Shown in pieces: positions 1-64,000 of a DNA stretch of 64,000 bases (position 1 is the stretch's first letter; each line of letters starts with the position of its first letter). Made by a program: the position numbers and the translations under genes. Source of the DNA: a virus; the IMG/VR virus record IMGVR_UViG_3300020205_005279, positions 1 through 64,000 of that record. One strand, given 5' to 3'. The notes under the pieces are model-generated. The model saw nothing but the letters and a program-made list of their open reading frames with translations. It was not told the origin of the DNA and searched no databases.

Positions 1-20
1 ACTAACTAACTAACTACAGA

Positions 21-449
21 TTATTTTTTAGACGAGCCTTTGCTGATTAGGCCGTCATCGTGGGCTTGTTGCACATTTTGGGATCTTGTACCCCACTTCA
101 AGTTAGAGATGGAGTTGTTGGTTCCGTCGTTGTCTTTGTGTAAAATCACCATGTGCTCACCAGATGGCTTTGGTGGGCCAAACAACTCCATAACGAGTTG
201 GTGGAGTGGTGGTTCTTCCCGTTTGCCATTCCAAGTAAGATTTACACGGAGATGCTTGCGGTCATCATCGCGAGGCTTACGTATATTATACGAACCGTCT
301 GCCTCTTTGCGTCTCACGCGGCCTTTATTACTTACCTCGTATGGGGAGTCTTTGTACTTCTTCCAGGCCTCCTTAGAGTCGGAAAAGTCCCGGCCACCTT
401 GCTCTCTGCCTCTCACCCTCCAGCCATTGGGAACATTTAGATCGTCCAT
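21..449 (-). CDS. NUMOD4 + HNH endonuclease with a short N-terminal leader
   Basis: NUMOD4-like 'WKKYKDSPYEVSNKGRVRR' and HNH_3-like 'ILHKDNDGTNNSISNLKWGTRSQNVQQA'. Confidence 0.85.
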   Translation of the reverse strand: MDDLNVPNGWRVRGREQGGRDFSDSKEAWKKYKDSPYEVSNKGRVRRKEADGSYNIRKPRDDDRKHLRVNLTWNGKREEPPLHQLVMELFGPPKPSGEHMVILHKDNDGTNNSISNLKWGTRSQNVQQAHDDGLISKGSSKK

Positions 450-607
450 GCGTCAATAATCATTTTATGGTTTTTTAATTTGGTCATGCGCTCATCGCGC
501 GCTCTGGAGAGTATGGCATCAGCACGCGGGTCAGTGATGAGACACGTAGTGCCATGATTCTGGGACATGTAGGCCGGGTTATTGTCAGGGACCGGATGAA
601 TTGCCAT
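437..607 (-). CDS. small hypothetical protein (56 aa, absent from the ORF track)
   Basis: Hand translation: MAIHPVPDNNPAYMSQNHGTTCLITDPRADAILSRARDERMTKLKNHKMIIDAWTI*. It fills the gap between nrdB and the HNH gene, overlaps the HNH start, and lies 19 nt downstream of a GGTTTAAAG motif. Confidence 0.65.
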   Translation of the reverse strand: MAIHPVPDNNPAYMSQNHGTTCLITDPRADAILSRARDERMTKLKNHKMIIDAWTI

Positions 608-626
608 AATTTTCTTTGTTGATTGT

Positions 627-635
627 CTTTAAACC
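627..635 (-). promoter_or_regulatory. putative late promoter motif GGTTTAAAG
   Basis: recurrent motif, 19 nt upstream of ATG 607. Confidence 0.55.
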
Positions 636-1636
636 TAGGCTAGGCACGTCTCAAGATCTAAGCAACTTAAATCGACGCTCATAAAATCCTGAGTAGGTTT
701 GGCGATATAGTTATCGCCGGATTTGCTCTGTGCAAAAGTATCTACGCTACTCGCACCTTTGATCATTGGCTCAAACCAAGCGGCTAATAGTTTTGCCTTA
801 GAAAGTTCTTCTGTGGAAAGGCGGAAGATTTGCTCAAGTCCAAGCGTAAGCAAACGCTCATTGGCCCTGTTAGTAATGTATGCTTTTAGTTCCTCGGCAT
901 CGACCGAGGCAATGTGCGCTGAGTTAAAAATATGGTTGATGAAGGCAAACTCCTTCTCAAGGATGAGACGGAAACCCGCATAAATTTCTTCTTGGTCAGT
1001 GTCACTAAGCCCAGTCTCTTCCACAAGACATCTAAACAAAGCGCAACCCGCCTCGGAGTGAGTTGCTTCGTCAATGGCCGACCAGGAGATGATTTGAGCC
1101 AGGCCTTTGTACCTACCATCTTTGTTAAAGCTTTGTAGTACAGCAAACGAACTAAATAAACTAACGCCTTCACCCGCTCCAGAAAACACAGCCAAGGAAA
1201 CCTTGTCAGAATACTTCTGAAAAAAAGTTTCAATCTTTGAGCAAGCAATTGGGTCGTTGATAAACTCTTCGTATTCGTTAAGTCCTAGAACATCATTGAG
1301 GTAGGAGTAGGCGGCAGCGTGAATTGTTTCAAAAAATGAAAACGCACGGGCCATTGATTGAATCTCCGGCTTAGGGAAAATTCGGCATACTTCATTTGCC
1401 CAGTAACATCCAATTCCCAACTCAGCACTTACAAACCCCTTTAAAATCCCGGCTATAACTGCTCTTTCGTCGGGTGTTGAGTTAAATTGCCAATCTCGCA
1501 GATCTCCCTCCATAGCCACCTCTTGGTGTCTCCAAACAGAGGCTACAGTGTTTTCATAATACTGATAAAATTGCGGATAATCAAAACCATTTTTGGTTTT
1601 AAAAATCATCTTATTCTGTTCAAGGATACTACTCAT
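635..1636 (-). CDS. nrdB: ribonucleotide reductase class I beta (R2) subunit
   Basis: W-x-x-x-E ('WRHQEV'), 'ETIHAAAY' (E..H...Y), 'EGVSLFSSF' and 'DEATH' dimetal motifs. Confidence 0.93.
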   Translation of the reverse strand: MSSILEQNKMIFKTKNGFDYPQFYQYYENTVASVWRHQEVAMEGDLRDWQFNSTPDERAVIAGILKGFVSAELGIGCYWANEVCRIFPKPEIQSMARAFSFFETIHAAAYSYLNDVLGLNEYEEFINDPIACSKIETFFQKYSDKVSLAVFSGAGEGVSLFSSFAVLQSFNKDGRYKGLAQIISWSAIDEATHSEAGCALFRCLVEETGLSDTDQEEIYAGFRLILEKEFAFINHIFNSAHIASVDAEELKAYITNRANERLLTLGLEQIFRLSTEELSKAKLLAAWFEPMIKGASSVDTFAQSKSGDNYIAKPTQDFMSVDLSCLDLETCLA

Positions 1637-2382
1637 GGGTTATTATGGATGGTGAAGGAGTGAGAGTTGCAATTAAAAACGCCGAGGGTACCGTCAGTGG
1701 CGTCGCCACCCGGGTCGTTAACTACACAGTTTGGTTGGTCGATAATTTGGGCCCAGTGGCCAGAGCAAAGAACCTCCGATCCGGTGGCCCCCCAGCGCTT
1801 AGGATTGCGCCAAAATCCAGTGCGTTTTGTAATTTGTCGACCTTGCCACATCCATGAGGACTTTCGTCCACGAAGGGTAAGATCAATTTCATCTGGGGTG
1901 AGTGTCTCCGTCTCTAGGTATTTATGCTCAAAGTCTTTTTGGTAAAAAGCGTGAGCGACTTTATATGTTTTTCCGTTCTCGGAGTTATAGTTGTATATTA
2001 GAGGCCTAGAATCTAACCACGAGATCATTTCGTCTCGAGTCGGTTCGTCTAAAGTCTCGAGTTCGCTTAATGTATGCTTAAAGCCAACAATGCTAGCCTT
2101 AACTTTTCTACGATTGAGGTAGTGATCGCAAAGGTTTTGGGCATGGTTGGAATGAAGTAAGGTAGCGCTACCTTCTTCGCATAGTTGCCTTACAAGCTCA
2201 TAGACTTTGAGGAATGAGCATTGGGGCCTGTAGAGTTTATCTCTACAATCTGATAAGTCTCCTAAGAATACAAGGTGGACGCCGTTATTAAGTGCCGCAT
2301 TGACCGACTCAGATTCAATTAGTTTGCAGAGAGCATCGTCTCTAGAATGGATGTCTGAGATGAGCAGGACGTTGTTGGGCAC
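1633..2382 (-). CDS. calcineurin-like metallophosphoesterase
   Basis: 'ISDIH', 'FLGDLSD', 'SNH', 'VAHA' and 'SGHW' motifs; 4-nt overlap with nrdB start. Confidence 0.85.
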   Translation of the reverse strand: MPNNVLLISDIHSRDDALCKLIESESVNAALNNGVHLVFLGDLSDCRDKLYRPQCSFLKVYELVRQLCEEGSATLLHSNHAQNLCDHYLNRRKVKASIVGFKHTLSELETLDEPTRDEMISWLDSRPLIYNYNSENGKTYKVAHAFYQKDFEHKYLETETLTPDEIDLTLRGRKSSWMWQGRQITKRTGFWRNPKRWGATGSEVLCSGHWAQIIDQPNCVVNDPGGDATDGTLGVFNCNSHSFTIHNNP

Positions 2383-2405
2383 AGATATTAAGACTAAGTA
2401 TCCTT

Positions 2406-2414
2406 ATTCTATCA
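2406..2414 (-). promoter_or_regulatory. extended -10 sigma70-type promoter TGATAGAAT
   Basis: TGn+TAnAAT upstream of the phosphoesterase-nrdB operon. Confidence 0.5.
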
Positions 2415-2460
2415 TGAGTTGGTTTTCACGGCTTTAGCCGTAGCCAGTTGCAAAAGCTAC

Positions 2461-3003
2461 TTAGCGACTCGAGGACTTAATAATCTCTGATTCTGGATAA
2501 GTGTAATGCATTTGGTCAGAGATCGAATCCGGAAGTACAACATTAAGCACCTTATATGCTGCTTCGAGGGCTTCTGAGCGGGTGCGTTTATGTGGACTTC
2601 TATACTCCTCCGCAGTACTTTTGACTTTAGGAATTACGGAGTAAAAATATTCTTCGTCTGGATTCATCACAAGATAATACGCTCGGCGATGCTGAACGCC
2701 CTGCTCTACAACAACCTCGCCGGGTTCTACATGAAGTTGCCCAATATCATACGAAGGATCGCCTTTAGGATCATAGTCTTTGGAATGTGGCTGAGTCTCA
2801 TAGGATTGTTCAGCACCTCCGACCTTTGCGGCACCAAATGGCCCTTCAGGATCGACATATTGAGAATGATAATCATCCTCACCTTGGCCTTGAGGCCCGG
2901 GGGTAATCAACTCAAGATTCTTTGACTGTTTACCGGTGTCGGTCCCCGGCTCAGCGTGGTCGACAATTTGCCAACCATCCGGTACTCGTAGTTCTTCTGA
3001 CAT
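2461..3003 (-). CDS. hypothetical acidic protein, possible internal head protein
   Basis: 180-aa ORF; N-terminal 'LRVPDGWQIVDHAE' resembles the HNH leader; preceded by the late motif. Confidence 0.7.
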   Translation of the reverse strand: MSEELRVPDGWQIVDHAEPGTDTGKQSKNLELITPGPQGQGEDDYHSQYVDPEGPFGAAKVGGAEQSYETQPHSKDYDPKGDPSYDIGQLHVEPGEVVVEQGVQHRRAYYLVMNPDEEYFYSVIPKVKSTAEEYRSPHKRTRSEALEAAYKVLNVVLPDSISDQMHYTYPESEIIKSSSR

Positions 3004-3038
3004 GAGAAAAAAATGAAAACGTTTATCGTAGTATAGGT

Positions 3039-3047
3039 CTTTAAACC
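3039..3047 (-). promoter_or_regulatory. putative late promoter motif GGTTTAAAG
   Basis: 35 nt upstream of ATG 3003, immediately after a terminator. Confidence 0.6.
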
Positions 3048-3050
3048 CGT

Positions 3051-3084
3051 AAAAAAATAGGCCTCAGAGAAACCCCTGAGACCT
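3051..3084 (-). terminator. rho-independent terminator
   Basis: minus strand AGGTCTCAGGG-GTTT-CTCTGAGGCCT followed by ATTTTTTT. Confidence 0.8.
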
Positions 3085-3113
3085 TGAGTCTTACAACTCT
3101 AGAAGTCTAAATT

Positions 3114-4052
3114 TTAAAAATCTAGGTTGAGGTCTTCTTCCCCGGCCTCTTGGGCGGAGAGGAGCAGCGTAGAACGGATTCTAATTTTATTATTATCCAG
3201 TTCTTCTTTGCTACGCAACGTCAGAACGGCGGGCTTTTCCCGAGTGATCTCCGGCTTGGTGGAGAGTAGTGGGCGAATGGAGCTATGTGCCCATGCCCCG
3301 GCAACTTGATCCTGAGCAGGATAGTCGTTGATTAGAATGCGATACGTAAGTCCATAGGAGGTCTTACAAGGATAATAGCCAATTACCTCATAGGGAACTT
3401 GGACATCCAGTTCACGGAAGTCGACTTCGCTATCGGCTTCGACGCGGTTTCCACCACCCCCAGAGCCTTTGGCTGTAACTTTTTGAATAAGTGCAACCAC
3501 ATCTTCTGGCTTTTTCTTCAGAAGTGCGTTTAGAGCCTTGGGTTCTACTGGATTTTCCCAGTCGGTAAAACGAATGGCAACGGGAAGGACGAGTTGGCCA
3601 TCCTCAACGTCAACGCTTACAAACAGAGCAGGATCTTCTCCACGACCAGAGAAGTTATACGAACCAAATTCTGCCTCGATTACCATTCCATCGATTTTGG
3701 TAAATCCGCCCTTAACAATGTCAACGGGCAAGTAGCGTGGTCCCCACTGAATGTAGAGTTGGCCATCGGAAGTTCCTTCAACGCCCTCGGCGCCGGCCTT
3801 GAGAACTGGGCCAAACAGGCGGAAGTAAACGCCATCGCGAGACTTGATGAGGAAGGTGTTCTCATCGAGGGGGAGTTCCTCTCCGGTCAGGAACTGGAAC
3901 ATGGTATCCAGGTCTTTACGCAAACCCTTGGGAAGGTTGGCGTTTGGCAACGAGGTATACTCGGAGGTGTATTCACGGCCACTGAGAGGGGCAAGTTGCG
4001 GAGCGTTGGTGCTCAGGTCGATGGTCGTGACGGAAAATGTAGCAGCGGACAT
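3114..4052 (-). CDS. hypothetical protein, probable single-stranded DNA-binding protein
   Basis: beta-rich 312 aa, Gly linker, acidic tail ending in Phe ('EAGEEDLNLDF'); has its own promoter and terminator. Confidence 0.5.
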   Translation of the reverse strand: MSAATFSVTTIDLSTNAPQLAPLSGREYTSEYTSLPNANLPKGLRKDLDTMFQFLTGEELPLDENTFLIKSRDGVYFRLFGPVLKAGAEGVEGTSDGQLYIQWGPRYLPVDIVKGGFTKIDGMVIEAEFGSYNFSGRGEDPALFVSVDVEDGQLVLPVAIRFTDWENPVEPKALNALLKKKPEDVVALIQKVTAKGSGGGGNRVEADSEVDFRELDVQVPYEVIGYYPCKTSYGLTYRILINDYPAQDQVAGAWAHSSIRPLLSTKPEITREKPAVLTLRSKEELDNNKIRIRSTLLLSAQEAGEEDLNLDF

Positions 4053-4114
4053 AATGTTTTTCTCTTAGGTTTGTGTCTCTTTGGAGCGAAAGATTTCTCT
4101 TTGTCTCTCTTAGT

Positions 4115-4123
4115 ATTATACCA
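4115..4123 (-). promoter_or_regulatory. extended -10 sigma70-type promoter TGGTATAAT
   Basis: perfect TGn-TATAAT upstream of 4052. Confidence 0.6.
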
Positions 4124-4154
4124 CAAACGGGTCCAAATCGGCCGGTGTGGTATG

Positions 4155-4466
4155 TCAGTCTTTAAACTGGTTTACGTCGATTAGGTAAGTTTGGGCCTTG
4201 AGGCGTATGGAGTAGAGTTGGCCGGAAAACGGATTGAGTGGGCAAAGTGGCGGAATGTAAAGCACTAGGTGCTCCCCCCACCATACCTGTCTTTCAAACG
4301 GGCACTTGGATGGGATGGCATCTACCCACCTTTGGGCAAGTTCCGGCGTCCATTCTTTTGGCTCGAGGAGGGGCAAGGAGAATTTTGGCAACGCTTCTGT
4401 CACTTGGCCCCACCACCGTGGCGCTCTGGCCCTCTTGCCGGTAGCGGACCTAGATAAGCTGAGCAT
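4155..4466 (-). CDS. cyanobacterial 'Mo-dependent nitrogenase C-terminal' domain protein (function unknown)
   Basis: 'IPSKCPFERQV..LYIPPLCPLNPF..QLYSIRLKA' matches the family signature IPxxCPFER..IPPLCxLNP. Confidence 0.8.
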   Translation of the reverse strand: MLSLSRSATGKRARAPRWWGQVTEALPKFSLPLLEPKEWTPELAQRWVDAIPSKCPFERQVWWGEHLVLYIPPLCPLNPFSGQLYSIRLKAQTYLIDVNQFKD

Positions 4467-4471
4467 GCGTA

Positions 4472-7400
4472 TCAGACCTTAGCAATCACTATCATACCAT
4501 GGGCGGGGTGCTCGTTGATTAGGTTTGAACCTGCCTGTTGGTATAGATAGTAGATTTCGTTCAGACCACTGTCCAAACTCCGCGCCCATTGACTACCTGA
4601 TGTCTGGTTAAATCCAGAAGTTTCTCCGTAAAATGCATCATCGGGAGGACCAGAAGTTGTGTTAATACCTGGAGCTACGTAACCAACCGTCGCCCCCTCG
4701 CCGCCAACTTGGGGGTTATTATAAATGTCCAGAAACGCCGTAACTAAAGTATTACTTGCTTGCACAAAGCTAACTCTTGGAGCAATAGTATAACCTGGTG
4801 GGGTTGACCAATTGGCCACAGCGTTCCAACTAGTACCGAAGAAATAAATGGCCCGTGCGTCGTAAAGGTTGTAAAGGTTTGCCAGGTATATTTTAGGATA
4901 ACTTGCAGATTGAGCAGATGTAAGCACGCCGCCAAGATCGATGGTAGAGTTGCCTGCCGTTGTAGTACGAACTATGCCAACAAATCTCTTGGTCTTGTCG
5001 TTATTCTTGCATTGGATTCCGTCGTGTAGGGTTCTTGTTGGGGCCGACTGGCCAGATCCCCACGCAACGTACTCCACCGCAAGCACTGGAGCGTTTATCG
5101 TTCCGCTATTGTATAAGTAAATGTCGTATTGGGTATCTGCGGCTAGGGCCGCTCCGCCATTCAATCCTGTAATTGTTAGGTAGCGTGTCTGAACTCCGTC
5201 GAACTTAAGAACGTACCACCGACTACTCGAAGTGACGGTGTTACTGCTATATAGAGCTATCTCATTTCCGTTATAAGGATGGATGTAGAGCGCATTGCCA
5301 CTTTGATTGCTGTTGGGTACAGCCGATGTGGAGCTGAGACTCAGTCTTAGGTTCGCCACTCCCTTGATGGAGTCGCCAAGCGCCCTAATGAGAGTTGCCG
5401 GGGTAACTGCTACATCATCGCGCTGGAAATCCCTTACCTCGGACTCAGTGGCGATCTCGATGATCCCCTTTTGGTCCACGGAAGCTTCCTTTGCTGAGAT
5501 TAAAAACTGGGTAATGTTATCGGCAGCAGTGTTTGGGTCACCGCCTGGCAGTTCAACCGTGGCAGATGTCACTACGATTCCAGTACCAGCGGAAACGGTA
5601 TTGTCAAACCTAGCATTCAGTTCCTTAGCCAGTTCAAAGGCCGTTACAGCAGTGCTTTTTGACACACCTTGACTTCCGCCTCCAAGTGCTCCTCTGATAA
5701 TAGAAGTGTCGGCTAACTGGACAAGTCCGGCCTTGGCAGTGGTGGCATATACTTCAGGAAGGGGCGTTTGAGACGCTGTAATTGGCCCGGTTGTTGTATT
5801 AAAGGTTGTGGTGGGATCGAAGTAAATGGCGCTGTCGTTGCCAAAAAATAGCGAAGAACCATCATCTATGGCCAACAACGACCTAATAACCACGCTATTG
5901 AAGACTTGGTTGGTGACTGAGCCGGGCTCATTGTCCGCCTCGAGCGGAATGGCAAATTGCTCCCCGGTGCGAAGATCGAAAACAGTTGTCCCAATGTAGA
6001 AACTACCCTCTTCATTCATGCCTGTGGCATAAACTTTACCCCCTTTGTTTTCGACAATAATCTTCCCGAGGGCAACATCTTGGTCGAGGGGTTCGCCTTG
6101 GAAGGTGGGGAAAGCAGTGTCATAGTTAAGATACCCTGTCCATTCCCACGTGTGACCTGATGCTCTAATAACGGATGGTCTACGTAAACCGATTAAGATG
6201 CCTGGTGCTGCAGAAGCCGAGCGTACTTTTACGTTAATGGGGTCTACGCTAGGTTCGATGGGTTTGTCAAAGTAAACCCCGGGCCTTTGTAGCATCTGAA
6301 CAAGGGACTCTCTTGTAATAGAGTCTATTGGGTCCGTGGTTTGTTCGGGTTCGTCGGCATTGCCTTCAGGATATAGGTCTCCTGTGGCAACTTTACGGGC
6401 CTGAGAGGCCAGAGTGAGATAGGCTACGTATCTTCCTTGCTCCTTTGAGGTAATATTAGACTTTGGAAATACTTCTTCGTAAGTTCTTACTTGCGAGATG
6501 GTGAGGGGGTCATCGAGGAGTGTGGTTGATCCGTTGAAAGGAAAGCCACTTACACTAGATTGCTTCTCAAGAACATAGAAGTTTTGAGGTCTTCTTAGTC
6601 CTTTGTCTCTTTGGAATCCGTCAAGAACCACTTTGTAAATTCTATTTTCATTTTTTCTACGGTCGATGCCTCTTACGAGAGTAAGGGCTGATCTGTCGAA
6701 CATGAAGTCCAATGAACTGTAGAATGCAGCTGAGCCCACCGGGTTAGAAATAATCTTATACCTAAAGGCATAATTAATCCTCTTGAGAAGGAATCCATCT
6801 TTTGGCTCTTGGTCAATGGCCTCCTCAACAATACTACCAGTGGTTACATTTACATACCAACAGTCTTCATTAGTATCCCAAACAAATATCTTTGATTTGT
6901 CATCTAAATATTCAAATCCCGGAGATGAAGAGGGCGAGGCAATGAGGGCGATGTCGCCAGCATAAATAATAGAATTACCGACTTCATCAAATCCTTTAAT
7001 TCTAATTTGCTTTCGATTTTGTCTGCTACCACCCACAAGTTCGTAAGATCCGTCGGACTTTTTACGTGTGTAAGAAAACTGACTGAATCCCATCGATTCT
7101 GCTGTTGGGACGTTGGTTACCTCAGTAAATGGAGATCCGGAGTTTGTGTTTCGGAAATAAATTCTAATTAGTGTGGGGGCAACTTCATTGATAGTATTAG
7201 CAACATACCAGTCCTTAGTCAGATCATAATCTAGTACCAGAGAAGTATTAACTTCTGTATCTACAAGTGTTGGTGCTGCTCCCAAGTAGGTTAGTGGTAA
7301 CGGAGGAATAATTTCAAGTAACTTTGTGCCTCCAAAATCGGTTGAAGGAATACCTTCGTCTTGGCTAAAGGACCTTGTCTTATAGCCAATTGAGCGAAGT

Positions 7401-10096
7401 GAAATATCTCCAAAGTCAGAGCAGGAGTTGGTGATGGAAAGGTCGCCACCTGAATCGCAAACGAAGTGATCGGCGTTTCCAATCACAAACACAGAAACAA
7501 TTTGAATTGTGGCGTCGTTGCTGCCTCTCATTCCAAAGTGTCTATATTTAAATGTGTCATTAGCCGATACACGATACTGCTTGCCTACACCATCGACTTT
7601 ATTGGTCGGAGGGTCGAGGTAATATGCCTGGGCATTGAAACAAGTAGGATCGGTTTGAAGACTAACTTGGGTAAAGTTGGCCGTTACCATTGACTTGAAG
7701 CCGCTTACCAACGCACCATCGGCCCATAGGCCGTTCATGCCAAAAATCGATCTTACGGAACAGTTATAGATATAAGGGGAAGAGGAGCGAGTTGAGTTGA
7801 TATCCGGCAGATCAAATACTCTTTGGTCCTGTGAACCCAATCTTTTGATCCTTGTTGCGCCAGGGTACGCAATTGGGGCATCTGAGCGAGAATCACCAAA
7901 TGGCAAACCGGTTTGGTTTTCTTCAGAGTCTGTTTGTCTGAGGTCTTTAGAGTCCGCAATGGGCGCAACAATTGTTGTCTCGGCGCTTATTGGCTCCAGG
8001 CCTTGCGCTCCCCATCCGTCATACTGACCGAAGAGGCTATTGAGTTTGGAGTAATAGGAAGTTTCCCCAGCGCCGCCATTGATCTCGGCCTCAGAAGCAA
8101 AAGTAACAGCGGTTACAGTGTTATGGCTTCTGTGAATTTGTGGGTTGTCGGTGAATGTAAGCAGACTTACATACGTACCACCGGTGACTTTGAAAATGGA
8201 TGTTTGTTCGCGCTGCGGTTCTTCTTCTATAGGATTAAGAGCGGGCACATACATCGGCCTTATTCTTACCTTGCGAAGATCTACTCCGTTAATCGAGATA
8301 CCACGAGGAACAACCAATCCGCCACCGGTAGGGTTGATTAGGGAAAGTCCATCGTAGTAAATTTCGTCGTTAACACTGAAAGCTCCACGTACATACTCAA
8401 GAGTAACGTTCCAAATGGCCGAGCCAATGCTCTCTTTTTCAATTTTTGCAATATTTCCAACGCCGCCACTTTGGGAGTATATGATACGACCAAGACTAAG
8501 AGCGGTTGGGGGTTGGGTGAAGCTGGGGTTAAGAGCGTTGACCTGGATTACGGTGGCCCTATCAAGTTGAGTTACTGTTTCGATAGTAAATCCCGTCTCG
8601 ACGCGTTGAACCAGGCCCGTCGAAGCGGTTAGTCCAGGAATGCTTCCTGCACCAGGTGTATTATCTACATAGTAATCTCCAGGAGCAAGTTGAACAACCA
8701 CTCGGTCATAGCGATCGTTATATTGCCCAGCCCTCCGGCTCTCTCTAACGGCTTGGATGATGGCCCTCTCAATAGACCTAAAAGGCTTTTCTTCTACAAA
8801 TCCTGAGTTGGAGATGGAGTCATCGCCAATAGACGGATCAACGTGGATGATGTTGCGGACAAGAGAGTCTGTAACCGCAAGGCCATCGCGATCACAACGC
8901 GGGGCATCTTGGACCCTAATAAGTCCGCCTTGGCCATTGGCATATACTGCCACCGACTGGTAAAATTCTTTATAACATTTTTGTGAAGAAGGTTCGTAGC
9001 GATAAACTCCTTCGGGTGGGTTCGGAAAAGTAGTAGGAATTGTTTGGCCATCTGGGCACTCAATAGCTAATCTTTGTCCAATGAATTCGCGCCCACCACA
9101 TGAGAGGAACGTTCCCAGTACGGGTGAACAATCTCCACCTGGGGTCTCTTCAAACTTCCACTCAGAGGTGGCTGCGTGGTAGAACAGCTCAATATGAGCG
9201 TCTTTGATATTAATAATCCAGTCATCGACTGAGTTGTTGATTTTTGTATCTGCTCCTGGGCGGATGACGATTGGAAACCGATCAAAGGTACCAGAAATAT
9301 CTACAATGGCGATGCGATCGGAGTCTGTTGGGTTGGTTGGCAACGAGACAATTATTGAACCATTAGAGGTATCGGCAATCACTCTCTGCCAGCTCTTAGC
9401 AACAACAGAGTCTGCGATAATGTCTGTGTTTCGTAGTGTTCGTGGGTAGGTATTTAAATTACCAATATAGACCCCGGGTCTAAGATCGATATAACCTGCT
9501 CCGACAATATCGCCATCTTCATTAGTGGCTAAAGTTGTACCATTTGCGGCCGGAGTGAGCTTAGCTAGCGGAACATGGGGCTGAGCCACTGAAGGCAAAG
9601 ATGATCCGATTGAAATTTCTACGGGCTCATTAGCCACAATGGAGGCTTTTGCTCCCTCCTCATCCACATATAAGTAGTTTGCTTCAATATCGCTTAAAAG
9701 TTGAACAAACTGAATTTCCCAGGTAATAGGTTCACCTTCCGACCCCACAATACTGCCGGCTTCCACCCATACTCCATACGCCCCACCTGTAGTCTCTACT
9801 AGTGCTGGCGGACCCCATACTTTTTCCAGAGTGACCGGATCATACGACCCTAGTACAATACCATCATGGGCGAGTCGGCCTACCCCAGTCTCGTTGTCTT
9901 CGCGAGGATCCGCAATTTCCCAGTCCTTAAGACTATCACGTTGGCCAATTTTCCATCCAGCATGCTCGCCCGAAGTGGGTTCGGTGTAATAATCATCGCG
10001 CGATGTCGGGGCAGAAAAGCTCGAGCCTTTTTGCACCTCATTGAGATATTCTTTGGTTACAATTGTTCCGTTCTGGAACGTAATCTTATCTAGCAT
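4472..10096 (-). CDS. giant tail fibre / virion structural protein
   Basis: cyanomyovirus structural motifs 'KPFRSIERA' and 'SPYIYNCSVRSIFGMNGLWADG..GFKSMV'; gp34-like repeats 'ATTAKAGLVQLA' and 'ASVDQKGIIEIAT'. Confidence 0.8.
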   Translation of the reverse strand: MLDKITFQNGTIVTKEYLNEVQKGSSFSAPTSRDDYYTEPTSGEHAGWKIGQRDSLKDWEIADPREDNETGVGRLAHDGIVLGSYDPVTLEKVWGPPALVETTGGAYGVWVEAGSIVGSEGEPITWEIQFVQLLSDIEANYLYVDEEGAKASIVANEPVEISIGSSLPSVAQPHVPLAKLTPAANGTTLATNEDGDIVGAGYIDLRPGVYIGNLNTYPRTLRNTDIIADSVVAKSWQRVIADTSNGSIIVSLPTNPTDSDRIAIVDISGTFDRFPIVIRPGADTKINNSVDDWIINIKDAHIELFYHAATSEWKFEETPGGDCSPVLGTFLSCGGREFIGQRLAIECPDGQTIPTTFPNPPEGVYRYEPSSQKCYKEFYQSVAVYANGQGGLIRVQDAPRCDRDGLAVTDSLVRNIIHVDPSIGDDSISNSGFVEEKPFRSIERAIIQAVRESRRAGQYNDRYDRVVVQLAPGDYYVDNTPGAGSIPGLTASTGLVQRVETGFTIETVTQLDRATVIQVNALNPSFTQPPTALSLGRIIYSQSGGVGNIAKIEKESIGSAIWNVTLEYVRGAFSVNDEIYYDGLSLINPTGGGLVVPRGISINGVDLRKVRIRPMYVPALNPIEEEPQREQTSIFKVTGGTYVSLLTFTDNPQIHRSHNTVTAVTFASEAEINGGAGETSYYSKLNSLFGQYDGWGAQGLEPISAETTIVAPIADSKDLRQTDSEENQTGLPFGDSRSDAPIAYPGATRIKRLGSQDQRVFDLPDINSTRSSSPYIYNCSVRSIFGMNGLWADGALVSGFKSMVTANFTQVSLQTDPTCFNAQAYYLDPPTNKVDGVGKQYRVSANDTFKYRHFGMRGSNDATIQIVSVFVIGNADHFVCDSGGDLSITNSCSDFGDISLRSIGYKTRSFSQDEGIPSTDFGGTKLLEIIPPLPLTYLGAAPTLVDTEVNTSLVLDYDLTKDWYVANTINEVAPTLIRIYFRNTNSGSPFTEVTNVPTAESMGFSQFSYTRKKSDGSYELVGGSRQNRKQIRIKGFDEVGNSIIYAGDIALIASPSSSPGFEYLDDKSKIFVWDTNEDCWYVNVTTGSIVEEAIDQEPKDGFLLKRINYAFRYKIISNPVGSAAFYSSLDFMFDRSALTLVRGIDRRKNENRIYKVVLDGFQRDKGLRRPQNFYVLEKQSSVSGFPFNGSTTLLDDPLTISQVRTYEEVFPKSNITSKEQGRYVAYLTLASQARKVATGDLYPEGNADEPEQTTDPIDSITRESLVQMLQRPGVYFDKPIEPSVDPINVKVRSASAAPGILIGLRRPSVIRASGHTWEWTGYLNYDTAFPTFQGEPLDQDVALGKIIVENKGGKVYATGMNEEGSFYIGTTVFDLRTGEQFAIPLEADNEPGSVTNQVFNSVVIRSLLAIDDGSSLFFGNDSAIYFDPTTTFNTTTGPITASQTPLPEVYATTAKAGLVQLADTSIIRGALGGGSQGVSKSTAVTAFELAKELNARFDNTVSAGTGIVVTSATVELPGGDPNTAADNITQFLISAKEASVDQKGIIEIATESEVRDFQRDDVAVTPATLIRALGDSIKGVANLRLSLSSTSAVPNSNQSGNALYIHPYNGNEIALYSSNTVTSSSRWYVLKFDGVQTRYLTITGLNGGAALAADTQYDIYLYNSGTINAPVLAVEYVAWGSGQSAPTRTLHDGIQCKNNDKTKRFVGIVRTTTAGNSTIDLGGVLTSAQSASYPKIYLANLYNLYDARAIYFFGTSWNAVANWSTPPGYTIAPRVSFVQASNTLVTAFLDIYNNPQVGGEGATVGYVAPGINTTSGPPDDAFYGETSGFNQTSGSQWARSLDSGLNEIYYLYQQAGSNLINEHPAHGMIVIAKV

Positions 10097-10134
10097 GGTT
10101 TAAGACTGTGGTTTTATATCAGGGGAAATATTCC

Positions 10135-10695
10135 CTATCCAAGACCGGAAATTTCGCTAACCCAGAGTAACCTTCCGGTCCATTCAGCGCTTGGACCGAA
10201 AGAACTTAGTTCTATAAGGATTTTTCTTCCTTGGCCTTTGTAAAAGTCGATGGGGTTGGACGCTGAAAAGTCTAAGAGATCTGCATCTCCGCCCCAGGTA
10301 AGTACAGACGTTCCAAGTTTCCAACTTGCCTCAACTCCCCAGTTAATAGGATAGTCGAAATATGTTGAGAAATTTAATAGCGGATTTTGAGTAAACCTGA
10401 GCAAAATACGGTGCTCGCGATAAAACCCCGAAGGAATATCTAGTGGATTAGTATTTGCAATCGGAAGATTATCCGGCTCAGTTACTTCTACGTCTAAATA
10501 ATTAGAAACGAGAAGAGAGCCCATGGGACTATTTTTTACTGCACCGCCAATTTCAATTGGTGTGCTAATAGAATCCCCGGCCCACATCCGCCCATCTGCC
10601 GTATTAATACACGCTTCGCCTTCATCAAGGTCACCAATAAATGGTTCCTCTCCCGGCAACGAGGTTGTAATGAGTTGGAATGTTGCTTCTGCCAT
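10135..10695 (-). CDS. hypothetical virion/fibre-associated protein
   Basis: 'LDEGEACINTADGRMWAG' fibre N-terminal-type motif; ATG 10695 preferred over TTG 10701. Confidence 0.55.
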   Translation of the reverse strand: MAEATFQLITTSLPGEEPFIGDLDEGEACINTADGRMWAGDSISTPIEIGGAVKNSPMGSLLVSNYLDVEVTEPDNLPIANTNPLDIPSGFYREHRILLRFTQNPLLNFSTYFDYPINWGVEASWKLGTSVLTWGGDADLLDFSASNPIDFYKGQGRKILIELSSFGPSAEWTGRLLWVSEISGLG

Positions 10696-10717
10696 CGACA
10701 ATTAGTATGTCTGATAT

Positions 10718-10746
10718 ACTTTAACCTACCGCTCGCGGTTTAAAGT
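10718..10746. promoter_or_regulatory. divergent pair of putative late promoters (GGTTAAAGT on -, GGTTTAAAGT on +)
   Basis: back-to-back motifs 22 nt and 25 nt from the flanking starts. Confidence 0.6.
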
Positions 10747-10771
10747 AAAAGTATAGCAAAGATTTTTTGTC

Positions 10772-11821
10772 TTGAAGACAGTTTACGTTACTGACGACTT
10801 TAGTACTCTTGGGGGCCTGGGCGCTGTTGCATATGGCGATCCAGAATATTTTCGCGAGGTGCAAAATCAGGTATGGGCGGCATCACCCACCCGATTTGTG
10901 GACATTCAGCGCCCCTCGGATATTTTAGAGTCGCTTATTGGCACAGAATCGGAACTACTAGACGGCGTATTAGAAGTATTAGACGCGGAGTATGAAAAAG
11001 ATGGTGAATTTACAGACTACATAGACATAACCCAAGGGCAAAATTGGAAAGAAAAAGTTTCCAAAGATTTTTTTCCGACTCTGGGCAAAATTGTCGACTC
11101 TGAAAGTTCATACATTACCTCAACCTCGGACTACTTTAACAAAGCTTTAACGTCTATTTTTCCAGGTTTTGTTTCTTCTGAAGATTTTACATCTAATATT
11201 GTGGATTGGCTAGAGGAGTCTAGAATTTCTCCTATAAATACAAATCTTGCCGGCGCAATAATTGCCAATAACCCCCAAACTAAAATTTCTTCGCCTCCAG
11301 TCAATGCCAAAATTGCCCTAAACAATAACGTAGACCTCGGACTCGACTATCGTGGAGTCGAATTTACTAAAGGGTATTCTACTCTGCAGGAGTACTGGGG
11401 AAATATTCCCTACCCAGGAATGGAGTCGCCCTCTATATTGCCAAGTTCGCTTCGTCAAAGTGTCCTTCAAGGATATGTAGGATATGCTTCTACAACCCCA
11501 CTTGAGAAGCTATATAATCCTATTGCGGCTGATTCGATTGGTAGTTTGAATTTGTCATCGCCCCAGGCAATTAATTACTCCGATCCGTTCACCGCCGGAT
11601 CTATTCTTGGTGAGATTCCAGACTTTAAACGTCAGGACGGTGACATCTACTCCATCTCTCTCATCGGAGAGACTATCAATGGCTATACGTCTTTCGACCC
11701 TGCAACCATGTCCAATGGAGACGCCATTGATCGGTCACTAGTTCCTGACTATGAAGGGCAAAACGCCGACCCCGACGGCGGTAAAGCAGGCCTTTCCCGT
11801 ACCTTTACCCCACCATTCTGA
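10772..11821 (+). CDS. baseplate protein with an N-terminal LysM / P2 gpX-like domain
   Basis: 'YVTDDFSTLGGLGAVAYGDPEYFREV'; first gene of the baseplate operon; TTG start. Confidence 0.5.
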   Translation: MKTVYVTDDFSTLGGLGAVAYGDPEYFREVQNQVWAASPTRFVDIQRPSDILESLIGTESELLDGVLEVLDAEYEKDGEFTDYIDITQGQNWKEKVSKDFFPTLGKIVDSESSYITSTSDYFNKALTSIFPGFVSSEDFTSNIVDWLEESRISPINTNLAGAIIANNPQTKISSPPVNAKIALNNNVDLGLDYRGVEFTKGYSTLQEYWGNIPYPGMESPSILPSSLRQSVLQGYVGYASTTPLEKLYNPIAADSIGSLNLSSPQAINYSDPFTAGSILGEIPDFKRQDGDIYSISLIGETINGYTSFDPATMSNGDAIDRSLVPDYEGQNADPDGGKAGLSRTFTPPF

Positions 11822-11824
11822 TTA

Positions 11825-13114
11825 ATGGCTAACATTTACGGACCAATTTTACCTCTGCAGCTTGATAGCCGAAATACGGAGGCTCTTGTGAGAGCGATTC
11901 AAACAAGAATCTATTTGGAGTCCAATGGAACTCTCAACGACTTTACCCCGGCCTCGCCGCTTAGCGCCATTGCCGAAGGCCAAGCATTTGCCCAGGCCGA
12001 GCTTCTCTATTACTTAAATAACCTCCCAGAGGCGTTTAGTTTGCAATGGTTAAGACAACTAGGCATTCAAAGAAAGTTGGGTAGTAAGGCGTTGGTAGAA
12101 GTGTCTTTTTATAAAGTACCTGGATTTCAGCGGGTTTTAATCATTCCCAAAGGGACAAAGGTACTAGCCGACGGAGGCCAGGTATTTGTCACCTTGCAAC
12201 AGGTTCAGATTGCAGAGTCGGACTTTGTAGCCACTGTAGCGTGTCAATCTGAGCGCTGGGGAAGCTCATACAATGTGGCCGGGGGGTCCATTAACAAAAT
12301 TGAAAAGAATTTTGCCGGGTTGGAGTCTCTGAGGAACAATGCTCAAGCCCAAGGAGCCACGGATATTGAGTCGGTTGCCCAGATGAAGCAAAGGGCTTTT
12401 GAAGTGCTTAGCCGACGCAATCTTACAACCTCCTTGGATTTTGACAATGAAGTAACAACTTTGGCCCCAGAGAGCGCTATTGTGAAAGTTTTAACGTACG
12501 AAGAAAGAAATAGTTTAACCTCGGCTTTATCAGGTAATATCGTAATCTGTGTAGGAGATGAAGACGGAAGGGGTCTAGATTCGTCTTCTCTAGCGTTTTT
12601 AATCGACTCGATGAAATCTAGAGTGACTATTGGTACAAATATATCCTTCATTGCGCCAGAGGTGGTGCCTACTGATATTGTTGTTGAGTTATACTATGAT
12701 CCACTTGCCATAAATAGTGGCGTTGATGTGCTCTCTCAGCAAGTTTTTGAAGCGCTTAGTACTTATTTCAATCCGGTAAACTTACCTCTTGGTTCTGAAA
12801 TAAACTATCAGAGCGTGGCCAGAATTCTATATGAGTTTGATTTTATCCAAACAATTAACACATTAGATATAAAAATGATGATTAAAAATCCCGAGGAACT
12901 AGAAGGGATTTGTGCGGGGTTTAGTGGAGAGGAAAGTGAAGACGGTACCAAATGTCTTTATAATTATTTGGCGGTTGTAAATGCCGATGAGCAGGTGTTC
13001 TCTTCACCCTCGCCCATCCTCACTTACAAACTTTTCAAAACCCAGATTGCTTTTACGTCAATCAATGATTTTTCTTCGCTAACATTTTCTTACGATAATC
13101 TATACACCCCATGA
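11825..13114 (+). CDS. baseplate wedge J-like protein (P2 gpJ / Mu gp47 family)
   Basis: 'LNDFTPASPL', 'LGIQRKLG', 'IPKGTKV', 'GSSYNV..GSI' and 'GATDIES' pattern. Confidence 0.85.
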   Translation: MANIYGPILPLQLDSRNTEALVRAIQTRIYLESNGTLNDFTPASPLSAIAEGQAFAQAELLYYLNNLPEAFSLQWLRQLGIQRKLGSKALVEVSFYKVPGFQRVLIIPKGTKVLADGGQVFVTLQQVQIAESDFVATVACQSERWGSSYNVAGGSINKIEKNFAGLESLRNNAQAQGATDIESVAQMKQRAFEVLSRRNLTTSLDFDNEVTTLAPESAIVKVLTYEERNSLTSALSGNIVICVGDEDGRGLDSSSLAFLIDSMKSRVTIGTNISFIAPEVVPTDIVVELYYDPLAINSGVDVLSQQVFEALSTYFNPVNLPLGSEINYQSVARILYEFDFIQTINTLDIKMMIKNPEELEGICAGFSGEESEDGTKCLYNYLAVVNADEQVFSSPSPILTYKLFKTQIAFTSINDFSSLTFSYDNLYTP

Positions 13115-15192
13115 TAAACTTATCCGCTTGGGACTCCATCCCGGCTATTAAAAACCTTAGTCCTCAACTCTCTCCTTCTCATGTCATAGTTGAGTTTGAC
13201 CGCACTAAAAAAATAAAGATTTTTGCCCATCAGCTTGGGAAGATAACATTTGGCCCGGTTCGCAATATTAACTCTGAAAGACAGAAGATAATAAACCGAG
13301 AGATAGAAAACCTCCCACTAGGCGAATTTAGATACAAAAATATTGGGCACGTATTCACTTCTAGCGAAGTATCAGCGCCCCTAACTCAAGAGGATGAGGA
13401 TCAACCTACCTACAAAGTTTATTCCCATGGCCATGCAATTAGCGAGGGAAAGGAGAGTTGCTCTAGAAGCGGTTTGATTTGTGCTCCAGGATCTGGTTCA
13501 GACGCAGTTTGTGCCCCAGGCCGCTGCGTTATAGGCCACGTAACACGAGTTAAAAATACAAAATGGCAATATGAGTCAGTAAAAAAATATGGCACCAGTC
13601 AACTTTCTGTAAGATACTTTTTTAGTCCAGCAGAGGCGGTTAAGTTAAAAACGATTCTTAGAGGAGAGTTTGAAGGACTGAAAATTACTTCTCCGGCAAG
13701 CACTTCTACAACTTTGTACCTACCACCAAAGTTTTATTTTTCCGAAGATTTTTTTGAAACCGCTTTAATTCTTATTGACAAAAGACTAGAAGGAGTAATC
13801 AACTCTCCATTTTCAAATATCATAGGCATAGAAAGTCGCAAAGATACTTTTATTAGAAAATTTATCATCTCCGTATATCCAAACACGTCCGAAGGTTATC
13901 TGAACAATCAACTGAGCGTTCCCATCCTGGAGCAAATTAAAACTTCTTTGGAAAATGCATTTAAAAAATTACCTGAAGTTTGGAAAACTCAAATTAGCAT
14001 AATTATCGAAGAGGAGTGGACAAACCGGCTTATTAACAACCCAACAGGCCTTGAGTTTATTTCTGCATGCTACGACAAAATTGCACAGTTATTTAGTAGT
14101 ATAATACAAGTCACACCGAGTTCGTTAAGGCTGGGCACCATCTCCTACTCTAAGTCAACAATGGCTAGACCAATCTACTCCAGATTGCCTGGCATGGCTG
14201 AAGCCTATCGCTCCGATCCAGCTTTCTCTGATAAGGAAACTCCTTCTCAGTGGTTGGTAAGTGGCGCCGACGAATTTCTAGCAGCAAAAAAAGACGATAT
14301 TGCATCTTTTTATCAAAAGTATCTTTCCCCAGAGACATGTTTAACTCCAACTCTGGCTTGGTTGGCGCAGCATTTAGGCCTTACTGGGGACCTATGGAAT
14401 GATCAGTGGGATCGACCTATCAAAGAGGCGATGATTCGTAACGCGTTTGGATGGTGGGATAGAGGAGGTACAAATGAAGGTAGCAATTCTCTTACTCCTA
14501 AAGGCCAAGCTCTGAGCAAATTTCCCTTTACCAACTCGGCATGGGTAGATGAAGACAACGAAGCTAATTTTCTGCGTCTCAAACTTGACGAAATTGAGAC
14601 AATAACTATTAATCCTGATGGTACATATTATTCCTATGACCCATTCAAAGCCTACTCTAGTAATTCCCATGCCGAGTTGGTAGTAGTTAATGCTCCTCGG
14701 ATCAATAAGTTCCTTTGGAATGGTTTGATAGAGGCCAAGGGTAGTCTGCTTGTAATAGCTTTTCTTGTATCAATTTTTGGGTTAAAGTCTCATAGTCCCG
14801 TGGAGTTAGAGATTATAGACGCAGAACGAAAAATTCTTAAGCCCCGCAGTGGATTACGTAATGCAGAAATTTCTGCTCCGCCTCTCACTCCGTACAAATA
14901 CGATGTCATTCAAGTGGGTACGGAAGACGACGCTGAAATCGGCAATTACACCAATCAACTAGTAGCGGGAGTAAGTAGGGCCTCGAGCATCGAGGAATCT
15001 CGCAATGTGTTTTTTAGAATGCCTTACTACTACAATAGAGATGGTAAGTCTTGGGACAGAACCACTTACATTGCCAAAAACTGGCTCCCCTCCCATCTCA
15101 ATGTAAGAGTCCAATATGCCTATCTTTCTGCTGACCTATGGGCCGTGGGCGATGGTTTTTTTGAGCCAGAAGTATCTTATATTCAGGATTAA
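13111..15192 (+). CDS. baseplate/tail protein with a P2 gpI-like domain
   Basis: 'YLSPETC..TLAWLAQHLGL..WNDQW..KEAMIRNA'; follows the J-like gene with a 4-nt overlap. Confidence 0.65.
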   Translation: MINLSAWDSIPAIKNLSPQLSPSHVIVEFDRTKKIKIFAHQLGKITFGPVRNINSERQKIINREIENLPLGEFRYKNIGHVFTSSEVSAPLTQEDEDQPTYKVYSHGHAISEGKESCSRSGLICAPGSGSDAVCAPGRCVIGHVTRVKNTKWQYESVKKYGTSQLSVRYFFSPAEAVKLKTILRGEFEGLKITSPASTSTTLYLPPKFYFSEDFFETALILIDKRLEGVINSPFSNIIGIESRKDTFIRKFIISVYPNTSEGYLNNQLSVPILEQIKTSLENAFKKLPEVWKTQISIIIEEEWTNRLINNPTGLEFISACYDKIAQLFSSIIQVTPSSLRLGTISYSKSTMARPIYSRLPGMAEAYRSDPAFSDKETPSQWLVSGADEFLAAKKDDIASFYQKYLSPETCLTPTLAWLAQHLGLTGDLWNDQWDRPIKEAMIRNAFGWWDRGGTNEGSNSLTPKGQALSKFPFTNSAWVDEDNEANFLRLKLDEIETITINPDGTYYSYDPFKAYSSNSHAELVVVNAPRINKFLWNGLIEAKGSLLVIAFLVSIFGLKSHSPVELEIIDAERKILKPRSGLRNAEISAPPLTPYKYDVIQVGTEDDAEIGNYTNQLVAGVSRASSIEESRNVFFRMPYYYNRDGKSWDRTTYIAKNWLPSHLNVRVQYAYLSADLWAVGDGFFEPEVSYIQD

Positions 15193-15197
15193 CACAA

Positions 15198-18164
15198 ATG
15201 GGATTTTTTGAAGAGATAAGAGAACTTCGAGACGTTACTACTCGCTCCGTAGAAGTGAGTGGCGGAGTTTATTCCGATCCGTATAATGAGATTGGTACGG
15301 TGGTATCGGTATCGGATCCTAAAAAACTAGGCCGCGTAAAAGTTACCTATCAAGACGGAACAAGTAGCGATTGGATTTATGTTCTCAACGGTAGTAATAA
15401 GGGAGTGCTTAGCGCCCAATTCATTGGCTCGCCTTGCCTAATCGGGAAGGCTAACGGTAACTCTGAAGATGCTTTTGTGCTGGGGTTTTTTAATAAAAGC
15501 CCTGAGGCAGGGTTTCCGGGCGCGGCCTATCAGGTAGCCACGGTCAATCAACAAATTGATGCTTATAGGCCGGCCTCATCGCCGGGGGACCAGGGTCTAC
15601 TTTGCAACGAGGGGAATAGTGGCCGGCTCTATTTATTCGATAGTGAAAACGACCAGGTACTAGCAATTTGCATGCGGCGCGATAGCCGACAACTGGGCGA
15701 AGAGGCAACTTGGTCTTGGAAAACAATTACCCAAGGCAAACTTATTGAGAAGGGAGTTGATCCTGGGGTGCCCGAAGGCACGGCTACTAACGCAGCATAT
15801 GCCGGTAAAACGGGAATACCGCAATGCTCAAAATCCCTTGAGGGGGAAGTATTTGATTTTACCGAAGACCGCAAGTTTCGCAGTTTTCAAATTAAGTGCG
15901 GCAAGGACGAAAATGGGGACTACATATGGACCCCAGTAAGTGCTGCTCCGGTGTTTTTTCGCACGACCCTACCGCCCTGCACAGAGCGTCTTCATGGCAT
16001 GGACGCAATCCTCGACGAGGGTCTCAATTCCCAGGGGATTAAATGTTTACGGTACCAGGGCTCGATGAAATGGATAAATCCAGGCAAAAGAGAACCGATC
16101 CAATTTCACCGTCAAGACCCTCCTAAAACCAAACCTGAGTTTATTAATTCACGTAAGCCTATACCAGCTCTGGCGCAAAAAGCCGCTCCTGCTGCAGGTG
16201 ATTCTGTAGGCAATGCAACCATGGCAGTTTTGGACGAAATTGGTAAAAATATTCCGCCCACCGGCACTGATCCTGCCCTCAAAGCCGCATTAATGTCCGG
16301 TGGGGTACTCCCTCCTGCATTTAACCAGGCCAATTTTCTTTCTAATCTTGCAAAGGTTACAATTGCTAATAACTCTGGGGTAAGTATTGCAACGTTAAAT
16401 TCTTTGCTTACAAACGCTCTTAGCCAGGGAAATGTCATTGATGAGGAACTAGCAGTTGTACTTTCATCTTTGACAAGCGCTGGGGATCTTATTGCCCAAG
16501 GAATACAAAATAATACTCTAGATCGGGCTTTACAAACTGTAGGGCAAAAAGCTCTTAATCAAACACTAAGCACGATCTCTCCAGAGCTCCAGAGTGTATA
16601 CTTATCCTACGCGGCAGGCGGTGTGGTTGGGGCAATTGACTCAGTCGTCATGCTTGGTCTCCCTCAACTCCCTCCAGAGGTGGCCAAATTTGTATCTCCG
16701 ATATTAGACATTGGAACAGACTTTTTTAGAACGCAACCATCTGCTATTAATGATATACTAAATGCAGCCGTGGGGAGGGGAAGTGGACCCATTCAAGATG
16801 TAATTGGTGGACTTGTGAATGTGGTAGGCGGCCAAGGTAACATCTCCGGAAACATAGTCGGAGGCATTACTTCTGCTCTCCAAGGAGGTGGGCTGGGCGA
16901 AGTTGCAGGATTGGTAGGTAATTTTGCTGGGCTTTCAGGAATTCCGCTCCTTGGCGGCCAAGCAGGTATTCCGCAATTGGCCACTACAGCTCTAGAGCTT
17001 GTAGGACTTGGTCAACAACTAAGTGGTATATTAGGAGCTGGTGGAATAGGGCTCGATGCATTAGGAGCGCTTACCGCCCTTAATCCCGTGGCTGGAATTC
17101 TTGGCGGGCTTAAAGGGCTCGGGGGATTGTTTGGCGGCGGAGGCGGTGATTGTCCCTGTGATCCTAAATGCCGAAAAACCAAGCATTCAAAAGATTCGGA
17201 TGGAAATACTTTATTAACAGAGTGTGGTAATGTTATTGCTAACTCCGCCAGTTCATATAACCCCGAAGGGGATATGACAAAAAACAATGAAAACGTTGTT
17301 GCCGAGGTGCTTAGTCTTATCCCCACAGCGGTGGGCGAAGATTTATGTTTCCCGAACCCATTCGATCTTACCCAACTCATTAAATCGGTAAAACGACTAA
17401 ATGAGATGGCCGATCGCATCGACAGTGCTAAAAACGCCGATTGGCCAGAGCTTTGGACGGAACTAATGTACACCTTTGAGGCGGTGGAGAAGGCTTTTAA
17501 ACAAACAGATAACAACATTACAGGCGTAGAGTCAGTAGAACGAAAGCTTATTGACGCTCAACATCGCTTAATTACTAAGATGATGGACGGTAATGGTTCA
17601 TTTTTCTCTAAAGCTTTATTTAGTATTATAGATACCTCTAAGGCCGTACAAGACTTGTATAAATTTGTGCTAAAGTTAAACGCAGTAAAAAAAGGCGGTA
17701 AGGCACCTGTAGTTGTTACACCCTCATTGAAAACTGTATTTGGAAATATAGTAAAAATTGCCACTTTAAACTCCACAAGCAAAGCAGAAGCGGTTAATAT
17801 CCTTTCTAATATTGTGTTACCAGCCGACAAAGAATGGAGAAAATTAGCGCCCGGAGGAGATCTTCTCAATCTCAAGGATGTAATTTTAGGACTAATACCG
17901 GTTGACGTTCCACTCAATTTTGATAAATGTTTAACTAAGCGGAACAAAGACAAGGCTCTCAGGGATTCTCTGGAGTCTAAAATTAATTCACCGGTTTTGG
18001 GTGAACCCCTGTCTCTAGTCGAGGCAAAATTACCACAGAGCATTACCGAGGCCCTGGGAGTACCAGGTACACCCGGAACGCCTGGATCGCCATCTATTAG
18101 GGAAATCTTGGATCAAATTAAATATGACCAGGGTCGGGCGCGCGACGGCCAGGCCGATTGCTAA
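15198..18164 (+). CDS. baseplate spike (gpV/gp5-like OB fold) with a long C-terminal extension
   Basis: 'IGTVVSVSDPKKLGRVKV..SDWI' OB-fold signature, then Cys repeats, a Gly/Leu-rich region and a helical tail. Confidence 0.7.
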   Translation: MGFFEEIRELRDVTTRSVEVSGGVYSDPYNEIGTVVSVSDPKKLGRVKVTYQDGTSSDWIYVLNGSNKGVLSAQFIGSPCLIGKANGNSEDAFVLGFFNKSPEAGFPGAAYQVATVNQQIDAYRPASSPGDQGLLCNEGNSGRLYLFDSENDQVLAICMRRDSRQLGEEATWSWKTITQGKLIEKGVDPGVPEGTATNAAYAGKTGIPQCSKSLEGEVFDFTEDRKFRSFQIKCGKDENGDYIWTPVSAAPVFFRTTLPPCTERLHGMDAILDEGLNSQGIKCLRYQGSMKWINPGKREPIQFHRQDPPKTKPEFINSRKPIPALAQKAAPAAGDSVGNATMAVLDEIGKNIPPTGTDPALKAALMSGGVLPPAFNQANFLSNLAKVTIANNSGVSIATLNSLLTNALSQGNVIDEELAVVLSSLTSAGDLIAQGIQNNTLDRALQTVGQKALNQTLSTISPELQSVYLSYAAGGVVGAIDSVVMLGLPQLPPEVAKFVSPILDIGTDFFRTQPSAINDILNAAVGRGSGPIQDVIGGLVNVVGGQGNISGNIVGGITSALQGGGLGEVAGLVGNFAGLSGIPLLGGQAGIPQLATTALELVGLGQQLSGILGAGGIGLDALGALTALNPVAGILGGLKGLGGLFGGGGGDCPCDPKCRKTKHSKDSDGNTLLTECGNVIANSASSYNPEGDMTKNNENVVAEVLSLIPTAVGEDLCFPNPFDLTQLIKSVKRLNEMADRIDSAKNADWPELWTELMYTFEAVEKAFKQTDNNITGVESVERKLIDAQHRLITKMMDGNGSFFSKALFSIIDTSKAVQDLYKFVLKLNAVKKGGKAPVVVTPSLKTVFGNIVKIATLNSTSKAEAVNILSNIVLPADKEWRKLAPGGDLLNLKDVILGLIPVDVPLNFDKCLTKRNKDKALRDSLESKINSPVLGEPLSLVEAKLPQSITEALGVPGTPGTPGSPSIREILDQIKYDQGRARDGQADC

Positions 18165-18168
18165 TTTT

Positions 18169-19788
18169 ATGAATAAACAACAACTAAACAAAGAAAGAGA
18201 AACAGTAGCGGAGATGGAGAAAAGTCTTTTATTCCTCTCTTCAACTGACAAGCAGGAACTACTTAGGTTGAAATGTCGAACGGACTTTTTGACTTTTGCG
18301 AGATACATAACCTCCGAAGTCCCCATAGCGGGTAAATTTCAACCGTTCAAAGTCCACGAGGTGATCGGAAATTTTTTGCAAAACATTGGGGACGGAAGAA
18401 AAGACTATAAGCAATCCGCGATCTCCTTACCACCACGATCGGGAAAATCACTACTCATATCAAAGGTATTTCCAGCCTGGCAGATGGGAAGGTCGCCAAC
18501 AGCTCAGTTTATTATGAGTTCATATGCGTTACAACTCACCAGTGAAAATTCACGGGCGGTGATTGAGTTTATCTCTCACGAACAGTTTAAGTGGATTTTT
18601 CCGGAATGCGAAATAGACCGCGAAAAATGTAATTTAAGTGCCATAAGAAACAACAATGGCGGACTTATTAAAATTGCCTCGGCTGGTGGTAGTGTTACCG
18701 GATTTGGCTTTGGAACGATCGACGATAGCGAATTACCAGGTGTGGGAATCCTTGATGACCTTTTGGCTGATGGCAATTCCGCGGCGATCATGGAAAGCAC
18801 CTTTGCTTGGACGCAGACCCAGTTTTTAACCCGTGGTCTACCAAACCATGCAATCATTTCAATGGGCACTAGGTTTCACGTAGATGATATTATTGGCCAA
18901 CTTTTAAAGGCCGACCCCGAGCGCTGGAGAGAGCTCAATGTTCCTGCACTATGCGTCGATGAAGAATATGACATATTGGATAGGAAGTTGGGGGAGTCGC
19001 ATTGGCCAGAATTTTTCCCCGTGGAGAACCTTGAGGCAATACGTAAATCAATTGGTGATAGGGACTTTAACTCACTCTACCAAGGTCGCCCTGCCGGAGA
19101 ACAGGGTGCAATTTTTAAAGAGCCGTGGTTGCAATATCATGAAAAAAATCTAGGCCGATATTCTTATATTTACGCAACTATAGATACGGCCTATAAAGCA
19201 GAAACAGTCAATGATTACACAGCGATATGTATTTGGGGATTCGATAAAAAAACGATTAAACTTCACCTAATACACTACGTTTTAGACCGAATTGAGTTTC
19301 CGGAAATGGAAAAACTTCTTCCCCAGCTCATTAAGCAGTGGAAAATTCGGTCCGTTTATATTGAAGGAAGGGCCGCTGGCATGCCCCTAATCCAGACATT
19401 GCGCCGAACCACTAACATTTCGATTAAAGAGTTAGTGCCTTCAAAAGACAAAGTATTACGGGCCAACGCCGTTGCCCCCATTGTGGAAAGCGGCGTGGTT
19501 TCATTATATGAAAACTTGCCCCAACTACCCGAGCGAGTATCCGAACTTACATCCTTTCCGTTTATTAAAAACGATGACTTTGTAGATTCATTCGTGTATG
19601 GAGTCACCGTGTATCGCGATGAGCTTATGGGCTCTGGCACAGTACACGGTGGGGACAGAAACGTTTTACCTAGGCTTGTCCATGATCCATTTTATCGTGG
19701 AGGTAGTAAGCGGGTTTCAACTCAAGTTGGCCTAGTAGGTAGAAATACTAACACTACCACGTCGACTTCCACCACCAGGTACTTATAA
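18169..19788 (+). CDS. terL: terminase large subunit
   Basis: Walker A 'LPPRSGKS', Walker B 'ILDD', 'GTRFHVDDIIG', nuclease 'IDTAYK' and 'NDDFVDS'; ATG 18169 avoids overlap with the spike gene. Confidence 0.93.
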   Translation: MNKQQLNKERETVAEMEKSLLFLSSTDKQELLRLKCRTDFLTFARYITSEVPIAGKFQPFKVHEVIGNFLQNIGDGRKDYKQSAISLPPRSGKSLLISKVFPAWQMGRSPTAQFIMSSYALQLTSENSRAVIEFISHEQFKWIFPECEIDREKCNLSAIRNNNGGLIKIASAGGSVTGFGFGTIDDSELPGVGILDDLLADGNSAAIMESTFAWTQTQFLTRGLPNHAIISMGTRFHVDDIIGQLLKADPERWRELNVPALCVDEEYDILDRKLGESHWPEFFPVENLEAIRKSIGDRDFNSLYQGRPAGEQGAIFKEPWLQYHEKNLGRYSYIYATIDTAYKAETVNDYTAICIWGFDKKTIKLHLIHYVLDRIEFPEMEKLLPQLIKQWKIRSVYIEGRAAGMPLIQTLRRTTNISIKELVPSKDKVLRANAVAPIVESGVVSLYENLPQLPERVSELTSFPFIKNDDFVDSFVYGVTVYRDELMGSGTVHGGDRNVLPRLVHDPFYRGGSKRVSTQVGLVGRNTNTTTSTSTTRYL

Positions 19789-19800
19789 ACAATGTTTATA

Positions 19801-19809
19801 TGGTACAAT
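19801..19809 (+). promoter_or_regulatory. extended -10 promoter TGGTACAAT
   Basis: upstream of the thioredoxin-sigma-nuclease operon. Confidence 0.5.
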
Positions 19810-19849
19810 ATACCTAACGTATCACCTGCAGGAATACTCTCATAATCTT

Positions 19850-20170
19850 ATGACAGACCAACAAGACTTTAAGTATAAAGCAGTTTTCTTTCACCAACCG
19901 GGATGTGTTGCTTGCAATACCATGAAACCTGTGTGGGTAGAAACTGCAAATGAGTTGGCGGAAGAATATCCGCACTATGCAATTGGCTTCGGGGACTGGG
20001 ACGTAACGTCCGACGACTGGGCGTTTTGCGATCAGATCGAATGTGATGGGACCCCTAACTTTGCCATTTTTGGCGAAGAGTCCGAGCTCCTCGGGTTAAA
20101 CACCGCTGGTATATTGGCCAAGACCCAACTCAAAGATTTTATTATTAGCTCCATTGAGCAGGGTAATTAG
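19850..20170 (+). CDS. thioredoxin-fold protein
   Basis: 'FHQPGCVACNTMKP' CxxC and cis-Pro 'GTPNF'. Confidence 0.85.
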   Translation: MTDQQDFKYKAVFFHQPGCVACNTMKPVWVETANELAEEYPHYAIGFGDWDVTSDDWAFCDQIECDGTPNFAIFGEESELLGLNTAGILAKTQLKDFIISSIEQGN

Positions 20171-20171
20171 T

Positions 20172-20924
20172 ATGTCATCTCATGTAAATCTCTCTCCAAC
20201 CAGGATGAGCTGCCGAACAAGTGATCGCGATCGGCACATTGTTTCGCAAGCGTGGAAAGCTAATCAAGTCGCTCGTAAAATTAGTAGTTTTACAGGATTG
20301 CCATACGAAGAACTCCGCGATGCGGCTCTTGAGTACATTGTTCGCATCTACGATTCATGGGATCAAAGCAAAGGTGCTAATTTTTCTACCTGGGTGAATA
20401 GGTGTTTGCAGTTTCACATGTTAAATTATCTTCGCGATAATTCCCGGTTGATAAAAATACCCCGGTCCTATTCAGATTTATATCTGAAAATTCGTAAATA
20501 TACTACCAAAGATCCGAACGTTACCGACGATCAAATTGCTGAAAAAATTCAAGTTCCCGTAAAAAAAGTCAGAGCGGTACGCCAGGCTTTTTCCATGTCG
20601 TTTTCGCAGATAACTGAGTATTCCAATGTTATCGAACCGAACTACGACACAGAATTTACCATAGGGGACTTTATGGAAAATCATCGTGGGCTGTTGCATA
20701 AAATCACGGACCTGGAAGAACCCGACGAAACGTTCCTTACTGATTACTTGGTAAAGAAACGTAGTGTTTCCACCTTGTTACGTAAAAATCCACATTTGCG
20801 TAACGCTGATGATATCAAACGCTATTCAGAGCAACTCATTGAATTTGTATTATGCGACGCATCATATCCCTCCAAGGCGCCGATTACGGCAAAGGCCAGT
20901 TCGAAAAAAAGTGGAGCGAAATAA
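20172..20924 (+). CDS. RNA polymerase sigma factor (SigF/SigB-like, group 3)
   Basis: region 2 'YEELRDAALEYIVRIYDSWDQSKGANFSTW..MLNYLRD..LIKIPR' and region 3 'TDDQIAEKIQV'; start codon uncertain (20154, 20172 or 20205). Confidence 0.88.
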   Translation: MSSHVNLSPTRMSCRTSDRDRHIVSQAWKANQVARKISSFTGLPYEELRDAALEYIVRIYDSWDQSKGANFSTWVNRCLQFHMLNYLRDNSRLIKIPRSYSDLYLKIRKYTTKDPNVTDDQIAEKIQVPVKKVRAVRQAFSMSFSQITEYSNVIEPNYDTEFTIGDFMENHRGLLHKITDLEEPDETFLTDYLVKKRSVSTLLRKNPHLRNADDIKRYSEQLIEFVLCDASYPSKAPITAKASSKKSGAK

Positions 20925-21550
20925 CCTCGGCGACTGAGTGTAATTACTTTGTTCGTGGCGACGACGAGGCATTTCTCAACGAGGTTGTAGACCTTGTTCC
21001 TCAGTGGAAGGCCATCAAGGACCGCGGAGGGGTTCGTTATAAGATTAGGAATAAAAAGTTTCAGGGTAAGGCTGTGAGGGGAGCCGTAATGGTCACCCCT
21101 AGGTCGAAGAGTGAAATATGGTTGGGGAAGGGTAAGGTGGTAGATGCACTTTTTCCTAAAAAAGTAGAGACGCCCGTCTATGTGCAAAATAAACGCGAGG
21201 CGTTAATGGCCATGAGGCAAATCATAGATCCACAAATAAAAGCATATAGGCAAAGCGTTCTTCGCCAACTCAAAAAGAAACCGCTAAAATGCCCTATATC
21301 CCACGACTTTTTAGAAGCGACTGAGTTTCATATCGACCACAAATACCCCTTTAAGAACCTAGTTGAAGAGTGGTGTAGGGATGTGCATGTAGACTTGGAA
21401 AACTTACAAGTTTATTGCCGTGGCACTAAATGTTATATGAGAGACACAGATCTAGCAGAATCGTGGTTTGATTTTCATATGATGAATGCGCAGCTCCAGG
21501 CACTCAGCGCCGAGGAAAATCTAAAGAAGGGTTCTAAGTACTACGGTTAG
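20852..21550 (+). CDS. DCL/DUF3223-like protein with a C-terminal HNH-like domain
   Basis: 'AMRQIIDPQIKAYR..CPIS..HIDHKYPFKNL..WFDFH..LQALSAEENL'. Confidence 0.5.
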   Translation: MRRIISLQGADYGKGQFEKKWSEITSATECNYFVRGDDEAFLNEVVDLVPQWKAIKDRGGVRYKIRNKKFQGKAVRGAVMVTPRSKSEIWLGKGKVVDALFPKKVETPVYVQNKREALMAMRQIIDPQIKAYRQSVLRQLKKKPLKCPISHDFLEATEFHIDHKYPFKNLVEEWCRDVHVDLENLQVYCRGTKCYMRDTDLAESWFDFHMMNAQLQALSAEENLKKGSKYYG

Positions 21551-22239
21551 CGACGTTTGCGCCCACTGGTTTTTTTCTTCTGCGAGCTGGAATCGGTTTG
21601 GGCGGTGAAGCCCACACCAGCCATCTTAGGCTGAGACTTACCAACAAATTTTAACATTGCTAGATCATCGCTCAGATCAACATCGCCAAAGGTTAGTTCA
21701 AAAATCTCAATGGCGGCTTTGGCCATCATATCCTCGAGCCCTTGTGTGGTCTTATCGCCAGTTAACCAGGGCTTTCTTTTATCTACATTGGCCGCATAGC
21801 CCATACGATTTGCCACCTCGTAGATGCCTTGGCCCTTACGTCCGACATAATGCCCACCATATAACCTGCCCGTAATAATTCTAACACCTTCCTCCTTATA
21901 CCTTTTTTGTAAGTATTGGATTACTGCCCCGTCTGGGTTCTGTTTTTCAATATAGATTTCTAGTTCTTTGATAGCGGACTCGGCCTTGGAGATTAGTGCT
22001 TCGCCAGGTTTGCCTCTGAACTCAACATCAACGCTTGCCTCGCCTAACGCTCTGACATATTGCGAGAGATTGTACTCAACCTCCCTGGAGTATTGTTCGG
22101 CAACGTGGGCTAACATAGCCTCCCTGGCGCTCCGCATTGACTGCTCGAGGAGTTGGGATTTGGCGGTTTGGATAATGTCCTTTTTGGCCGATTGGAGCAC
22201 TGAGCCCATAATCGCTGCGGCCAGGGCCTTATAGATCAT
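21547..22239 (-). CDS. hypothetical protein, possible neck/tail-completion (HK97 gp10-like) protein
   Basis: 'ITGRLYG..EVANRMGYAANVDKRKPWL' resembles TGxL..YA..V..P. Confidence 0.4.
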   Translation of the reverse strand: MIYKALAAAIMGSVLQSAKKDIIQTAKSQLLEQSMRSAREAMLAHVAEQYSREVEYNLSQYVRALGEASVDVEFRGKPGEALISKAESAIKELEIYIEKQNPDGAVIQYLQKRYKEEGVRIITGRLYGGHYVGRKGQGIYEVANRMGYAANVDKRKPWLTGDKTTQGLEDMMAKAAIEIFELTFGDVDLSDDLAMLKFVGKSQPKMAGVGFTAQTDSSSQKKKTSGRKRR

Positions 22240-25200
22240 GGGGTTGGTTTATTGCACTTAATTTTGTTAAAATAAGACCTGGCGGCTGGAGATCGATTTC
22301 CAACTTCAAACTCTGGATTGGCTGGTACTTCAAACTCCCTCATAAAGTACTCCATGGCTTCCTCGGGAGTTTTTGCATTATTCATTTTATTTACGGTTGA
22401 TTTATATGTAGTCTGGAGTTCTCCTTTCAAAAAACTTAATTGCTGATCTAATGAGCAATTTCTTCCACACTTGTACGTAGAAGCAAGAGCATCTGCCCTA
22501 CTACCGCACCATTGAACAAGACCATACGCTGTACTTCCTAAGATTCTTGATCTTGATTCAGGGCGAGTACATCCGTTACCGGCTCTTGAAGTATTATGGA
22601 TATTAAAATTGACTCCACTTTCTTTTTCCATGTTTGCCAGAACTCCAGCAAAACCATTTTGAGTTTTTAGCCCGGAGGAATATAAGGCGTTAATTATTGC
22701 ATCTTGAGTTGGATTGCCAGTTTGGCAATTTGCGGCGGGGAAAGAGCCCTGGGTATTGGCAGGGGTGGTGGTGTCTGGGCCTTGGGCCGCGGCCTGGGAC
22801 CAGTATTGGGCCTCACCGCACAACTCCTCAGTAGAGTCTTTACCATTCTCCGTCTTCCAGTGCAAATCGCCAAGCGATCTCATATATCCATAGTAGTCCG
22901 TTGTATTTTTTAATTCCCCGGCGTTTCTCATAGAGGCCAAGTAGTTGGGGAAGGTCGGGGCTTTGATATCCCGAGTACCCCAGGCACTTCGGCCTTCCAG
23001 GTCTACGCGAAGGTCCCCGTCTCTCCACTTATATTTACACTGGGTAATAAACCAGTTCTTGAATCTACTAGGAATCCAGATGCCAGGGTCGGTGCCATTA
23101 TCATCTCCACGTGGCCCGCCATTCTCCACCCATGAGTCGTAGTCGGATATGAGTGACAAGATGGTTCGGCCAGGGATAATGCGCAGCGATCGTGGAACGC
23201 CCTTAAACCCGGTTTCAAGTGTCAGGCCTTGTGTTGCAGGTGCGGCTTGCATGTTGGGTGAGGTCTTTCCCCCACCCGACGAGGAGCGAAGCCCGGCAAT
23301 GTTTGGCGGAATAGATTGCGGTGCAAGGTGAGCAATAAGAACTTCTCCCTCGGGAGTAGATACTATAACGTGGTTACCAAATCCTCCTCCGCAACCGTCA
23401 CTTAGAGAGTTTTCCTTAGTGCATTTTGTTTCAACAACTTGCTTTACTGAGGCCCCATTAACTGCGTATACTGGTTGACCAGCTTTTTGAAATCCAAAGT
23501 CTATCCCCTTGTGGTTTCTACCGGCGCCATATCCTTGGTTTCTATCTACCGAACCCATGGGCAAATTACCAATTAAAAAGTATTTATTTGCAACGTTTGT
23601 AAGCATTGCTTCCGACCCAGCACTGGGGCCCCCAGAAAATTGAAAATGAACGTGGGGAGCAGAGGAGCGACCTGTACCACCTACCCTACCAAGAAGTATC
23701 CCTTGACTTTCACTAGATGGTTGTTGAGGCGCAGCAGTTCCTGCAGACCTTGCTTTTTCTGCAGCTATGGCTCTCATTGTTGGATCCATGAGTTGCTTGT
23801 AAAGCGCTTCCTTCTGAGCAGGAGTCCCCGAAACAAATATTTTGGTAGTGGGGGCATCCATTCTACCAACTTCGAGAATAGTGCCACCACGATTTGGGAT
23901 ACCAAGACCGTCTCTATGGTTTACGCTAAAGGCCCCGTATGAGGAGGCTAAAGCGTTATCGCTTTGCCAGATGTTTTTTCCTCCACGCGGTGGAATAACC
24001 CCACTCTTTCCCGCAACCTCGTCATTATGAATTTCAATTACTTGTTTTCCAGAAGCTACGGCTTGTTCGGTAATTTTGAATTGACTGCGCGAGTCACTTT
24101 CTGGGATATTAGATGATGGAGGGAAATAAAACTCTGTAAAATCAGAGATGCCATACGATGCGGCATTGCGTTGCGCCCACTTAACAAGTTCTACATTTAG
24201 TGCTCTTTCATTTGGAGCGCCTGAAGGGAAGTCTGCATGCCCTGCCATCAGAAGAACTTTTTTTGGCTTTTGTGTAGTGTTGGCGCTCCAATCTTTAGAG
24301 GTGGCTTTAGGCGCTGGTGGAACTACGTTGGTTGCTGACGCCGGTGCGGCCTTTGGAGCAGCGTCTTTTAACTCTTCTTCAGGCACCGCCCAATCCCACA
24401 CGATCTGGGGGTTGAGGGTAACCAACTCATTCTTAAATCCTTCGATAAAAAACCGCGTGAACTCGGGCTTTTCGGCGGTAGAGGAGCCGATCTCTTGACT
24501 AATTTCCAGGACATCATTTGCTTTAACTTTTACGTTGCTGAGCCCCGTGGTCTCTTGGCGGATTTGACGAGAGAAGCATTTTTTCGTTTCCTGTGTGTCG
24601 CAAGCCTGAAGGAAGAATTTGGTAGAGATGATTACCCTGCCATTAGCAGTGTCGGCCTCACGAACCTTACCACTCAGATAGGAAATTGCGGTGGTACCGT
24701 TGGGCGCAATTCCGAACAAATTGGCGTCTTTTAAACGTTCGTTAATTACTGTAATGCCACCACCTGCCTGTCCTGCGGCGGGTTTAGAGTCTTTCCAAGC
24801 AAATCCGGTTAGTCGTGGTGCGCCTTTAATGTGTGGAGATACTGGCTCGAAGAGTTGGGGGAAGGCAACTTTCTTTACCTTCTCCAAGGCTTTTTTGCGA
24901 CGCTCTGGAGTTATGTTTTGTACGGTATATGAGGATGCGTTGAAGGCCTCGGAAACGTACTGGTCGCCATTGTTGCGGTTTGAGCCCTGCTCAAGATTGA
25001 GCATTAAAAATGTGAGATCGGGCTGACCGTTGATTTCGTAACTTTCATAGAGGCCCTTGCCAAGATAAAATACGGAGCAACCTTGGTCGATCTCGCCCCG
25101 CGTGCACATAGAAATCTTATTGGCATACTCACGAGTGGGAAGAGTGAGAGTATTACCACCGACCGAATCAATAACTTTTTTAATTGCTTCGTCAGGAGTA

Positions 25201-25922
25201 ACTCCTTTGAAGCGGATGCTTCGGGGCAAAAGGCGTTTCTTATCGGGTTCTGAGTTTGTGTTGGCGCAAAAAGAAACAGAGTAACCCATCTCTTCGGAAA
25301 TGTCTTTAAGCACTTTTTCGATCTCAGCGCCTTCATCAAAGGCCATATTGACCAAGGATTGGTTGAAGAGCACAGAGCGGGCCTCGACGCCCCTTATAGT
25401 AACCGACGGGTACCTAGAGCCGTGGGATACCGAAAACCCATCCACTCTGAAGTAGAAGTCGGTGCCAAAAGACGTTCCGCCCACGTCGTACCATAGAGAG
25501 AGCATGAGTAAGGCAAAGTTACCCTGTGCATTGACAGGGTCGTTTTTGTCTACGTTTAGGTCTACGTACTTAACGCATTTATCTGCAATTGGATCCTGAC
25601 CCTCAGTACAGGCTGGTAGTAAAATATTATTAGATGCTGCGATGGTAGACGCTGTGTAAATGCTGGCCGCGTCGTACAGAGCAGGCCACGCCAATCCGGT
25701 TAGATACGGATCGGAGATAGTGACCTGGCATTTAGATTGGTTGAGAAAGTTTGTAGCGGCAGTGGGGGTTGTTGTGGAGTCTTGGTTGAGTTGTGAGAGT
25801 CCAGGTTCCCACTTAAGATCAACTGAGAGCTCTTGAATTTGCCGCTCATCAAATACAATAAGCTGTTCCGACCTAAATGGTCGGTAGCCTACACGAGCTC
25901 TACAGCGATAAAGACTTGACAC
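22236..25922 (-). CDS. baseplate hub (gpD/gp27-like) fused to amidase_3, M23 peptidase and phage tail lysozyme domains
   Basis: amidase 'VLLMAGH..NERALN..IEIHND..ILEVG'; M23 'PHVHF', 'HKGID' and 'GNHVIV..HL'; lysozyme 'AGVLANMEKESG..YGLVQW..QQLSFLKGEL'. Confidence 0.8.
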   Translation of the reverse strand: MSSLYRCRARVGYRPFRSEQLIVFDERQIQELSVDLKWEPGLSQLNQDSTTTPTAATNFLNQSKCQVTISDPYLTGLAWPALYDAASIYTASTIAASNNILLPACTEGQDPIADKCVKYVDLNVDKNDPVNAQGNFALLMLSLWYDVGGTSFGTDFYFRVDGFSVSHGSRYPSVTIRGVEARSVLFNQSLVNMAFDEGAEIEKVLKDISEEMGYSVSFCANTNSEPDKKRLLPRSIRFKGVTPDEAIKKVIDSVGGNTLTLPTREYANKISMCTRGEIDQGCSVFYLGKGLYESYEINGQPDLTFLMLNLEQGSNRNNGDQYVSEAFNASSYTVQNITPERRKKALEKVKKVAFPQLFEPVSPHIKGAPRLTGFAWKDSKPAAGQAGGGITVINERLKDANLFGIAPNGTTAISYLSGKVREADTANGRVIISTKFFLQACDTQETKKCFSRQIRQETTGLSNVKVKANDVLEISQEIGSSTAEKPEFTRFFIEGFKNELVTLNPQIVWDWAVPEEELKDAAPKAAPASATNVVPPAPKATSKDWSANTTQKPKKVLLMAGHADFPSGAPNERALNVELVKWAQRNAASYGISDFTEFYFPPSSNIPESDSRSQFKITEQAVASGKQVIEIHNDEVAGKSGVIPPRGGKNIWQSDNALASSYGAFSVNHRDGLGIPNRGGTILEVGRMDAPTTKIFVSGTPAQKEALYKQLMDPTMRAIAAEKARSAGTAAPQQPSSESQGILLGRVGGTGRSSAPHVHFQFSGGPSAGSEAMLTNVANKYFLIGNLPMGSVDRNQGYGAGRNHKGIDFGFQKAGQPVYAVNGASVKQVVETKCTKENSLSDGCGGGFGNHVIVSTPEGEVLIAHLAPQSIPPNIAGLRSSSGGGKTSPNMQAAPATQGLTLETGFKGVPRSLRIIPGRTILSLISDYDSWVENGGPRGDDNGTDPGIWIPSRFKNWFITQCKYKWRDGDLRVDLEGRSAWGTRDIKAPTFPNYLASMRNAGELKNTTDYYGYMRSLGDLHWKTENGKDSTEELCGEAQYWSQAAAQGPDTTTPANTQGSFPAANCQTGNPTQDAIINALYSSGLKTQNGFAGVLANMEKESGVNFNIHNTSRAGNGCTRPESRSRILGSTAYGLVQWCGSRADALASTYKCGRNCSLDQQLSFLKGELQTTYKSTVNKMNNAKTPEEAMEYFMREFEVPANPEFEVGNRSPAARSYFNKIKCNKPTP

Positions 25923-25933
25923 ATTCTACTCGA

Positions 25934-26755
25934 TTAGTCAGTAATAGAAGTTACAGTGGCAGTTGCCGGAGTTGTCTGAGTGGCTCCGGTCTGAGGAGCA
26001 ACTGTGGAGATATTAAGCTGAACAACCTGGCCATTGATAAATCCTTCGCCAGGGACGGTGATAAGAGTGATCGAATCGATTTCGCCACCAATAATTTCCG
26101 CGGTAACTTCTGCCACGGCGTAATTGGAGGGATTAGTAACAGCAGTTGAGGAGACTACAAATACCACGTCTTCGGCCGTATCGTCCGTACCATCCACGGT
26201 AAATCCAGCGCCAGGGGTGGTGAGTGTTAGGGTGGCAATAGCCCCGCTAATTGGAGTTTGTTCAGCCACTCTAGCGATCTCTTTAGCCAACTCATAGGTA
26301 GCAACCATAAAATTAAAGTCTTCTCCGTCGCCCTCTGCAATACCAACAAACCTGGTGGTATTTACAAGAAGAGCATTGAGTATAGTAGCATCTGCAGAAT
26401 ATACGTCACCGTTATTAGCAAGAGCTTCTGTGATTAGTTCAAAGGCACCATAGGCCGCTCTTTTGGCCTCAAACCCCATTGAAGGACCACAACCAATAAA
26501 TGTCTCTACAAATTCTTCACGAATACTAGGGGTATTGCCGGGTTGATTGTAGCTGAAGATAGTGGGCCAGGATAGCGCGAATAAAAGAAAAGTTTGGAGT
26601 TTAATTTTATACTCAAATTGAATGCCAATAAGACGACGCAATTGACCCGCAGTAACCTCGAGTAGAAGAGGCGCACCAACTTTAGGACTAACAACACTTT
26701 CTAGATTGTCGGTAAGTAGTCTATACCCGAATAATTGCTGAGTTGTAATTGTCAT
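25934..26755 (-). CDS. hypothetical virion protein with a Thr-rich beta C-terminal domain
   Basis: 'LTLTTPGAGF' and 'ITLITVPGEGF' repeats typical of cyanophage structural proteins; ATGA overlap with the upstream gene. Confidence 0.6.
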   Translation of the reverse strand: MTITTQQLFGYRLLTDNLESVVSPKVGAPLLLEVTAGQLRRLIGIQFEYKIKLQTFLLFALSWPTIFSYNQPGNTPSIREEFVETFIGCGPSMGFEAKRAAYGAFELITEALANNGDVYSADATILNALLVNTTRFVGIAEGDGEDFNFMVATYELAKEIARVAEQTPISGAIATLTLTTPGAGFTVDGTDDTAEDVVFVVSSTAVTNPSNYAVAEVTAEIIGGEIDSITLITVPGEGFINGQVVQLNISTVAPQTGATQTTPATATVTSITD

Positions 26756-27699
26756 TTTAAAAATTTAGGATGGGTAATCTCCGGGACTCGGAGTATAGAC
26801 TCCCCTAAAGGAGTCAATTCGGCATGTCTTTTAATCTCTGCAAAAAGAGACTTGGAGGCATCCGAAGTTATTTCTACAATAACTTTAAACTCCTTTGAAT
26901 AAGGGGTAAGAGGAGAAACCAATTCTGAAAAACAGGCTTCGATGTTCTTTGAGACAAAATAGGCGTGAATAATACCATGCATAGGCCTGGTGTCCGAACG
27001 AAAAGCCGATGAAAACCTCTCATTGTCTGGATTGGTGCATAGGATTCCGTGTTCATTGCATATCGAAAATAGGGCCATGTGACAGGCCTCATGAACAAGT
27101 TGTTCAAAAAATTTAGGAAAAGTACCCAGGACTAGAGGGTTAAGTACAGTGGCTCCCCATAAAAAGAAATATGTAGCCCCACCAAAACTCAAGTTTTTTT
27201 GTTTTGAAAGATGGCCGGGGGAGGTAATGATAATTACACGGAGCATCTCTTCTACCAATTTGTGGTATTGAGGCGAATGAGAAGAAAGAAGATCTAGACT
27301 TTTATGTAAAGAATTTCGGCAGTATTTAATAACGCCCTCAGAGGGTTGTTCTAAGTCCAGAGGAAACGCAGCCTCAGTGGATAAAGTTTGAAAAATATTG
27401 TCCCACTCATAAGGGAAAAAAGCATTGGCGCCCCACTCCAAGATGGTAGGATGAGCCGGGCGTTTAAGTCTTATAGAGTCCGAAAGAAAGGAAGTAGTTT
27501 TATTTACAGAATTTTCGTCCTCGTTGATTAATGCCTCAACCAAGTTTTTATATGCTAAAAAGGTTAGAGGATGTGGAACGTCCGATAAAAAGTACTTATT
27601 TGCTTCTGTAGAAAAGATCTGATTTAAAGAATTATTTAAGTCATCAATTGTTAAAAGGTTGGCCTTTTGCCATCTATTAGCGCCCTGTGTAGTTACCAT
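26752..27699 (-). CDS. aKG-HExxH family (HEXXH-motif) peptide-modifying enzyme
   Basis: 'SFGGATYFFLWGATVLN', 'LVHEACH' and 'ERFSSAFRSDTRPMHGIIHA'. Confidence 0.8.
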   Translation of the reverse strand: MVTTQGANRWQKANLLTIDDLNNSLNQIFSTEANKYFLSDVPHPLTFLAYKNLVEALINEDENSVNKTTSFLSDSIRLKRPAHPTILEWGANAFFPYEWDNIFQTLSTEAAFPLDLEQPSEGVIKYCRNSLHKSLDLLSSHSPQYHKLVEEMLRVIIITSPGHLSKQKNLSFGGATYFFLWGATVLNPLVLGTFPKFFEQLVHEACHMALFSICNEHGILCTNPDNERFSSAFRSDTRPMHGIIHAYFVSKNIEACFSELVSPLTPYSKEFKVIVEITSDASKSLFAEIKRHAELTPLGESILRVPEITHPKFLK

Positions 27700-27734
27700 A
27701 GTAATTAATTTAATTTCAAAATACTAAGAAGTAA

Positions 27735-28313
27735 TTACGATGCATTTAAACATAATAGAAGGTTTGGTGGTTCACGGTATCCTGGATCAATGATTTTATG
27801 TGGAAGTAGAGAACGGTATTTTAAGTAGTCTTCCATATAGTCGTAGTAGGCGAGGTGCTCAGCTTCCCTCATTAGGAGTTGGTTGCGAATAAAATACGGT
27901 GTGGCGGCAGGGTATTGTTCTTTGATCTCTACAACATGATGGGGGCGACTCCATTCCCAGCTCCTCTTGACAAGAAAAACATGAACCTTAGAGGCCCTAG
28001 AGGAAAAATATGACTCGGCGGCAAAGGCCCATTCTTCTGAAATATTTACATGACGCCGAAACTTATCATAAAAGGTAACTTCTGAAAAACCACGATCACA
28101 AATTACCACCTCGGGCATTGTATCTAACACCGCATCCAAGGGCTGGGTGTACTGCTCAATGGGGGAGTTATGATGGGGTTGGGGCCCCGCAAAGTGGAGA
28201 ACAACAGCGTCTGTACCTTTGTCCGTAAGTTGGTGCAGGGTATTAGAGACGATGGTAGATTTGCCAACTCTATCGGCTCCTAGAACCACAATAATGGCGG
28301 GTTTTGTTGACAT
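27735..28313 (-). CDS. P-loop nucleotide monophosphate kinase (thymidylate/dNMP kinase-like)
   Basis: 'IVVLGADRVGKST' and 'VICDR'; ATG 28313 preferred given the promoter position (alternative 28337). Confidence 0.7.
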   Translation of the reverse strand: MSTKPAIIVVLGADRVGKSTIVSNTLHQLTDKGTDAVVLHFAGPQPHHNSPIEQYTQPLDAVLDTMPEVVICDRGFSEVTFYDKFRRHVNISEEWAFAAESYFSSRASKVHVFLVKRSWEWSRPHHVVEIKEQYPAATPYFIRNQLLMREAEHLAYYDYMEDYLKYRSLLPHKIIDPGYREPPNLLLCLNAS

Positions 28314-28348
28314 AAACAACTTAGGTGGGGTGGGCATTGATTAGTAGT

Positions 28349-28377
28349 ATTATATCACGGCCTTCGCCTCATGTCAA
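28349..28377 (-). promoter_or_regulatory. consensus sigma70 promoter TTGACA-N17-TATAAT with extended TG
   Basis: minus strand TTGACA tgaggcgaaggccgtga TATAAT. Confidence 0.85.
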
Positions 28378-28485
28378 GGGTGGGCGAAGCGCTGGCGCTC
28401 TGGTGCACCGTAGCTTTTTCACTCTTACTTTTTACTAAAGTACTTTAGCTCAGTTGTAAAACTAACTATAACTAACAACTACGGA

Positions 28486-28494
28486 GTTTAAAGT
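28486..28494 (+). promoter_or_regulatory. putative late promoter GTTTAAAGT
   Basis: 31 nt upstream of ATG 28526. Confidence 0.6.
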
Positions 28495-28525
28495 ATGTAT
28501 ATAGAAAATACTACAGAGCAGGAAT

Positions 28526-28867
28526 ATGCCCGCCACCCCAGAACCTCCTTTTCACAGATTTGGAATTAGATTTACATCCAACCCCACTCATAATCTGAGT
28601 TACCTTCAACTTCAACATGATGAAGATGAAGCCGCCGCGTACAGAGGCGAACTATTCCTCAATGAAGTGCTCGATGAAATGTACTACATCGACGCCGGCG
28701 GAGACGCAAGGCGGTTTGGCGATAGGGCCTCAGTGCCATTTTCACGAATTAGTTTTACAGGGTTGAGAGAATTTGCCGATGATGCCGCCGCTGCTGCAGC
28801 TGACCCAGCCGTCCCTGTTGGTGGGATGTATCGTACAGGAAGTTTACTTAAAGTCAGGGTAGTTTAA
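28526..28867 (+). CDS. small virion/fibre-associated protein
   Basis: 'GELFLN' and C-terminal 'FADDAAAAA..VPVGGMYRTGSLLKVR' motif seen in phage fibre proteins. Confidence 0.55.
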   Translation: MPATPEPPFHRFGIRFTSNPTHNLSYLQLQHDEDEAAAYRGELFLNEVLDEMYYIDAGGDARRFGDRASVPFSRISFTGLREFADDAAAAAADPAVPVGGMYRTGSLLKVRVV

Positions 28868-28928
28868 AGTCCATCAGGACGTGAAAACACTACATGATGT
28901 CCCAAAGACATTACATAGCTGACCTTAG

Positions 28929-28968
28929 GATCCGGCAGAAGAACTATGTCTTCTCCGGGTCTTTTTTT
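28929..28968 (+). terminator. rho-independent terminator
   Basis: GATCCGG(C)AGAAGA-actatg-TCTTCT-CCGGGTC followed by TTTTTTT. Confidence 0.7.
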
Positions 28969-28997
28969 ACGTCAAGGAAACAACGTAATTCCATCTC

Positions 28998-29738
28998 ATG
29001 GCTAGAAAATCAACACGGAAACAGCGCCAAATTCTAGACAACACCCTACTCACTGAGCAGGAAATCCCTAGTCCACGGTTTAACGAGCACAAGCCATTGC
29101 TTCCACGAAACCCGAACCAGGTAGATGCTATGAGATACCTGCGTACAAAAACACTTACGCTCCTCTCAGGACCTCCGGGAACCGCTAAAACCCTTCTTGC
29201 TACTTACATCGCCTGCGAAAAACTCGCCAAAAGGGAAATAGATAAAATCTATTACGTCAAACCTGTTGTGGACGTTCCTGGCGAGCAAGGTCTAGGCTTT
29301 CTTCCAGGAAACTTGGACGAGAAAGTCGCTCCGCACGTGGCCCCAATACGTGATGCTCTGGAAGTATTTATGCCAAAAGGCAAAGCTGAATACATGCTTG
29401 CTAAAAAACACGTTGAGTTCTTGCCCATAGACCATCTACGTGGTAGATCATTGCATCGTTGTGTGGTCATTGCTGATGAAATGCAAAACGCTACCACGCA
29501 TAGCCTATTGACAATTCTTACACGCCTTGGAGAAGGCTCGAGTATTGCTGTATTAGGCGACGTAGTTCAACGTGACCTTGGAAATCGGTTTGGCAAAGAT
29601 GGTCTTTCCGATGCTCTTAATCGCCTTCGGTTTCTTCCAGAGGTCGGGCACGTAGAGTTTGGCTTTGAGGACATTGAGCGGTCGCCATTTGTTCGGTCCG
29701 TCATTAAAGCCTACGCCGATCTTTACTCCTCTAAGTAA
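28998..29738 (+). CDS. phoH: PhoH-like ATPase
   Basis: 'GPPGTAKT', 'LGFLPGNLDEK', 'LRGRSL', 'ADEMQN', 'LTRLGEGS' and 'GDVVQRD'. Confidence 0.93.
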   Translation: MARKSTRKQRQILDNTLLTEQEIPSPRFNEHKPLLPRNPNQVDAMRYLRTKTLTLLSGPPGTAKTLLATYIACEKLAKREIDKIYYVKPVVDVPGEQGLGFLPGNLDEKVAPHVAPIRDALEVFMPKGKAEYMLAKKHVEFLPIDHLRGRSLHRCVVIADEMQNATTHSLLTILTRLGEGSSIAVLGDVVQRDLGNRFGKDGLSDALNRLRFLPEVGHVEFGFEDIERSPFVRSVIKAYADLYSSK

Positions 29739-29745
29739 TTTTGTA

Positions 29746-29755
29746 GGTTTAAAGT
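29746..29755 (+). promoter_or_regulatory. putative late promoter GGTTTAAAGT
   Basis: 25 nt upstream of ATG 29781. Confidence 0.6.
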
Positions 29756-29780
29756 ATAATATACGTAGCGGTTTGAGAAA

Positions 29781-32700
29781 ATGCCTAAGTCAAAAAGTGG
29801 CGGGAGACTAAAAATATCCAGGTCCCAACCACAACTCTTTTTTCAGCGCGAAAGTGCTGAAACTGAAGTCAAGTACTTTGGCTTAGAGCGGGACAATGCG
29901 CTGAATGATCTCGAGTCCAGGGATAAGGCCCTGGCCGAGGTTCTTCGAGACATTCAAGATCCTGCAGAGGCTTCTACTCTTGGAACTTTTAACCCTACTG
30001 ACCTTCAGATTCTCGACGGAGTCGAAAGATTTGATCTAAAAAAAGAAGACTTTGAAATTCTTGTTGGCTCTTCTATAAACGCTCAAGATGATAATGGCGT
30101 GGCATCTGCCTTAGTTAATCCTCGCCAACGTATTTCTGATCGCATTGCCCAAGCTGAGCAGTTTGCCGGGCGAGGAACAAACTACCAAGGCCAGGGCACA
30201 GTACTTTATAAGTACTATGTGCCTGAAACTCAGCCCACCTCCTCGGCAAATAAATACTCGCACACCAACCTCCCGCCATTCTTCACCGAGGCTATAACTT
30301 CCTCGTTAGAAAATTCCCCAGATTTTATCCCGGCCAACTCAGCGCAAATTGCTAATACTCACCGGCTTGGGTACATTGAAGACGGGGTTTTTGTCCCTCA
30401 GGTGGAGAACGAGTATTGGTGGAGTGGAGAATACGATACATATTTAAATGAAGTAAGCGAGTATGGTAACGCTACTGAAACTGCACTAACAAACCCCAAA
30501 TTTCCTATTGTTCGCGATGGAAATATGAAGTTTGATCAAATACTTCCAAAGGGGATTAATACTCGTTATAATTGGGGGTTAAGATTTGACGCTTGGTTTA
30601 AAAGAGACTCTGACGCTGCCATAATGAGGTGGGCAGCGCAAGTTAACGGACATCTCCGCATTGACTACTTTGATAAGAGCGGATACAATTCCACAACAGG
30701 GGCCGTAGAAGGGACTTGGAAAACTGCTCTTAATACGGCCGATGGTTCTACTTATTACACTCAGTTTTCAAAAGAGATCCCAGTGCCCAGCCTTCTTGGA
30801 GGAAGGTTGTACTATGTTCAAGGTGGCCCAACCACCCCATTAGGAGCTGGAGATGGTACATTACCTACACAAAGATCAGAGGTTGATGGTTCTGCGTTAG
30901 ACCTAACAAAAACCTATCTTGATAAAGAAGGAAACCCAATTAAAAATTTTGATGATGACTATGTTCCTGTTATTATCAGGTTTTGGTACGGTCAACCATC
31001 AACCGATCCGGCTCAGACAAATGTGCTAACAAAGCAACCTCTGGGCCCAGCAAGTTTTTTTATCGAGCTACTGGACACAAATCTTGCACTTATCGACCTT
31101 CCAAAATGGAATGACTATTCCGCCTCTATAAAACTCGGGTGGGATACTGCCACAAGCGCGTGGGTTGTTAATACCGGTGCCGGGGAAAGCGCAATTGGCG
31201 AGGCAAACTTTACCAACTTTAATGAAAACTTTGAAATTATTGCCCACACTCCCTTAGGAGCAACACAACCTGGAGCTCTATCTGGCTACACTGTACCCTC
31301 TATTGTGATTATTGCCACTAAACTCGCACCGGTACTCGGAGTTACCAGAGCCACGTTTAACATTAGTGGAATTAACCCAACAAACGGGCAAACAATTTGG
31401 GTGGTGGCTAGAAACCGTGTATTCAGTGTCATTCCAGGTGGTTCAAGAAACAGAGATTCTCTCTGGCAAAACTACCTATTCAACCCCAGTCCAACGGACA
31501 AATACAGAAGCGCCGACGATCTTCTAGAGGGGGTAGGTGAGAATTATAAAGACCCAAACCCCGCAAAAGCTACATTTGAAGAAAATTTAGATTTATACAA
31601 AGCTACTTTTGGAAGTCTTCCAGCCCTTAGTACGTACACCTCAACTAGGTATGATGGCACCCTGCCAAACTCCATAACAACTGCTAGCGCGCAAAGGGAC
31701 TATGACTATAACCACGCAAAACTTCTAGCAATTGGCCGGCAAAAAAAGGGAACGACAGGAGAAGTAGGTACTACGGCCCCGTATTCTGGTAAGGATTTAG
31801 CGCCAGATGAGGTTCGTAAAGCCGGAGAAAACTACACATTTTTTGAGGTGGTAGAGAATGAAGCTGGGTTTGGTGGCAATGTAATAATTAATGCGTATCC
31901 GTCTAACGATCTTGGGGTTGTTAGTACTGCCTCAACGTCAACGTATGGCAAAGCGCTTCATATGTTAGATAATACCACAACGTTTTCCAACGCACTACGG
32001 CAAAATATCTCTACTGTACAACTTAACAGATTACCATCAGACGGAGATTTTGCTCTTACGCTAAAAATCCTCTATGAAGAAGTGGATGGGCAGGGAAGAT
32101 TCAGTTACGGGTCCTGGAATGGTTCTTCTTGGACTTATGACAATACCGGGGTAATTGCCCAACTTGCAATGGGAGCAACTTCTAGAAATCATTCTTCTAA
32201 ATCAGGATTTGTAGCAGAGTTTACCAAAGGGGTAAATAACTACGGATTTTATGGGTTTGTGGGGGTGCAAAGAACATCGTTCCCAAGCGCGTCACTTACA
32301 GTAAATGCGGGAGATGTGTCAATTACATCTGCAGGAGGCATTTTCACTCCGGACTCAACTGGGTCTAACAATGATCAGTATATCGGCTCAGAAATTTATT
32401 TCCCTGGAGACGCTACTGTACGGAGAGTAACGTCATATGTTGCTTCTACGGGTGTCGTAACTTTTTCCCCATCTAAGCCTGCCGGGGTATATTCCAACTG
32501 CGAGGTGTACTACAACCACCTCCAACTCGGAGGAGTGTTACCATCGAGCATTGTAACAAGCGCCGGGGCCCAAACTGTTAGAACAAGTATTATTCCCGTT
32601 CCAGGTGCCGGAAACAAAGTTGAAAGAATTGTTCAAATTCGATTTGTATTTAACGCTGCTTACCAGTACCTAAGGGCCGATACGGGCGCTGGGCTTAACT

Positions 32701-33305
32701 TTGGCGAAACACTCTACGTAAAATCTGCTTTAACCCCCACTGAGTCCCGACCATTTGCCCTAGATACAGAACTTCCGGCTCCTCCAGCGGATATTGTGGT
32801 TCCGTTTGGTTACGATAACTCTACGGGGTCGAGTGATCCAGGGCTAGGAGGGCTTTGCTATCCTCCTTACTCCATTCAAAATATAGGTCTTCGAAGCATA
32901 GCCCGCACTGACTCTTCTTTATACGCCACAGGTGAGGGGCAGTTTGATGTCTGGTGGGGAGGAAGAATTGGTAATGCGAGTGATATGGGGCAAAGGTATC
33001 TGTACGTTACCGATAAGTTAATGTTTGATTTTGAGGCAGCGCAACGAAACAGTTTGCTTACGTCTCTCTCGGTGGCACAAAAACCCATCTTTACAAGCGC
33101 AACATACACTCACAAGTTGGAAGTAGAGCTTAACGTTGGGTTGCCAAGCAATGCATTTACAGTAACAAACGCTAACATATACAACGACGTTAAACTCCAC
33201 TCGAATAATAAACCGGTAAAAGACAAATATTACTTATTTATTCTTAAGCAAACTGGGGGTAATCAGCTGAACGTTCTATCAGCCAACTCCCCCTCTTGGA
33301 CTTAA
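29781..33305 (+). CDS. large virion structural protein with a PA14-like domain
   Basis: 'WGLRFDAWFKR..VNGHLRIDY..VPVIIRFWYG'; Thr/Ser/Gly-rich beta composition. Confidence 0.6.
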   Translation: MPKSKSGGRLKISRSQPQLFFQRESAETEVKYFGLERDNALNDLESRDKALAEVLRDIQDPAEASTLGTFNPTDLQILDGVERFDLKKEDFEILVGSSINAQDDNGVASALVNPRQRISDRIAQAEQFAGRGTNYQGQGTVLYKYYVPETQPTSSANKYSHTNLPPFFTEAITSSLENSPDFIPANSAQIANTHRLGYIEDGVFVPQVENEYWWSGEYDTYLNEVSEYGNATETALTNPKFPIVRDGNMKFDQILPKGINTRYNWGLRFDAWFKRDSDAAIMRWAAQVNGHLRIDYFDKSGYNSTTGAVEGTWKTALNTADGSTYYTQFSKEIPVPSLLGGRLYYVQGGPTTPLGAGDGTLPTQRSEVDGSALDLTKTYLDKEGNPIKNFDDDYVPVIIRFWYGQPSTDPAQTNVLTKQPLGPASFFIELLDTNLALIDLPKWNDYSASIKLGWDTATSAWVVNTGAGESAIGEANFTNFNENFEIIAHTPLGATQPGALSGYTVPSIVIIATKLAPVLGVTRATFNISGINPTNGQTIWVVARNRVFSVIPGGSRNRDSLWQNYLFNPSPTDKYRSADDLLEGVGENYKDPNPAKATFEENLDLYKATFGSLPALSTYTSTRYDGTLPNSITTASAQRDYDYNHAKLLAIGRQKKGTTGEVGTTAPYSGKDLAPDEVRKAGENYTFFEVVENEAGFGGNVIINAYPSNDLGVVSTASTSTYGKALHMLDNTTTFSNALRQNISTVQLNRLPSDGDFALTLKILYEEVDGQGRFSYGSWNGSSWTYDNTGVIAQLAMGATSRNHSSKSGFVAEFTKGVNNYGFYGFVGVQRTSFPSASLTVNAGDVSITSAGGIFTPDSTGSNNDQYIGSEIYFPGDATVRRVTSYVASTGVVTFSPSKPAGVYSNCEVYYNHLQLGGVLPSSIVTSAGAQTVRTSIIPVPGAGNKVERIVQIRFVFNAAYQYLRADTGAGLNFGETLYVKSALTPTESRPFALDTELPAPPADIVVPFGYDNSTGSSDPGLGGLCYPPYSIQNIGLRSIARTDSSLYATGEGQFDVWWGGRIGNASDMGQRYLYVTDKLMFDFEAAQRNSLLTSLSVAQKPIFTSATYTHKLEVELNVGLPSNAFTVTNANIYNDVKLHSNNKPVKDKYYLFILKQTGGNQLNVLSANSPSWT

Positions 33306-35674
33306 ACTGCCAAGGTAAATAGAGGAACAGCGTAAATATTAGCAGTTGCTCCGTTTCTTATTACAGGTATTGTTGTAACTGCAGGGGCGGTTGGCCGATG
33401 AAAATAGAAAGCGCCATCGCGACCATTTGTGTGAATACGCTGCGCTAATTCGGAAATTGTGGTATTATATGAATACCAACTAGTTATTGTTGGGTTTGTT
33501 TCTGTCATAGTCCCTTCGGCGCTAAGCGCTCCGAAACTTTGCCCTGTAAAACTTACTCCACTACCACTTATTGTAGGATTGGCAATAGCATCTGCTCCTA
33601 CACTATCGATAATTTGCTGAAAAAATGGCTTATCTGTAGTAGAGAAAGCCCGACGATATTCCGAGCCCACTTTAATAAACAGTCCTGGAACCCTAATTTG
33701 AAAGTTAGGATCTGAGATAATTAAGTTTAAGGTTCCGGTGCTAGAAACAGTAGAGTTTGTTGCGATAGAAAAAGACGAGGCATTAATCCTGGTTGCTGTA
33801 TAATTCCCTTCAAAAAAAGCAGAACCTGTTGCTGCTACCACGCCCGACACTTGCACTGTGTCCCCAGTTTGTACAGGATGGTCACTAAGCACTATGGTGA
33901 CAACACCGGCGGTTGTAGAAGACCACTGGGCCAAAGGCCCTAAAACAAACTCTGACACAGATGTTTTAAGCCTATTTCCTGTAATCGATTCGGCGCCAAG
34001 AGTTGTATCAGCGGGGTTGAGAATGTAGTCTTGGTCTCTAAGAACGACTCTTTGCCAAATTACAACACTCTTGCCGACAAAGGAGTTGTAGGTATAGCCC
34101 AATATGTTCTCGTTTGATGTGGCAGGAGTGGGTCGCTTTGTGTTTTGAATAGCTAGCCTAGACCGGAGTTTTAACTCAGCGGCAGTATTGCTAATACTAT
34201 TAATTGCCCCGGAAATTGAACCTTCCATTGAAAAAACAAAACTGGAATAACTACGTAAATATATAGGAGACTGAGCAAATTTAAACTGTAAAATATTATT
34301 GACATTAACCCCATCAAACCTCTTTATTTGTATTTCTTGCCCGGGTAAGAGACCATCCGCGCTTGTGTTTTGATCAAAAAACAAATATTTCTGATTCTCT
34401 TCGTCAAATAGGAAAAACCCTTCGTTAGTAGCATTTTTAACAGTATAAGCAAAAACTTTTGTCCTTATAATTTCTGGCATTCCTTCAAAAAACTTTCCTC
34501 TTTGCTTTCTAATTTGAATTACTTGTCCAGAATTGCTATCATTAACGCTACTTTCGATAATTTCTAAATCTTCTGGAATTACGTAATTGACCCCTTGGTC
34601 TGTAATTTCAATGGACTTAACAGAGTACCTAGAACCGGAGCCAATAGTAAAGCGAGTTAATTCGTCAACAGGGCAAACTACACAATTTTGAGAAGTATTT
34701 GCAGATCCAACCGGAAGAAGTACGCTAAAGGTGCTGGAGTTAATACGAGTAACAGAACTTACAAACCCGCTTTGAAGCGTCCCCGACACAACACGGATAT
34801 AAACGCTCGTTCCTGTGCTAAGTCCGTGGTTAGCAAGAGTTATTGTAGAACTCGCTGTGCTACCAAGTTGGGTTCCGAATGAAGTATTAGTGTATGTTGC
34901 TGGTGTTCCAGGAAGATACTCAAACCCCATTTTACTAAAAGTTACGTTAGCTCTTGCAGATGAAGTGCCACTAGTTTTCCCCCTGAGTTGGATGTTAGAA
35001 AGCCGAACATCTGAACTAGAGATAGAAAGAGTTCCGGATCCTGTAATACTTCCGGCAATATTACTAACTGTAAATGTATTTGTTGTTGTTGAGAGAACCG
35101 CATATTCACCAGAGGTAGCGTTACTACCACCACCTGAATTACCAAATCTTAGGTTAAGTCCTTGGTCTACTTCAAATCCATGGGAGTTTGCCGTTATGGT
35201 TATGATAGCACTTGCGCTAGCAGACCATGTTCCCATTGAAAATTCTAAGTCGGCAACTTCGTTTGGGGCATTAAGAAAATAAAATCCCCCGCCACCCGAA
35301 ATTAACTGAATGGAGGGAACAGAACCCGACTCAGAATAGCGGGGAGCATTAGCCGCGCTATCTCCACCAACTCCCGCAAGATACTTGGTAAAATAAACCT
35401 GATTTTCGTCTGTGAAGGTGAAGTATCTGGTACTAAATTTAGTTCTTTTTAAGACCTCACCAGAGATGGTTTTAAGACTCTCTGTTGTAAGCCCAGAGAT
35501 TTGTGTGTCTTTGTTGTCAATAAGACCAGAAAAGCATATAGACTCCACCGATGATGACAAGGAACACAACTCAATGTCGTTTTCAATGCCAGGAGCGTAT
35601 AACTTCTGCAACGCTGTTTTAAGATTGAGATTAGACTCGGATAGATTTTTTGATCTAGTTAAACCGATTGCCAT
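33302..35674 (-). CDS. tail fibre-like structural protein
   Basis: three repeats 'ITITANSHGF..TFTV', 'ITLANHGL..TFSV' and 'VLSDHPV..SFSI'. Confidence 0.65.
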   Translation of the reverse strand: MAIGLTRSKNLSESNLNLKTALQKLYAPGIENDIELCSLSSSVESICFSGLIDNKDTQISGLTTESLKTISGEVLKRTKFSTRYFTFTDENQVYFTKYLAGVGGDSAANAPRYSESGSVPSIQLISGGGGFYFLNAPNEVADLEFSMGTWSASASAIITITANSHGFEVDQGLNLRFGNSGGGSNATSGEYAVLSTTTNTFTVSNIAGSITGSGTLSISSSDVRLSNIQLRGKTSGTSSARANVTFSKMGFEYLPGTPATYTNTSFGTQLGSTASSTITLANHGLSTGTSVYIRVVSGTLQSGFVSSVTRINSSTFSVLLPVGSANTSQNCVVCPVDELTRFTIGSGSRYSVKSIEITDQGVNYVIPEDLEIIESSVNDSNSGQVIQIRKQRGKFFEGMPEIIRTKVFAYTVKNATNEGFFLFDEENQKYLFFDQNTSADGLLPGQEIQIKRFDGVNVNNILQFKFAQSPIYLRSYSSFVFSMEGSISGAINSISNTAAELKLRSRLAIQNTKRPTPATSNENILGYTYNSFVGKSVVIWQRVVLRDQDYILNPADTTLGAESITGNRLKTSVSEFVLGPLAQWSSTTAGVVTIVLSDHPVQTGDTVQVSGVVAATGSAFFEGNYTATRINASSFSIATNSTVSSTGTLNLIISDPNFQIRVPGLFIKVGSEYRRAFSTTDKPFFQQIIDSVGADAIANPTISGSGVSFTGQSFGALSAEGTMTETNPTITSWYSYNTTISELAQRIHTNGRDGAFYFHRPTAPAVTTIPVIRNGATANIYAVPLFTLAV

Positions 35675-35695
35675 GTTCTAAGCGCTCCTGAATTG

Positions 35696-38600
35696 TTAAA
35701 AGAGTTGAATTGAAATACTTGAGTAAGTGTTCCCAGTCCCGAGCTGGTTAAACTTAGTTTCTAGTGGATCGGGAATTGTCACGGTCTCACCGGCTGCATT
35801 TACAGACGTAGAGGCCTGATCAAAAATTTCTGCTTTTGTCCAGTTTTGATACTCCTTATTAGCAGAGTCGTATTTAGTAGACAAAAGACCAACAATAAAG
35901 TTTGGCGCAATATTTCGTGCCCGGAAATAAACTGCGATATCATGAACATCATTAATAATGTTTTTGACAGATTGTTTTGAAAGAGCGTTGCCTTCTAGGC
36001 TAAATCTTCTAAGTGGTGGAGTTAAATTAGCTCCTGTTGCAACGCCCGTAATGTTTTTGAGGGTCCCAGATTGATAGGTTGTGAGCAGATTATTGTTTAG
36101 GTAAACAAATCTTAATGCGCGACAATTAATAAACAAGGGTATAGTACCTGTTGCCCTGGAACTTTGCAAATAAACTTGGTCGAGGACCGCATGGTTATTA
36201 AAGAACGAGGCGATGTTTTGACCCGCTCGCCGGAACTTTAGTGCCCCAGCGCTAACCGACACCGGGGCATTAACATAGATAAATTGGTTGCCTCGATCAA
36301 TTTGTGTTACATGGGCAATTTCTGTAGACCCAGCAAATACAAGATCTCCGACCATTACCTGAGAGTTAATTTGAAAACCTCCAGGATTGCTTTGGTAAAG
36401 TTTTTCCGAACTCTCACTCGAGGTGTTATTATTGTTTCTCGATGTCCAAGTTATTGCAGGAGTTGTTTCTTCAACAGATCCATTAACAAGCGGGGCAATA
36501 AGTCTTCCTCTGTCTGCTATCGAGACCCAGTTCGTGGGGTATCTTGAGGAAAGAGTTCCATCAAGGTTGACATAACTAAGAACCACATTATTGGACAACG
36601 TAGTAAAATTAGGTAACAACGATCCACCCACACCAGTGCCATTAGAAGGGCCATAAATCAACCCTACCCGACTCGTGTTTATAGATCCCAGTGCAGAAAG
36701 ATCTCTAAATCTGCAGTTATGGAACCAAGTATTGAAATTAACTCCGGCAGTGTTGTTAGTACTGTAAATTGTGGGAAATTTACCTGTGAAGTAAGAATCG
36801 CCTACGTAAAAAGTAGAGATTCTTGGAAGGTTTTTTAAATCATCTTGTCTGAATTCTAGATCTCGCGTTGAACTATTAAAAAGGTAGTGTAGGTATAAAG
36901 CTTGCAGATTGCTGTATGAGGTGGCGGTGGCTTCGGCAACAAAGTTTGTAGGTAGGATATATTGCCTTCCTTCAGAGGTAAGATATCCTTCCCAGTTATT
37001 AGCACCAAAGTTAGCGATGGATAGACTTGGAGCTCCGGCAATAGAAAAAGGTTTTCCGTACCATCCTGAATACCAGGCATCAATCCTTGTCAGTTGTGAA
37101 GCTTGTAAAACATCAGTAGAAGTTTCAGTACCCGCTCCAACTGACATATTATATCCAACTTTATTAAAAGTTTGAGCAACTCCACAATAAGTACAATTTA
37201 CACTACCGAGTTTATTCCAGGTTAGGTTGTTACCAGAAGCGATTCTGAAGGCAATGTCGCGGTAATAGATGCCAAGGTATTGCGTTTCAGCCAACATTCC
37301 GCTCCAGGCCTCAGCAGCAGTTCCTGTAGTAACAAAACTGTATTTAGGCAAACCATCTATCTGTGTTGATGGCAAACTAACTCCCACCTCAGCATCGGTG
37401 GTGCAAATGCCACCCCACCAACCACCACTGCTGTCACCGTTATTGATATCAAACCCAGAAAATTTAAATTGCCCAATGAATTGCCGTTTATTACCAGCAC
37501 TGAGTGCTGTGGACCAAGTTGTAGTATTTCCTAGGTACCTGATCGATCCACTAACATTTCCAAGATGACCTCCTAAACTAAGTGACATTACTGCACTGCT
37601 ATTTCTTAGTTTAGGAATCAAACCAAAAAGCACTCCTGGACTACTACCTGAGCGGCTAGAAATAAGCGTTTTAAGATTGGGGAATATGCTGGAAAAGTCC
37701 GGATTGGCAAGTCTAATTGTAGATCCTAAGTTTAACTCCTCTAATAGGGTAAAAGGCCTAAAGCCGTTGGCTACGTCAATTGTTGGAAGAGTGCCTCCGT
37801 TAATTGAGATGTTTCTCTGGTTTTTATACAACGCCCCGGCAGAATCCTGGACGGTATTGAGTGTTCCGTCGTAAGCAGTAATAGGTCCCGAGCCAGTCCA
37901 GCCGCTATACCCAAGCACCTGGGTAAGTGTGATTAGAGGTCTACCACCACCCGTACTGGCCCCAGTAACCCCCGCTGGTGGCTCTTGCCAATCAAAAAAG
38001 GAAACAATGCCATTGGCCCAAAACAAATTATTTGCAATATTAAGTTTTTTAAGAGTGCCGTGAAGGGTTTTTAGCCATACAGGAATGGTAGATAGACCAT
38101 TACTGGATATATCAAGTTCCTCAAGCTGGTTAAATCCAACCAACCCAATATCCTTACCGGCTTGTTCTGTGAGCCCAAGACCGGACAATTGTGCCGAGGT
38201 AACTGCACCTGGATCGAGATAGATGTAAAGCAGACTATCAACGCCATTGCAAATTGTCCCCGTAGTACTAATACTAATATTTACTGTATTAATAGCCCCA
38301 GCAGAATTTATTGTTTCGGTTCTAGCAGTTTGTAAGTCCGAAAATCTTTTCAGTTCCCAACCATATACAAACGCAGAAGAACTTGCAGTAGCATTTTTAC
38401 GTGAGAAAGAAAGACTTGCCCCATTATAAATTCTTACCGGGAGGATAAGTGGAGAGTTTTTAGTAGTATAGCATTCCAAATTTACCACTGAGGGTGTGGA
38501 GTTGGCCGATGTACGCATGTATGTTGGAATCTTTAGAGTCTCGGTTGGTGACTCTATAATCGAACCCCTCTCTACGAGAAGTTTAGGAGCCAACCGCAAC

Positions 38601-39142
38601 TCATAGACGTGTGAGCGGCGCCTAATTCTAAAAAGACCGGGGTACGATGCAGAGCTATACTCCCCAGCTAGATTCTTTTCAGAGTTAAAAAGGCTCTCTC
38701 TTGATGTAGGAACTGTAGTAGTTCTTACTGTGCCATTTTCATCAAGAAAATTATATTCAATTTTTTTGGCTGCCAAACCACCATGGAATACCACAATATT
38801 GTCGGAAAAATCCGCAGTTGTAAACGAGTGTTTACCCGGTTCGCCTATTGCCTTATCCGTGGTAATTTGACTAAAGAGGTAGTTACTTACACTGTCTAAT
38901 GTCCATTCCGAAATTGCTAAAGAGTGAATAACAGACTTATTAAGCCCTCCCATAGTCCTTATGTCCTCTTTAGCCAAACCACCACTTTTTAAACCATAAA
39001 TCTGGTCTAAACCATCGGGGTTGAGGAGTAGGTTTGTTAAGGCTAAACGTTCGTCAGAATCGTAAATTTCACTAAGATCAAACCTATCAACAAGGCCAAC
39101 ATCTGGTCTGTTTTGCTGAAGGAGTTTAAAAGATTCTGCCAT
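35696..39142 (-). CDS. leucine-rich-repeat virion protein
   Basis: 'LEELDISSNGLSTIP', 'LKKLNIANN', 'LRFVYLNNNLLT' and 'LRRFSLEGNAL'. Confidence 0.75.
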   Translation of the reverse strand: MAESFKLLQQNRPDVGLVDRFDLSEIYDSDERLALTNLLLNPDGLDQIYGLKSGGLAKEDIRTMGGLNKSVIHSLAISEWTLDSVSNYLFSQITTDKAIGEPGKHSFTTADFSDNIVVFHGGLAAKKIEYNFLDENGTVRTTTVPTSRESLFNSEKNLAGEYSSASYPGLFRIRRRSHVYELRLAPKLLVERGSIIESPTETLKIPTYMRTSANSTPSVVNLECYTTKNSPLILPVRIYNGASLSFSRKNATASSSAFVYGWELKRFSDLQTARTETINSAGAINTVNISISTTGTICNGVDSLLYIYLDPGAVTSAQLSGLGLTEQAGKDIGLVGFNQLEELDISSNGLSTIPVWLKTLHGTLKKLNIANNLFWANGIVSFFDWQEPPAGVTGASTGGGRPLITLTQVLGYSGWTGSGPITAYDGTLNTVQDSAGALYKNQRNISINGGTLPTIDVANGFRPFTLLEELNLGSTIRLANPDFSSIFPNLKTLISSRSGSSPGVLFGLIPKLRNSSAVMSLSLGGHLGNVSGSIRYLGNTTTWSTALSAGNKRQFIGQFKFSGFDINNGDSSGGWWGGICTTDAEVGVSLPSTQIDGLPKYSFVTTGTAAEAWSGMLAETQYLGIYYRDIAFRIASGNNLTWNKLGSVNCTYCGVAQTFNKVGYNMSVGAGTETSTDVLQASQLTRIDAWYSGWYGKPFSIAGAPSLSIANFGANNWEGYLTSEGRQYILPTNFVAEATATSYSNLQALYLHYLFNSSTRDLEFRQDDLKNLPRISTFYVGDSYFTGKFPTIYSTNNTAGVNFNTWFHNCRFRDLSALGSINTSRVGLIYGPSNGTGVGGSLLPNFTTLSNNVVLSYVNLDGTLSSRYPTNWVSIADRGRLIAPLVNGSVEETTPAITWTSRNNNNTSSESSEKLYQSNPGGFQINSQVMVGDLVFAGSTEIAHVTQIDRGNQFIYVNAPVSVSAGALKFRRAGQNIASFFNNHAVLDQVYLQSSRATGTIPLFINCRALRFVYLNNNLLTTYQSGTLKNITGVATGANLTPPLRRFSLEGNALSKQSVKNIINDVHDIAVYFRARNIAPNFIVGLLSTKYDSANKEYQNWTKAEIFDQASTSVNAAGETVTIPDPLETKFNQLGTGNTYSSISIQLF

Positions 39143-42100
39143 TACTGTTCCTTGTAGTTAAGCGTTACGAACATTGTTCCATTTACCCCTGTAGAAAGAT
39201 TTCTAGCGATCATAAAGAGCGCTTTATTGCTCCAAAAACTAGGGCCTATAGACTCAGTGTTAATGTTAAATATATCCGAGAGGTCTATTTCGGTAGGTTT
39301 GTTTGCCGAGATAAAGAAAGACGCTATTGGGTCCCCAGAGTCTTTAAACTCCAACCAGCGAATGGGATAGTCACCCGTCCCAGAAAATCCCGCTCCTGAA
39401 AGAAGCGTATTGCTAACAAAACTCGGGCATTTTTTTGTGCGATCAACAGCATTTGAGCCGCTTACATCGTAGTAAGAATACTCCGCTGATGTAAGAGTTT
39501 CGGGATGGTTATAAGCCACCATGGCTTTTTTTGCCGAAGTAAGTTCATCAGATGCTCCTCCGTCGTGAAGGTCTCCGTTGCCCCCTATATTATTTACGCT
39601 AAGTGTGCATCCGTGTGGAGTAAATGGCGACTGAATTATTCCATTCGGTGTTACTTGGCCAACTGACATACCGCCAATTTTTGCGCCCTCTCTCATGCGT
39701 ATAAAAAATCTAATCGGAAAAAGATTTTGGCCTACAATTTTTTGAGAAATAAGACGGGCATCTGGACGAAGTAAGTCTGGGGTGTAGAGAGCAATAGCCC
39801 TGTATTTTGCAATGACCTCGGTATCGTTGCTAAACGCCGATCCGCTTACCACCACCACGGGAAGGAGGAATAGACTAACACTTGTGCCGGCGGGAGTGTA
39901 AACTTGCTGAGCAGCTCCAGTCGTAGTTCTAACTGTAATGCCCGCTCCATCAGAATCCCTCTCTACAAACACTGAGTTAGACGCCGACCACAAATCTTGA
40001 GGCCACGACGAGGTTCTAGAGAGATAGTAAGTTCCTCCGCCGGGCACACCGTCGATTCCAACGTTGGTAAACGTGGATACTTCTTTAACCTCTCCAGCTT
40101 TGCCGTAGATCGCATGGCAACTACCACCTTCTGTCCCAGGAACGCCAGGAAGTTGGCCATCAATTAACCCAAATGACTGCCATAGTCCCTCCCCAACCTC
40201 CAACCCACCATCACCCACATCGAGCCACGCTGCTTGATTAACTGTAAGTACATTGTTTTTAATTTCCTCAGAATCAAAGTTAACTGGAAGACCTTCATAG
40301 TATCTGTAATCGGCGCTATTAGGAACGGTTTTATCAACAACGTAGTAGTTGCCGGCGTCCTCAAGAACCCGAACATCAAAACTATTGTCAGCAAGACCAG
40401 TCTGATCGCTAGGGTTTTTAGGATTAATAATTCCGAACCCAGGACCCACTCGCGCTCTAGAAACTACGGAGTTGGGATACGTATAAGTGCCTGGATTTTC
40501 CTGAGGCCAAATAATGCCAATTTGCATTTCGCCAAAATGGTTGCCATCACAACCAAAGTCTGCATCACTCTCACCACAAGTTAGTGTATATGAGTCTGCT
40601 GATTGCGGAGTAATTCGAGTAAAGAGAAGATAAAATTCATCAGTAGTTATATCTACTGTTGAGAGAAGCGTTGTATCTTTACGGTATCTAGATAGTTTTA
40701 AAGACACATTTTCCTTAAACCTAAACAGCAACTCAGCATCGGACCAAGGCCGGGCCTTAGTCTGGCCAATATACGACCCGGCTGTAAAATCGCGTTGAAG
40801 CACAGTTTCCGGACCACTGATACCCGAAGGAGACGTTGAGTACTCTTGACTTGGGTTGACGTAAGACGCGTAAACTTTTTCGCCAATTAAATGAGCGCCT
40901 AGTAACGACTTTTCGTAAGCATCCCAGCCAATAAACGTTCCGCCACTTTGAAGGTTGGCCGAAGCACTCACAAATGCCGCATCGGGCCCAACGTACGTCA
41001 AAGTCGGTACGGGGGATTCTTTGCTTCTTCCTAAGTCTGTGAGAATAGCCTCATCTTTTTGCAACCTATTAATACTAAAAATACCACGAAGTCTTTGCTC
41101 TTCCGGCAAAATGCAAATATATCCTTCTTGGAATGTAAACGCATTTTCCCGGCAGCCAAATTGGTTGATAAATTTTACCTCAGTATCGGTAGTTGTGGTA
41201 ATTGACGCAGAGATGGGAAACACTTCCTTCTTGTTAAAGAAAGAATTTCCTTCGGTATTTACGACGTACTGCTTGGGTTTAAGACCGAGAACACTCGCCC
41301 AATCATATATTGGCACCTCAACGGTGTCAGACGAAATTGCAGATATTACACGGTTGGTAGCTTTGCCACTAGAGAGGGATACGGTACCTTCGTCGCCTCC
41401 ATCAATGTAATAGGACGCGCCATATTTTTCAATGAACTGAGGAAGACGAATGCGACTTGGGCTATCAACGTACGCTCTATACTTGAAGAAGAAGAAGGGG
41501 TCTTCAAGGCACGGTTGCCCGAGTTGGTTTTCAATAACCAAAGTGTGAACTGTTACCCACCTGGAGCTTCCGTTGCCAGTAGGAATATACATGTAGAACC
41601 GGGCTCCGATGGCGCCATACCACCCAAACTCAATTTTGTACATTGTTACGGTATCGGGATTGAAGATATAACCACTATCACCTTGGCCATTAAGGCCGTC
41701 GCCATTCATTTTGTTTTGTTGAATGGCTGTTTCATAAACTTTTGTTACTTGGTTTTTTCTAACTTGCTGCTCTAGGATAAGAACTTCTGAGTCAGTGAGC
41801 AATTCTTTATAACTGACAACTCCGGTAAGTTGGGAGATGTACGCTTCTCGTTCGTTGTATTTGGCCTCAACAAACAGATCAGTCTGTCCTAGAGGGATGG
41901 TGGATCTTCTTACGACAGAAAAGTCAGTTCCGTCTTGGAGTCTGAAAAAATAACCATCAGTAAAATTTTCTACTCCCCACTCTAAAAGCGAACCGGGGCC
42001 GGCACCTTCCTCGGAAATTCTAACACCGTATGTAAATCCACTAATTCTGCCAGGTTGATAGCGAAATGCTCTGATGGATGTCAGAGTGATAACGGCGTAG

Positions 42101-43371
42101 CCGGACTCACTACCTCCTATCAAATTGCCCTCAGCAAGGTTTTCTGAAATTTGTGGAATTGTTACATCTGAAAAGCTCTGTGGCCAACTCTGACCAAAGA
42201 TTAGCGAGGTTGATGGGGTTGTAGAAGTAATAAGGAAGTAGGGAAGTTTATAATCTTTTACGTACTGTGGAACTTCGTCTTCTGATTCATATACCTGAAA
42301 CTCCCAGTTTTTAAAATCATTAGGCAAAGACCCGTAATCTATGCCCCAGTACTCCAACCACAGTTCTGGGTTGTTGTTTGTTGCTAAACGATAATGCCCC
42401 TGGTCTGGTTCTCTCCACGTGTACCTTGTAGAGGCAAAGAAAAATTTATTAAAATTAACAGAAACATTAGCTTCTTCTGCGGGCAAATCAGCCCCAAAAA
42501 GATCCACGAGATTTATCGTTTCTTCTGAGGTGTCTGGGGCAAAATTGACAAGAGTGCCTTGAGGAGTTATAGGTATGTTCTGCTCCGATTCAAATCTACC
42601 TTGACTAATATCAAGCCAAATTTGATCCCAGTAAAGCCGATTGAATTTACCATCGGGGGTTTTAGGATATTTTCTTTCAAGAAAATTAAGGTTAAAGGCG
42701 TTCTTTTGAGCCGGTGTAAAATTATTAACCATGTACTCAATAACGTACATAGCGATAAGGGACTGAATGTATCTACCCCAACCTGGTCCTGGATTGCCCG
42801 ATATTCCCATAATTTTGTTAGAGACAGGAGGGTTGCCTGGATCAGAGTAGGGAACAGGGTAAGAATCCATTACAACTGATGATCCGATGGAATAATCGCG
42901 ATCTCTAACCGCGATATGAGGACCGGCTGGTGAGTTTTTGCTATCCCACAACACGCTACTTTTAAAATAATCTTGCCACGCTGCATAAACGACCCAGTCT
43001 TTGCGATCAAGTCCATAGGAACTTACGTCGTCAAAAATGCCTTGCTGGGTTTCGGCTCTATCAATTCCTAGAAGAGAGCGACTCACTTCGCTTTCTATGG
43101 CGAACTGCTCTACAATAGGCAGGGCGGCGGGCCGGCCCTTACTGTATATATTTTGAGTAGATAGTCCGTTCTTCTTATATGACTTGGGGTCTATAACTAT
43201 CGCCACACTCTCCTTAGAAAGGAAATCAGGCGGATAATAAACATCTTTGTTTGAAATTAGTGTATTTCCTTCATCGGAGAAAAGCGCACTTCCCCGATAG
43301 CTGATCATCTGTAATTCTTTTTTGTAAGTCCTAGCGCCGGTCTTTTGAGCTTTAATTCGGTATTGGGCCAT
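39142..43371 (-). CDS. giant virion structural protein (paralog of 43378-46467)
   Basis: shares 'RYQPGR', 'VTMxKIEFxWYGA' and 'KYGASYYIDGGD' with its neighbour. Confidence 0.65.
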   Translation of the reverse strand: MAQYRIKAQKTGARTYKKELQMISYRGSALFSDEGNTLISNKDVYYPPDFLSKESVAIVIDPKSYKKNGLSTQNIYSKGRPAALPIVEQFAIESEVSRSLLGIDRAETQQGIFDDVSSYGLDRKDWVVYAAWQDYFKSSVLWDSKNSPAGPHIAVRDRDYSIGSSVVMDSYPVPYSDPGNPPVSNKIMGISGNPGPGWGRYIQSLIAMYVIEYMVNNFTPAQKNAFNLNFLERKYPKTPDGKFNRLYWDQIWLDISQGRFESEQNIPITPQGTLVNFAPDTSEETINLVDLFGADLPAEEANVSVNFNKFFFASTRYTWREPDQGHYRLATNNNPELWLEYWGIDYGSLPNDFKNWEFQVYESEDEVPQYVKDYKLPYFLITSTTPSTSLIFGQSWPQSFSDVTIPQISENLAEGNLIGGSESGYAVITLTSIRAFRYQPGRISGFTYGVRISEEGAGPGSLLEWGVENFTDGYFFRLQDGTDFSVVRRSTIPLGQTDLFVEAKYNEREAYISQLTGVVSYKELLTDSEVLILEQQVRKNQVTKVYETAIQQNKMNGDGLNGQGDSGYIFNPDTVTMYKIEFGWYGAIGARFYMYIPTGNGSSRWVTVHTLVIENQLGQPCLEDPFFFFKYRAYVDSPSRIRLPQFIEKYGASYYIDGGDEGTVSLSSGKATNRVISAISSDTVEVPIYDWASVLGLKPKQYVVNTEGNSFFNKKEVFPISASITTTTDTEVKFINQFGCRENAFTFQEGYICILPEEQRLRGIFSINRLQKDEAILTDLGRSKESPVPTLTYVGPDAAFVSASANLQSGGTFIGWDAYEKSLLGAHLIGEKVYASYVNPSQEYSTSPSGISGPETVLQRDFTAGSYIGQTKARPWSDAELLFRFKENVSLKLSRYRKDTTLLSTVDITTDEFYLLFTRITPQSADSYTLTCGESDADFGCDGNHFGEMQIGIIWPQENPGTYTYPNSVVSRARVGPGFGIINPKNPSDQTGLADNSFDVRVLEDAGNYYVVDKTVPNSADYRYYEGLPVNFDSEEIKNNVLTVNQAAWLDVGDGGLEVGEGLWQSFGLIDGQLPGVPGTEGGSCHAIYGKAGEVKEVSTFTNVGIDGVPGGGTYYLSRTSSWPQDLWSASNSVFVERDSDGAGITVRTTTGAAQQVYTPAGTSVSLFLLPVVVVSGSAFSNDTEVIAKYRAIALYTPDLLRPDARLISQKIVGQNLFPIRFFIRMREGAKIGGMSVGQVTPNGIIQSPFTPHGCTLSVNNIGGNGDLHDGGASDELTSAKKAMVAYNHPETLTSAEYSYYDVSGSNAVDRTKKCPSFVSNTLLSGAGFSGTGDYPIRWLEFKDSGDPIASFFISANKPTEIDLSDIFNINTESIGPSFWSNKALFMIARNLSTGVNGTMFVTLNYKEQ

Positions 43372-43377
43372 GAGTTA

Positions 43378-46300
43378 TCACTGCTCCTCCCAGGTAAGAG
43401 CATTATTAACTTTGAAAGGCGCGGTACCTGGAGTAGCAGAACCTAATGCTTGAACCGAAATATCGTAGTGGCCTTGAATGTTGATAATATCCACCTCGTC
43501 TGTAAGAGGGAATGAAAGGTACTCCTTGTTGTAGGCAAAGTAATCCTGAAGGTCAAATTGGTACCCTCCAGAGTTTGCGTAGTAGGAGAGAATTTCATTG
43601 CCGGTTTCAGCAATCGGCGTAAGTCCAAAGTCCTGGGCTATCTGCACTCCAGAAAGTCTAGTAATATCCTCCCATGCAGCTAAACCGTCTTCTTGTAGTC
43701 TATTCCACTTTGTTTGATCGGTGGAGGCGGATGAGCCAAGAATACCACCACCGGCATTCAAAGTCAACTCAGAGAAGACTCCGGCAGAGTTTATTGTGAG
43801 ATGCCTTTCAGGAATAAATAGACCAACAATATAAATGTCTTCTGGGTAGGAAAAGAACTTTTCAAAAAAGTATCCGGTCGAGGTTCTTGAAAGTTTACCT
43901 AGTACCGGAGTATATGCAGATGGTGATGTACTTCCAACTGTCCAACCCGTAGAAGCTGTGGATTGGGAAGTTGTGCCAAGAAAATATCCGAAGCGATATT
44001 TGCCTATACCGATGTCTGGTGGAGTAGCAAATCCAATTTGTGTTGGAAGAGTGGAATTTTTTGTATTTACGTATTGTTCTGTTGTAGTGATAGGATTTCT
44101 AACAACAGTAGCGCCGCCAGTATAAGCAACTGAAGTGCCAAGAGTGGTATTTGTATTAGTTACAATAAACAGCGGATTTTTAACGGCTCTAAGTGTAAGA
44201 AGTTCTCCAGATGTTCCTCCGGTCACTCCGGCACCAAACTTGATAGGGTAGATTTGCAGACGATTACGAACTGGTTTACCATCTCTGTTGTAGATAAAGT
44301 CCTTGGCGCGAACTGTGAGCAGGGAGCGTTGAGCTCTTGGCACAATTAATCTAACCCCCGTGCCATTTGTGCCAGGGAGCGATGAGTTGGTAAAGTGAAG
44401 AGTAATATTGTTTCCACTTTGCGTTATCCATTTAACCTTGGCCGTAGAATCGGCCGCCAGATACGCCCCCATAAGCCCTACCGCTACCTCACCATCCACA
44501 TCGGGATGGGTAGTGACCGAGTAGGTCAGTTCTGAAGAGGACGTTCTTGTCCAGTTATTAGCGGTAAAATCATAGAAGCCTTTGGGAACTTCGCGGGGGA
44601 AATCGGAAGCCTTGGAGAGCAAGCGAACCGTGCCCTTGTCTCCGCCATCGATGTAGTAGGAAGCACCATACTTGACAAGGGTGTTGCCAATGTCCGTGGA
44701 TTCCAAACCGCTCTCAGCACCTCCGTGAGTGAGATAGGTGATGGGGAGGGTGGCGTTGCCAAGAGAAGCAACTGAGTGTTGGTTTGAAGCGCGGATGTGG
44801 TGGACGCGTACCCATCTGGCCTCGTTGTTGCCAACAGGGACGTAGCAGAGGAAGATTGCACCAACGGCCCCGTACCATGAAAATTCAATCTTCCACATTG
44901 TTACCTTTGTGAAATCGATGTCATAGGCGGAGACTGTGATCAGGTCTTCATTGTCCGCAGTTTTAATTTTTTGGCCGGGGAGGTTGATTACCGATCCACC
45001 TCCAACTGTACTGTCTTCCGCAGAGGTGTTCACGTCACTCCATCGTACCACGGACGTAACACCATTAAGCTTGTCGCCAGAGAACATTGCCCTTACCGGC
45101 CTCCACTCGTACACCATGCGATAAGGCTTGGGAACGCAGAGATTAAACCACTCCTTGAGGGTTACGTTGCCATTGGTGACAGAACGTGCCTTGACGTTTG
45201 CGGGAAGATTAGGAGAGGCGGTATGTTGAGCGTCCGTAATTCTGTACCCAGCCGCCGTGCCTTGAGTATTTACCAAAAGATGCCAAACTTTTTTCTCAGT
45301 ATTTGCTGTGGAAGGAGCCGTGTCCCAGGTATTGGCAACAATCGTAGCATCATATGAGTTAATCGAGCCTCCCGCCATGCCCCACTCCGAGGCTTCTAAA
45401 GAACTCTTAGCCGCCGGAAAAGTATTATATGAAGCTTTACGGTTTAGGTTGGAGATAATTTGGAAAAAATTACAGTGAGCATCCATGCGAATATATCCGC
45501 GCTCCAACGATGTGTTCTCGGGGCTTAGGGATATGGTTTTTGATTGGTCGAAAGGAAACTGAAATTTACGATCGGTCATCACCTCTGACCAAGCACTTCC
45601 ATTATAAGTTGCCAATCTAACCGCGTACCCCGGATCAGGTACATAGTTCTTAAGAGCGCCCGACGGATCCCCTGAACCGTCAATGGCCGCAATGCTCTCA
45701 GGAGAATAAACAAGCGAAGGATCGTAGATTGCAGCGGCCGTGTACACGAGACCGTCTCTGATGATTACCGGGTCGGTTCCAGCAACGCCAAAGTTGGTAG
45801 CGGTATTGAAGGTATTATCGTCGCCATTTTGGAACCAACTTAGCGCACCTGCGTAACCCGGAGGTTCTGAGGCTATGATGGCCTGGGTACGGCGAACACA
45901 GCGAAAATCGTTGCCTTTTCCGGCATTAGCAATTTCAAAATAATAACCGTCAAACTTGTCAAAGATACCCCACTTCTTCAACGATGGGGCCCCTTTCATC
46001 TTGGCTTGTATGGCGGAAGTCTGTTCCTCTGGGTCGCGGGTGATGTTCATCTTCACACCCATGGTGGAGGCCGAAACGCGCCCAGGCTGATAGCGGAAGA
46101 ATCGCTTAGAGGTTAGTACTGTTGTTTTTACATCGGGGGCAACAAGACGGGCACCGGCCTCATCAGGAAGGTGCTCGACCCCGTAGTCAATTCCTTCTCC
46201 GCTAGAGTCGGGGGTGTTTTCTAGCGGAAAGGTGGCCCATTCACTCGGGTTAACGTCGTAGGTGTTAACGTCGGCAAAGATACCAAGTGCAACTTCGGCT

Positions 46301-46467
46301 CTGGGGATGCCAAGTAAACTCAGCGCCACCTCAGACTGAATTTTATTTTGTTCCTCGACGGGGATTGGTGCCTGATCTTCAGCAAACACAACCGGAAGTG
46401 AGTTGGCCGCAGGTTGTTGACCTAGAGGTACCGGGGATGTTTTTCCAACGCTAACTTTTGATGCCAT
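43378..46467 (-). CDS. giant virion structural protein
   Basis: same shared motifs; first gene of the fibre operon. Confidence 0.65.
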   Translation of the reverse strand: MASKVSVGKTSPVPLGQQPAANSLPVVFAEDQAPIPVEEQNKIQSEVALSLLGIPRAEVALGIFADVNTYDVNPSEWATFPLENTPDSSGEGIDYGVEHLPDEAGARLVAPDVKTTVLTSKRFFRYQPGRVSASTMGVKMNITRDPEEQTSAIQAKMKGAPSLKKWGIFDKFDGYYFEIANAGKGNDFRCVRRTQAIIASEPPGYAGALSWFQNGDDNTFNTATNFGVAGTDPVIIRDGLVYTAAAIYDPSLVYSPESIAAIDGSGDPSGALKNYVPDPGYAVRLATYNGSAWSEVMTDRKFQFPFDQSKTISLSPENTSLERGYIRMDAHCNFFQIISNLNRKASYNTFPAAKSSLEASEWGMAGGSINSYDATIVANTWDTAPSTANTEKKVWHLLVNTQGTAAGYRITDAQHTASPNLPANVKARSVTNGNVTLKEWFNLCVPKPYRMVYEWRPVRAMFSGDKLNGVTSVVRWSDVNTSAEDSTVGGGSVINLPGQKIKTADNEDLITVSAYDIDFTKVTMWKIEFSWYGAVGAIFLCYVPVGNNEARWVRVHHIRASNQHSVASLGNATLPITYLTHGGAESGLESTDIGNTLVKYGASYYIDGGDKGTVRLLSKASDFPREVPKGFYDFTANNWTRTSSSELTYSVTTHPDVDGEVAVGLMGAYLAADSTAKVKWITQSGNNITLHFTNSSLPGTNGTGVRLIVPRAQRSLLTVRAKDFIYNRDGKPVRNRLQIYPIKFGAGVTGGTSGELLTLRAVKNPLFIVTNTNTTLGTSVAYTGGATVVRNPITTTEQYVNTKNSTLPTQIGFATPPDIGIGKYRFGYFLGTTSQSTASTGWTVGSTSPSAYTPVLGKLSRTSTGYFFEKFFSYPEDIYIVGLFIPERHLTINSAGVFSELTLNAGGGILGSSASTDQTKWNRLQEDGLAAWEDITRLSGVQIAQDFGLTPIAETGNEILSYYANSGGYQFDLQDYFAYNKEYLSFPLTDEVDIINIQGHYDISVQALGSATPGTAPFKVNNALTWEEQ

Positions 46468-46493
46468 TGTAAACGCATGCTCTATATGTATTT

Positions 46494-46502
46494 ACTTTAA
46501 AC
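46494..46502 (-). promoter_or_regulatory. putative late promoter GTTTAAAGT
   Basis: 26 nt upstream of ATG 46467. Confidence 0.6.
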
Positions 46503-46567
46503 AACTTAGAGACACTGCAGTAAAAAAGAGCGATTTAAAACTCTTTAAGCCAAATTAAAGTACTATT

Positions 46568-48907
46568 TTATTCGGAAACGTAAATGTTACCGTCGGCAAT
46601 AAAGTAGTTATTTTTAACAAGTCCGAGATAACCCGTAGGAGTTGAATATATGTCAGAACTTGAGGTAAATCTGGCCGCCACCGTAGAAGGTGTTGCAATT
46701 ACAATTGCTGAATTACTAGTGTCCACGTCTAGGATTGTTAAAGTCGTGGCATCTGGCCAAGCAAAAAGCTCGGCTCCAGTAACGCCAATCCCACTTGTCT
46801 TAATTGAGTCGTTGGAAGGGTTACCACCAGCAAAGAACAACAATGATAGAATGTCCGATGAGTTACGGAAGTAAACTTTAACTGTAGAAGCCGAGGCATA
46901 TGCAACACGTTCAACCGCGTATCTACCAAGAGTTACAGTAGAAGTGATTCTATAACCGTAACCGTAATTAGCACTACCAGATCCGTCGGGGTTGAGCAAA
47001 CTATAACTATCTGTTCCTCCAATCGCCCGTCCTTGATTAGATCCACCAACGCCAGTAACAGAGGTTACTGGAGCGGTGACTGCAAAAATTCCCGCCTCAA
47101 GTTGCGGGCGATTTTCCACTATCTGAAGGTACGTGGGGACGGGACCAGTATTATACTGATACGAGGAATTAAGAGGATACACTCTGGCAACTACGGAACC
47201 CGGCGAGATAGCTACTGGGAACCCACCGTCGGTAACGGTAAAGTAGATAGGAGTCATAGCCACTCCACGCTTTACATCCATACTGACCCTGCTGTATTCG
47301 TTCTGATATAAATCTATGCTACGAATAATCGATCCCGACTCGTTAAAGGTTAAATTGCCTTGAGCGTTCCATGTGTCGGAAGCATTGAGTTGAATCCCAG
47401 TTTCACCACAATTATCGATAATATTGTTATTAACGAGAGAGGCATCAATGCCAGTAAATTGTACAACACCGGAGCAGTTTTGGAAAAGATTGCCTTGGGC
47501 AATAATTCGGCTTGACTCACGAATTTTAAGTGGCGAGATGTTAAGCTCGTAGGGCTTGGAAAGTTCAAATACTCTGTTGTTTGTAAAATTAATCTTGTCA
47601 GAGTCAAGGGCGTAAAGCGCCGCACCCGCACCATTATAGAAAGAACACTCTGTAATACGAATGCCATCAACATATTCTAGGGCAAGAGAGTCGTTATATT
47701 TATCCCCTACTCCATACACGTCGTTTTCTGGAAGGTTGATAGGAAAAGTTTCAGTTTTATTTCCGTCAAATGCCAGGTTGCGTATTGTGACCCCCTCGAT
47801 TCGATTTGTTACTCCCGAACCCAGCATGCCGATAAAGCCAAATTCTCCTTCGGGATTTGTGTGAGTAGGCATACGCTTGAGCACCGAAGAATCCCCGGCG
47901 CCTCTAATCACCATGTTACTGTACTGACTGGCGGGAATTGCTGAACTGTAAAGTGCTAAGTTACGCACTGAATAGGTACCAGTAGGTACAAATACGTCCT
48001 TGACTTGGTTACTTGCGGCAAAATTCAGAGCTTCTTGAAAAGGTTTAGTATCATCAAACCGAAACTTAACCCTAATCGAGGTGCTATTTAGATCGATAAA
48101 AGTTCCTGTGTTTGATTCGGCATCAGAGCACTCTAAAATGCCAGAAATGCCTCTACTTATGATCTTAAGTCGCCTCTTAATAATAATTGTTTTTGCGGAA
48201 ATAACACCGGAGGATGTAGAAATAATACCGTTTAATAGTTCTGGACCGAATGTCCCGCCATTAATCCGAGCCTCATCCCACGATGGGATTTGGGTCGATC
48301 CTCGGTCATTGAAGGTAATTGTTGTGTTACCACCAAAGATATTATTGCTGGGTATTCCCAAAAACTTAATCGAGTTGGTTCCCCATTGTCTATAGATTAC
48401 CGGGACCCACTCTGGAGTCGCTCTATTTAAAGTGAATCGGACGTAGTTCTCTTCATCAAACTGTGTTTGTGGATCACGATAAACGTCCGGAAGAGTGAAC
48501 GTTTTAACGTATGGAGAAAACTTGCCGGTAACCACATTAAAAGCGTAAACGTAGTACCTTAAAACTTTGCTTGTAGATGCACCGGCCTGGACAACAGTAC
48601 CTACTCCTTCAGGAGCTCCAATGCCGGTAAAAATGCCGTCATAATCTCCTATAGGTGGAACAGACGTATCTAGATAGAAAAACGCATAGAGTTCTTGTCC
48701 TACCTTAAAGTAATCTGTTTCAAACTGTGAGTAGTTTGGAATGTCCCCAACGCTAATAACCCCACCATTACCATTGAGGCCACGTACCCGTCCCTCAAAA
48801 TACCCGTCCAGTCCTGCTGCTCCAAAAGACTTAACATTAACGTAAGAGTTTCTATCAGTGTCAATTTGAACTAATGTAGATGTTTGTGTGCGACCAATGT
48901 ATCTCAT
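46568..48907 (-). CDS. right-handed beta-helix (pectate lyase-like) tailspike/depolymerase
   Basis: 'VNVKSFGAAG', 'DDTKPFQEAL..VFVPTGTY', 'IRGAGDSSVL', 'TIRNLAFDGN' and Asn-ladder repeats. Confidence 0.75.
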   Translation of the reverse strand: MRYIGRTQTSTLVQIDTDRNSYVNVKSFGAAGLDGYFEGRVRGLNGNGGVISVGDIPNYSQFETDYFKVGQELYAFFYLDTSVPPIGDYDGIFTGIGAPEGVGTVVQAGASTSKVLRYYVYAFNVVTGKFSPYVKTFTLPDVYRDPQTQFDEENYVRFTLNRATPEWVPVIYRQWGTNSIKFLGIPSNNIFGGNTTITFNDRGSTQIPSWDEARINGGTFGPELLNGIISTSSGVISAKTIIIKRRLKIISRGISGILECSDAESNTGTFIDLNSTSIRVKFRFDDTKPFQEALNFAASNQVKDVFVPTGTYSVRNLALYSSAIPASQYSNMVIRGAGDSSVLKRMPTHTNPEGEFGFIGMLGSGVTNRIEGVTIRNLAFDGNKTETFPINLPENDVYGVGDKYNDSLALEYVDGIRITECSFYNGAGAALYALDSDKINFTNNRVFELSKPYELNISPLKIRESSRIIAQGNLFQNCSGVVQFTGIDASLVNNNIIDNCGETGIQLNASDTWNAQGNLTFNESGSIIRSIDLYQNEYSRVSMDVKRGVAMTPIYFTVTDGGFPVAISPGSVVARVYPLNSSYQYNTGPVPTYLQIVENRPQLEAGIFAVTAPVTSVTGVGGSNQGRAIGGTDSYSLLNPDGSGSANYGYGYRITSTVTLGRYAVERVAYASASTVKVYFRNSSDILSLLFFAGGNPSNDSIKTSGIGVTGAELFAWPDATTLTILDVDTSNSAIVIATPSTVAARFTSSSDIYSTPTGYLGLVKNNYFIADGNIYVSE

Positions 48908-48919
48908 GTTGTTTTATTC

Positions 48920-49291
48920 TCAACTAACGGGAGTGTAGATAACGTACGAAATTACCATATCAACGGTATTAGCGCCGCCGGAATCAACCCAAGCCTTTAG
49001 AGAATCTCCACGCTGAAGCACAAACTTATTACCATCCACAACCTCAAAGGAGGTTTGCGAGGGCACTGCCACATCATAGAGAAGGTGGGCAGCAGACGCG
49101 GAACCAGACTTTTGCAAAGTAAGGTTAAGCCCGCGGGTTGTTTGCGACTTATTGGCCGCCACGATTGAAAGAATCATTGCGTATCCATTAGTCGGAATAA
49201 GAGAAGTGTCAAATACAGCAGTTGAAGAACCAGCATTAGCTGAGACATTCGTGTAAGTAGACGAGTAAAAATTATTTACTGGAAAGGTCAT
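48920..49291 (-). CDS. small virion structural protein
   Basis: beta-sandwich-like 'ILSIVAAN..KFVLQRGDSLKA' type common in cyanophage fibre clusters. Confidence 0.55.
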   Translation of the reverse strand: MTFPVNNFYSSTYTNVSANAGSSTAVFDTSLIPTNGYAMILSIVAANKSQTTRGLNLTLQKSGSASAAHLLYDVAVPSQTSFEVVDGNKFVLQRGDSLKAWVDSGGANTVDMVISYVIYTPVS

Positions 49292-49293
49292 GA

Positions 49294-49584
49294 TCAGCCG
49301 AGGATTAGGGAGGCGGTCTGGAAGTAGGTGATGCCCTCAAGAATCTCCTGCTTGCGAATGAGGGATTGAGGGGTTTGCGGAATTGCTGTGGATTCTACAG
49401 CGGATCTGGAGACGTAGAGAGGGGCGGAGTTTCCCAGGCCGTCCTGGAGTTGTCCCTGTGTTCTGCGAGCAGTTGTGCTTAGATCGTAGGGAATTCCATC
49501 CGTATCTGGTTGGGTATCGATGTTTGAGAGCAAAACGTTTGCGAACGTTTTTGAGATCTCGAAGTCTTTGATATTCGAGGCCAT
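49294..49584 (-). CDS. small hypothetical virion protein
   Basis: 96-aa ORF leading the spike operon; 'LQDGLGNSAPL' motif shared with 60271. Confidence 0.55.
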   Translation of the reverse strand: MASNIKDFEISKTFANVLLSNIDTQPDTDGIPYDLSTTARRTQGQLQDGLGNSAPLYVSRSAVESTAIPQTPQSLIRKQEILEGITYFQTASLILG

Positions 49585-49627
49585 GAGGCGATAAACTCCG
49601 GTGTTTCAGTTTATAGAACTATGTTGG

Positions 49628-49636
49628 TCTTTAAAC
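49628..49636 (-). promoter_or_regulatory. putative late promoter GTTTAAAGA
   Basis: 43 nt upstream of ATG 49584. Confidence 0.5.
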
Positions 49637-49655
49637 AATTTTACAAGAAAAGAAA

Positions 49656-49895
49656 ATGATGACTAAGTCCGAACTTGCACAGCTTATTGATGCTTACGCC
49701 GACTCCAAAGCTTCTGGTAATAAGTACCTTGTGGCTAAAATGATTGAGGAACTAGAGATGGCACTCACAGAGGTCTGTGATGGTGGAGATATGCCACCCG
49801 CAGAGATTCCTCAACCGCCTCATAACCTTCCGCCACTAACCCCGCCCTCCTTCCCGGTCCCTGCCCTGGCCGAATTGGCCGAAGTAGGCGCCTAG
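49656..49895 (+). CDS. hypothetical protein
   Basis: 79 aa, helical N-half with a Pro-rich tail; fills the gap between genes. Confidence 0.6.
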   Translation: MMTKSELAQLIDAYADSKASGNKYLVAKMIEELEMALTEVCDGGDMPPAEIPQPPHNLPPLTPPSFPVPALAELAEVGA

Positions 49896-49913
49896 TATAA
49901 TAATACAACTTAT

Positions 49914-50258
49914 ATGAAAATCACAAGGCTACGGGGGGGCAACGCCCAATTTCCTGAAGAAAAGGAAATAGGCGACGTTGTAATGCTCGCTCTAGGGGAT
50001 ATTTTTTGCTGGGATGGGGGCATCTGGCATCTCGTTGGAGGGAGGTTTTTACCTCGTGCAATGAGAGAAATATTCTTAGAATATGTGAGCACGGGGTGGC
50101 CAGACGAGGCCAGCGCTAAATTCGATTTGGCCTCGCTCCTCGACCTAAGCGTTTTTGTAGATTATGGGGCCGATGACTTGGTGCCAGGAGACCCAAAAAT
50201 GGTACAAAAGTTTATTGAAAGAGTGGTTCAGGTCGCAGAAAAATGCGATAAGCAATAA
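49914..50258 (+). CDS. hypothetical protein
   Basis: 114-aa ORF followed by a terminator. Confidence 0.6.
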   Translation: MKITRLRGGNAQFPEEKEIGDVVMLALGDIFCWDGGIWHLVGGRFLPRAMREIFLEYVSTGWPDEASAKFDLASLLDLSVFVDYGADDLVPGDPKMVQKFIERVVQVAEKCDKQ

Positions 50259-50301
50259 AAAAGCGGGTGGGGGCTTGTGTACCTTTCCCGCTAGTTTTTT
50301 T
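50257..50301. terminator. probable bidirectional terminator between convergent genes
   Basis: AAAAAAGCGGG...CCCGCTAGTTTTTTT hairpin flanked by A and T tracts. Confidence 0.6.
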
Positions 50302-50305
50302 CTTC

Positions 50306-51424
50306 TTAAACATTTTGGTCAGGGAGGGTATTATTCAAATTATCGATTTCTTCAGAACTAAGTACCTTCCTAGGAATTTCTTGTACCAACTCATCAAGGG
50401 TTCTTACTGGCGGTGAAAGTTTATAAGGAATAGGTTTTTCTACATAGTGCCCCTTAGAACCTATGGGGATAACGTCGTATCCTAACACGGGATCTTTAGT
50501 ACGTTGATATTCTAAACATTTATTTTGACCTGTAGAAACACAATAAAATTTTTGCCAATAAGACGCTTGAGGTTGAAATTTTTGATATATTTCTAGGTTT
50601 TCTTCACTAGCTGAGAGATCTTGAGTAACTATATAGAGGCATAAGGTATCTTCACAAGGACCATATGTTACAAACATATCTCCTTCCTTGTAAAAAAACT
50701 CTCTTCTAAGCCTTGCCTCATCCCACTCGTCACTGGACCCTGACTTAGAGCAATTTTCAAATTCTGTGGATGGATTTTGAAGATATTGATTTAGTTCAGA
50801 TAAAGTCAAGCCGGGTGGAAGACATCCCACCAACGTGGTTTCTTTTAACGGAGTTTGCCACTGTTCTGTATATTGTTCCCATTTACGATCAAAAAGTCTA
50901 AGTTCATAAAAATCAAACCTTTCTATTAATTCCTGTAAGGATGGAATACCGGCAGGTATAGTTGTGTCAATATGACAAATTTTATCCCACTTGGTATAAT
51001 CAAAAGCCCAACTCATTGCCAAGATATTTTGGTTTGCCTCATAAAGACTAATACGAAACCCGTCCTCTTCGACGTACAGAACTCTTGTTCCCTCGGGATA
51101 AGCGACTATTGCCCTATAACTGGATACTCTCCACTTATCATTTGTTTGAGATGTTAATAAATTCGGGGTGAGATTTCCGATCTCCCAAGGAAATTCTATA
51201 TCTCCCCATGATTTGTATAAACCCTTTTGAGGGTTGTATATTGGATAGGTATCAAAAAGCTCCTCAATGCTAATCCCGCATGTATTTATGTCTTCTCTTG
51301 AGCAACTTTTATCTACTACACTGCCACTATCCTCATCATCACCCAGTACAGACCTTAATGCCTCTTTTTGAAGTGTAGAGGGCTGTTCAAAACAACGTCT
51401 AAAATAGAGGTTGGAGAGGCTCAT
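50306..51424 (-). CDS. hypothetical Cys-rich protein with two CBM5/12-like repeats
   Basis: 'YPEGTRVLY..LYEA..TKW' and 'YKEGDMFV..LYIV..SYW'. Confidence 0.5.
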   Translation of the reverse strand: MSLSNLYFRRCFEQPSTLQKEALRSVLGDDEDSGSVVDKSCSREDINTCGISIEELFDTYPIYNPQKGLYKSWGDIEFPWEIGNLTPNLLTSQTNDKWRVSSYRAIVAYPEGTRVLYVEEDGFRISLYEANQNILAMSWAFDYTKWDKICHIDTTIPAGIPSLQELIERFDFYELRLFDRKWEQYTEQWQTPLKETTLVGCLPPGLTLSELNQYLQNPSTEFENCSKSGSSDEWDEARLRREFFYKEGDMFVTYGPCEDTLCLYIVTQDLSASEENLEIYQKFQPQASYWQKFYCVSTGQNKCLEYQRTKDPVLGYDVIPIGSKGHYVEKPIPYKLSPPVRTLDELVQEIPRKVLSSEEIDNLNNTLPDQNV

Positions 51425-51448
51425 ACTTCAACCCCCAAAAAGGGACTA

Positions 51449-51877
51449 TTAGTTATAGGTAAAAGTATCCAGCACGAACGTAAGTTCAATGGTGGAAGGA
51501 TTGGCAGAAGTACGATCAGCTTGACCAAAGTTTAGACTGGTTACCTGAGCATCAGGAATTGTGATTGTACGTTGGCCAAGGGGCTGTGGATCTTCACCAC
51601 AAGTCACTGGAGTCACAGTCACGGTAACAAATTCGCATCCATATGCCTTCCAAAAGTCAACGATGTCGGCGTGCTTAACGGGATCAAATGGCGTGGAAAT
51701 AGTAACCTCAGAGAGGGTCCGTGGGCCCTTTAGGTTGAAAATACGACCGCGGACTCCGTCAGCGTATTGGGAAGTACCTGCGGTATCACGAATACCACTG
51801 AAGTTTGTGAAGTAGTGGGAAAAAGGCGAGGCCTGAATCCAAAACTGACTTTGAGCGGAGATTTTATAGTTGAGCAT
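51449..51877 (-). CDS. tail tube protein (gp19-like fold)
   Basis: 142 aa; 'FTNFSGI..QYADG..LKGPRTLSEVTIS..FW..IELTF'. Confidence 0.7.
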   Translation of the reverse strand: MLNYKISAQSQFWIQASPFSHYFTNFSGIRDTAGTSQYADGVRGRIFNLKGPRTLSEVTISTPFDPVKHADIVDFWKAYGCEFVTVTVTPVTCGEDPQPLGQRTITIPDAQVTSLNFGQADRTSANPSTIELTFVLDTFTYN

Positions 51878-51909
51878 GGCGGGACGGCTTATGCGTTATA
51901 TCTAATTAG

Positions 51910-51918
51910 TATTTAAAC
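51910..51918 (-). promoter_or_regulatory. putative late promoter variant GTTTAAATA
   Basis: 32 nt upstream of the tube ATG. Confidence 0.5.
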
Positions 51919-51934
51919 AAAGCGCCTATCGCCA

Positions 51935-53863
51935 TTACATAAAGTACGGAGCGAAGGAGGCCCAATATCCAGCTTTTTTACGATCCACCACAACGCACTC
52001 ATTGTGAATAACTTTGCGATTTAGTCTGTAGGTTTTTTTATAAAGCTCGAGAAGTTTCTCTACCATTTCGCAGTTTACGTCATCGACTCTAATCGATCCC
52101 TCAATTGTGGCCAGGGCCTGCTCCAGTTCTGTTTTAACAAAGTTGTCTTCTACGTCAATGTACGCAACTTTCTTAATCTCCTCTATAAGTCGCCTTGTGC
52201 CAAACGCAATTTCTCCTGGCGAGGTATACTCATCAAGGCGAATTTTAGCAACTGAGGCCTCTGAGAGTCCTGTATCCGCAATAATCCGCTCATATCCAAC
52301 ATCGTCGAGCGGTCCGTCAAACTTCGCCGCAATAAGCTGAGAAATTTTATTCTTCTTGGTTTTGTCGGTAAGGTCGTTGTCTTCGTCAAATTCAGAGAAG
52401 TCAAAGAGAGTGAGAAGGTCTGACTGATCGGCTCCAAAGGCACCCATTGCTCCATTGAAACTATCGGCCATTTGCTCTGTGGTTTTTGGTTCGGACATTG
52501 GAGCCGCACCACCTGCCGCGCCTGGTGCTCCACCCATCATCGCGCTCATGTCCACTTTTGCCAGAGACGGAATCTCAAGTTTATCACGCACCCAATCAAG
52601 ATCTTTGACCTCATAACCAACTGCTTGGAGTTGGGTGAGCATTTGAACAATTTTGATGGGATCTTCGCGTTGCTCTAGGTCGTCAAAGTTGCGACGAAGT
52701 CTGGGCACTGGGGCCCCGGGGTAGTTGAGTTCTACAATCCAGCGAATAAGCGTAGAGTTAATCGTCTCGTCTAACTCCTCTGAGAAGGCTTTGGCTTTGC
52801 GCATGCGCACGGAATCGGAAACCTGATCGCGAGCATAAGATCCTACGTTGCCAGTTTCTTGCCCTACTGTATTCTCTCCATTTATAATAAAACTAATCTG
52901 CTGGTCAACATACTCGATAAGTTTTTCATATACTTCCGAACGTCCTTGACTCTCAAGCCACTCAATCTCCATCTCGTTGGGTATGACAATCGCGGTCTCT
53001 TGGCCCAAGCGCTGAAGCGCTGTAAATAGTGAATCAACCTCCTCATCAGGAGTGCCGAGAGAGAACTTACCCACAGCCGTAGGAGTTGTATGCTTATCTG
53101 CATACTGCAACCAAAAAGACAAAAGAGTTCTTCTAAATTCTACCAAACTGTATAAATGACGGCCTAACCCTGTGCCGTATGGGTCCATAAAATTACTATA
53201 GGCCCAGTGGCGGTGGATGACCGCAGAGCGGAGGGGCAGGGTGATTCCCTCTACGGGCGAACTTACAGTCATCAAACGTGGGCCAATTGTTCCGTCTTCG
53301 TTGAGAACAAAAATAAACCGACGTGGGTCACGAATTTTAATTTCCGAGGGAACGATGTAATTTCCCTGCCTCATCCAACAAATCTCACCGATGCTAATGC
53401 CAAGGATCAGAGATTCGCATAATCCTCTTATAAATGTGTCAAACGCTGAATTTGAAGACACAAGCATTTCTTTGCCATAGGCCTGCCGGGTATTAGTGCC
53501 CATGCGATAGAGTACTTGGCGGACAAACTCAGCAACTTCTTCATCGCGGTCAGATGCACTTGCCGGATCAACCTGCCATTTTCGTTGTATAATTTCTCCC
53601 GTAAGTTTTTCCCATGCAGAAATAACTTGGCTGTCGTTAAACAACCGCATGTATTTCTCAATTGCTCTAGGGCCACCACCACCCTCCTCGATGAGAATAT
53701 CATCTCTGCGTGGGAGAATAAGTCCTGATGCTAAATACGAAGTTCCAGTATAGGCGTATGGATCGCCTTTGTAACCTGCTAAGCTGCCTTGGCCTACTCC
53801 AAGGCTAAAGTAGCGATCAAAGTGCCCAGTTTTTGGTTTTGCACCAGGACGTTTCTCGGCCAT
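51935..53863 (-). CDS. portal protein (Mu gp29 / DUF935 family) with a C-terminal extension
   Basis: 'DPYGTGLG', 'WLQYADKHTTPTAVGK', 'IEYVDQQIS..GSYARDQV' and 'LIRWIVELNY'. Confidence 0.85.
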   Translation of the reverse strand: MAEKRPGAKPKTGHFDRYFSLGVGQGSLAGYKGDPYAYTGTSYLASGLILPRRDDILIEEGGGGPRAIEKYMRLFNDSQVISAWEKLTGEIIQRKWQVDPASASDRDEEVAEFVRQVLYRMGTNTRQAYGKEMLVSSNSAFDTFIRGLCESLILGISIGEICWMRQGNYIVPSEIKIRDPRRFIFVLNEDGTIGPRLMTVSSPVEGITLPLRSAVIHRHWAYSNFMDPYGTGLGRHLYSLVEFRRTLLSFWLQYADKHTTPTAVGKFSLGTPDEEVDSLFTALQRLGQETAIVIPNEMEIEWLESQGRSEVYEKLIEYVDQQISFIINGENTVGQETGNVGSYARDQVSDSVRMRKAKAFSEELDETINSTLIRWIVELNYPGAPVPRLRRNFDDLEQREDPIKIVQMLTQLQAVGYEVKDLDWVRDKLEIPSLAKVDMSAMMGGAPGAAGGAAPMSEPKTTEQMADSFNGAMGAFGADQSDLLTLFDFSEFDEDNDLTDKTKKNKISQLIAAKFDGPLDDVGYERIIADTGLSEASVAKIRLDEYTSPGEIAFGTRRLIEEIKKVAYIDVEDNFVKTELEQALATIEGSIRVDDVNCEMVEKLLELYKKTYRLNRKVIHNECVVVDRKKAGYWASFAPYFM

Positions 53864-53870
53864 TGATTAC

Positions 53871-54080
53871 CTATTCTGATTCGCCTATGTCTTTAGTATC
53901 TTTAAACTGGGAAGAGGCGGACCGATCTATATAAACAACTTCGGCATCGAGTATTTTTGCATATAGTTCTTTCGCTGTCATTTTACCAGTGTTGTAGTCT
54001 TCGATAAATTTATCGGCTCCATCAACAATAATTGGTTGTGAGTTGGTAAGGATGTTAATGCCGGTTTGTTCTGTGTTCAT
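53871..54080 (-). CDS. hypothetical protein
   Basis: 69-aa ORF coupled to its neighbours. Confidence 0.55.
   Translation of the reverse strand: MNTEQTGINILTNSQPIIVDGADKFIEDYNTGKMTAKELYAKILDAEVVYIDRSASSQFKDTKDIGESE
53899..53907 (-). promoter_or_regulatory. putative late promoter GTTTAAAGA (intragenic)
   Basis: 35 nt upstream of the portal ATG. Confidence 0.5.
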
Positions 54081-55060
54081 TGCTTAGACCATTCTATTTG
54101 TAATTTTTCTGTTTCCCTTACAAGTTCTTTAATCATTTCTGGCCACTTTTGTTCATAGGAAGCTAAGTAAATATGCCATTTTTTTGGCCATTCTGCCGGA
54201 GTGAATTTGTGATCTAGTTCAGGAGGCGGGGTTGAAGTGAAAATCTTGCGTAATGCCCCTACCCCCGCGGCAACAAAATTATACCGATTTTTTGTGTAAT
54301 ATTTTTCTAAGACTACGAGAGGAACGTGAGGGAACTTTTCTCCAAAGGCCTCAAAAAGTGGAGAGTTTTTAATATCTACACGTTCTTCCTGAACGGCTTT
54401 TTGATTTACATATTCATACGCCTCGTCTAGTTGTTCTGCAATGAGTGTTACATTAAACGGGCATTGCTCGTAGTCATTTATTTCTTTCCAGAATACTTTT
54501 AATGAGTCATAAGCTGCAACAATGCTATGCTTAGAAAACTTTGATAGTCTATCACCGAGGTCTTTTTTAAGACTTTCTATTAGGTGAATGTCTGTAGCCT
54601 CTGGCCATTTTGTCGCCCGGTGAGAGCACCCACTTGCCCACAAAAACGCCAGTAGGAGAGTTTTGATTCGGCCTTCTCTTAAGTCTTTGAGTGGGAGAAG
54701 ATTGTTGTTTTGAATATACGTATACCACTGCTCAAAGAGCTTAGAAGCGCGTTCATTTGCCCCTTCCCATACTTTGGTTTTTGATATTAGGCCTAGGTGT
54801 TTATCATTACAGGCTCCGTATGAACTTAGTTCATTAAACTCTCGGTCTTCTTCTGTAACTCCTTCTGGTATCTCAAGAGCTTTTCCTGGGGCCGAATGTC
54901 CCTTTCTTAGGGCGCTTCTCACACCCTCCAGTTTTATTTCGTGCGCAAATGTCGCTTCTGTTTTCCAGCGATCATGCGCTAGGATCATCTCCAGATACTG
55001 CAGCCCCTGTTCTTTTTGCGGGAGAGCTGAGATTGTTTGCAGTGTCTGAAGAAGTTCCAA
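54077..55060 (-). CDS. hypothetical helical protein
   Basis: 327-aa ORF; no recognised motif. Confidence 0.65.
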   Translation of the reverse strand: MELLQTLQTISALPQKEQGLQYLEMILAHDRWKTEATFAHEIKLEGVRSALRKGHSAPGKALEIPEGVTEEDREFNELSSYGACNDKHLGLISKTKVWEGANERASKLFEQWYTYIQNNNLLPLKDLREGRIKTLLLAFLWASGCSHRATKWPEATDIHLIESLKKDLGDRLSKFSKHSIVAAYDSLKVFWKEINDYEQCPFNVTLIAEQLDEAYEYVNQKAVQEERVDIKNSPLFEAFGEKFPHVPLVVLEKYYTKNRYNFVAAGVGALRKIFTSTPPPELDHKFTPAEWPKKWHIYLASYEQKWPEMIKELVRETEKLQIEWSKQ

Positions 55061-55487
55061 GACGACGAAGAGCTACGTTGATATACCCTATTATATCATT
55101 GTGGGACCACGTGTCAATGACTTTGTTAAAAAGTTTAGGATCAATACGTCTGACGTCGACCCCAGCTCTGATAATATAATCGATGTGGCTTTGAATGGAT
55201 TGCCCCGGTTCATCATAAAGGAACAAAGTTGGTCCTTCGTTGGGCTCACACGTTTCTACAACACTCATTGCCTTAAATAGCTCGGATAGGAGAGTTGTGT
55301 CATAGCCACAAAAAATAATAAAGTCTGTTTTGCGGATTGTAGGTTCTGTCAAACTCTGGCGAACTTTTAGATCCACCCCATCTTTCTCGGTTAGCATTTG
55401 TTCTAAATGCACCGCCATCTTGTTGATGTCGGACTCGGCGTTTACATTTTGCCCCTTGAGCAATACCACTGAGAGCTTCAATTGCAT
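54972..55487 (-). CDS. hypothetical protein, weak LOG/SLOG-like fold
   Basis: 'TDFIIFCGYDTTLLSELF..PTLFLYDEPG' loosely like the LOG C-terminal half. Confidence 0.45.
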   Translation of the reverse strand: MQLKLSVVLLKGQNVNAESDINKMAVHLEQMLTEKDGVDLKVRQSLTEPTIRKTDFIIFCGYDTTLLSELFKAMSVVETCEPNEGPTLFLYDEPGQSIQSHIDYIIRAGVDVRRIDPKLFNKVIDTWSHNDIIGYINVALRRLGTSSDTANNLSSPAKRTGAAVSGDDPSA

Positions 55488-55508
55488 AAACTTTAAATTC
55501 TTGTCATA

Positions 55509-55531
55509 ACTTTAACCTTGAAGTTTAAAGT
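55509..55531. promoter_or_regulatory. divergent pair of putative late promoters (GGTTAAAGT on -, GTTTAAAGT on +)
   Basis: 21 and 23 nt from the flanking ATGs; same layout as 10718-10746. Confidence 0.6.
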
Positions 55532-55554
55532 TTAGAAAAGCATTATACTAGGAT

Positions 55555-58500
55555 ATGAACTCGGCACTGATCGAGAGACTAAAAATTGCCGGGGAACGCA
55601 CTGTTGCCGATGGGGTCGCTCAGTATGAGCGCGAGTTTGGTAGGTTTCTTGTCAGTTTAATAAAAACAAACTTAAAAATTGCATTTTTTGAATTACTAAT
55701 TGCAATTTTAGATCGGCTTGAAACAGACGAAGAAATAACAATCTTGCCCCTTAAGCAAATTTTACTTCAAGTAATATTTGAATTAGAACTCGATTCGGCA
55801 AGAGCGACTCAAGTCTCAGATGAGGTTTTTGCAGCACTTTACAAAAAAATTGAATCAGAGCCTAATTACGACGCTGAATTTGTCGGAAAACTTAAACTAT
55901 ACCAAACTCTCGTCTCTGAGGCGTTTAATGACTTAGAGTTTTTTAGTTCCTCGTCGTCCCAAGATATTCTTAGGGAGATTGTAGAATACCAATACTCAGA
56001 TAAAAAGTACTCATTCATTCCTAGGGAAATAGACGAAAATCGTAAGGTATTTACTCTGTTTTCCAAAGAACGTTATTGGGAAACATTTGCCACTCTTACT
56101 GATACTACCTCGTATTCTCCATTGGGGTATAATAGATCAGCAACTTTCCTGGGACTTCCTCAATACAGAGTGTCTATCTCCTACGAAGATCTCATTATAT
56201 ACGACGGTGTTCTTTATAAACTCAATCCCGCGGTCTCTTCTCCCAACCGTGAGCAGTTTGTGCCGGAACAGTGGGTAGAGTACAATTCTCGGAGATTTGA
56301 CCGTTCAAAATCTTTTTCTTCGACGCATAAATCTCTTGTAAGAACGCTTTATACTACATTTTTAGAGCAGGGATTTGACATCAACGAGATTATCTCTGAT
56401 TCTAAAATTGAAAAATTTGATCAGACGCAAAGCGTAGATTCCGAGCTCCTTCCACTGACTTTCGGTGGACAAGGAAAGCAAATTTATGACTCTGTCAAAG
56501 AACTTGGGATAACATCAGAAGCTTTTGGGGGATATGAAGGTTCGCCTATAGGTGGAATTGAATATGCTACTCAGTACATAGAGTATTTGTTGGCTTCTGC
56601 ATTTGGCCGTAAGATCGGAGAAACATTTAACATTTTGTTAGGAGCAGAGGACTTTGGTAAATTTAACGTTGTTTTTTCCTCAAAACTTTCCCAGGATAGC
56701 ATTCCCGGGCTAAGCTTTTTAAACAAATTTGGAAAGCTTCGTTCCTTCACCCACGGACAAATTTTACCAAAATACGTAGATATCTCTAAGCCTAAAATTA
56801 TATACAATCCGACTTACGTTCAATTCTACACGGGGTTGGATGATAGGTACTCAAGTGCAACGGTTCCAAATACATACTCAGAACCACCAAGAGTAGATCT
56901 TTTACTCTACGGAATAGAAACTTTGTACAGGAGATGCTTGGCCATTGGAGACAATGTAAATGCAATTTTGAACTTAACCGGAGATGGCGGAAAACTTCCG
57001 GGGTATGAAGGACTCGGTTCCATCGAAACGCAAATGACAGAATTGCAAAATGTATTTCCTCCTACGTCATATTTTCTAGAGTCACAAACAAAAATAGGAG
57101 CAGGACTTACAGGCGTAACTAAGTACCTCTTAGACTCATACTCTAGGCTTTCGATGGCGCTGGTGTACCCAGAGTTGCCCGGAAAAGCCCTTAGTTTTTT
57201 CCCTAAGTGGATAGAGTTGATTAACAATCAACTAGAGGAGCTTATTGATCTTTTTAAGAACATTGGCATAGGTTCTAAAAATTACATTCCCAACCTTTCT
57301 TTCAGACAATTTGATGTTAAAGACACAAAACTTGTTCAATTTTTATCTTCTTTGGGATTTAGAGACTCAGAAATTAGCCAGTTACTCGACATACAATCTT
57401 TCGATCAGCTAATTACCAACTTTGCTCCGTTGTCTGACTCTTCGGATCTTAAGTCGTTTTTCAAAGCGTACGAGTTATCCCAACTCATATATGAGTTTGG
57501 CGGGGATAGTGGTATTTCCACGTATCTTTCGTTTCTATATTCTAAGTCTCCAATAGATTCGTTGTTAAATATTTTATCTTTGTCGCAAAAAGATCGTTCT
57601 AGTATTACAAGTCTGCAAATTAGTAAGTATCCCAAACTTATTGGACTGCTAATCGGGTTGACCTATGCAATCGATCCTACCCAACTTGTCAGGTTTAATA
57701 GAATTTTAGGGGAAAATAACCTCACTCTTTTAGAATCGATTGAATTTTTGTACCAAAAAGGAGAGAGCACTTTAATAAAGTCGGAACAAGACATAAGTCT
57801 TCTAGGACCTGTAATAGAACAGATCATCCAAGGTAATTATGCGGATCCATTTGCGTCACCAGATCTCAATTATTCGCAAACAAATACCACAGTGCCTATT
57901 GCCCTTAGGCAGTGGACTCAACTCATAGGAGATAACTTAGGCCAATTATCTTCACCGGAGGCAATTAGGCATCTTTATGACAAATCCATTGGACTTACAC
58001 CCAAGGAACTTATTTCGATTTTAAACAATCCGACCTCTCCGACTCCATTTGGGGAATTGATCGACGGATTTTCTGGTGGAGAGTTTACGCAGTTTATTAA
58101 GTACGCTAATATTTCCGGCCTGGCCATAAAACTAAGTTACTATAAAAATTCCTATCAAGTAGACAACTTTCCTGTCGATATAGAAGCAACCTACTTTACT
58201 TTGCCGATACTTCTGCAGAATCTAGAGGAGGCAAAAACTGCCATTTTGTTGGTTGGGACAATTTTTGAAGGGAAGTTGGACTTTAGATTTAGTGAGGAAG
58301 GAAATATTCAAGAGATAATTAACCCGCTGGTGTTTTCACAAAACAAATCATTCGGAGTCTTTCCGGAGATTATTAGGGCAATTGCTCCAATAGAATCTGC
58401 AGGTTTTACTACAAGTTTAACACAAAACTCCAGTAGTTTTTCTAATATAGCCGGAGATGCCCCTATCATAGAATCGCCAGGCATAGGAAATTCTCGTTTG

Positions 58501-59463
58501 CCTAACAGAATACCGACCCTCAATTCTATTACTCCAGAGCAGTTCGAGGCTCTATTTGGAGCACTGATTCAGCCACAAAGTGCTCAGAGTGTAGTTCGAG
58601 ATGTAGTTAATCCCGGCCTTATTAACAATTTTATCAAATTTTCGGATGGAAACAAACTTATTAACGGCATAAATCAAGTCGATGAGGCCCGATCATATGA
58701 AACTACACGTTCAAAACCTGCCTTATATTCACCAGCAACTCGCTATGAAATAGAGCGAAGGGTCGAGGTTTCTGCCACCATCTCATATTTTGTTCCTCAA
58801 ATTTATGTAGATTCAAATCTAAGGCCTTCAGATTTTTCCGGAGCTTCTAATGTAAAGTTTATCTCTTTAAAAGATCAAAATTTAACCTCTCCGTTACAAA
58901 AAACATTCAATCCTATAGAATCATGTAGGAGATTTGGTGGGACAAATTGCGATTCTATTTTTGAAGGAGTTGCCGATCTTTGTGTATTTGGGTATAACAA
59001 GTCACTCTTTCCAGAGGAACCTACTCAAAGGGCGGGGGTTCCCGACAACGTGGTGCTGATCGATCGCCCGCTGGGAACGTTTGCAGACTACAAACCGAAT
59101 CAGTCATTGCTTCCTACATCATCTTTTAAATCCCCTCCGTCGTACTATTCGCTTATTAGCGAAAACATTATTCCGGGTCGCTGGGGAGAACCTATTGCAC
59201 CGTTTATTAAACCCGCCCCTGTTGTCTATGATTCCGGAAACGGAGCGCTAAGCGAGTATGGAAACTCTGAATATGGCATTGTAGAGTTTATTAAAGCAAA
59301 ACTTGAAAAAAATACAGAGTTTAATTGCGCAACGCTAGATTCTCCTTTCAATTATCAGATTTGCATGAACATCATGAAGTGCAAAAAATTCGTTCCCACA
59401 GAACAAGGTGAATATTACCTCAAGTTCTGTCCTAAAACTCTTTCTGGAGGTAGGTTAAAATGA
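55555..59463 (+). CDS. large hypothetical protein, probably virion-associated
   Basis: 1302-aa ORF, largely helical with a Cys-rich C-terminus; late motif upstream. Confidence 0.65.
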   Translation: MNSALIERLKIAGERTVADGVAQYEREFGRFLVSLIKTNLKIAFFELLIAILDRLETDEEITILPLKQILLQVIFELELDSARATQVSDEVFAALYKKIESEPNYDAEFVGKLKLYQTLVSEAFNDLEFFSSSSSQDILREIVEYQYSDKKYSFIPREIDENRKVFTLFSKERYWETFATLTDTTSYSPLGYNRSATFLGLPQYRVSISYEDLIIYDGVLYKLNPAVSSPNREQFVPEQWVEYNSRRFDRSKSFSSTHKSLVRTLYTTFLEQGFDINEIISDSKIEKFDQTQSVDSELLPLTFGGQGKQIYDSVKELGITSEAFGGYEGSPIGGIEYATQYIEYLLASAFGRKIGETFNILLGAEDFGKFNVVFSSKLSQDSIPGLSFLNKFGKLRSFTHGQILPKYVDISKPKIIYNPTYVQFYTGLDDRYSSATVPNTYSEPPRVDLLLYGIETLYRRCLAIGDNVNAILNLTGDGGKLPGYEGLGSIETQMTELQNVFPPTSYFLESQTKIGAGLTGVTKYLLDSYSRLSMALVYPELPGKALSFFPKWIELINNQLEELIDLFKNIGIGSKNYIPNLSFRQFDVKDTKLVQFLSSLGFRDSEISQLLDIQSFDQLITNFAPLSDSSDLKSFFKAYELSQLIYEFGGDSGISTYLSFLYSKSPIDSLLNILSLSQKDRSSITSLQISKYPKLIGLLIGLTYAIDPTQLVRFNRILGENNLTLLESIEFLYQKGESTLIKSEQDISLLGPVIEQIIQGNYADPFASPDLNYSQTNTTVPIALRQWTQLIGDNLGQLSSPEAIRHLYDKSIGLTPKELISILNNPTSPTPFGELIDGFSGGEFTQFIKYANISGLAIKLSYYKNSYQVDNFPVDIEATYFTLPILLQNLEEAKTAILLVGTIFEGKLDFRFSEEGNIQEIINPLVFSQNKSFGVFPEIIRAIAPIESAGFTTSLTQNSSSFSNIAGDAPIIESPGIGNSRLPNRIPTLNSITPEQFEALFGALIQPQSAQSVVRDVVNPGLINNFIKFSDGNKLINGINQVDEARSYETTRSKPALYSPATRYEIERRVEVSATISYFVPQIYVDSNLRPSDFSGASNVKFISLKDQNLTSPLQKTFNPIESCRRFGGTNCDSIFEGVADLCVFGYNKSLFPEEPTQRAGVPDNVVLIDRPLGTFADYKPNQSLLPTSSFKSPPSYYSLISENIIPGRWGEPIAPFIKPAPVVYDSGNGALSEYGNSEYGIVEFIKAKLEKNTEFNCATLDSPFNYQICMNIMKCKKFVPTEQGEYYLKFCPKTLSGGRLK

Positions 59464-60278
59464 CGCAAAAACTTCATTCTTTCTTTAAGGTGACCAAAGA
59501 GTCTAAGCAGATGTCTTTTGGGAGAAAAACGCCACATAATTTTAACTATGTAGATTTTCTAGATCCAGAAAATATTTATCTTGGCAATAACGCACTTTTG
59601 CACAAGCAAATGAACGATTCTTATTTGCTGGAGATTGATCTCGATGACAAATACAAATCTAACATACAGGAATTTAAATTTACAAACCAAAATGTTCTCA
59701 CCTGGGAGGATTATTGGATCGATGCTAAAACTAACACCTTAATAGATCCACGTATTGAACGAATTAACTTACAAAAAAATCAACTTATACACGCCAATTT
59801 TAACCTATCTAGACAATTTCTTACACACGTAAATCTTGAGGGGAACTTAAATTTGCGTGGTGTGTTTCTTTACGATTCCCCTAATCTCGAGGTGCTTAAT
59901 TTGTCTAATTGCCCCGCGCTTGATGTAGTTAATCTAGGGAATAATAGATCTCTCAAAGCATTGTTGGCCAGAAACTGCGCTCTAACCCCGGCGGCGCAAG
60001 AATTTTTACTTAGAGATTTTTGCCCAATTACCACCTCATCTAGCAATAGGCCATTTGAGATGTTTCGTAAATCCTATGAAACTTTAGTGGATTTGAGAGG
60101 GAGTCAAATTGACTGGGGTAACAGAAAAATTGCTTCTAAAATTAGACTATTGCTTTGCAATAATTGGTTGGTTTTGTGGGACAACCCCCCACCAACTTCT
60201 ATTGTCCCCCCTCAAATGTACGCGTTTTTTTCGACTAATTTATCTGATTCTCTGATTAAAGATTATTACTATGGCTGA
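59460..60278 (+). CDS. leucine-rich-repeat protein
   Basis: 'LTHVNLEGN.NL', 'LEVLNLSNCPAL' and 'LKALLARNCAL'. Confidence 0.7.
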   Translation: MTQKLHSFFKVTKESKQMSFGRKTPHNFNYVDFLDPENIYLGNNALLHKQMNDSYLLEIDLDDKYKSNIQEFKFTNQNVLTWEDYWIDAKTNTLIDPRIERINLQKNQLIHANFNLSRQFLTHVNLEGNLNLRGVFLYDSPNLEVLNLSNCPALDVVNLGNNRSLKALLARNCALTPAAQEFLLRDFCPITTSSSNRPFEMFRKSYETLVDLRGSQIDWGNRKIASKIRLLLCNNWLVLWDNPPPTSIVPPQMYAFFSTNLSDSLIKDYYYG

Positions 60279-61131
60279 TTTACGTAAACGTTTTATCGAG
60301 GACTATGCTGGTGGCCTATTGAATGTGGCGCGGCAAGAACTCTCCACTACCGGCGAAGTCTTGGCACAAGATGGACTTACGTCCGAAAACACTTTATTTG
60401 TAGAAGATGGCACCGGAACAAAGTCCGGTCTCAAACTAGGTGTAAGTTTGGCCGAGGCAGTAGACCCAACAACCGAAACCGGGTTGGTTAATGTGCGATT
60501 TGCCGATCGTACCTACGCAAAACTCAGAGACTTTAAGATCTTCTCCACGGCAATTGCGTCCGCCCAAGCGGCTCTTTCAGAAGCCGCAACTATTTCCATC
60601 TCTAATTTAGAGACAACTCTTCAGCTTCTTGAAGACGACATCTCCACCGTAGAACAAAATTTTCAACAAAATCTGGTTACTAACCAAGAACAACTTCAAA
60701 ATTTAACTCTTACCCAGAGAGATTTAGAACAAAAATCTTCTGAAACTAGCGTAGAGATTACCCAACTAGGCTCTAGGGTAACTAAACTTGAGTCCCCCAT
60801 TGAATCTCCCCAAGAACTAAGTCTTCTTGAAGAGAACATAAATCAATTTTATTTCACCGGGACTATAGAAGTTGCTAATAGCGTGGTTACTGGAACCAAC
60901 ACAGTATTTACGGATTTAAATGTCGGAGATATATTTGTAGCAACGACCTCAGCGGGTGAGGACGTAGAATTTAAGATTACTGACATTACCAACAATACAC
61001 AACTTAACGTCACCCCGACAAATAAAACCGTTACTGCAGGTTCTAGATTTCGGCAACCTCGTGAACTTCAACTTGCTAAAAAAATTAACGATATTCTCAA
61101 AATTATGAGAAGTCTAGAGTTCATTATATAA
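60271..61131 (+). CDS. coiled-coil fibre-like virion protein
   Basis: central heptad region, then 'TGTIEVANSVVTGTNTVFT..VGD' fibre module. Confidence 0.6.
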   Translation: MADLRKRFIEDYAGGLLNVARQELSTTGEVLAQDGLTSENTLFVEDGTGTKSGLKLGVSLAEAVDPTTETGLVNVRFADRTYAKLRDFKIFSTAIASAQAALSEAATISISNLETTLQLLEDDISTVEQNFQQNLVTNQEQLQNLTLTQRDLEQKSSETSVEITQLGSRVTKLESPIESPQELSLLEENINQFYFTGTIEVANSVVTGTNTVFTDLNVGDIFVATTSAGEDVEFKITDITNNTQLNVTPTNKTVTAGSRFRQPRELQLAKKINDILKIMRSLEFII

Positions 61132-61476
61132 ATCGTTAATAATCTCATCTATAAGCTCGATATCTACTCGAACTGAGTATAAGGGACCCACCTTTTTAAG
61201 AATAAAAAATACAATGCCTATAGATTTTTCTTCTTCGGTGGGAAAAAGACTTTCCCATATTTTATCATAGGAGTCTTTTCCGCCTATCATCTGATACACG
61301 GTGTCAGGATCAAAAACCCAAAGACAATCAGACTGATCCGCCGTTGCTACATATAGAGCAAAGGGAGTTCTGTGAGCTAATACAAATTCTAGGCACTCGA
61401 CCATTTCCGAAAGGTCTTTTGTATTTCTTAGGGAGTTTTTGAGAGTTTCTTTTTCTTGTTCTGAGTTAATACTCAT
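61114..61476 (-). CDS. hypothetical protein
   Basis: 120-aa ORF coupled to the deaminase. Confidence 0.6.
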   Translation of the reverse strand: MSINSEQEKETLKNSLRNTKDLSEMVECLEFVLAHRTPFALYVATADQSDCLWVFDPDTVYQMIGGKDSYDKIWESLFPTEEEKSIGIVFFILKKVGPLYSVRVDIELIDEIINDLYNEL

Positions 61477-61883
61477 GGGACTTTTTGTATAGATACACCA
61501 AGTTGATTTAAAACATCTAGTCCTTCAGTTATTCTATAGGCGTGCTTGTAATATACTTTTTTAACTCCGCTCTGTGCAAGAAGTTTTGAGCATTCTGGGC
61601 AAGGAGAGTGGGTGCAGAACAGTTCAGCGCCTTCAATGGATTCTGTAGATTTTGCCATTTTGACGAGGACGTTTTGCTCGGCATGCAATACAAAAGGCGA
61701 CGTGTTTCCATTTTCCTCCTCGCAGCAGTTGGTTTTGTAACCGCTAGGGGTGCCGTTCCAACCATGGGCAAGAATGCTTCCGTTTTTTACAATTATGGCG
61801 CCCACCTTCAGCCTATTGCACTCAGATACCAGAGCGAATCTTTCCGCAATGTCCATATATGCGTTGATTAGTTCGGGTTTCAT
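61473..61883 (-). CDS. dCMP deaminase
   Basis: 'VGAIIV', 'GWNGTP', 'HAEQN' and 'PCPEC'. Confidence 0.92.
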   Translation of the reverse strand: MKPELINAYMDIAERFALVSECNRLKVGAIIVKNGSILAHGWNGTPSGYKTNCCEEENGNTSPFVLHAEQNVLVKMAKSTESIEGAELFCTHSPCPECSKLLAQSGVKKVYYKHAYRITEGLDVLNQLGVSIQKVP

Positions 61884-61904
61884 AAGTTAGTGGCTCCTTG
61901 TACC

Positions 61905-61913
61905 ATTCTATCA
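61905..61913 (-). promoter_or_regulatory. extended -10 promoter TGATAGAAT
   Basis: identical 9-mer to 2406-2414, upstream of the dCMP deaminase. Confidence 0.5.
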
Positions 61914-62213
61914 GACTTTGAAGGATCTGGTGCTTGTAAGCCCTAACTTCTTAATAATATGACTATTGAATTTTTTGAGGAGTCTCCGGTCCTCCTCTCC
62001 AAGGAATATGCTTAAAGTCTTAGGGACTTTTACTGGCTCCTCCTTCACCAACTCTTCAATTAGTTCTTCTACTAGTTCCTCTTTCTCCTTTTCTGCTTCT
62101 ACCTGAGGTTCAGCAATTTCAGCAATAGATACAAGGAAGTTCTCCTGCCCTGGTGCCTCCGGTGCCTCCGGAGCTGTGAAGTTAGGTTCTTTTTTTGTTT
62201 TTCTGGTTGTCAT
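61911..62213 (-). CDS. hypothetical acidic protein
   Basis: Glu-rich; ATG 62213 forms an ATGA overlap with the upstream ORF. Confidence 0.55.
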   Translation of the reverse strand: MTTRKTKKEPNFTAPEAPEAPGQENFLVSIAEIAEPQVEAEKEKEELVEELIEELVKEEPVKVPKTLSIFLGEEDRRLLKKFNSHIIKKLGLTSTRSFKV

Positions 62214-62422
62214 CTGATTCTCCTGCATGAGGAACATCCGCTTTGTCTGTAGGGGGAGGGGAGGGGAAGATTGGTGGGGTACACCGGGCCTTCCGTCAGG
62301 CCTGGCGCCAAGCCTGACTGATTTCTCGCTTTAGGGGTGTTATTTAAACTTGCCCACTTCCTTAGGCTATTAAGTTCCGAGGACGAAATTTGGCTAGGGT
62401 TGGATCGGTTACTATTTGCCAT
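62210..62422 (-). CDS. small hypothetical protein ending in CxxC
   Basis: 70 aa, C-terminus 'GCSSCRRIR'. Confidence 0.5.
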   Translation of the reverse strand: MANSNRSNPSQISSSELNSLRKWASLNNTPKARNQSGLAPGLTEGPVYPTNLPLPSPYRQSGCSSCRRIR

Positions 62423-62488
62423 ATATTCAATTTAAACTCTTATGCGTCAGATTGCGAGGCGGGTGTGGTTATGTTGCAAAGGCGTTGA

Positions 62489-63448
62489 CTACCAAGAATA
62501 TATTAGCACTAAACCTGGACCGCCGTTACCTCCCGCACCACCGCCACCCGTGGTTCCGCCAGCGCCCCCGCCGCCCCCGCCAGATCCAAAACCGCCATTG
62601 CCACCTCGACCGCCAGCAGTAGTTCCAGTTTCTGATGAGCCGCCGCCAGAGCCACCACAAGACAGCAGAGGCTTAGAAAGTGCTACTCCAGCAGATCCAG
62701 GACCACCCGGGCCAGGATCTCCTCCGATACCTCCTGGTACTGCGCTAAATAAATTCAAAACGGCTGTTTGTGATAGAGGCGCCGCGACCCCGCCCCCAGC
62801 TCGACGATCACCGCCACCACCACCAGCACCACCAGAAAGTAGAAGCCCTGCGGGAAGCCCTGTGGCTGGGTAAGTAATCGAGTTTCCGACGTTATTGTTA
62901 CCACCTGTTGCACCTCCTTGGCCGATACGCGAAGTAAGTAGTCCTTGCCCAGCCATCAATACGTTAGCTACTGCTGTTGCTGCTGCGGCAGTACCAGCGG
63001 AGCCCCCAGCCGGAGCCCCCGTGCCCCCGCCGCCACCCCCGCCGTTTAGGGCAGCACAAATCGTGTAAATAGCTACGTTACTTTGGGCAATAGAGACATA
63101 AGATGCAATACCGCTGACTCCAGGATTGCTGACAGTGGTTGAAGAGGCGCCACCGCCCCCGCCACGACCTGACGAGACGTATAGTATATCAGGTAGTAAA
63201 GAAGCTGGGATTGATACTTTTGTAAGAGTGCTACTGCCACCTCCGCCGCCCCCGCCACGAGCCTCTATATCTGTGTTAGGAAAGCCACTACCACCGCCTC
63301 CACCACCGCCAATGCAGATAATGTTAATCTTAGTAATACCGGCGGGCTTCTCCCAAGCCACCCATTGTCCGCCGTTGCTGGTACTAAAACCGGGAAATAC
63401 GCTGACAAAACCATTTTGTGGTTTTGGGATGTCGAATACGTTAAGCAT
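62489..63448 (-). CDS. glycine-rich fibre/adhesin-like protein
   Basis: 'WEKPAGITKINIICIGGGGGGGSG..GGNGGPGLVLIYSW'. Confidence 0.75.
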   Translation of the reverse strand: MLNVFDIPKPQNGFVSVFPGFSTSNGGQWVAWEKPAGITKINIICIGGGGGGGSGFPNTDIEARGGGGGGGSSTLTKVSIPASLLPDILYVSSGRGGGGGASSTTVSNPGVSGIASYVSIAQSNVAIYTICAALNGGGGGGGTGAPAGGSAGTAAAATAVANVLMAGQGLLTSRIGQGGATGGNNNVGNSITYPATGLPAGLLLSGGAGGGGGDRRAGGGVAAPLSQTAVLNLFSAVPGGIGGDPGPGGPGSAGVALSKPLLSCGGSGGGSSETGTTAGGRGGNGGFGSGGGGGGAGGTTGGGGAGGNGGPGLVLIYSW

Positions 63449-63454
63449 CAGTGA

Positions 63455-64000
63455 TTACCATGACCGAATTATCACTAAACCTTGGCCGCCGTTACCTCCC
63501 GCACCACCGCCACCTGTAGTGCCTCCTGCACCACCACCACCACCACCCGAGCCGAATCCCCCGTTACCTCCGAAGCCCCCAAGTGCGTTGCCGCTGTTGC
63601 ACCCACCGCCCGAGCCTCCAGTGGAAAGCAGTGGAGTCCGAAGCGCAACACCAGCAGAGCCGATGCCAGCAGTTGCACCAGCGGCACCACCGACTAGGGT
63701 TGCAAAAAGGCTTAGTACGGCTGTCTGCGAGGCAGGGGCTGTGATGTTGCCTCCTACTCCAGTTGAGCCACTTCCACCTCCCGCACCACCAGATAACAGC
63801 AATCCAGTTGCGGGGTATGTTATTGCACCGCCTGGACCGTTAGCAACGGCGCCACCAGCAGCGCCAGCCACCCCAGCAAAAGCAACAAAAGTACCTAATC
63901 CAGCAAGTAGAGAGCCAGCGACTGTTGCGGCAGCCACCGAAGCACCACCGGTACCGACAAGTGTAGACGAAGGTGCAGCACCCGTGTTGCCTCCGGGGGC
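63455..64000 (-). CDS. glycine-rich fibre/adhesin-like protein, paralog of 62489-63448 (5' end outside the window)
   Basis: frame is open to the window edge; near-identical C-terminus. Confidence 0.75.
   Translation of the reverse strand, partial: APGGNTGAAPSSTLVGTGGASVAAATVAGSLLAGLGTFVAFAGVAGAAGGAVANGPGGAITYPATGLLLSGGAGGGSGSTGVGGNITAPASQTAVLSLFATLVGGAAGATAGIGSAGVALRTPLLSTGGSGGGCNSGNALGGFGGNGGFGSGGGGGGAGGTTGGGGAGGNGGQGLVIIRSW

Follow-up and report, generated by a model that had tools for sequence, protein, structure and literature searches.

The DNA analysed here, referred to as the window, is a stretch of 64,000 nucleotides from a virus (positions 1 to 64,000 of the IMG/VR record IMGVR_UViG_3300020205_005279, which is linear, comprises 89 kb and is about 55% complete). 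Its minus strand carries a run of genes in the following order: (i) g200 (27735..28337), the first gene of the run, encoding a P-loop kinase-like protein that matches phrog_761 (thymidylate kinase; E 4e-7) and is kept at full length in relatives, (ii) a stand-alone gene for a predicted HExxH-type hydroxylase of 315 aa (26752..27699, with an ATG start and a TGA stop; protein P0001), separated from g200 by an AT-rich spacer of 35 nt (27700..27734) that forms the upstream edge of an insert, (iii) g273 (25934..26755), encoding a virion structural protein of 273 aa (P0170) composed of an N-terminal extension, a helical domain and a C-terminal Ig-like beta domain, (iv) g1228 (22236..25922), encoding a virion-associated cell-wall lysin of 1228 aa, and (v) g230 (21547..22239), the last gene, whose start overlaps the g1228 stop in the ORF list. 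A preceding sequence-only reading had proposed the open reading frame at 26752-27699 and its ATGA overlap with the 273-aa gene; both are real, the frame lies on the minus strand, and the overlap of the HExxH stop with the g273 start (26752..26755, minus strand; ...TTAAAATGACAATT...) can be read directly from the sequence. As that reading also held, the enzyme gene sits inside a run of virion genes and is translationally coupled to it through the ATGA.

A putative sigma-70-type promoter (TTGACA-17-TATAAT with a TG, 12/12 consensus matches; 28349..28377, minus strand) lies just upstream of g200. At the same place, TGATATAAT is present in 12 of 14 related phages, and the other two carry GTAGAAT or GATAGAAT. 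The late-promoter motif GTTTAAAG was not seen in the upstream sequence as read before the enzyme gene. The segment g1228-g273-HExxH was bridged by an independent assembler (Logan contigs of one freshwater DNA run that contains the stretch and may be its source); these contigs break at 27714-27732, which is no proof that the junction is absent, and the window's own assembly runs across it. No RNA run was found to contain the stretch. The product of g1228 matches Phage_lysozyme2 (E 4e-23), Peptidase_M23 (29.8 bits), phrog_30576 (baseplate) and phrog_9570, and is a homologue of gp111 of phage S-TIM5, a virion structural protein. It had been described as a baseplate hub-lysin; the lysin and baseplate parts of this label agree with the matches, and 'hub' is doubtful because a gpV-type hub is located at 15198-18164.

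Judged by its sequence and predicted structure, the protein encoded at 26752-27699 is a member of the aKG-HExxH family. P0001 matched the NCBIfam profile TIGR04267 (mod_HExxH; IPR026337, aKG-HExxH peptide beta-hydroxylase) with 46.6 bits (E 3.6e-12; residues 132-303, profile positions 2-174 of 177), the curated cut-off being 40 bits, and in a six-frame search with the same profile the gene scored 47.7 bits. The three motifs on which the original assignment was based are all present: SFGGATYFFLWGA (residues 171-183), HEACH (residues 203-207; nt 27079-27093, minus strand) and SSAFRSDTRPMHGIIHA (residues 230-246), the last of which contributes the third histidine, H245 (nt 26965-26967, minus strand). 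The family profile also matched the ChlH sequence 8s5f_A (E 4.8e-13), and the R..D.RP..G..HA block of P0001 (R234, D236, R238, P239, G242, H245) aligns with REDLRPPSGLLHA of ChlH 8s5f. Residues H203, E204, H207, R234, R238, G242 and H245 are invariant in an alignment of 56 relatives; in the literature on the aKG-HExxH family, the conserved His and Arg are the residues that bind the metal or 2-oxoglutarate. The AF2 model of P0001 (pLDDT 95.1, pTM 0.93) had only two significant Foldseek matches, the HExxH domain of ChlBH (8s5f; E 9e-9, TM 0.61) at the top and SjiH (22ob; E 4e-5) next, and the structure matches in the Atlas were aKG-HExxH clusters (TM 0.82-0.84). The family assignment made from the letters alone thus holds in the profile and structure searches suggested for it: the score lies above the cut-off, the ligands are kept and the fold is ChlBH-like.

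The HExxH motif and the zincin-like core of P0001 would also suit a hydrolytic, zincin-type metalloprotease that treats the g273 extension as a propeptide and removes it without oxygen chemistry. A cut at the conserved G-x site of the extension would leave a protein close in length to that of relatives, and hydrolytic cleavage by PflC on truncated substrates is on record (PMC12636437). The sequence-only reading had named a zincin protease as the structural match that would speak against it; the top match is 8s5f instead, no zincin peptidase was significant among the Foldseek matches (best E 0.36, all E > 0.3), and the third ligand and the two Arg residues typical of 2-oxoglutarate enzymes are invariant. 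A protease of this kind is therefore highly improbable.

Enzymes of the aKG-HExxH family were first recognised in 2024 and, to our knowledge, have so far come only from bacterial peptide natural-product clusters; no paper linking the family to phages was found in the literature. They act on peptides from their own gene cluster, by hydroxylation of His, Asp, Phe, Gln, Asn or Pro or by backbone cleavage at small residues (PMC12636437; PMC13060819). At the present locus, no class-defining maturase (radical SAM/SPASM, MNIO or YcaO), protease or exporter lies near the enzyme gene, the neighbours being the kinase-like gene, virion proteins and PhoH. A precursor encoded by a short gene of its own is likewise absent, with no short ORF among g200, the enzyme gene and g273 (spacers of 35 nt and -4 nt), and in its place a leader-like extension is fused to the 273-aa protein. 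The earlier statement that neither a radical SAM gene nor a short precursor stands nearby is hereby confirmed, and the proposed search of the rest of the genome found no radical SAM domain (PF04055) in the 89-kb record, about 45% of the genome remaining unseen. The accompanying statement that the family normally occurs beside a radical SAM/SPASM maturase is true for part of the family only: a family profile search yielded 2245 representatives, and the best matches listed are mostly stand-alone proteins of 300-350 aa. In the cellular loci inspected, the scanned neighbours encode AMP-binding enzymes, an ATP-grasp-like enzyme and RTX, Big_13 or Hint_2 proteins, and no radical SAM gene is among them; the description of the phage gene as a repurposed RiPP maturase is therefore an assumption on its ancestry.

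It may be argued that the gene is a tailoring step of a classical RiPP pathway, whose precursor and radical SAM or other maturase are encoded in the unsequenced part of the genome. The linear and incomplete record leaves room for such genes, and a longer contig (116,551 bp) is present in the records of the protein collection. We consider this very unlikely: apart from the absence of PF04055 in 89 kb, complete or near-complete relatives exist without the enzyme or a need for one, P0001 belongs to a stand-alone clade whose inspected cellular members lack radical SAM genes in the scanned neighbours, and both position and coupling tie the enzyme to g273.

By the protein identities obtained, the record is a freshwater relative of the TIM5-like cyanomyoviruses, a distant one and not of the same genus. 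Its portal protein is 62% identical to that of S-TIM5 over 100% of the length, and the gp118-gp104 synteny is kept. The gene order in 32 IMG/VR loci is g790 | g1174 | phoH | g113 | g200 > g273 > g1228 > g230 | g232 | sigma, with g230 syntenic in 28 of them, the other four ending before this gene. None of these 32 loci gave a tblastn match to the HExxH enzyme. In the 14 relatives measured, the g200-g273 gap is 30-62 nt without an insert, and S-TIM5 has the order gp113-gp112-gp111 with a 30-nt gap and no HExxH gene; the HExxH profile found nothing either in the whole S-TIM5 genome or in four long relatives, of which one is 100% complete. Since the flanking genes are adjacent and HExxH is missing in relatives, the gene is a lineage-specific, low-GC insert (39.6% GC vs 45.1% for the genome and 45-49% for the neighbours). 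The psbA gene was not found in the 89 kb of the record.

The insert is rare. No homologue of P0001 was found by tblastn against 50,697 phage records, and no phage homologue by IMG/VR pattern scans with A1, P0007 and P0004; a metagenome scan for the enzyme returned four short contigs of distant relatives and nothing else, and a genome scan returned two alphaproteobacterial MAG loci. Among cellular proteins, P0011 and P0012 (the latter from a Synechococcaceae MAG, NCBI; homologue MEB3321725.1) are placed nearest in the tree, with a support of 87-88 and a long-branch warning. Rarity of this degree in the phage records and pattern scans is what a decaying or functionless passenger gene would produce, but the ORF is intact, the family-invariant residues are kept, the predicted fold is confident and the gene persists in lineages whose enzymes are 41-50% identical, so that a passenger is the least credible of the readings considered.

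The 273-aa neighbour had been called virion-like, and its homology supports the term: tblastn of g273 retrieved S-TIM5 gp112 and the 'virion structural protein' of S-TIM54/61/66 at 38% identity, the label of gp112 being a GenBank annotation. The top match in BFVD was H6WFX5 (E 2e-19). The AF2 model of g273 reached a pLDDT of 82, and residues 1-33 fall below 50, which predicts disorder. Foldseek gave no significant PDB match to the g273 fold, and the matches from VIA-align were all generic helical bundles (Z up to 12.3, in the noise range for helical proteins).

The main peculiarity of g273 lies at its N-terminus. Codons 1-38 (26642..26755, minus strand) include a lineage-specific extension of about 30 codons with the invariant motif S-P-K-V-G-A-P (26669-26689, minus strand), which occurs once in the six frames of the 89-kb record. 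The extension is missing from all 33 flanked homologues (239-251 aa, starting at about residue 31-33 of g273) and from all 44 database homologues. Exactly six proteins carry it (P0170, P0171, P0172, P0177, P0194 and P0189), and the reading frame of the extension is open in each of these variants; P0170 and P0171, with an overall identity of 88%, differ at one site in residues 1-25. The phage-type HExxH gene is likewise known in six variants, its enzymes being 41-50% identical between lineages, and every traceable partner is a g273 with the ~30-residue extension and an invariant [S/G]-P-K-[V/I]-G-x-P. Beyond the window's own pair there are five others, identified by their longest contigs (2501 = P0154, 54751 = P0002, 37278 = P0007, 3199 = P0003 and 10042 = P0010); that enzyme and g273 share a contig was concluded from equal longest contigs and sources in all five, plus contig counts in four. 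For P0004, P0006 and P0008 of the phage clade, no g273 homologue could be paired. The pattern S..[SG]PK[VI]GxP is unchanged while the enzymes diverge to the extent given above. A scan of 13 cellular loci did not reveal the motif.

The co-occurrence of enzyme and extension in six variants is a new observation. A single clade for the six extension-bearing proteins was not rejected in an AU test (p 0.61), and a single gain being compatible with this result, the support for the linkage comes from retention and from the conserved motif and not from several independent associations. The survey of phage homologues proposed earlier for linkage to the gene at 25934-26755 thus turned up an extended g273 in all traceable cases, with a single origin compatible. 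The enzyme had also been called an orphan, a term that does not fit, since the adjoining gene carries a candidate substrate as a fusion. A separate idea, that the extension is a duplicate of the native g273 N-terminus, is unsupported (376 of 2000 shuffles reached its score).

As far as the comparison of sequences can tell, the enzyme and the extension form a conserved two-part module in which the extension is the best candidate substrate, either for hydroxylation or for a PflC-like oxidative cleavage. Because the extension occurs only where the enzyme is found, the phage probably modifies a protein of its own particle. This had been the first of the alternatives suggested by the sequence-only reading; it has gained support from the comparison of homologues, and the chemistry may be pictured as follows. 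One sublineage of freshwater TIM5-like myoviruses would have gained the enzyme together with the ~30-residue extension on the downstream virion protein, and the two proteins would be made from overlapping, ATGA-coupled frames, with the extension translated as part of g273. The enzyme would be an active Fe(II)/2-oxoglutarate-dependent, HExxH-type peptide/protein oxygenase that recognises the extension, itself disordered, and oxidises a residue within or beside [S/G]-P-K-[V/I]-G-x-P. The likeliest reaction would be a beta-hydroxylation, e.g. of Pro or Lys; alternatively, alpha-hydroxylation at the small G-x residues could lead to a backbone cut as with PflC/PosC, after which the virion protein would roughly match those of relatives in length. 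To this explanation as a whole, an active oxygenase and an extension that is oxidised as one module, we assign a probability of about 0.5. That RiPP logic operates here on a virus particle, with a leader/core-like peptide on a virion protein oxidised by a co-translated enzyme (and hydroxylated, or cleaved with release of an amidated peptide), has in our view a little short of an even chance. A point against the module is that the family substrates known to us are peptides with at most about 100 residues and not a structural protein of 273 aa.

The enzyme might instead have its target in the host, as a protein or peptide, or in a phage product whose gene lies elsewhere. The extension would then be neutral, having perhaps arisen with the insertion junction as a by-product, or it would be a docking peptide by which the enzyme enters the virion and is delivered to the host. 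Cyanophages carry many host-like oxygenases, and the cellular affinities of P0011 and P0012 fit a host-derived auxiliary gene; three phage-clade enzymes have no traceable g273 partner, and in a record that is about 55% complete the substrate gene could be in the missing part. Against this stand the presence of the extension in all traceable partners and the location of the enzyme inside a virion-gene run and not in the usual auxiliary-gene islands. Moreover, a neutral remnant would not hold a motif invariant at six of its seven residues while the enzyme diverges, and the docking variant would still require that enzyme and extension bind each other. A target other than g273 therefore appears unlikely, though far from negligible.

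If the module reading is true, P0001 would be the first aKG-HExxH enzyme to be encoded by a virus and also the first to act on a structural protein. The candidate pair is compact, consisting of a 315-aa enzyme and a peptide of ~40 residues with a conserved motif of seven. Confirmation would bring viruses and protein substrates into the range of the family, reveal a new type of covalent modification or maturation of virion proteins, and supply a defined recognition tag with its enzyme for site-specific hydroxylation or cleavage of proteins. The case also points to a route to the substrates of 'orphan' phage oxygenases, namely a search for lineage-specific extensions on adjoining genes.

Several known systems can be set beside this locus. 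S-TIM5 (Aurunvirus) has gp113-gp112-gp111 in the same order, with homologous proteins around the site of the insert and gp112 38% identical to g273; S-TIM5 and its marine kin differ in lacking the HExxH gene and in having an unextended gp112. The HExxH domain of ChlBH/ChlH (8s5f) shares with P0001 the fold, the HExxH motif and the R..D.RP..G..HA signature. According to accounts of the work of Morishita et al. (Nat Chem 2024) in PMC12636437 and PMC13060819, ChlBH carries a fused radical SAM cyclophane synthase, and its targets for hydroxylation are the His and Asp of a short RiPP precursor that has already been cyclised. P0001, in contrast, is stand-alone, has no radical SAM partner in the 89-kb record, is only about 15% identical and precedes a virion protein. 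PflC and PosC are closer in organization, being stand-alone aKG-HExxH enzymes with a substrate in the same cluster and N-terminal leader recognition (Ouyang et al., PMC12636437), and their backbone cut at a small residue is a possible model for cleavage at K-[VI]-G-x-P (PMC12636437). Their substrates are NHLP-type precursors of about 90 aa, and the Pseudomonas cluster includes GNAT, MNIO-nitroreductase and transporter genes (PMC12636437), whereas the phage locus has no further genes for tailoring or export, and its candidate substrate is the extended end of a 273-aa structural protein.

PesO of the nitrilobacillin pathway (PMC13060819) and BpmH of a biphenomycin-like pathway (PMC12257519) are also stand-alone aKG-HExxH hydroxylases. 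PesO hydroxylates a Pro (PMC13060819), which makes the conserved prolines of the extension plausible sites. Unlike the phage enzyme, both belong to bacterial clusters with MNIO partners and short peptides and have no viral context. Genes for canonical 2OG-Fe(II) oxygenases (JmjC/P4H-type) in cyanophages and other phages can adjoin those for repeat-bearing fibre proteins. What they share with the present locus is the idea of an oxygenase placed beside a virion protein with a special low-complexity or disordered segment. The canonical enzymes differ in that they adopt a double-stranded beta-helix and not a zincin-like HExxH fold, their metal site is unrelated, and their candidate substrates are long repeats, compared with the one short N-terminal motif of g273.

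The open reading frame at 26752-27699 (minus strand, 315 residues) carries all of the motifs (SFGGATYFFLWGA, HEACH and SSAFRSDTRPMHGIIHA) on which the sequence-only reading had based its assignment to the aKG-HExxH peptide hydroxylases. The protein was recognized by neither Pfam nor PHROGs searches, and the NCBIfam profile TIGR04267 (mod_HExxH, "aKG-HExxH-type peptide beta-hydroxylase"; curated cut-off of 40 bits) matched it with 46.6 bits (47.7 bits in a six-frame search). An exhaustive search with the enzyme profile gave 2245 representatives at E <= 1e-3, and among the best matches listed the majority were stand-alone proteins of 300-350 aa. Ten residues (G174, H203, E204, H207, R234, R238, G242, H245, V249 and G299) were invariant in an alignment of 56 relatives. 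The profile also matched the sequences of ChlH (8s5f; E 4.8e-13) and SjiH (22nu; E 5.7e-11), with its R..D.RP..G..HA block aligned in both. The AlphaFold2 model was very confident (pLDDT 95.1, pTM 0.93), and its only significant PDB matches were the HExxH domain of ChlBH (E 9e-9, TM 0.61) and SjiH (E 4e-5). Zincin peptidases, which as the best structural match would have refuted the sequence-only reading, appeared only at E > 0.3; the family assignment therefore stands, and the protein is very probably a genuine aKG-HExxH enzyme.

The record from which the window was taken (its first 64 kb) is a linear sequence of 89,050 bp, approximately 55% complete according to CheckV. It encodes a Mu-like portal, tail fibre and virion proteins, baseplate J, I and V proteins, the small subunit of ribonucleotide reductase (RNR), PhoH and a sigma factor, and psbA was not found within it. 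Along its whole length, the portal shares 62% identity with those of cyanophages S-TIM5, S-TIM54, S-TIM61 and S-TIM66, and the same four phages provided the only GenBank matches to the product of g273 (25934-26755, minus strand), the gene directly downstream of the enzyme gene. Its homologue in S-TIM5, gp112, is annotated as a virion structural protein and was also the top match in a BFVD structural search (E 2e-19). The only public run containing the stretch is a freshwater metagenome, and therefore the phage is a freshwater virus distantly related to the TIM5-like cyanomyoviruses. The adjacent 1228-aa virion protein (g1228; 22236-25922, minus strand) contains an M23 peptidase stretch (residues ~740-763) and a C-terminal phage tail lysozyme domain (1073-1220), and so two predicted cell-wall hydrolase activities; the gpV-type hub is separate from it (15198-18164).

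The enzyme gene is an insert in a conserved locus. In 32 related IMG/VR loci, fetched with the 273-aa neighbour as a probe, the gene order g790/g1174/phoH/g113/g200 > g273 > g1228 > g230/g232/sigma is kept as far as each locus extends, and tblastn with the enzyme (1e-5) found no match in any of them. The distance from the g200 stop to the g273 start was 30-62 nt in the 14 loci measured. In S-TIM5 the order is gp113-gp112-gp111 with a 30-nt gap, whereas in the window the enzyme gene lies between g200 and g273; a profile search of the whole S-TIM5 genome and four long relatives, including one that is 100% complete, revealed no enzyme homologue anywhere. The GC content of the enzyme gene is 39.6%, compared with 45.1% for the genome and 45-49% for the flanking genes. 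The search for a radical SAM domain, extended beyond the neighbourhood of the enzyme to the 89-kb record (~55% complete), found none.

The gene g200 (27735-28337, minus strand), which always directly precedes g273 in the TIM5-related group, encodes a conserved protein of the P-loop type that weakly matches thymidylate kinase (phrog_761); its S-TIM5 counterpart, gp113, is annotated as hypothetical. Twelve nucleotides before g200 lies a predicted promoter (28349-28377, minus strand) with a perfect sigma-70 consensus (TTGACA-17-TATAAT) and an extended -10 element (TG-n-TATAAT), heading the whole minus-strand run that includes the enzyme gene. At this place TGATATAAT is kept in 12 of 14 relatives, the other two having GTAGAAT or GATAGAAT, and therefore a host-type promoter appears to head a run containing virion genes. 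In four relatives (L008, L010, L017 and L027) a short GC-rich hairpin (e.g. CCCAC-TTCG-GTGGG), read by eye, lies between the g200 and g273 homologues and may be a terminator that sets an early gene apart from late virion genes. The window lacks such a hairpin, having 35 AT-rich bases between g200 and the enzyme gene. The Logan assembly of the single run containing the stretch, which may be the source of this DNA, breaks exactly in this spacer (27714-27732; contig depths of 8.2 and 6.4); the break could be due to low-complexity sequence or to variation in the population at the edge of the insert.

The second peculiarity of the locus concerns g273 itself, whose start codon (ATG) overlaps the stop codon (TGA) of the enzyme gene, as had been noticed from the sequence. 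The 33 flanked homologues range from 239 to 251 aa and all begin at about residue 31-33 of the 273-aa protein, as MA[NT]ILNxGL.R.LGI.FE.K, so the latter has an extra N-terminal extension of ~30 residues. Residues 1-33 have pLDDT below 50 and were left unmodelled by AlphaFold. A search with residues 1-40 only retrieved the extension in the window's protein (P0170) and P0171 alone; among the 50 homologues listed by a whole-protein search exactly six carry it, and it is absent from the other 44, several of them 70-76% identical to g273. All six extensions keep the motif S..[S/G]-P-K-[V/I]-G-x-P without change, and five have L-[FL]-G-[YFH]-x-L; P0170 and P0171 (88% identical overall) differ at one position within residues 1-25. 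The motif does not occur a second time in the 89-kb record, whichever frame is read, and the likeness of the extension to native N-termini is not significant.

Each of the five other extended proteins shares the size of its longest contig with one HExxH protein of the phage clade: P0171 with P0154 (2501 bp), P0172 with P0002 (54751 bp), P0177 with P0007 (37278 bp), P0194 with P0003 (3199 bp) and P0189 with P0010 (10042 bp). These pairings rest on matching longest contigs, sources and contig counts (the latter two match mostly), and as the two genes together span about 1.8 kb, they must adjoin on the 2.5-kb and 3.2-kb contigs. No g273 partner was identified for the phage-clade enzymes P0004, P0006 and P0008. 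In a tree of the shared g273 body, five of the six extended proteins group in one clade with good support, and P0194 lies close by on a long branch; the AU test did not reject a tree in which all six are constrained to one clade (p 0.61, the constrained tree being slightly better), and therefore one possible origin was counted. Repeated independent association is thus not part of the argument for a functional link, which is drawn from joint retention through deep divergence (identities between lineages of 41-50% for the enzymes and 30-53% for the extensions), a short, strongly conserved motif within a disordered stretch, and the overlapping reading frames.

The chance that the extension is the substrate of the enzyme is about even (roughly 0.5), and rival explanations share the rest. 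Published aKG-HExxH members bind Fe(II) at the HExxH site and, with 2-oxoglutarate, beta-hydroxylate His, Asp, Phe, Gln, Asn or Pro residues of peptides from their own gene cluster; an alpha-hydroxylation of a small residue, guided by an N-terminal leader and cutting the backbone, is also performed by PflC and PosC (PMC12636437; PMC13060819). By analogy with these, the phage enzyme would bind the disordered extension during its synthesis from the coupled reading frame, and would oxidise its [S/G]PK[V/I]GxP motif. The simplest outcome would be Pro or Lys hydroxylation; alternatively, cleavage at G-x might strip ~27 residues, leaving a protein of roughly the length seen in the relatives. Either outcome, if true, would amount to a novel way of maturing a virion protein. 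No paper linking aKG-HExxH enzymes with phages was found in the literature searched; the enzyme family is already known, and what is new is its viral setting and its pairing with an extended structural protein.

Eight phage-type HExxH sequences form a fully supported clade, whose nearest neighbours are P0011 and P0012 (the latter from a Synechococcaceae MAG according to NCBI); this placement (support 87-88, with a long-branch warning) fits, weakly, a host-derived ancestry. Few cellular genomes carry a stand-alone relative (6 of the 401 Pseudomonadota genomes sampled). In the cellular loci that could be read, the neighbours were AMP-binding (adenylating) enzymes (L006, L046 and L047), an ATP-grasp-like ligase (L045) and RTX, Big_13 or Hint_2 proteins (L007, L006, L002 and L003). 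No radical SAM enzyme was present among the scanned neighbours in readable cellular loci; therefore the radical SAM context described as normal in the sequence-only reading holds for the fused FxsB/YhhB/ChlB type and not for this subfamily. Alphaproteobacterial stand-alone genes adjoin genes for Hint_2-domain proteins, for a 1400-aa RTX/PATR protein or for a Big_13 protein of 1101 aa (L002:790-1566, L003:566-1477, L007:3031-7233 and L006:3935-7240). Both Hint_2 proteins, encoded directly downstream of the enzyme gene, have in common a conserved N-terminal segment of ~30 residues (ILVNEDKLLG.R.IDRPIGVK[IV]G), an arrangement reminiscent of that of the phage enzyme and the extension.
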